Origin: Candidatus Baldrarchaeota archaeon | GTDB lineage: Archaea; Asgardarchaeota; Baldrarchaeia; Baldrarchaeales; DXJG01 | Reading direction: 5' to 3' | Length of the DNA stretch: 32,000 bases | Assembly: GCA_019056805.1 (NCBI GenBank) | Contig: DXJG01000002.1 | Coordinates: 517-32,516 of the forward strand | Shown: positions 1-32,000 of the stretch, piece by piece | Position numbering within the stretch: position 1 is the stretch's first letter | How the letters are laid out: the number at the start of each line of letters is the position of its first letter | Translations under genes and position numbers: made by a program | The notes under the pieces: generated by a model | The model's database searches: none | The model's input: the letters and a program-made list of their open reading frames with translations, nothing else | Told to the model about the DNA's origin: nothing

Positions 1-34
1 TTAAAAAAGAGAAACGGGTATTTATTATAAGTCA

Positions 35-146
35 GGGCCTGTAGCTCAGCATGGTAGAGCAGCGGGCTTTTAGCTTAAGCTAAAAGCTTTGATCATAGAT
101 GAAAGAAACCCGTTGGTCGAGGGTTCAAATCCCTCCGGCCCCACCA
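35..146 (+). tRNA. tRNA-Lys(UUU) with 35-nt intron at 37/38 (73-107)
   Basis: Cloverleaf GGGCCTG..GCTC..GAGC..GCGGG-CT-TTT-A/A-CCCGT..GAGGG-TTCAAAT-CCCTC..ACCA; BHB central helix CTTT:AAAG is perfect; CCA encoded; C4:C69 mismatch in acceptor stem. Confidence 0.95.
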
Positions 147-335
147 CTAAATTACAACTATTTTTAACAATTTATCATTTTAATTGGAATGAAATACTGC
201 TAAATTCCTAATCGCTAACAATTTTCTGCAAAAATTAGTTAACAACTATACATCGACCTTTCAAAATTTAATATTTTGATCTTTTTAAAGAAAATTAGAG
301 TTAAAAAGAGTATAGGTGATTTCCAATTTTAACAT

Positions 336-495
336 TTAGAGCTTATAGGATATCACTATCATTCTTCTACTCTCTAAATCAAATTCATTAAAATCATAGT
401 CACCGTATACCGCATATGGTTCTAATTCCACGCTTTTAAGAATATTAACAATTTCTGAGTAAGTTTAAACACCTGATTTGTGAAGACCATTTCAT
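336..495 (-). pseudogene. Probable frameshifted 3' remnant of a class I SAM-dependent methyltransferase
   Basis: 336-464 translates to TYSEIVNILKSVELEPYAVYGDYDFNEFDLESRRMIVISYKL*, resembling the ...VYGDYD...S.RMI..K tail of methyltransferases; removing one base at 465 joins it to MKWSSQIRCL from ATG 495; no N-terminal SAM motif remains. Confidence 0.45.
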
Positions 496-512
496 TAATA
501 TAGCATCTCGTT

Positions 513-1604
513 TTAGGCATCTTTTATAAGATTCTGAGCTATTTTTTTAATCCCTAACCCGGAATCGGAGGGAAGAGATCTCATATCTCTACTTATAGTG
601 ACACCTCCTTCAACCACAATGTTGTCTTTCAAGAGAAGATCGGAATCTAAGTCAATGTATTTAATTAAATCAATTGCTGCAGCAAAATGTGCCGCACCAG
701 TTATACCTAATGTGCTTTCTCCCATACAACCAATCATAAGTTCAATGTCAGCTGCCTCTGCTATATTTGCTATTTTTAAAGCCTTATTAATTCCCCCACA
801 CTTCATCAATTTGATATTTATAATATCTGCAGCCTTACTTTTCACAAGTCTTAAAGCATCAACAGGACTATGAACAGATTCATCGGCAGCAATAGGTGTA
901 TCGACATTTTCTCTAACAAAAGCCATACCGTCGAGATCCCACCAAGGAACTGGTTGCTCCACCAATTCAATACCATATTTTTCAATTTTCTTAATTGTTT
1001 TTACCGCTTGTTTAGGAGTCCAACCCTGATTAGCATCAACCCTAATTATAATCTTATCACCAACAGCATCCCTTACTGCTTTAACCCTTTCAACATCTTC
1101 TAGAGGATCTGTACCAACCTTAATTTTCAAGGTTCTAAAACCACGATCAACAAATTCTATAGCAGATTTAGCCATTTCTTTCGGAGATTTTATTCCAATG
1201 GTTATATCAGTTACTATGATATTTTTAGAACTTCCCAGCAGTTTACATAATGGTAAATTAAAATTTTTTCCTAATATATCGTAAAGAGCCATATCTACAG
1301 CAGCCTTTGCACTACTATGCCCTTGAAGATTCTTATCAATTTCCTTCAAAATATCATTCACACAAATAGGGTCCTTCCCAACTAGTACAGGTTTAAGATA
1401 ATTTTTCACAGCATATATAGTGGATTCAACGGTCTCACCCGTAATTCTTCTACTAGGAGAAGCTTCACCCCACCCTACAATACCCTCATCTGTCAAAATT
1501 CTAACAACAACATTCCTACTAATAGTTGAGGTACCCAAAGCAATTGTAAAAGGCTCAAAATATTCCAATTCAGCTACAAAAACCTTAACATCCACAATTC
1601 TCAT
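513..1604 (-). CDS. Dipeptide epimerase (L-Ala-D/L-Glu epimerase family, enolase superfamily)
   Basis: KIKVG (KxK), DAN, EQP, ADES, NIKLMK and DLD motifs; GGTGA SD precedes ATG 1604, so start moved from 1640. Confidence 0.9.
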   Translation of the reverse strand: MRIVDVKVFVAELEYFEPFTIALGTSTISRNVVVRILTDEGIVGWGEASPSRRITGETVESTIYAVKNYLKPVLVGKDPICVNDILKEIDKNLQGHSSAKAAVDMALYDILGKNFNLPLCKLLGSSKNIIVTDITIGIKSPKEMAKSAIEFVDRGFRTLKIKVGTDPLEDVERVKAVRDAVGDKIIIRVDANQGWTPKQAVKTIKKIEKYGIELVEQPVPWWDLDGMAFVRENVDTPIAADESVHSPVDALRLVKSKAADIINIKLMKCGGINKALKIANIAEAADIELMIGCMGESTLGITGAAHFAAAIDLIKYIDLDSDLLLKDNIVVEGGVTISRDMRSLPSDSGLGIKKIAQNLIKDA

Positions 1605-1858
1605 ACTATCACCAACTAAACCATTTTCACATAATCTCAATTCATTATCTATTCATAAACCAATAAAAAACATTTTATAAAAATTAAATCGGGTAATGTC
1701 TACACCTTTCTCCAATATTTGAAAAATAAAATAACCACAGCACAATATCTAACTCTTTATAAGAAACTTAAATATAGCAGCAACCTTAAGTAAGAATTAG
1801 TAATAACAATTTTTAATGATACCAATATATTATTATTAGCTAGTTAAGTGTCAAAGGT

Positions 1859-2020
1859 GCCGGGGTGGCTCAGACTGGTTAGAGCGCCGGACCAAATTTA
1901 ATTATCGGGGCGAAACTCATAGGGTACGAGAACTAGTCCCTTCCTGAGACATCCGGAGGTCCCGGGTTCGAATTTCCCAGAAGTTCAAGTCTGGGTGCGA
2001 AAATCCCGGCCCCGGCACCA
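1859..2020 (+). tRNA. Elongator tRNA-Met(CAU) with three introns: 30/31 (1891-1914), 37/38 (1922-1950), 59/60 (1973-2003)
   Basis: Removing 24+29+31 nt gives a 78-nt cloverleaf GCCGGGG..CCGGA-CT-CAT-AA-TCCGG..CCGGG-TTCGAAT-CCCGG-CCCCGGC-ACCA; each intron has a 4-bp BHB central helix (CGCC:GGCG, CTCA:TGAG, TTCG:CGAA). Confidence 0.93.
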
Positions 2021-2256
2021 CCCATTCATTATTTTAAAATGTTTCCTCACACATTTCTTATATAAAGCTACAAAATGTATTCAACTACAGTATATACTCG
2101 ATATTCTCCTCTAACTAATTTCAAACTACTAATCTCCCTCTGTATGTATCATGCTATTCAAGAAAACAAAATTTATTTAAAAAAACATTTAAAGTGAACA
2201 TATCCTCAATTCGCATTCTAAAATTAGTGGAAGCATTCCGTCAGAGGGGTTGAAGG

Positions 2257-3486
2257 TTGCAAGAATTCGATTTTCTGACTCTTGATGATGTTGAAGTATC
2301 AGGGAAAAAACTGCTTCTCAGAGTTGACATAAATTCCCCCATAGACCCAGAAACACTCACAATACTGGACGATTCGAGAATAAAAGCCATACTTACCACG
2401 CTTAAAGATTTAGAAGAAGCAGCAGTAGTTCTAATCTCCCACCAAAGCAGACCAGGGAAAAAGGACTTCACCTCTCTTGAACCCCATGCACTCATTTTAA
2501 GGAAATATCTAGGCGACCGAGTAAAGTTCATAGATGACATTTTTGGTCCAGCAGCAAGAAAAGCAATAAGAAAACTTTCACCAGGAGAAATTCTAGTTCT
2601 AGAAAACGTAAGATTCTATTCAGAAGAAAACATTGAAGCACCACCAAAAACCCTAGCAAAAACACACCTTGTCAGAAAACTAGCGCACTTCTTCGATATG
2701 TTTGTGAATGATGCTTTCGCAGCTATACATAGATCCCAACCATCACTCGTAGGATTCGCAGAAGTACTCCCAACCGTTGCGGGGAGACTTATGGAAAAAG
2801 AACTCAAAGCACTAGAAAAGGTACTACAAAACCCAGAAAAACCCTGCGTATTCTTCTTAGGAGGAGCAAAAGTACCAGACAAAATGGAAATAATGCTAAC
2901 CGCTATTCAAAAAAGAAAAGCCGATAAAATACTCTTAGGCGGATTACTCGCAAACGTATTCCTAGAAGCAGCAGGGTACAACATTGGAGAAGAAAACAAA
3001 AAACCACTACCAGACTTTGAAAAACTAAAAATCAAAGCAAAAGAAATACTAGAAAAATACAAAGATGTAATAGAACTACCAAAAGACGTAGCAGTAGAAA
3101 TAAACAACGAAAGAATAGAAGTTCCAGTAGACCAACTACCAATAAAAGGACAAATAAAAGACATAGGAATAAACACAATCATACACTACTCAAAAATATT
3201 ATCAAATGCAGCAACAATAGTAGCAAACGGACCAGCAGGAATATTCGAAGAAAGACAATACGCCATAGGAACAACAGAAATCCTATACTCAATAGCAAAC
3301 TCAAATGCCTACAAAATAATAGGAGGAGGCCACCTAGGAGCCATCGCAAACATACTAAACTTAAACACAAAAATCAACCATATAAGCACAGGCGGAGGAG
3401 CAGCTCTATCACTACTAGCAGGAAAAAAACTACCAGTAATAGAAGCACTAAAAAAGGCAGCCAAAAAACATAAAACACCTCACTAA
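2257..3486 (+). CDS. pgk: Phosphoglycerate kinase
   Basis: LLRVDINSP, SHQSRP, LENVRF, NDAFAAIHR, GGAKV, NGPAGIFE, GGGH and STGGGA motifs; TTG start. Confidence 0.97.
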   Translation: MQEFDFLTLDDVEVSGKKLLLRVDINSPIDPETLTILDDSRIKAILTTLKDLEEAAVVLISHQSRPGKKDFTSLEPHALILRKYLGDRVKFIDDIFGPAARKAIRKLSPGEILVLENVRFYSEENIEAPPKTLAKTHLVRKLAHFFDMFVNDAFAAIHRSQPSLVGFAEVLPTVAGRLMEKELKALEKVLQNPEKPCVFFLGGAKVPDKMEIMLTAIQKRKADKILLGGLLANVFLEAAGYNIGEENKKPLPDFEKLKIKAKEILEKYKDVIELPKDVAVEINNERIEVPVDQLPIKGQIKDIGINTIIHYSKILSNAATIVANGPAGIFEERQYAIGTTEILYSIANSNAYKIIGGGHLGAIANILNLNTKINHISTGGGAALSLLAGKKLPVIEALKKAAKKHKTPH

Positions 3487-3568
3487 CAAACAAACCCAAC
3501 GACACCTATATATACACCTAAACAATACAAAAACTTAAAACTCATAAAAACAAACGAAACAACAAAAA

Positions 3569-3693
3569 GCCGCCGTAGCTCAGCCGGTAGAGGAAATAAA
3601 CCCGCCAAAAGCGGCGGACTTGTAACTACTATGAACATATAAAAGTAGCAAGAAATCCGCTGGTCGCGGGTTCAAATCCCGCCGGCGGCTCCA
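3569..3693 (+). tRNA. tRNA-Thr(UGU) with introns at 22/23 (3591-3609) and 37/38 (3625-3654)
   Basis: GCCGCCG acceptor, GCGGA-CT-TGT-A/A-TCCGC anticodon arm, GCGGG-TTCAAAT-CCCGC, TCCA end; 37/38 BHB is perfect; 22/23 BHB is relaxed (one C:A). Confidence 0.93.
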
Positions 3694-3961
3694 CTTCATA
3701 CCAAAATCATTTTCATTTTAACATACAGCAAGATTACGTGAAATTAAAAAAATAGTTCCTCTAATATTTTCTCCCTTTCCTCAATTTTTTACAAATATTT
3801 TTCTGTTTTCTGTTTAAATGAATTTCAAAAACTTAATAAACGATTTAGATGAGAAATTCTTAACCGAAATATATAGTATATCCTTTTTATAGTTAAAATT
3901 CCTTAAACCTAGGAAAATTATTTAAAGTGGATAATATTCACCTTTATGCAGTTATAGTCAA

Positions 3962-4099
3962 GGGGCCGTGGTCTAGTGGTATGCGGGTTTAATCCGCTTA
4001 CCGGGGAACTTGGTATGATGCTGGGTTTGGGACCCAGTGGACTAGCAGAGAAAACTCTGCTAGGCTGAATCCCGGGTTCAAATCCCGGCGGCCCCACCA
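3962..4099 (+). tRNA. tRNA-Pro(UGG) with introns at 15/16 (3977-4008) and 46/47 (4041-4069)
   Basis: GGGGCCG/CGGCCCC acceptor, CTGGG-TT-TGG-GA-CCCAG uninterrupted anticodon arm; both inserts fold as hairpins with BHB-like junctions; CCA encoded. Confidence 0.92.
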
Positions 4100-4218
4100 T
4101 ATATCATCGTGAAAATAGCCTATAACACCAGCAATAAATTTATAGCTTGAAAAAATAAAAAATAGATAGATTTAGAGTTTAAACTTCAAAGTCGCAATTC
4201 AAATGTAATTACTAACCT

Positions 4219-4359
4219 GCGGGGGTGGCCGAGACCGCCAAGATACCTTCTTTAATGGCGGTGGGAACCAGGACAAAGGGGCTGGATCCGTTTAAAGGCG
4301 CAGGACTTAAGATCCTGTGGCGCAGGCCTGCGTGGGTTCAAATCCCACCCCCCGCACCA
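4219..4359 (+). tRNA. tRNA-Leu(UAA) with two D-arm introns at 15/16 (4234-4267) and 21/22 (4277-4295)
   Basis: GCGGGGG/CCCCCGC acceptor, CAGGA-CT-TAA-GA-TCCTG, long variable arm GGC-GCAG-GCC; BHB-like helices GCCG:TGGG (G:G mismatch) and GGAC:GTTT. Confidence 0.92.
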
Positions 4360-4409
4360 ACTTAAAGTTAAAACAACTTTGTTCTACTTTTAATTATACA
4401 ATTCTTAAT

Positions 4410-4429
4410 TATGTCAAGGATATGTCAAG
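4410..4429 (+). promoter_or_regulatory. Candidate operator: TATGTCAAG direct repeat with 11-bp period upstream of mce operon
   Basis: TATGTCAAG at 4410-4418 and 4421-4429. Confidence 0.35.
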
Positions 4430-4496
4430 TAATTGCTTTATTTTGAATGGAACCTATATGTTATCTTAATTAATATAAGGTTGTGGAGGTTGTGAC

Positions 4497-4892
4497 GTGA
4501 CATTACTTGACCATATAGGAATAGCTGTGAAGGATCTTGATGCTGCTGTGAAACTCTTTACAGAGATTATTGGATTAAAACTCGAAGGCTATGAAACCGT
4601 GAAAGAACAAGAAGTAAAAATTGCTTTTTTATCTGCTAAAAACACAGAAGTAGAATTAATCACACCGCTGAGCAATGAAAGTCCAGTAGCAAAATTTCTA
4701 GAAAAAAGAGGCGAAGGGCTTCATCATCTTGCATTTCGTGTCAAAAATCTTTCGGATATGCTAAGACGACTGAAATCTGAAAGATTACAATTAATAGATA
4801 AAGAGCCACGTAAAGGAGCAAGGGGTAGAAAAATTGCTTTCATTCATCCAAAGAGTACACATGGAGTTTTATTGGAGCTATGCGAAGAATAA
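4497..4892 (+). CDS. mce: Methylmalonyl-CoA epimerase
   Basis: DHIGIAV, VELI.P, FLEKRGEGLHHLAF, AFIHPKSTHGVLLEL motifs; GTG start after GGAGG. Confidence 0.95.
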   Translation: MTLLDHIGIAVKDLDAAVKLFTEIIGLKLEGYETVKEQEVKIAFLSAKNTEVELITPLSNESPVAKFLEKRGEGLHHLAFRVKNLSDMLRRLKSERLQLIDKEPRKGARGRKIAFIHPKSTHGVLLELCEE

Positions 4893-4951
4893 CAGAGATT
4901 TTGCGTAAGATATTAAAGTAATGGAGACTAAAATTTTTATGGTGTTGGGAG

Positions 4952-6094
4952 ATGGAGTTTAAATTAACACCTGAACAAGAAATGTTACGAGATACCGCGC
5001 GTGAGTTTGCAGAGAAAGAAGTAGAACCCAGAGTCGAAGAAATAGAAAAGACAAGGAAAATACCGGAAGACCTGATTAAGAGACTATTTGAGCTAGGATT
5101 TGGTGGCATTATAATCCCTGAAGAATATGAAGGTTCTGCTGCCGGCCATTTAGCAAGAGCAATAATTTTAGAGGAAATTGCCTACTCATGCCCCGCACTT
5201 GCATTTACCCTACAGATAGTTCATCTTGGACAAGCCCCCCTGATTTTTCACGGAACGAAAGAACAAAAAGAGAAATGGCTTCCTGATTTGGCAAAAGGAA
5301 AACTAATTGCATCGTGTGCCGTAACCGAGCCAACAGGCGGATCTGATGTCATGGGAATAAAAACATTCGCTAAAAAAGAAAATAATGAATATGTAATTAC
5401 TGGCCGTAAATGCTTCATTACAAATGTCCATCTTGCAAATATTCACGGAGTTTTAGCGAAAAGCGGAGAAGACCCAAGACATATGACATTCTTCATGATA
5501 GAAGGCGATAGACCTGGAGTGAAACCGGGAAGGGAGGAAAACAAGGTAGGTCTCCATGGCTGTAACACGGGAGAACTTATACTTGACAATGTAAGAGTAC
5601 CTGTTGAAAATGTTATAGGGGTAGAAGGAAAAGGACTCAGAGTTGCACTCACCGCCATTACCAACGTGGGACGAATGGGAGTCGCTGCAACTGGAGTAGG
5701 AATAATAAGACGCTGCCTAGATGAAGCAGTAAAATTTGCAAATCAAAGAGTTCTTTACGGTCAACCCATAAGCAGACTCCAAGCTATCCAATGGCTTATC
5801 TCAGACATATACCTACGATATGAAACCGCTCGTCTACTTCTTCACAGAGCGGCATGGATGATAGATCAAGGCATAAGAGCAGATGCAGAAGTTGGAATGG
5901 TAAAATTAACAGCTACAGAAGGAGCAGCTGAATGCGCAAGCAAATTATCCAGCATACTTGGAGCCTACGGAATAATGGAAGAATACGCGGCACAAAGACT
6001 ACTTAGAGACGCATATTCACTAATCCCCGCAGCCGGAACAAACGAAATTATGAGAATTGTAATTTCCAGAAAAGCTTTCGAAAGAGCAACCTAA
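4952..6094 (+). CDS. Acyl-CoA dehydrogenase-fold flavoprotein, atypical active site
   Basis: VTEP.GGSD, GRKCFITN, K.GL.G..TGEL, R.LYGQPI, GAYG and GTNEI motifs; IYEGT is replaced by PAAGT. Confidence 0.9.
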   Translation: MEFKLTPEQEMLRDTAREFAEKEVEPRVEEIEKTRKIPEDLIKRLFELGFGGIIIPEEYEGSAAGHLARAIILEEIAYSCPALAFTLQIVHLGQAPLIFHGTKEQKEKWLPDLAKGKLIASCAVTEPTGGSDVMGIKTFAKKENNEYVITGRKCFITNVHLANIHGVLAKSGEDPRHMTFFMIEGDRPGVKPGREENKVGLHGCNTGELILDNVRVPVENVIGVEGKGLRVALTAITNVGRMGVAATGVGIIRRCLDEAVKFANQRVLYGQPISRLQAIQWLISDIYLRYETARLLLHRAAWMIDQGIRADAEVGMVKLTATEGAAECASKLSSILGAYGIMEEYAAQRLLRDAYSLIPAAGTNEIMRIVISRKAFERAT

Positions 6095-6121
6095 ACACCT
6101 TTCTTTTTTAATGGTGATGTA

Positions 6122-6928
6122 ATGACCGAAGAATTACAAATTATAGTTTGCATAAAGCAGGTTCCAGATCCCCATTATCTCTCCAAAATTACAATAGATC
6201 CAGTTACAAAAACGATAAGAAGAGAAGGAATACCTGCTGTAATGAATCCATTAGACAGAAACGCTTTAGAAGAAGCTTTACGAATAAAGGAACAACTAGG
6301 GGGAAGAGTCGTAGCAATAAGTATGGGGCCTCCTCAAGCGGAAAGAGTTTGCAGAGATGCTCTGGCAATGGGAGTTGATGAAGCAATTCTCTTAAGTGAT
6401 AGGGTACTTGCGGGATCTGATACACTAGCAACCGCTTATGCTCTCTCAATGGCAATAAAGAAGTTAGGAAGCTTTGATATAGTCTTTTGTGGAAATGAAA
6501 CAGTTGATGGAAGTACGGCCCAAGTTCCACCACAACTCGCCGAATTTTTAAAAGTCCCTCATATAACACGAGTAAGAAAAATCCTATCCATTAATAGAAA
6601 TGAACTAATTGTTGAAAGAACAATCGAATATGGTTACATGAAACTAAGAGTCAAATTACCAGCAGTGATAGCAGTAACAAAAGAAATAAATGAACCTAGA
6701 CTACCCACAGTCTCCGCTATTCTAAAATGTTATCGAAAAGAAATCAAAAAATGGACTGTTTCTGACATAGGAGTTAACCCTAGACAGGTGGGTCTCGAAG
6801 GATCACCAACAAGAGTTATCGACGTCTTTTCTCCAGAAGTTAAAAGAAAAAGGAAAATATTCGAAGGAACTACTGACGAAGCTGTCGAATGGATAATTGA
6901 AAAACTACATGAAGCAGGCATAATATGA
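6122..6928 (+). CDS. etfB: Electron transfer flavoprotein beta subunit
   Basis: IIVCIKQVPD, MNPLD.NALEEAL, SMGP, LSDR..AGSDTLATA, NEPRLP, GL.GSPT motifs. Confidence 0.93.
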   Translation: MTEELQIIVCIKQVPDPHYLSKITIDPVTKTIRREGIPAVMNPLDRNALEEALRIKEQLGGRVVAISMGPPQAERVCRDALAMGVDEAILLSDRVLAGSDTLATAYALSMAIKKLGSFDIVFCGNETVDGSTAQVPPQLAEFLKVPHITRVRKILSINRNELIVERTIEYGYMKLRVKLPAVIAVTKEINEPRLPTVSAILKCYRKEIKKWTVSDIGVNPRQVGLEGSPTRVIDVFSPEVKRKRKIFEGTTDEAVEWIIEKLHEAGII

Positions 6929-6938
6929 GGTGAATCAC

Positions 6939-7949
6939 ATGCCTAAAGAATGGAAAGGAATAATGACGTTCACCGAACAAAGATTTGGACAAATAGAAGA
7001 AGTTAGCCTTGAACTACTTGGTGGAGCACGCACACTGGCCGAAAAAACAGGTGGAGACGTTTCTACCTTTCTCATCGGACATAATATTAAGAACCTAGCA
7101 AAAGAATTAATCGCATACGGAGCTGATAAAGTATTTGTAGCAGATCATCCATCTCTTACCTATTATCAAAGCGATGCATGTACCAAAATTTTCACAAATC
7201 TCATACATGAACAAAAACCAGACATCGTTCTCATAGGAGCAACATCCATAGGCATGGATCTAGCTCCCCGAGTCGCAGCAAAACTTCAAACAGGACTCTC
7301 TGCACATGTTGTAAAACTTGAAATAGGACCCGACGGAATCCTCAGACAAATAGTCCCAGGTTTTGGTGGAAATGTGATGGCAGTAGTAACATGTCCAGAA
7401 AAACGACCTCAAATGGCCACAGTACGGCCCGGAATTCTCAAAAAAATTGCAAAAGATGAATCGCGACAAGGTGAAATCATAGAACTTGACGTAAAAATAA
7501 GCGAAGAAGAACTTAAAGCAAAAACCCTAGAAATGAAAATAGAACCACCTCCAGAGTTACCAATTGAAAAAGCAGAAATCGTCATTGCAGGAGGATGGGG
7601 TATCTGTGACAAAGAATGTTTCAATATGTTAAAAGAACTTGCAAAACTATTAGGAGGAGCAGTAGGCGGAACTCGCCCAGTCCTAGATGAAGATCTAATA
7701 AAAGAAGATCAAATGATAGGTCAAAGCGGAAAAATCATAGCACCAAAAGTTTACATAGGATTCGGAATCTCAGGAGAAATGCACCACGTAGTCGGTATAT
7801 TAGACTCCGATACAATAATAGCAATAAATATAGACTCTAAAGCTCCCATCTTCGACTTTGTAGACTACGGAGTAATAGGAGATGCAAAAGAAATTCTACC
7901 ACGACTAATTAAAAAACTTAAAGAAAAATTAGAAAGAAAACAATGTTAA
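6939..7949 (+). CDS. etfA: Electron transfer flavoprotein alpha subunit
   Basis: [55 protein letters not shown] motifs; GAGGTGA SD before ATG 6939. Confidence 0.93.
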
Positions 7950-9613
7950 AATATCATTGGAGCCTTGTATTCCCCAAAAACATCTCTCAAAACATCACAT
8001 ATTTCTCCAATTGTCGCATAAGATTTTACAGCATCTATAGTAACTGGTAATATATTCTCATCGCTCTCAGCAACCTCCCTCATCTTTTGAAGAACTTCCT
8101 TAACTCTACTATTATCCCTACTAGCCCTTAATTCCCTAATACGTTCTATTTGTCTCCTCTCAACCTCAGGATCAACTTTAAGAATCTCATAAGAAAGCTC
8201 CTCATCTATAACATATTTATTAATACCAACAATACACCGTTCCCCGTTCTCCACTTCTTTCTGGGTCTTATACGCAGAATCAGCAATTTCACGCTGAATA
8301 TATCCAGACTTAATTGCAGCAACAGCCCCACCCATCTTCTCAATCTTCTCAATATATCTTAACGCTCTATCCTCAATCTCATTTGTCAACCACTCAACAT
8401 AATATGAACCGCCAAGAGGATCAACCGTATTAGCAACCCCGGATTCCTCAGCAATAATCTGCTGAGTACGTAATGCTATACGAACCGCTTTCTCGGTAGG
8501 CAAACACAATGCTTCATCATAAGAATTAGTATGAAGAGATTGAGCACCACCCAACACCGCAGCCAATGCTTGAATAGCAACTCTCACAATATTTATCTCC
8601 GACTGCTGAGCAGTTAAAGTGGACCCGCAAGTCTGAACATGAAACCTAAGACGCATAGACCTAGGATTCTTCGCATCAAACTTCTCCTTCATTATCCGTG
8701 CCCATAACCTCCTAGCAGCCCTAAACTTTGCTATCTCCTCAAAAAAATCATTATGCACCCCAAAGAAAAACGAAATTCTAGAAGCAAAATCATCAACATC
8801 AAGACCCCTATCTATCGCTGCCTTCACATACTCAATAGCATTAGCAAAAGTAAAAGCAACCTCTTGAACCGCGTTACATCCAGCTTCACGCATATGATAA
8901 CCACTCACACTAATAAAATTCCACCTAGGCATATTTCTACAACTATACTCAATAATATCAACAACCAACCTCATAGAAGGCTCAGGAGGAAAAATATATT
9001 GTCCCCTTGCAATATACTCCTTCAAAATATCATTCTGCACTGTACCACTTAACTCCTTCAAAGAAACCCCCTGCATTTCACCTATCGCAATATACATCGC
9101 CTGAAGAATATGCGCCGTAGCATTAATTGTCATAGAAGTAGACACTTTTTCCAAAGGAATACCATCAAAAAGCCGCTCCATATCCCTAAGCGTAGGCACG
9201 GAAACCCCAACACGCCCAACCTCACCCGCCGCCAAAGGATGATCAGGATCAATCCCCACCTGCGTAGGAAGATCAAACGCCACACTTAAACCGGTCTGCC
9301 CCAACTCAAGAAGATACTTAAACCTCCTATTCGAATCCTCAGCAGTCCCATAACCAGCATATTGCCGCATGGTCCAAAGACGACCCCTATACATCGTATG
9401 ATAAACACCACGAATATACGGATACCTACCAGAAAAACTGAGGTCCCTAAGATAATCAAAATCCTCCAAATCAAGAGGAGTATACAACCGCTTCACAGGA
9501 ATTCCCGAAGAAGTCACAAACTTCTCCTTCCTCTCACCAAACCGAGAAGCCTCATAATTCCACGCCTCTTTTTCCTTCCTCAACAACTCCAAACTTTTCC
9601 TATCAAAACTCAT
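7946..9613 (-). CDS. mcmA: Methylmalonyl-CoA mutase, large (substrate-binding) subunit of a split enzyme
   Basis: WTMRQYAG (Tyr89 equivalent), [10 protein letters not shown] (Gln197/Arg207), SGYHM.EAG (His244), SLHTN; no C-terminal DxHxxG B12-binding domain; ATG 9613 preferred over TTG 9625. Confidence 0.95.
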
Positions 9614-9649
9614 GGCAAACACCAAACCTCATCCATTACCATGAAAATC

Positions 9650-10130
9650 CCATTTTTAAATCCTCATACACATTTATCAAAATATCTCCTACACAAAACT
9701 AGGACAATCAAACAAAAACAACAATACAGACAAAACTATCAGGTGTATCAAAATATTTCACATAACCCAAAACACAAAAATATTAAATAATATCTCACAA
9801 AGCAATAAAAACGATGGAGCCGCCGCCGGGCTTCGAACCCGGGACCTCCTCCTTACCAAGGAGGCGCTTTGGTCGGTTCTTGATGTGTTTTTTCTCTGAC
9901 CAGGCTGAGCTACGGCGGCTTTTTGTTGTTTTGTAGGTTTTTGTTGTTGTTTCTATGTTTTTATGGTTTTTATTTTTGTTGTTGGTTTGGTGGTGGTGTT
10001 TTATATTTGTGTTTGTTTGTTTTTATTTGTTTTTCTATTGTTTGTTGTGTTGTTGTTTTTTGTGGTAAGGTTTTAATGTTGTTATAGTAGGTCTTATAAG
10101 TAAATTGTTGGTATTGTTTAGTTGATGGTG
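9650..10130. other. Extreme strand-skew switch: A/C-rich left flank, G/T-rich right flank of tRNA-Thr(GGU)
   Basis: Hand count: 7 G in 9661-9810; 2 C and 12 A in 9921-10080. Confidence 0.9.
9815..9919 (-). tRNA. tRNA-Thr(GGU) with 27-nt intron at 22/23 (9869-9895)
   Basis: Reverse strand GCCGCCG..GCTC..CCTCC-TT-GGT-AA-GGAGG..CCGGG-TTCGAAG-CCCGG-CGGCGGC-TCCA; perfect GGTC:GACC BHB helix. Confidence 0.95.
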
Positions 10131-10134
10131 AAGT

Positions 10135-10809
10135 ATGATGAGTGTTGTTCTCATCGGGACGGTCATTTTGCAGTTGTTAAATATATTTGATATGGTGTTT
10201 TCGTTTTTTGAAGGGATTAAGGATGTTATTTCGGATTTTCTTGGGATTCCTATTCCTGATGAGGCTTGGATTTCGTTTTGGTTGTTTGTGGCTCTGGTTA
10301 TTTCGACTTATGTTTTATCGCTAGGAAAGGGACCTGTGGAGTCGGGTTTTCCTATCGATGAGGTGGGTGCTGAGTCGGCTGCGGTGTTTAAGGCTGAGGA
10401 GGTTGCTGCTAGGTCGGCGTTAGAGTTTTTGGATGATGCTTTTAATAAGGGTGAGGTTTCTGAGCAGTTGTTTAATAGGTTGAAGTCTTTCTATTCTAGT
10501 AAGTTGGATAGGATTAGTGAGCAGCTGGCTCGTTTAAGTAGATTTGAAGAAATTAGAGGTATTGATCTTGAACTTGAGGAGGCTAAGCGAGAATTTTTGG
10601 AGAGGCTAAAACCACCGTCTGAAGTTGAGAGACCAGCGGTTAGGGAGGAACCGGTTGTCGAGGAAGTTGCGGTTCCTAAGGTTGAGGAGGCTAAGGTTGA
10701 GCCTACTGTTCCTTCTGCTCCGAAAGGGGAGACGCTTGTTCAGGTTTTAAGAGATGAGATGTTGAGGGAGCTTCGTAGGTTAAAGGAAATTATAGAGAAG
10801 TCCAGTTAA
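10135..10809 (+). CDS. Hypothetical membrane-anchored coiled-coil protein
   Basis: Hydrophobic N-terminus, helical hairpin LEFLDDAFNKGEVSEQLFNRLK, Pro/Glu/Val-rich linker, C-terminal amphipathic helix; GGTGA SD; apparently operonic with rpiA. Confidence 0.75.
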   Translation: MMSVVLIGTVILQLLNIFDMVFSFFEGIKDVISDFLGIPIPDEAWISFWLFVALVISTYVLSLGKGPVESGFPIDEVGAESAAVFKAEEVAARSALEFLDDAFNKGEVSEQLFNRLKSFYSSKLDRISEQLARLSRFEEIRGIDLELEEAKREFLERLKPPSEVERPAVREEPVVEEVAVPKVEEAKVEPTVPSAPKGETLVQVLRDEMLRELRRLKEIIEKSS

Positions 10810-10822
10810 GGACGGTGTATTT

Positions 10823-11527
10823 ATGGCTGGTTTTGACGAGAGGGAGAGTGCTAAAGTTAATGCTGCTGAGGCTGCTGTTAAGTTGGTGAAGGATGGACAA
10901 GTTCTTGGTATTGGGAGTGGATCTACTGTTGAGCATTTTATTAGGTTGTTAGGGGAACGTATTAGGAAGGAAGAGTTAGAGGTTTATGGTGTTCCTTCTT
11001 CTTTTCAATCGTATTTTCTTGCGTTAGATAGTGGTATTCGTATTGTTGGTTTAGATGAGTTTGATGTGCTTGATTTAGCTGTTGATGGTGCTGATGAGGT
11101 CGATTCCGACCTAAATTTGATTAAGGGTGGTGGTGGAGCTTTTACTAGAGAGAAAATTGTTGATTCTGCAGCGAAGGAATTTGTGGTAATTGTTGATTGG
11201 TCTAAAAAGGTTAATCGACTTGGTGAGAAGTTTCCTGTTCCTGTAGAGGTTCTGCCTTTTGCATATGGTTATGTTTGCCGTAGGTTGAGGAAGCTTGGTG
11301 GGGAGCCAATTCTTAGAAAAGCTAAGCTTAAATTGGGCCCAGTTATCTCTGATAATGGTAATTTCATTGTTGATGTGAAATTTTCGAGAATTAAAGATGT
11401 TAAGAACTTGGAAAGAGATATAAATAATATTCCGGGTGTTGTCGATAACGGCATTTTTCCATCGAGTTTAGTGGATATCGTTTTTGTTGGGTATAGCGAT
11501 AGAGTTGAGATATTGAAGCGTGAATGA
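10823..11527 (+). CDS. rpiA: Ribose-5-phosphate isomerase A
   Basis: GIGSGST, DGADEVD, IKGGGGA.TREK, PVEV.P, SDNGN, IPGVVDNG motifs. Confidence 0.97.
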   Translation: MAGFDERESAKVNAAEAAVKLVKDGQVLGIGSGSTVEHFIRLLGERIRKEELEVYGVPSSFQSYFLALDSGIRIVGLDEFDVLDLAVDGADEVDSDLNLIKGGGGAFTREKIVDSAAKEFVVIVDWSKKVNRLGEKFPVPVEVLPFAYGYVCRRLRKLGGEPILRKAKLKLGPVISDNGNFIVDVKFSRIKDVKNLERDINNIPGVVDNGIFPSSLVDIVFVGYSDRVEILKRE

Positions 11528-11528
11528 T

Positions 11529-13130
11529 TTAGTCTGCATAAATTTTTTTCCCTTGTTTTAATACCTCTTCAAGTATTTTTCCATAGTTGCTATTTTTTCT
11601 GATTCTTACTTCTCCTCGTTTTCCGACCTTAACCGCAAATAATAAGTCTTGGTCAGCATAAAAATTAACTAATTTTCTTGCTAGTGGTGGTGGAACAAGA
11701 AGGATATAGTATTTACGCGTAATGTCTATTTCCACAGGTAATTTTTCTCTTTTAGTAACTTCTCTTCTAACTTTTCCTTTTTTTACTTCCTTTATGGGGG
11801 AAACAACTACTTGTTCTCCGAAGACGTATATTTCGTATTCCAGTCCTCCTTTTTCAAAATCTCTGACTTCAATAACTGGTCGGGCTAAATCTCTTTCAGT
11901 CATTCCGGATGGAACTTTTACCGTGAGGTTTAGAGAGTATACTTTTTCTATTCTTCCGCCTTTAATGAAAATTACGGTGTCTATAACTCTACTGATTAGG
12001 CCTAAGTCTACTCTTCCAATGAATCGTTGTATGGCATCTATTGCTTGTGTTGCATGAACAACACCTATCATTCCTACACCAGCGAATCTTAAGTCTGCGA
12101 AGATTTTGAAATCTCTGGTTTTTCGAAGTTCATCAAAAATACAGTAGTCGGGTCTTACGAGTAATAGCACATCGGCTGTCTTCTCTAAACTACCTTTTAG
12201 AGCGGTATATTGAGTTATATCCGGGCCTACCTGTAAGTCTCTGGGTTTTTCGATTGTTTTCACAATTTTGTTCATGCTGCTATAAAATTCGGCTAGTGCT
12301 GATGCGAAGGTACTTTTACCCGCGCCGGGTGGACCTGCGATTAATATGCCTTCTGCTCTTTCTTTTAGTCGTTTAAGGAGTCTATCTGATACGTTGTAAT
12401 CGTTTATTGTCATTTTGACAAGGGGTCTTACGGCTGTTATTTCCATTCCATCTGAGAAGGGAGGTCTTGCGATCGCAATTCTGTATTCTCCCATTTGTAC
12501 AACGGTTGCTCCAGGTTCGTCGATTTCTATAAAAGCGTCTTTTTCACTTCTTGTTCTTTCTATTATGTCCATAGCGATGCTTTGCAATTCTTCGAGGCTT
12601 ACGGGGTCTTCTCTGATTTTTACTAACTCCCAGTGACCAGGGGTGCCTCTTTTTGCAAGGGGAGGAACTCCTTCTTTCAGATGCACTGACATGACATTTT
12701 CCGAGAAGAAATCTTCGATTTTAATCCTTTTTCTTTTGATTTTTATATATTCTGTTTCTATTCCTTCAATTTTGGCTAGAGAAGCTTGAATATGATCACT
12801 AGTAATTAGCTTGGCATTTAGCTCTTTTGCTTGTCTTCTTATTAGAGCATCTATTTCTCCCTTCGATGCGTATTTTATTTGTCCTGGATCTGGTCTTTCT
12901 CCGACAAATTCTAGTTCTATTTTGTTTTCTTCTGCTAGTTTTCTGAGTTTTTTCAACTCTTCTAGCCCTGCGTATCCAACAGCTTTCCCTATGTTTGCTT
13001 GGTATTCTATTTCTGCAATAACAGCGTTGGGTATGGCTATTTTTACATTACTTAGTTTATTTTCCCTTATTTTACGGGATAACCATCCTTCTATGATGAT
13101 TGACGTGTCGGGTACTATGATTTTTGTCAT
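11529..13130 (-). CDS. PIN-domain ATPase (PINA/VirB11-like family)
   Basis: N-terminal PIN (VPDTS..I..V.AE.E), Walker [26 protein letters not shown] motifs. Confidence 0.9.
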
Positions 13131-13235
13131 ACATTTTTCACCATTGTTTAAAGTAGAATCAAGAAGGTGAGTTACGACTTAAATATATTTTTTTCTAAAT
13201 GATAAAGAAGATTTCTTAACAGTAAAATCAAAATC

Positions 13236-13772
13236 TTAGAGCTCTAAACGTGAAACTTTATAATACGTTATATCTCCCTGTCTGTCTACAATTGCCAATA
13301 TTAATTCTTTTCCCATACTTCGTGCTGCTTTAGTTATTTTATCAAGTTCGGTTAAACTAAATGGTTTTCCTTCTTCTACTATTCCAACTAGATATTTAGC
13401 TACATCTTTTCCTACTTTTGCCCCTCTTTCGTACAGGCGATATTCAGCGACTTCTCCTGGACCCTGCCTAACTATGTAACCTCGGGATCTTAGGTCTCTG
13501 TAGACGATATATTTTATCCAAATTTCTTTATCTACTTTTTCAAGATATTTCATCAAATCGTTGAAACTGTATTCATTTCCGCCGTTGTCAATAACTTTTA
13601 TCTTGTTTCTCTCTAGAAGTATTAACGCTTCAACAGGGTTAAGTATCAGCTTTTCATCTGAAACTAATTCTCCATAATATCCTTGATTATAAAGCTTTGC
13701 AACATCTTTTCCTTCTATTATCACCGAGGTATCTATGAGTTTTCCGCAAGCTACGATTTCTTCCTCTTCCAT
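13236..13772 (-). CDS. endA: tRNA splicing endonuclease subunit, probably non-catalytic (beta)
   Basis: L.PVEAL.L, VYRDLRSRGY, RLYERG, LAIVD..GDITYY; Tyr114 and Lys155 present but Val124 occupies the catalytic His position and the KYG motif is lost. Confidence 0.88.
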   Translation of the reverse strand: MEEEEIVACGKLIDTSVIIEGKDVAKLYNQGYYGELVSDEKLILNPVEALILLERNKIKVIDNGGNEYSFNDLMKYLEKVDKEIWIKYIVYRDLRSRGYIVRQGPGEVAEYRLYERGAKVGKDVAKYLVGIVEEGKPFSLTELDKITKAARSMGKELILAIVDRQGDITYYKVSRLEL

Positions 13773-13851
13773 TTTTATCCCCTTTGTAAGAAAATATTTA
13801 TCCTTAAAATTTTTTGGTAAAGCATGAAAACATAACGTGGTAGTGGTTTAA

Positions 13852-14355
13852 ATGACAGTTGAAGAAAAAATTCTTAAATTCTTGAAAGACGCGGATAGAA
13901 TCGTTATAATGGGTATTGGAAATATACTTAGAGGAGATGATGCCGCTGGAGTTGTAATTACCCGTAAAATTGCCTTAAATGTACCTGAGAATGTTCTAGT
14001 TATAGATTGTGGTTCAACTCCAGAGAATTATCTAGGAAAAATTGTAAAATTTAATCCTTCACACATTCTAATAATAGACACAGTTATTGTTAACGGAGAA
14101 CCGGGAGAAATAAAGGTGGTTGACGAATCGCAAATTGTAGATACTCTATCTTTCTCCACACACAAACCTTCAATTCATATCTTGATTAAGTATATTAAGG
14201 GCATTCTTAAGGGAGTAAAATTTTTGGTTCTCGGAATACAGCCTAAAAAACTTACATTAGGAGAAGAAATGTCAGAAGAGGTAAAAAATGCTGTAAATAA
14301 GATTAGCGATATGTTAATGAAGATTTTACAATCTTCACGGGATGGTGGTGAATAG
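13852..14355 (+). CDS. hycI: Hydrogenase maturation protease (HycI family)
   Basis: MGIGN.LRGDDAAG, TPEN, IIDT, STH, LGIQP, LGE.MS.EV motifs. Confidence 0.9.
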   Translation: MTVEEKILKFLKDADRIVIMGIGNILRGDDAAGVVITRKIALNVPENVLVIDCGSTPENYLGKIVKFNPSHILIIDTVIVNGEPGEIKVVDESQIVDTLSFSTHKPSIHILIKYIKGILKGVKFLVLGIQPKKLTLGEEMSEEVKNAVNKISDMLMKILQSSRDGGE

Positions 14356-14357
14356 TT

Positions 14358-15392
14358 TTGCGAATAAGAAGCATCGAATGGAAGAAAAACAAAGTTATCA
14401 TTATTAATCAGTTAAAATTACCTGAAAAAATTGAATATATCGAGTGTATCACACCGGAGAGATTAATAGAAGCAATAAAAAAGATGGAGATACGGGGAGC
14501 ACCTGCAATAGGAGCAGCTGCAGCATATACTCTAGCTTTGACAGCAATTAAAAACAGATCGAAAACGAAAAAAGAACTTTTAAAGAAAATACATGAGATG
14601 GCTGGTAAATTAAAATCTACACGGCCAACTGCAGTAAATCTCTTTTGGGCTGTTGACAGAATATTAAAAATCATAGAACATGTAGAAGGACCGGTTAATG
14701 AAATTGTTACAGCAGTAGTAAGTGAAGCTATGAAAATAGCAGAGGAAGACGTGAAAGCTAATAAGTTAATTGGTAAATATGGAGCAGAATTGATAAGTGA
14801 CGGAGATAATATATTGACTCATTGCAACACTGGGGCTCTTGCAACAGTCGACTATGGTACAGCTCTCGGCATTATAAGAGCAGCGGTAGAGGAAGGGAAA
14901 AGAGTTCATGTTTACGTTACTGAAACACGACCAAAACTGCAAGGAGCTAGACTGACAGCTTTAGAATTAAAATATGAAAATATTCCAGTTACGGTCATAT
15001 GTGATAATATGGTTGGTTATGTTATGCAAAAAGGGTTAATAAATAAGATTTTTGTTGGTGCTGATAGAATATTGAGAACAGGACATGTTATAAACAAAAT
15101 TGGAACATATACCATTGCTATCTCAGCAAGCTATCATAATATTCCCTTTTATGTTGCAGCTCCTACATCAACCTTTGATCTAGAAACGTCCATAAATCAG
15201 GTTAAAATAGAAGAGAGGCCTTCAGAAGAGGTGGCATTTTGCGGTAATGTAAGAATAGTACCTGAGGGTGTAAATATTTTTAATCCCGCCTTTGATATAA
15301 CTCCTCCTGAACTGGTGAACGCTATTATTACAGAAAAAGGTATATTAGAACCCCCTCTTGACCGCGCAATCGTAAAGATATTTAACCTTTAG
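14358..15392 (+). CDS. mtnA: S-methyl-5-thioribose-1-phosphate isomerase
   Basis: IRGAPAIG, TRPTAVNL, THCNTGALAT..YGTALG, ETRP.LQGARLT, GADRI, NKIGTY, NPAFD.TP motifs; TTG start. Confidence 0.95.
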   Translation: MRIRSIEWKKNKVIIINQLKLPEKIEYIECITPERLIEAIKKMEIRGAPAIGAAAAYTLALTAIKNRSKTKKELLKKIHEMAGKLKSTRPTAVNLFWAVDRILKIIEHVEGPVNEIVTAVVSEAMKIAEEDVKANKLIGKYGAELISDGDNILTHCNTGALATVDYGTALGIIRAAVEEGKRVHVYVTETRPKLQGARLTALELKYENIPVTVICDNMVGYVMQKGLINKIFVGADRILRTGHVINKIGTYTIAISASYHNIPFYVAAPTSTFDLETSINQVKIEERPSEEVAFCGNVRIVPEGVNIFNPAFDITPPELVNAIITEKGILEPPLDRAIVKIFNL

Positions 15393-16122
15393 TTGGCGGT
15401 TCTATTTGTACAAAAACATCCACGGGGATATTTTTATGCGAAGAAATATAGTTTTTCCACGAATTTCCTACAGCGATTAAGATAAATATTCCAACCAGCT
15501 TTGCTCCTGTTTTTTTCACTAAATTTATTAAGGCTCGTTGAGTTTCTCCGCTCCTTATAATGTCATCTACAATTAATATTCTATCACTAGAGGTAATACT
15601 TCCCTTCGGTAGGTATAGACTCATATAGACTCCCGAAGAACTTGGAATATAATTTTCCTCCAGAAACTCAGGAATACCAACTTCTTTTTCTTTTTTTGCG
15701 TAAATTAGATCAACGCCTAATTCGCTCGCGAAGAGTACAGCAATGGGAATACCGTCGGTGGAGGCTGTTAAAACTTTCGAAATTTTCTTGTTAACATATT
15801 TTCCGACTACATGTTTTATGATTAATCTAAGCATTGGAATATCAAAAATTATAGGAGTATTATCAAAATATCCGAGTCTATCGAATTTAATTCTATTTTT
15901 TACTTCTTTTACAAGGTCAAATCGTTCTTCAAAGAATTTTAAAATTTTTCTAGCTCTATCAATTCTGGGAACAACTCGCCCCATAACGTAGCGATTCAAA
16001 ACGCTAACAGGTAAATTCAACATCTTAGAAAGTTCTTCATAAGTATATCTCTTTTTTAAAATTCTCAATATCTCAACTGCACCCAGTCTTTCTTGTAATT
16101 CAAACCACTGAGAATTGCTCAC
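15382..16122 (-). CDS. HTH-phosphoribosyltransferase fusion (APRT/PurR-like)
   Basis: N-terminal HTH TYEELSKMLNLPVSVLNRYV; PRPP loop ILIVDDIIRSGET; GTG start with GAGGTG SD. Confidence 0.85.
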   Translation of the reverse strand: MSNSQWFELQERLGAVEILRILKKRYTYEELSKMLNLPVSVLNRYVMGRVVPRIDRARKILKFFEERFDLVKEVKNRIKFDRLGYFDNTPIIFDIPMLRLIIKHVVGKYVNKKISKVLTASTDGIPIAVLFASELGVDLIYAKKEKEVGIPEFLEENYIPSSSGVYMSLYLPKGSITSSDRILIVDDIIRSGETQRALINLVKKTGAKLVGIFILIAVGNSWKNYISSHKNIPVDVFVQIEPPTKG

Positions 16123-16422
16123 ACTCTACACCTCTAAAAATGATGCTATCAGCTGAACATAATCATTAAAATCATACAAAACAATAAATAATATAAAATA
16201 TACCAAAAACATAATTCTAATTAAACTAATATATCGAACTTCCATCGTTGTTAATATATTCAAAGTTTTATCTATAGGATTAAAATACACGTTCTCTATG
16301 TACTATAAGCTTCACACAAAAACTTTAAAAAACAAAGGCATATAGCACAAGTACGCTAGAAAACTTAAAAATGCCTACCACACATATATAACGGAAACAT
16401 CTAACAGTACAAAGATCAAACT

Positions 16423-16519
16423 GCCCCGGTGGTGTAGCCCGGCCTAGCATGCGGGTCTGTCACAGGGCTACAACCCGTCAAAACCCGCGACCCGGGTTCA
16501 AATCCCGGCCGGGGCGCCA
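16423..16519 (+). tRNA. tRNA-Asp(GUC) with 19-nt intron at 38/39 (16464-16482)
   Basis: GCCCCGG/CCGGGGC acceptor, CGGGT-CT-GTC-AC/ACCCG; the BHB register fits only 38/39 (TGTC:GTCA with one T:T, plus GGG:CCC intron helix). Confidence 0.93.
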
Positions 16520-16765
16520 ATGCTTTGTTTTATAAGAGTGAAAAGTTTGATGTTGCCTTGTATAATTCGTGGATACTTTCGTTAGCTGTGGGGCTGTTAA
16601 TTGTGGTGCGAAAAAAATATAAGTTCGTAGTTTTCTCATGGAATGAGAAAATTTATAAAGTTATTTGCATGATTGCTATGTTTACGATGAAATTGGTTAT
16701 GTGGATTTTTATGAATTTTAATTTTATGGCTTTAGGAGACTACCCTATAATATGGAGGGGTTCTC

Positions 16766-17017
16766 GTGGATAAAAAAAGGAAAAAAATTGATATATTCTG
16801 TCACGAGCTTGTTCCAAAGCATGAATTGTTAAGTAAGGAAGAGGCTGAGAAACTACTTAAGAAACTTAACATTTATCCTGAGCAATTACCCTGGATAAAG
16901 AAATCCGATCCTGCTGCAGTTGCTATTGGAGCAAAACCAGGAGATATTGTTAAGATTATTAGAAAAAGTCCCACAGCTGGAGAAACTGTTGTTTATAGAT
17001 ATGTTATTGATAAATAA
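16766..17017 (+). CDS. rpoH: RNA polymerase subunit H (Rpo5)
   Basis: [37 protein letters not shown] motifs. Confidence 0.97.
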
Positions 17018-17032
17018 GCGGGGGTTAATTTA

Positions 17033-20000
17033 ATGGAGAAACTTTCAATTTATGACAGATGGATAGTTATGAAAGCGTTTTTCGAAGAAAAAGGACTAGT
17101 TAGACAACACTTGGACTCATATAACGATTTCATTGAAAGAGGTCTTCAACAAGTTGTTGATGAAGTTGGTAAAATAGAACCCGAAATTGCTGATTTTTAT
17201 GTAAAATTAGGTAAAATAGAAGTTGGAGAACCTATCATAAGAGAAGCAGATGGATCTACCAGAAAAATTTACCCTATGGAAGCTAGAGTACGTAATCTAA
17301 CTTATGCCGCGCCTATCTACCTTGAAATGACGCCAGTTTATGCTAATGGCAAAGAAGGAAAAACAGAGAAAATCTACATTGGTACGATGCCCATCATGTT
17401 AAAATCCAAAAAATGTCCCTTATCCAAGATGAGCAATGAAGAGCTTATTAAAATTGGTGAAGATCCTAAAGATCCTGGAGGATACTTTATTATCAACGGG
17501 TCAGAACGTGTTTTGGTTACTCAAGAGGATTTAGCTCCAAACCGGATTCTTGTCGAAGAAGGCACCAGTGGTAGTGCTGCAACTCATGTTGCCAAGGTAT
17601 TTTCAACAGCAAAAGGGTTTAGAGCCCCTGTTACGTTAGAAAGACGAAGAGACGGGTCCCTAAGAGTTTCCTTCCCGTATGTTCCTGGCAAGATTCCGCT
17701 TGCAATACTCATGAGGGCTTTGGGTTTAGTCACTGATAAGCAAATCTCTAGTGCTGTCTCTGAAGATCCAGAAATTTTAAGGGAATTAATTCCTACACTT
17801 GAAGAGGCAGCTCCACTTTATGTAGTTAATGATCCCGAAAAGACTATTGAAAATGCGCTTGATTATATTGGTAAACGAGTTGCAGTTGGACAGAAACGTG
17901 AGTACAGAATTACTCGTGCTCAACAAGTGTTAGATAGATATCTTTTACCGCATATTGGTACAAATCCTGAAGATCGTATAAAAAAGGCCTATTATTTAGG
18001 TCAGATGGCTCAAAAATTGCTTGAATTGGTTTTAGATAGAAGAAAGCCAGATGATAAGGATCATTATGCAAATAAAAGGCTGAAACTTGCCGGTGATTTA
18101 CTTACTAGTCAATTTAGAGTCGCATTCCACAATTTATGTAGGGATATAAAATATCAACTTGAAAGAACAACTGTAAGAGGTAGAAAACCTCATATTAGAA
18201 CTGCTGTTCGTGCTGACGTTATTACTGAGCGATTAAGACATGCACTAGCTACTGGTAACTGGACTGGTGGTAAGGCTGGCGTAAGTCAATTATTAGACCG
18301 AACAAATTATATGTCAGCCCTAAGTCATCTTAGACGCGTCGTCTCTCCGCTTAGTAGAAGTCAGCCGCACTTTGAAGCTCGAGATCTTCACCCTACACAT
18401 TGGGGTAAAATATGTCCAAATGAGACCCCTGAAGGACCAAACTGTGGTTTAGTAAAGAATCTTGCCTTGATGGCTCACATTTCTGTCGGTGTTGATGAAA
18501 ACACCATAGAACGTTTGCTCTATGACCTTGGAGTTCAACCCATTGAAGAAGTTAGAGGTAACCCTCGACAGAGAGGAGCCCGTGTCTTTCTTAATGGAAA
18601 ACTTTTAGGAATTCATGTACAACCGGAAATATTTGTGACAAAACTTCGTCAAATGCGTAGAAGGGGAGAAGTTAGCTCTGAAGTTAATGTTGCTTACTAT
18701 TCTGATGTAAATGAAGTACAAGTGAATTGTGATGCAGGACGTGTTAGGAGACCTCTAATAATTGTTGAAGGAGGAAAACCAAAACTTACAATTGAACACA
18801 TCGAAAAACTAAGAAATAAAGAATGGACGTTTAGTGATTTAGTCAAAAGAGGGATAGTTGAGTATTTAGACGCTGAAGAGGAAGAAAACGCTTTCATAGC
18901 ATTAAATCCAGAGGATTTAACCCCTGAACATACTCATTTAGAAATAGAGCCATCAACTATCTTAGGGATAACAGCGAGTTTAATACCATATGCCGAGCAC
19001 AATCAGTCACCAAGAAATTCTTATGAAGCGGGCATGGCAAAACAAGCTCTTGGACTTTATTCAGCTAATTTTAGACAAAGAGTTGATACAAGATCACATG
19101 TTCTCCATTATCCGCAAATACCTGTTGTAAAAACAAGAGCGATGGACGTAATAGGATTTGATGAACGTCCCGCTGGACAAAACTTCATTGTTGCTATTTT
19201 ATCGTATGAAGGATACAATATTGAAGATGCCCTAATAATCAACAAGGCATCAATCGAAAGAGGTTTAGCTAGATCTACGTTCTTTAGATGCTACGAAGCT
19301 GAAGAAAGAAAATACCCTGGAGGACAAGAAGATAGGTTTGAAATACCGGATAAAAACGTTAGAGGATATCGAGCTGTAGAATATTACAGCAACTTGGCTG
19401 ATGACGGTATCATTGAACCTGAAATTGAAGTAAAGGGCGGAGATGTTCTCATAGGTAGGACAAGCCCTCCAAGATTCCTTGAAGAATATGCTGAACTTGA
19501 GGTAACAACACAAATTAGACGTGAAACTTCCGTAAGTACGCGACACGGAGAAAAAGGCATCGTAGACACAGTAATATTAACTGAAACTTCCGATGGAAGC
19601 AGACTTGTCAAAGTTAAAGTTCGAGATGAAAGAATTCCGGAGCTGGGCGATAAATTTGCATCGAGACATGGACAAAAAGGAGTAATAGGCCTCATAGTTC
19701 CGCAAGAAGATATGCCTTTCACCGAAGATGGTATTGTTCCCGACTTAATAATTAATCCACATGCTATACCATCACGTATGACATTAGGACAACTTATAGA
19801 ATCTATTGCTGGAAAAGTTGGAGCTCTTTCAGGTAGGAGAGTTGACGGCACACCATTTTCAGGAGAAAAACCTGAAGATCTTGCACAAGAACTCAAGAAA
19901 TATGGCTTCAAGTACAATGGTAGAGAAGTTATGTATGATGGTATAACCGGAAGAAAATATGAAGTAGATATTTTCATTGGTGTGGTTTATTATCAAAAGC

Positions 20001-20383
20001 TTCACCATATGGTAGCTGATAAAATCCACGCAAGAGCGCGAGGACCAGTTCAAATACTTACAAGACAGCCTACTGAGGGAAGATCAAGAGAAGGCGGTTT
20101 AAGGTTTGGTGAAATGGAAAGAGATTGTTTAATAGGACATGGTGCAGCTATGTTACTCAAAGACAGGCTTTTAGAGGGCTCAGATAAAACTGACATTATT
20201 ATTTGTGAAAAGTGTGGTTTCCTTGCATACTACGATAGAAATAGAGATAGATATTATTGTCACATTCACGGCGAAGATGGAACGTTTTCAAGAGTTTCCG
20301 TTTCATATGCATTTAAACTCCTTCTTCAAGAATTAATGTCTCTTTGTATATCACCAAAATTAATCCTCGAGGAAAAAGCATAA
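17033..20383 (+). CDS. rpoB: RNA polymerase subunit B (Rpo2), unsplit
   Basis: [43 protein letters not shown] motifs; 1116 aa, no intein. Confidence 0.99.
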
Positions 20384-20396
20384 TGGAGGAAAACAA

Positions 20397-24549
<4,153 letters not shown>

Positions 24550-24563
<14 letters not shown>

Positions 24564-24990
24564 GGTGAAACTAACAACAGATGAAATCCAATATATTACC
24601 TTTTTCGAAGGATTAACAGGCGCCGTAGCTAAAGATTGCATAATAGACGAAAATGCTGATAGAATAATTTTTCTTGTTAAAACAGGTGATCTAGGACTGG
24701 CTATAGGAAAACGAGGGACAAATGTTAAAAAAATAAGAAAACTTCTCGGGAAACCTGTGGATATTGTAGAATATGCCGACACACCAGAGGAAATGATAAA
24801 AAATGCATTAATGCCGGCCAAGGTTAAGTCTGTACACATAACTGAACGAAGAGACGGTAAGAAAGTTGCCATAGTGACTGTGGATCCCAAAGATAGAGGA
24901 ATAGCTATAGGTAAAAACGGAAAAAACGTTGCAAAAGCGAGGATCCTGGTGCAGAGACACTTTAATATTGATGATGTTATTATCAGTTAG
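24550..24990 (+). CDS. nusA: Archaeal NusA
   Basis: Two KH motifs (AIGKRG.NV, AIGKNGKNV); conserved position. Confidence 0.95.
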
Positions 24991-25012
24991 ACCCAGCGAC
25001 ACGGTTTTTGAC

Positions 25013-25029
25013 GAGAAAAACTTTAAATA
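25013..25029 (+). promoter_or_regulatory. BRE/TATA promoter of rps12
   Basis: GAGAAAAA-C-TTTAAATA; nearly the same motif precedes rpl3. Confidence 0.6.
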
Positions 25030-25096
25030 AGGAGTACATAATCTAAGCTTCGCAACATTCTCATCAAAATATTATGTGATATAGAGGTAGAATTAA

Positions 25097-25540
25097 ATGA
25101 CGGGACTAAAGGCTCCAAGAGGAGAATTCGCAGCAAGAAAGTTAAAGATGAAAAGACAGAAACTCAGGTGGAAAAGCTGGGAATATAAAAGGAGAATGTT
25201 AGGTCTAAGAGTAAAAGCTGATCCACTAGAGGGAGCTCCGCAAGCCAGAGGAATAGTACTGGAAAAGGTTGGCATTGAAGCAAGACAACCTCATAGCGCA
25301 ATTAGAAAATGTGTTAGAGTCCAGTTAATTAAAAACGGAAAACAAGTTACAGCCTTTGTACCCGGTGATGGAGGCCTATTATTCATTGAAGAACACGATG
25401 AAGTAATCATAGAAGGAATAGGCGGAAGAAAGGGAAGAAGTTATGGCGATCTCCCAGGAGTAAGATGGAAAGTAGTAAAAGTTAATGGAGTTTCACTTAA
25501 AGCACTTTTAGAGGGTAAAAAGGAAAAACCACTGCGTTAA
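25097..25540 (+). CDS. rps12: 30S ribosomal protein S12 (uS12)
   Basis: [34 protein letters not shown] motifs. Confidence 0.98.
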
Positions 25541-25734
25541 TCAAAATATATTATGAAAGATATTAACTTCCAAATAGGTTTCTGAAAAAATCGACATTAT
25601 TTAATACATTAAAAATTATGTTGAAAGACTTTAGATAGGTTTATATAATTACCCAACTATCTTCCAAAAATAACATCTCAAAAACAATAATATTAAAAAT
25701 TTCAAGAATAACTCTCTTTAGGAGGGAAGTACAT

Positions 25735-27030
25735 ATGTCCGAAAAACCACACTTAAACCTAGTAATAATTGGCCACGTAGACCATGGAAAGTCAACCCTA
25801 ATGGGGCACCTCTTATACCTTGCAGGAGCTATAGATGAAAGAACACTCAAAAAATACGAGGAAGAGGCAAAGAAAATCGGAAAAGAGAGCTTCAAATTTG
25901 CATGGGTCCTAGACAAACTGAAAGAAGAAAGAGAAAGAGGCCTGACAATAGACTTAGCTTTCTGGAAATTTGAAACTGACAAGTATTACTTCACAATAAT
26001 CGATGCTCCAGGTCACAGAGACTTTATAAAAAACATGATTACAGGTGCTAGTCAAGCAGATGCAGCAATACTTGTTGTATCAGCTAAAAAAGGAGAATTT
26101 GAAGCAGGAATAGGTCCAGGAGGCCAAACAAGAGAACATGCATACCTAGCATTTACTTTGGGCGTTAACCAGATAGTAGTAGCTGTAAACAAGATGGATG
26201 ACCCCTCGGTAAATTGGGGCCAGGAAAGATACCAAGAAATAAAGAATGAAGTATCCCAATTACTAAAAGAAATAGGATATAAGGTAGACAAAATACACTT
26301 TGTTCCAGTATCAGCTTGGACCGGTGATAATCTGGTAAAGAAAAGCGAAAAAATGCCATGGTACGACGGACCAACCCTTATGGAAGCTCTAAACATGTTC
26401 GAAATACCACCAAAACCAATTGACAAACCCTTAAGAATTCCAATACAAGACGTCTACAGCATTACTGGTGTAGGTACGGTGCCAGTTGGAAGAGTAGAAA
26501 CCGGAGTACTAAAAGTTGGTGATACAGTGATTTTCGAACCAGCAGGAGTAAAAGGAGAGGTCAAAAGCATTGAAATGCATCACGAACCACTCCAAGAAGC
26601 TGTACCAGGCGATAACATAGGATTTAACGTTAAAGGTGTATCAAAGAAAGATATTCGCAGAGGTGACGTTGCAGGACACCCAGACAAACCACCGACGGTG
26701 GTAAAAGAATTTATTGGACAAGTTATAGTAATTTGGCATCCAACATCTATCGCACCAGGATACACACCGGTATTACACGCCCATACAGCTCATATTGCCA
26801 CTAGATTCGCTGAACTATTAACAAAAATCGACCGAAGAACTGGTCAGGTCGTTGAAGAAAAACCAGCATATCTGAAAAGAGGCGATGCTGCCCTTGTAAA
26901 ATTTGTACCAACAAGACCTTTCGTAATAGAAAAATATGCTGAAATACCACAACTTGGAAGATTTGCAATTAGGGATATGGGTAAAACAGTAGCCGTTGGA
27001 ATCGTAAAAGAAGTAACACCAGCAAAATAA
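25735..27030 (+). CDS. tuf: Elongation factor 1-alpha
   Basis: [21 protein letters not shown] motifs; [16 protein letters not shown] insert. Confidence 0.99.
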
Positions 27031-27061
27031 CCTCCCATCTTTTTCTCTAGGTGAAAACAAA

Positions 27062-27367
27062 ATGCAAAAAGCAAAAATAAGACTCACATCGACTAGTGCC
27101 AAACAAATCGAAGAAATATGTCAACAGATAAAAAATATAGCACAAAGAACGGGGGTACATATTTCAGGACCAATGCCACTACCAACGAAAAAATTGAAAG
27201 TTCCAGTGCGAAAATCACCATGCGGTGAAGGAACCGCAACATGGGAACATTATATATTAAAACTACACAAACGACTGGTTATTATCGATGCAGACGAGCG
27301 CACGTTACGTCAAATAATGCGAATAAGAATTCCACCAGAAGTATTTGTTGAATTAGAAGTAACATGA
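27062..27367 (+). CDS. rps10: 30S ribosomal protein S10 (uS10)
   Basis: [27 protein letters not shown] motifs. Confidence 0.98.
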
Positions 27368-27551
27368 AATATAAATTCATACTTGTTTTTCAATCCCAAA
27401 TCTAATTTAACTAAAATATATAATTCAGTGCTGATGTCAATTTTATTTTTATGATTATTTAAGTTTAAAAATAAAAACATTAAAATGAATGCAAGAGAAG
27501 ATTTATTTTAAGTAGTTTATAACCATTATTTTACCCTATACCAGTTATCCT

Positions 27552-27682
27552 GCCGGGGTAGCCAAGTGGACTACAGGTTTCATTCCGGTCAAGGCGCGGG
27601 CCTTGAGTTCCGCAAACAAGGGCCACAGGACAGCCCGTGGCCCTTACGGGCCGCGTGGGTTCGAATCCCACCCCCGGCGCCA
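27552..27682 (+). tRNA. tRNA-Ser(UGA) with two introns: D-arm (best BHB fit 22/23, 27575-27592) and 37/38 (27608-27631)
   Basis: GCCGGGG/CCCCGGC acceptor, CGGGC-CT-TGA-G/A-GCCCG, long variable arm GGCCC-TTAC-GGGCC; the D-arm boundary is ambiguous (a 15/16 reading gives a plausible D-loop but a poor BHB). Confidence 0.9.
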
Positions 27683-27766
27683 TTTAAATTTATATAGAAG
27701 GCATAAAAACTAGTTTGATTGAATGCAGTATATGCTAGTGATAAACTAGATTTGTAGGTGAATCTA

Positions 27767-28207
27767 ATGACAGGTGGATTTAGATTTTTGGAACATACTG
27801 CGGATGTTTACGTTGAATCATGGGGGGAAACCTTGGAGGAAGCATTTGAATGGGCAGCAGTCGGCATGTTTGAAGTTATGACAGACTTAAAGAAAGTGGA
27901 AGCAAAAGAAAAATATGAAATTTCCGTAAAAGGTGAAGATCTTTATGCACTATTATATGAATGGCTTGAAGAACTACTTTTTATTTTTGGTTCCCAGGGG
28001 ATGGTCTTCTCCAAGTTTAAAGTGCATAAAATAATGAAAAAAGAAAGCAACGGACATATGTTATCTGGTGAGGCGTGGGGAGAATTATTCAATATTGAGA
28101 AACATACCCAAAAAACGGAAGTAAAGGCTATAACATATTCTCTGATGGAAATAACAAAAAATAAGGACACAGAACAGTGGGTTGTTCGTTTTGTGCTCGA
28201 TATTTAG
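27767..28207 (+). CDS. Archease (RtcB tRNA ligase cofactor)
   Basis: FLEHTADV, LYEWLEELL, EVKAITY, C-terminal LDI; AGGTGA SD before ATG 27767. Confidence 0.93.
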   Translation: MTGGFRFLEHTADVYVESWGETLEEAFEWAAVGMFEVMTDLKKVEAKEKYEISVKGEDLYALLYEWLEELLFIFGSQGMVFSKFKVHKIMKKESNGHMLSGEAWGELFNIEKHTQKTEVKAITYSLMEITKNKDTEQWVVRFVLDI

Positions 28208-28217
28208 ACTTATATAG

Positions 28218-28691
28218 CTATCTAAATCTTAAGGTAATCTGGTCTATTAACAACCTTGGTGTTATGTTTTTTCCCTTTCTTGGAAGCTTGACAAACCCAG
28301 CTTTTTGCAGAATGATAAGATCCTGGTAAACATTCTTTATATTTCTGTTTAAATATCTGGCAAGATCAGATATAGATTCAAATTCTTCTCTTCCTAGAAC
28401 TATAAGTATTTTTAGCCGTTCTTTTGTCAATATTTTCTTTAAAAAATCTATATTTTCTTCTTTTACTTCTTCTAGTACATAATCTAATTCTTCACCTTCT
28501 TCGTAGGCCTTATATGCATGCAACAGTCTTCTCCATTCCAAGTATTCTAAAACTTCTCTGATCGATGCTATACCTTTACTCATTTTCCATCCAAGGACCT
28601 CTATGCTCTTATATTTTTTCTCGTAAGTTTTTATTCTCATAAAAACCTCATTGGGTTCCAATCTTCTAAGGTATATAACGTTTATTTTCAC
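28218..28691 (-). CDS. Predicted winged-HTH regulator / antitoxin-like protein
   Basis: LT.ERL.IL..L......SISDLARYLNRN.KNVYQDL..L...GFV HTH signature; N-terminal YEKKY...EW helical region. Confidence 0.7.
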   Translation of the reverse strand: MKINVIYLRRLEPNEVFMRIKTYEKKYKSIEVLGWKMSKGIASIREVLEYLEWRRLLHAYKAYEEGEELDYVLEEVKEENIDFLKKILTKERLKILIVLGREEFESISDLARYLNRNIKNVYQDLIILQKAGFVKLPRKGKNITPRLLIDQITLRFR

Positions 28692-28793
28692 TTAAAATCA
28701 CCTAAAATGGAATATGTAGACTTCTTATGCTACATAACTATTTCAAGAGAATAGGAAAATAATTTCTATTTAAAATATAATTATTAGGATGAG

Positions 28794-29705
28794 GTGTTTA
28801 TATTGGAATTTCCTCCATTAAGAATAAAGCCTTTCATTTCAATGTTTATTCCAAATTCGATTCTTGATGAGGTCCCAGATCCGAGACAGAAAGCTATTAA
28901 AATTGGAACGATAGGTAGAGCTGCAGCTATATATCGTGTTGAAGAAATAATCATATATCCTGATACAAAAAAGCCAGGATGGAAAAGAAAATCAAAATAC
29001 ATAGAAACAATGTTAAAATATCTAGATACACCGCAATATCTTAGGAAAAGAATTTTCAAACTTTCAAAGGAGCTTAAATATGTCGGTATACTCCCACCTT
29101 TAGCGACTCCTCATCACTCTCTTAAACGGAAAATTACTGAACTAAGTAATGGAGAAATTAGAGAAGGATATGTGATTAAAGTTTCAAAGGGGAAAGCACT
29201 CATTGATATAGGTACAGATCAACCACTTTTGGTTGATCTAAAAAACAAAAAGCTATCCAAAGGAAACAGGATTACCGTAAAAATTATCAAAAAAGATAGT
29301 GAAATTTTAGGTAGACCCGTTTCGAAAGAGAAAATAAATATTTACTGGGGTTTTAAAGTAAGAGCCCTTAAACCCTTACTTGGAGAGTTTCTAAAAAAGC
29401 ATCACTACGACCTAGTGATTGCTACATCTCGCTATGGAAAATTAATATCAGATGTTTATAAAGACCTCATTAGAGACTTCGCTCATGTTGAAACGGTTGC
29501 ACTACTTTTTGGTTCCCCACGAGAAGGTTTATATGAAATTTTGAGGAAAGAATCGATAAAACTTTCAGACATAGCAGATTACGTTATTAATATGGTTCCT
29601 GCTCAAGGTGTACGCACAGTAAGAACTGAGGAGGCAATACATGCGTCGCTATCGATCATAAATTTCTTACAGTTTCTAGCGTCTTCGAAACGGGAAATAT
29701 ATTAA
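28794..29705 (+). CDS. SPOUT-family RNA methyltransferase (COG2106/DUF171-type)
   Basis: IGRAAAIYRV, TPQYLRK, G.LPPL.TPHH, FGSPREG, VRTVRTEEA motifs; usual position before rpl3; exact start uncertain. Confidence 0.9.
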   Translation: MFILEFPPLRIKPFISMFIPNSILDEVPDPRQKAIKIGTIGRAAAIYRVEEIIIYPDTKKPGWKRKSKYIETMLKYLDTPQYLRKRIFKLSKELKYVGILPPLATPHHSLKRKITELSNGEIREGYVIKVSKGKALIDIGTDQPLLVDLKNKKLSKGNRITVKIIKKDSEILGRPVSKEKINIYWGFKVRALKPLLGEFLKKHHYDLVIATSRYGKLISDVYKDLIRDFAHVETVALLFGSPREGLYEILRKESIKLSDIADYVINMVPAQGVRTVRTEEAIHASLSIINFLQFLASSKREIY

Positions 29706-29737
29706 ATACTATGTGAAATTCTTATTTAATCATAAAA

Positions 29738-29753
29738 GAGAAAAGTTTAAATT
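29738..29753 (+). promoter_or_regulatory. BRE/TATA promoter of rpl3 operon
   Basis: GAGAAAA-G-TTTAAATT about 90 nt upstream of the rpl3 ATG. Confidence 0.6.
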
Positions 29754-29843
29754 TCATGCCAATGTGAGATAGGTAGCTTTTTAAGTCTTTGAAGATAATT
29801 TCATCGTTCCATCTGGAATTTTAATAATAAAGGAGGATAAACT

Positions 29844-30857
29844 ATGGGTCATCGAAAAAAGCATGCGCCCAAGAGAGGCTCGTTAATGTATTTACCACGT
29901 AAAAGAGCGGCAAGACCAATTGGTAGAATTCGTCATTGGCCTGATTATCTAGAAAAACCAACACTCTTGGGTTTTGCTGGATATAAAGCAGGAATGACTC
30001 ATGTGGTTATTGTAGAAAATAATCCTAATAGTCCATTCTACGGACATGAGTTAGTTAAACCTGTAACGGTAATTGATGCTCCCCCATTAGTGGCATGTGC
30101 AGTTAGAGCTTATGAACAAACTCCCTATGGTCTTAGATCAATAGGAGAAGCTTGGGTGAGTGATTTAAATAAGGATTTGAGCCGAGTGTTTCCAATTCCA
30201 AAAAACTATGATACTGATAAGGCATTTAAAAAATTAGAAGAGGAAATGAATAGAATAGTTGAGTTGAGGCTTATAGTTCACACCCAGCCAAGAATGGCAT
30301 CAGGTGTACCGAAAAAGAAGCCTGAAGTTATGGAATACAAAATATCTGGAGGAACTATAGAAGAACAGTTTGAATATGCAAAAAACCTTCTAGGAAATGA
30401 AATAAAAGTCAAGGATGTTCTTAAAGAAGGAAGTTTCGTAGACGTCATAGCTATAACTAAAGGCAAGGGATTTCAAGGTGTTATAGCAAGATGGGGAGTT
30501 AGAAGAAAACAGCATAAATCAAGAAAAACCGTTAGAGAGGTTGCAGCAATAGGTGCTTGGCATCCTGCAAGAGTCCGGTACACCGTACCTCGAGCTGGAC
30601 AAATGGGCTATCATCAAAGAACGGAATATAATAAATTAGTGTTAAAAATAGGAGAAAACGGTCAGGAAGTAACTCCACTAGGAGGATTTCCACGATACGG
30701 TATAGTACGAGGCGATTATGTAATGCTCTTAGGATCTTGCCCTGGAACAGTAAAACGTTTAGTTAGACTTCGACACGCAATTCGCCCGCCTAAAGAAGTT
30801 ACTGCGGAGGCTCCGAAAGTGCTGTATATTAGCACTTCATCTAAACAAGGTAAATAG
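29844..30857 (+). CDS. rpl3: 50S ribosomal protein L3
   Basis: HAPKRGSL, GYKAGMTH, TKGKGFQG, RAGQMGYHQRTE motifs. Confidence 0.98.
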   Translation: MGHRKKHAPKRGSLMYLPRKRAARPIGRIRHWPDYLEKPTLLGFAGYKAGMTHVVIVENNPNSPFYGHELVKPVTVIDAPPLVACAVRAYEQTPYGLRSIGEAWVSDLNKDLSRVFPIPKNYDTDKAFKKLEEEMNRIVELRLIVHTQPRMASGVPKKKPEVMEYKISGGTIEEQFEYAKNLLGNEIKVKDVLKEGSFVDVIAITKGKGFQGVIARWGVRRKQHKSRKTVREVAAIGAWHPARVRYTVPRAGQMGYHQRTEYNKLVLKIGENGQEVTPLGGFPRYGIVRGDYVMLLGSCPGTVKRLVRLRHAIRPPKEVTAEAPKVLYISTSSKQGK

Positions 30858-30867
30858 TGGGGGGTAG

Positions 30868-31650
30868 TTGATGAAGGTTCACGTTTACGACTTGGAAGCT
30901 AAACCAGTAGAAGAAATAGCATTACCGCGTGTATTTACAACTCCGTTCAGACCAGATCTTATAAGACGAGCAGTAATATCCTCTATTTCGATGCGTATAC
31001 AGCCCTACGGAGTTGATAAAATGGCTGGCAAACGTACAACAGCGGAATCATGGGGACCCGGATACGGTGTAGCCAGAGTTCCGAGAATTAAGGGAAGACA
31101 TTACCCTGCGGCAGCACGCGCAGCTCTTGCTCCCATGACAGTTGGAGGTAGGAGGACTCATCCTCCAGTCCCAGAAAAGAAAATTAAAGAAAAAATAAAC
31201 AAAAAAGAAAAAAGACTAGCATTATTTTCAGCTATAGCTGCAACCGCGATTCCAGAAATAGTTAAAGCACGCGGCCACATTATTGATCAAATACCCGAAC
31301 TTCCACTAATCGTATCGGATGAACTTCAAAAACTCCAAGAAACAAAAGAAACAAGAGAAGTATTTATTAAATTAGGGATTTGGCCAGACATTATTAGAGC
31401 TAAGAACAGAAAAAGAATAAGAGCAGGAAAAGGAAAAATGCGTGGAAGAAAATATAAAAAAGCCAAGGGCCCATTAATTGTTATAAGTGAAGATGAAGGT
31501 ATTTTAAAAGCCGCCAGAAATCATCCAGGTGTTGATATTATTCGTGTAGACTTACTTAACGTAGAACTCTTAGCACCAGGAGCTCATCCCGGCCGATTAA
31601 CCATATGGACAAAATCTGCAATTGAACAACTAAACAACCTTCGACTATAG
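30868..31650 (+). CDS. rpl4: 50S ribosomal protein L4
   Basis: [36 protein letters not shown] motifs; start TTG 30868 or ATG 30871. Confidence 0.98.
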
Positions 31651-31661
31651 GAGGTTTATTT

Positions 31662-31928
31662 ATGGAATTTGATCCACACAAAGTAATTATAGCTCCAGTA
31701 GTTACCGAAGCAGCATTGGAACTCGTAGAAAATGAAAACAAACTTACATTCATAGTTGACCGAAGGGCCAACAAAATAACTATCAAGAGAGCAGTTGAAG
31801 AACTCTTTAAGGTTAAAGTAGAGAAAGTAAATACATTAATAACACCTGATGGTCGTAAGAAAGCATATGTTAAATTAAGTCCTGAGTACAGTGCAGCTGA
31901 TATTGCAACCAAACTTGGTATTTTCTAA
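31662..31928 (+). CDS. rpl23: 50S ribosomal protein L23
   Basis: TE.A...[26 protein letters not shown] motifs. Confidence 0.97.
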
Positions 31929-31944
31929 TTGGAGGTAATTAAAC

Positions 31945-32000
31945 ATGGGTAAAAGAATTCTTGTTCAAAGAAGAGGACGTGGAAGCCCTACATTTAGGGC
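31945..32000 (+). CDS. rpl2: 50S ribosomal protein L2 (5' fragment, runs off window)
   Basis: MGKRILVQRRGRGSPTFR after GGAGGT SD; position after rpl23. Confidence 0.93.
   Translation, partial: MGKRILVQRRGRGSPTFR

Follow-up and report, generated by a model that had tools for sequence, protein, structure and literature searches.

The window, the whole stretch of 32,000 nucleotides analysed here, comes from a metagenome-assembled draft genome (18 contigs, 91% complete) of a heat-loving archaeon of Asgard type, a relative of the ancestor of eukaryotes. Centred on an intron-bearing tRNA-Thr(GGU) gene, the region comprises the following features, which were assigned by Pfam or Rfam.

2257-3486, + strand: pgk (Pfam PF00162)
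3569-3690, + strand: second anchor, an intron-bearing tRNA, first in a cluster running to about 4359 (jump +0.35)
4952-7949, + strand: acyl-CoA dehydrogenase, ETF-beta and ETF-alpha (Pfam), in the left gradient
7946-9625, - strand: methylmalonyl-CoA mutase large subunit, mcmA (Pfam PF01642, 774 bits)
9626-9817: left intergenic flank (+ strand A 93, C 44, T 44, G 11)
9818-9919, - strand: tRNA-Thr anchor, intron-bearing (Rfam RF00005)
9920-10134: right intergenic flank (+ strand T 132, G 54, A 26, C 3)
10135-11527, + strand: ORF 10135 (no Pfam family) and ribose-5-phosphate isomerase A, rpiA (Pfam)
11529-13772, - strand: PIN-domain ATPase (PINA) and tRNA-splicing endonuclease EndA (Pfam), in the right tail of the gradient
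16423-16516, + strand: third anchor, an intron-bearing tRNA (jump +0.14)

The tRNA-Thr gene scores 50.9 bits against RF00005 (gathering score 29 bits), its anticodon GGT (Thr) being read from the loop TTGGTAA, and has its D-arm region interrupted by an A/C-rich intron of 26 nt; ARAGORN run without intron mode failed to detect it. An MCM helicase was ruled out for mcmA by its match to PF01642. First-position AT skew in the flanking genes is 0.06-0.20, compared with a genome mean of 0.30.

Across the tRNA-Thr gene, the + strand turns from A/C-rich on the left to G/T-rich on the right. Keto skew (G+T-A-C) at all sites is -0.32 over the kilobase left of the gene and +0.39 over the kilobase right of it, a jump of 0.72 which is the highest among 37,739 positions genome-wide (sd 0.089). 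The abrupt flip reported in the original prediction is confirmed, and no other locus in the genome shows a stronger one; the base counts given with it (7 G in 9661-9810; 2 C and 12 A in 9921-10080) are also correct. The left flank is A/C-rich on the + strand, so that the leftward, outward-running strand is G/T-rich, while the right flank is almost entirely G/T on the + strand and has at least eight T5+ runs on its outward strand. As predicted, the skew fades over a few kilobases, reaching about zero within roughly 4-5 kb on each side.

The skew is carried by 4-fold degenerate sites, irrespective of gene direction. To the left, the + strand genes for acyl-CoA dehydrogenase, ETF-beta and ETF-alpha have third-position keto skews on the + strand (k3p) of -0.32, -0.29 and -0.46, the effect rising toward the tRNA-Thr anchor (4-fold keto of etfA on the + strand, -0.49); they are A/C-rich in sense, so their template strand is keto-rich. 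The oppositely oriented mcmA is G/T-rich at third positions in sense (k3 +0.66) and hence A/C-rich on the + strand (4-fold sites A.60, C.26, G.05, T.09). To the right, k3p is +0.66 for ORF 10135 (4-fold sites on the + strand A.08, C.04, G.30, T.58) and +0.54 for rpiA (4-fold keto +0.66), both on the + strand, and +0.43 and +0.24 for PINA and EndA, which are on the - strand and A/C-rich in sense. Fifteen of the first 20 codons of ORF 10135 do end in G or T, as had been stated; the bias claimed for mcmA stands as well, with 16 of the first 20 codons counted from the TTG start instead of 17. PINA, judged A/C-ended by eye, is so in sense because its 4-fold keto skew on the + strand is +0.35. Within the single pgk ORF, k3p starts at -0.23 near the 5' end and falls to -0.96 beside the tRNA cluster, where up to 98% of sense third positions are A/C (4-fold keto on the + strand, -0.63). 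Thus, in pgk, etfA and PINA the skew lies on the "wrong" strand relative to the gene's own transcription. Neighbouring genes on opposite strands are anticorrelated in sense k3 (r=-0.59) and correlated in + strand k3 (r=+0.46), and the 4-fold T/C ratio on the keto-rich strand is alike whether that strand is sense or antisense (13.8 versus 13.0), with GC4 unchanged. These results support the claim that the bias is set by strand and side and not by sense, with a polarity like that of a bidirectional leading strand.

The switches noticed near 3.6 and 16.5 kb are likewise confirmed, each falling on a tRNA gene; around the latter, k3p is about 0 to the left and +0.42 and +0.14 to the right. The spacing of 6-7 kb holds as the interval between tRNA loci in the window and not as a genome-wide period. 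Genome-wide, an up-jump is seen at 22 of the 22 tRNAs defined a priori with Rfam, and at 26 of 26 after four later additions. Their mean jump is +0.29, against about 0.01 (sd 0.10) at 858 other intergenic gaps (MWU p=4e-12), which bears out the proposed tie to tRNA genes; the suggestion that only a subset of tRNA loci is concerned fails, the signature being present at every tRNA tested. The jump is +0.28 with convergent and +0.28 with divergent flanking genes and equal for both tRNA orientations; its left and right sides are individually significant, the upstream side tending to be stronger (not significant, p about 0.06-0.16). tRNAs make up 10 of the 20 largest up-jumps. Up-jumps are sharp (maximum 0.72) and down-changes gradual (maximum -0.38). 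A literature search found no description of a mirror skew anchored at tRNA genes.

At the tRNA-Thr locus, synteny and skew polarity are kept in six same-genus genomes or contigs, so that the repetition in sister genomes called for at the outset gives the same result, and in five other Asgard genomes 63 of 69 tRNAs have a positive jump. Differences from relatives are mostly transitions, which on the outward-running strand are C>T and A>G: on the left side, T<->C differences stand at 88:30 and G<->A at 68:13, and C:T at 60:10 against a 90%-identical contig. The spectrum is of the type of single-stranded DNA deamination, as in mtDNA, with C>T and A>G excess on one strand, few transversions and unchanged GC. 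The proposed deamination process is supported as to transition type and strand, but A>G is too frequent for plain spontaneous deamination: extra C>T to extra A>G is estimated at about 2:1. For adenine, the rate of deamination is about 2-3% of that for cytosine. The A>G share lies far above this, which makes wobble misincorporation an equal candidate.

Anchors other than tRNAs were also found. The ORB-like 21-mer TTCTTGTTACAATGGAAACAA clusters only at 55.9-59.4 kb of contig C6, the sole ORB-repeat/orc1 origin candidate in the genome; its repeats at 59.1-59.4 kb, 2 kb from orc1, are among the top 20 up-jumps, and k3p passes from -0.44 to +0.41 and +0.49, a mirror signature like that of the tRNAs. 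Mirror skew also lies beside the RNase P RNA gene and, weakly, at the SRP RNA gene. The mcm inteins are bracketed by it (-0.92 and +0.78), the flip occurring inside the single mcm ORF; two of the five intein-bearing genes have no such skew. A 14-kb glycosyltransferase cluster on contig C8 has a neutral core flanked by skews of -0.7 and of +0.4 to +0.8, and an island at 551-558 kb of contig C9 has flanks of -0.89 and +0.65. The C8 island region has no match in same-genus genomes. A model specific to tRNAs would not lead one to expect mirror skew at inteins or a gene island.

One way to account for these data would be that tRNA genes are efficient Orc1/Cdc6-type bidirectional origins every few kilobases, as in eukaryotes, with forks from neighbours diluting the skew with distance. 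The polarity fits, sharp up-jumps with gradual declines recall human skew N-domains (PMC2764438, PMC3320577), and the ORB/orc1 candidate has the same short-range signature. We nonetheless consider dense origins quite improbable. Origins of this archaeal type have an initiator gene close by and several ORB or mini-ORB copies, mostly in inverted orientation about an AT-rich unwinding element. In the window, the canonical ORB core (up to 3 mismatches) has 9 matches where 9.3 are expected, repeats in 9400-10400 are low-complexity only, and tRNA flanks lack the ORB-like element of the C6 candidate. That neither ORB nor orc1/cdc6 is present, as originally observed, is true of the window but not of the genome, where two orc1/cdc6 genes (PF09079) lie at C6:61416-62684 and at C9:45031-46218, the latter 12.5 kb past the window's end. 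A strand effect of one sign (S -0.04 to -0.20) runs through the whole of C9 (612 kb) and the initial 300 kb of C17; such a background, one-signed over at least 600 kb, argues against routine fork starts every 6-7 kb, and the local amplitude of 0.7-0.9 is several times larger. Replication-type asymmetry would persist across the replichore, and the skew here is at about zero by 4-5 kb. The tRNA-Thr signature is not ordinary origin firing, and the dense origins of the original prediction are unsupported.

Transcription-associated mutation, in which strong stable-RNA promoters firing divergently and with read-through would expose the non-template strand to C>T and A>G, agrees with the polarity, with the tendency of the upstream side and with the fact that most anchors are stable-RNA genes; a keto excess on the non-template strand was reportedly seen in other organisms by Green et al. 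in 2003. It is nevertheless unlikely. The keto-rich strand is the template in 45 of the 67 genes with absolute k3 above 0.5, pgk becomes A/C-saturated in sense and mcm flips within one ORF, convergent and divergent neighbours give equal jumps, and the sense strand of the RNA polymerase/ribosomal-protein operon at 17-27 kb has no G/T enrichment. T5+ runs are archaeal terminators, and the outward strand of the right flank has at least eight of them. Of the genes rightward of the C8 island, those on the minus strand have an A/C-rich sense strand. tRNA introns, too, are A/C-rich in sense, unlike what R-loop exposure of the non-template strand should give. If linear DNA were repeatedly imported, or used in gene conversion, around the anchor, the same polarity would arise through 3' tails of incoming fragments or resynthesis at two-ended breaks, with positions adjoining a selected or mobile core co-transferred most often, and the strongest skews do flank sharp-edged neutral cores (the C8 cluster, unmatched in the genus, the C9 island and the mcm inteins). 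We strongly doubt it all the same: the majority of tRNA anchors have no insert, saturation of 4-fold sites is unlikely from rare events, and resection tails at breaks in the resident chromosome would probably give the opposite polarity if deamination is the cause. Moreover, no tyrosine integrase (PF00589) was found in the 91%-complete genome, the flanking genes are housekeeping genes and synteny is conserved in the six relatives; on these same grounds a mobile element or island at tRNA-Thr was rejected. Selection on RNA or DNA structure, through unstructured A/C leaders or a processing stem formed by the tRNA flanks as in archaeal pre-rRNA, could draw on the complementary composition of the A/C-rich and G/U-rich flanks. 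It is largely refuted and highly improbable, flank-flank duplex energy being no better than shuffled (z about 0 in 17 of 18 tests) and the effect extending kilobases into synonymous sites of unrelated genes. Finally, a metagenome-assembled draft invites suspicion of an assembly, amplification or DNA-damage artefact. This explanation is already refuted, with a likelihood close to nil, because contigs from the runs of three other, independent studies are letter-identical over 8113-9882, 9856-10099 and 10081-10364; ORFs are intact, Pfam matches full-length and the bias concentrated at synonymous sites, and six relatives share the pattern.

We favour, with a probability of about 0.45 and from sequence comparison, recurrent outward DNA synthesis from the anchor, which would enrich the outward strand in C>T and A>G changes. 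On this view a transition pressure, tied to the locus, unequal between strands and of long standing, acts at tRNA genes, at the gene for RNase P RNA, at the ORB/orc1 origin candidate and at some insert borders, such that the strand running 5' to 3' away from the anchor has gained T (from C) and G (from A) at every unconstrained site. The effect peaks at the anchor and dies away over about 1-5 kb, now and then reaching beyond 10 kb, whichever strand is coding. Synthesis would start repeatedly at the anchor and proceed outward on both sides, by ORC-independent initiation, fork restart or break-repair synthesis, stable-RNA genes being heavily used and fragile; the outward strand would be either single-stranded and deaminated or synthesised at low fidelity through G.T wobble errors. 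The sequences themselves establish the pattern with its polarity and transition spectrum, its link to tRNAs, its indifference to gene direction and its conservation within the genus; we infer both the process, DNA synthesis rather than transcription or DNA import, and the chemistry that fixes the changes. In migrating-bubble synthesis, nascent single-stranded DNA is a strand-specific mutagenic target (PMC9262586). Against the favoured explanation, near-saturated skew requires a frequent or highly mutagenic event, and the mirror skew at the mcm inteins and the 14-kb island counts against a stable-RNA-gene model and calls for the extra assumption that inserts either target fragile sites of this kind or give rise to them. 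The lack of the ORB-like element at tRNA flanks, the two intein-bearing genes devoid of skew and the A/C-rich tRNA introns also speak against it. A more specific version, which we regard as rather doubtful, is that in Asgard archaea ORC-independent replication or restart, primed by recombination or R-loops, begins preferentially at tRNA and other stable-RNA genes; the mirror skew, on its scale of kilobases, would then chart these start sites over evolutionary time.

Replication usually leaves a faint skew spread over the whole replichore; here, the skew is near-saturated, kilobase-scale and present at every tRNA tested, and looks like a fossil record of repeated starts of DNA synthesis at tRNA genes that could reveal where such archaea begin or restart the copying of their DNA. 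If so, it would allow initiation or fragile sites of uncultured archaea to be mapped from sequence alone and bear on where origin-independent replication begins, a question raised by Thermococcales and Haloferax, for which a map of start sites has so far been unobtainable experimentally. Whatever the cause, codon usage is reshaped, and first-position composition is shifted and with it possibly amino-acid content; the skew can mislead codon-usage methods, detection of horizontal transfer, metagenome binning and skew-based origin prediction.

Among known systems, transcription-associated asymmetry and GC-skewed R-loop promoters, reportedly described by Green (2003), Touchon (2003) and Ginno (2012), likewise have a keto or G excess pointing away from the promoter, with a flip at divergent promoters. 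The present skew differs in being indifferent to the orientation of the genes within its reach and in being missing from the window's RNA polymerase/ribosomal-protein operon. Skew at origins (oriC; human N-domains, PMC2764438, PMC3320577; review, PMC3269012) is alike in its outward G/T-rich, leading-type strand, in a sign set by strand and not by gene, in its sharp up-jumps and gradual declines, and in that this genome's ORB/orc1 candidate has the same jump. It differs in that the anchors here are tRNA genes without ORB repeats or orc1, that the reach is 1-5 kb and not a replichore, and that the amplitude, with as much as about 90% G/T at 4-fold sites, exceeds the replichore-scale skew of this genome several-fold. 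In vertebrate mitochondria, which replicate by strand displacement, bias increases with time spent single-stranded (PMC3269012). Their heavy/light asymmetry resembles the present one in that one strand gains T (C>T) and G (A>G), with near saturation at 4-fold sites, a positional gradient and an unexpectedly large A>G share; here, by contrast, mirror-image pairs of short gradients lie at many chromosomal anchors. We know of no strand-displacement replication in the present archaeon. Strand-coordinated mutation clusters of yeast break-induced, migrating-bubble and double-strand-break repair (PMC9262586, PMC6786661) also have a polarity set by the start point, kilobase tracts and a nascent or unpaired strand as target, but these are single events in experiments or tumours, whereas the present pattern represents an equilibrium reached in evolution at fixed loci and implicates no deaminase. 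In Thermococcales, initiation can be origin-independent and RadA-dependent, with start sites unmapped and no skew signature or tRNA link mentioned (PMC11005403). By analogy with RadA-dependent initiation there and in Haloferax (PMC11409957), a start free of ORC and oriC would fit the ORB-less anchors described here.

Across tRNA-Thr(GGU), the keto skew (G+T-A-C) of the plus strand at all sites changes from -0.32 to +0.39, the largest jump in the genome (37,739 positions scanned; sd 0.089). The draft genome, G000, comprises 1.92 Mb in 18 contigs with 35.5% GC, the window being positions 517-32516 of its contig C9. The features in the window are:

35-143, tRNA (Rfam)
2257-3486, plus strand, pgk (Pfam)
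3569-3690, tRNA (Rfam)
4952-7949, plus strand, acyl-CoA dehydrogenase and ETF-beta/alpha (Pfam)
7946-9625, minus strand, methylmalonyl-CoA mutase, here mcmA (Pfam)
9818-9919, minus strand, tRNA-Thr(GGU), whose D-arm region contains an intron (Rfam; anticodon read from the sequence)
10135-10809, plus strand, ORF 10135, without a Pfam family
10823-11527, plus strand, rpiA (Pfam)
11529-13130, minus strand, PIN-domain ATPase, PINA (Pfam)
13236-13772, minus strand, tRNA-splicing endonuclease, EndA, within the right-hand skew gradient (Pfam)
16423-16516, tRNA, added by the whole-genome search

The base counts that the original prediction gave beside the tRNA were exact on recount; its codon counts were right to within one codon, and the gene it called mcmA is, by Pfam, a methylmalonyl-CoA mutase and no MCM helicase. 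The bias is carried by 4-fold degenerate sites, with plus-strand frequencies of A.60, C.26, G.05 and T.09 in mcmA, and A.08, C.04, G.30 and T.58 in ORF 10135. It had been proposed that strand and side, not sense, set the bias, and this is borne out, genes of both orientations having the same plus-strand sign on a given side. On the left, the plus strand is A/C-rich in all of etfA (plus, -0.49), pgk (plus, -0.63) and mcmA (minus, -0.72); on the right it is G/T-rich both in plus-strand genes (+0.76, +0.66) and in the minus-strand genes PINA (+0.35) and EndA (+0.19). Within pgk, third-position skew goes from -0.23 to -0.96 on approach to the tRNA cluster, and the skew around tRNA-Thr fades out over about 4-5 kb. 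This flip is no artefact. Contigs of three independent studies are letter-identical over both tRNA-Thr flanks, the window ORFs are intact and their Pfam family matches are full-length. The gene order etfB-etfA-mcmA, gap, ORF-rpiA-PINA, in which the gap between mcmA and the ORF is where tRNA-Thr lies in G000, is kept in two same-genus genomes and four metagenome contigs, and all six have the same skew polarity at the locus, but weaker (left -0.22 to -0.39, right +0.25 to +0.57).

The original prediction also proposed testing whether jumps coincide with tRNA genes genome-wide. Taking the jump as 1 kb right minus 1 kb left, it is positive at all 22 testable tRNAs identified a priori by Rfam, and at 26/26 once four later-recognised ones are included, with a mean of +0.29 as compared with about 0.01 (sd 0.10) for 858 other intergenic gaps (MWU p=4e-12). 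The jump is present in either tRNA orientation, and each of its two sides is significant individually; the tRNA upstream versus downstream side (p = 0.06-0.16) and tRNA orientation relative to global skew (p = 0.08) gave non-significant trends only. In a genome scan, tRNAs account for 10 of the top 20 up-jumps (A/C-rich left to G/T-rich right), and up-jumps are sharp (maximum 0.72) while down-changes are gradual (maximum -0.38). Sense skew of adjacent opposite-strand genes is anticorrelated (r=-0.59). Among five other Asgard genomes, considered for tRNAs only and with no non-tRNA control, tRNA jumps are mostly positive: 16/16 in G001 (mean 0.23), 9/9 in G039 (0.18), 18/20 in G005 (0.09), 10/13 in G004 (0.08) and 10/11 in G015 (0.06). 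Further multi-intron tRNAs were placed at window positions 1859-2020 and 3962-4359 by ARAGORN with introns; the Rfam gathering score misses them. As only 27 tRNAs were detected across the whole genome, many intron-rich tRNAs of G000 probably go unrecognised.

Anchors, the sites at which skew flips, are not confined to tRNAs. To the right of the RNase P RNA gene (C1:210-601) lies a gene with a skew of +0.56, fading with distance; the jump at SRP RNA is merely weak, and 16S rRNA is absent from the assembly. A permissive Rfam scan for hidden ncRNAs at 20 non-tRNA jump sites returned one tRNA-like match only (C9:66872-67003). One non-tRNA up-jump (+0.30) falls in the gap C17:100821-101135, where a GC-rich patch with the sequence GTGATGA is a possible C/D-box sRNA; an inverted repeat, CTTGTTA...TAACAAG, is present there too, a similar one occurring at C9:311631-311651. 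Restriction-type anchors were rejected, as jumps are absent from all 4- and 6-bp palindromes located away from tRNAs (|mean| at most 0.042 throughout; for GGGCCC, n=52, mean 0.001) and G000 shows no GGCC-anchored pattern. A processing stem or complementary flanks were rejected too, being no different in duplex energy from shuffled controls.

Elsewhere, mirror-image skew of this polarity flanks unskewed DNA whose edges are very sharp. The mcm ORF (C9:56837-62083, 1749 aa) runs, within one reading frame, from -0.92 through a neutral pair of inteins of about 3.3 kb to +0.78, extein third positions beside the inteins being 92% A/C on the left and about 89% G/T on the right. Other inteins are likewise neutral inserts in skewed exteins, occasionally with a short mirror blip where they begin or end; of the five genes with inteins, two have no such pattern. 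There are two larger neutral cores: a 14-kb glycosyltransferase cluster (C8:6266-20077; -0.7, neutral, +0.4 to +0.8), for which no match was found in the fragmented assemblies of same-genus relatives, and a 7-kb island (C9:551000-558400; -0.89, neutral, +0.65) encoding DUF2139, an MNT-HEPN (toxin-antitoxin-type) gene pair and a Yip1-domain gene. The palindrome CCTTATAAGG marks the left edge of this island, and the next 70 nt or so are G/T-rich. No tyrosine integrase was found in G000.

Pooled over the most skewed genes, 4-fold sites on the keto-rich strand have T.69, G.22, A.06 and C.03, identically whether that strand is sense or antisense, versus A.36, C.12, G.12 and T.40 in neutral genes; GC4 is the same in both. 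Under a simple equilibrium model, extra C>T and extra A>G stand at about 2:1, an excess of A>G over plain spontaneous deamination chemistry, so that G.T wobble misincorporation into a newly made strand is as good a candidate. Substitutions relative to related genomes are mostly transitions and directional; gain of skew in G000 is indistinguishable from loss in a 90%-identical relative, as saturation and compositional convergence of third positions make outgroup polarising unreliable.

The polarity is that of the strand running 5'->3' outward from the anchor. Strands that would fit are the leading-strand sequence where forks move outward, the displaced or nascent strand where D-loop or restart synthesis does so, the one resynthesised following a two-ended break, and the non-template strand in outward transcription. 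Were deamination the cause, the polarity expected from 3' resection tails of a resident-chromosome break would be the opposite one. Outward transcription, although it would yield the right strand, is argued against by several observations: the keto-rich strand is the template in 45/67 strongly skewed genes, skew flips inside single ORFs, and jumps are equal for convergent and divergent flanking genes (+0.28 each). Moreover, the RNA polymerase/ribosomal-protein operon at 17-27 kb is unskewed, the right flank's outward strand carries at least 8 runs of five or more T, and tRNA introns are A/C-rich in sense.

A further reading is that tRNA anchors are ordinary, densely spaced origins. Inverted copies of an ORB-like 21-mer, TTCTTGTTACAATGGAAACAA, form a sole cluster at C6:59099-59421, which an orc1/cdc6 gene (C6:61416-62684) follows 2 kb downstream; a further copy is at C6:55900-55920. 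The cluster is the best candidate chromosomal replication origin. It coincides with the 11th-largest up-jump (third-position skew -0.44 to +0.41, +0.49), which fades out over about 5 kb; thus, the one recognisable origin candidate shares the short-range signature. Against such origins, ORB and orc1 are missing at the tRNA-Thr locus: the 21-mer is absent from tRNA anchors, and the ORB motif is not above chance in the window. Nor is it above chance at the second orc1. A weaker, one-signed strand effect at third positions (S = -0.04 to -0.20) also extends over the full 612 kb of C9 and the initial 300 kb of C17, that of C6 changing sign near 80-90 kb; local peaks are several times stronger than this background, and ordinary forks every few kb are therefore hard to reconcile with it. 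Together, these points favour recurrent DNA synthesis from the anchor outward, by initiation without ORC, by restart or by break repair, at stable-RNA genes that are heavily used, a tentative reading to which we assign a probability of roughly 0.45 and which would explain the neutral inserts only partly.

In Thermococcales, RadA-dependent, origin-independent initiation is established, its start sites being unmapped in that paper (PMC11005403), and strand-specific mutation is known to target the nascent ssDNA of migrating-bubble synthesis (PMC9262586). We found no description of tRNA-anchored local skew in the literature searched. The nearest known patterns are origin-linked skew jumps, the human N-domain sawtooth among them, and the heavy/light strand asymmetry of mitochondria.
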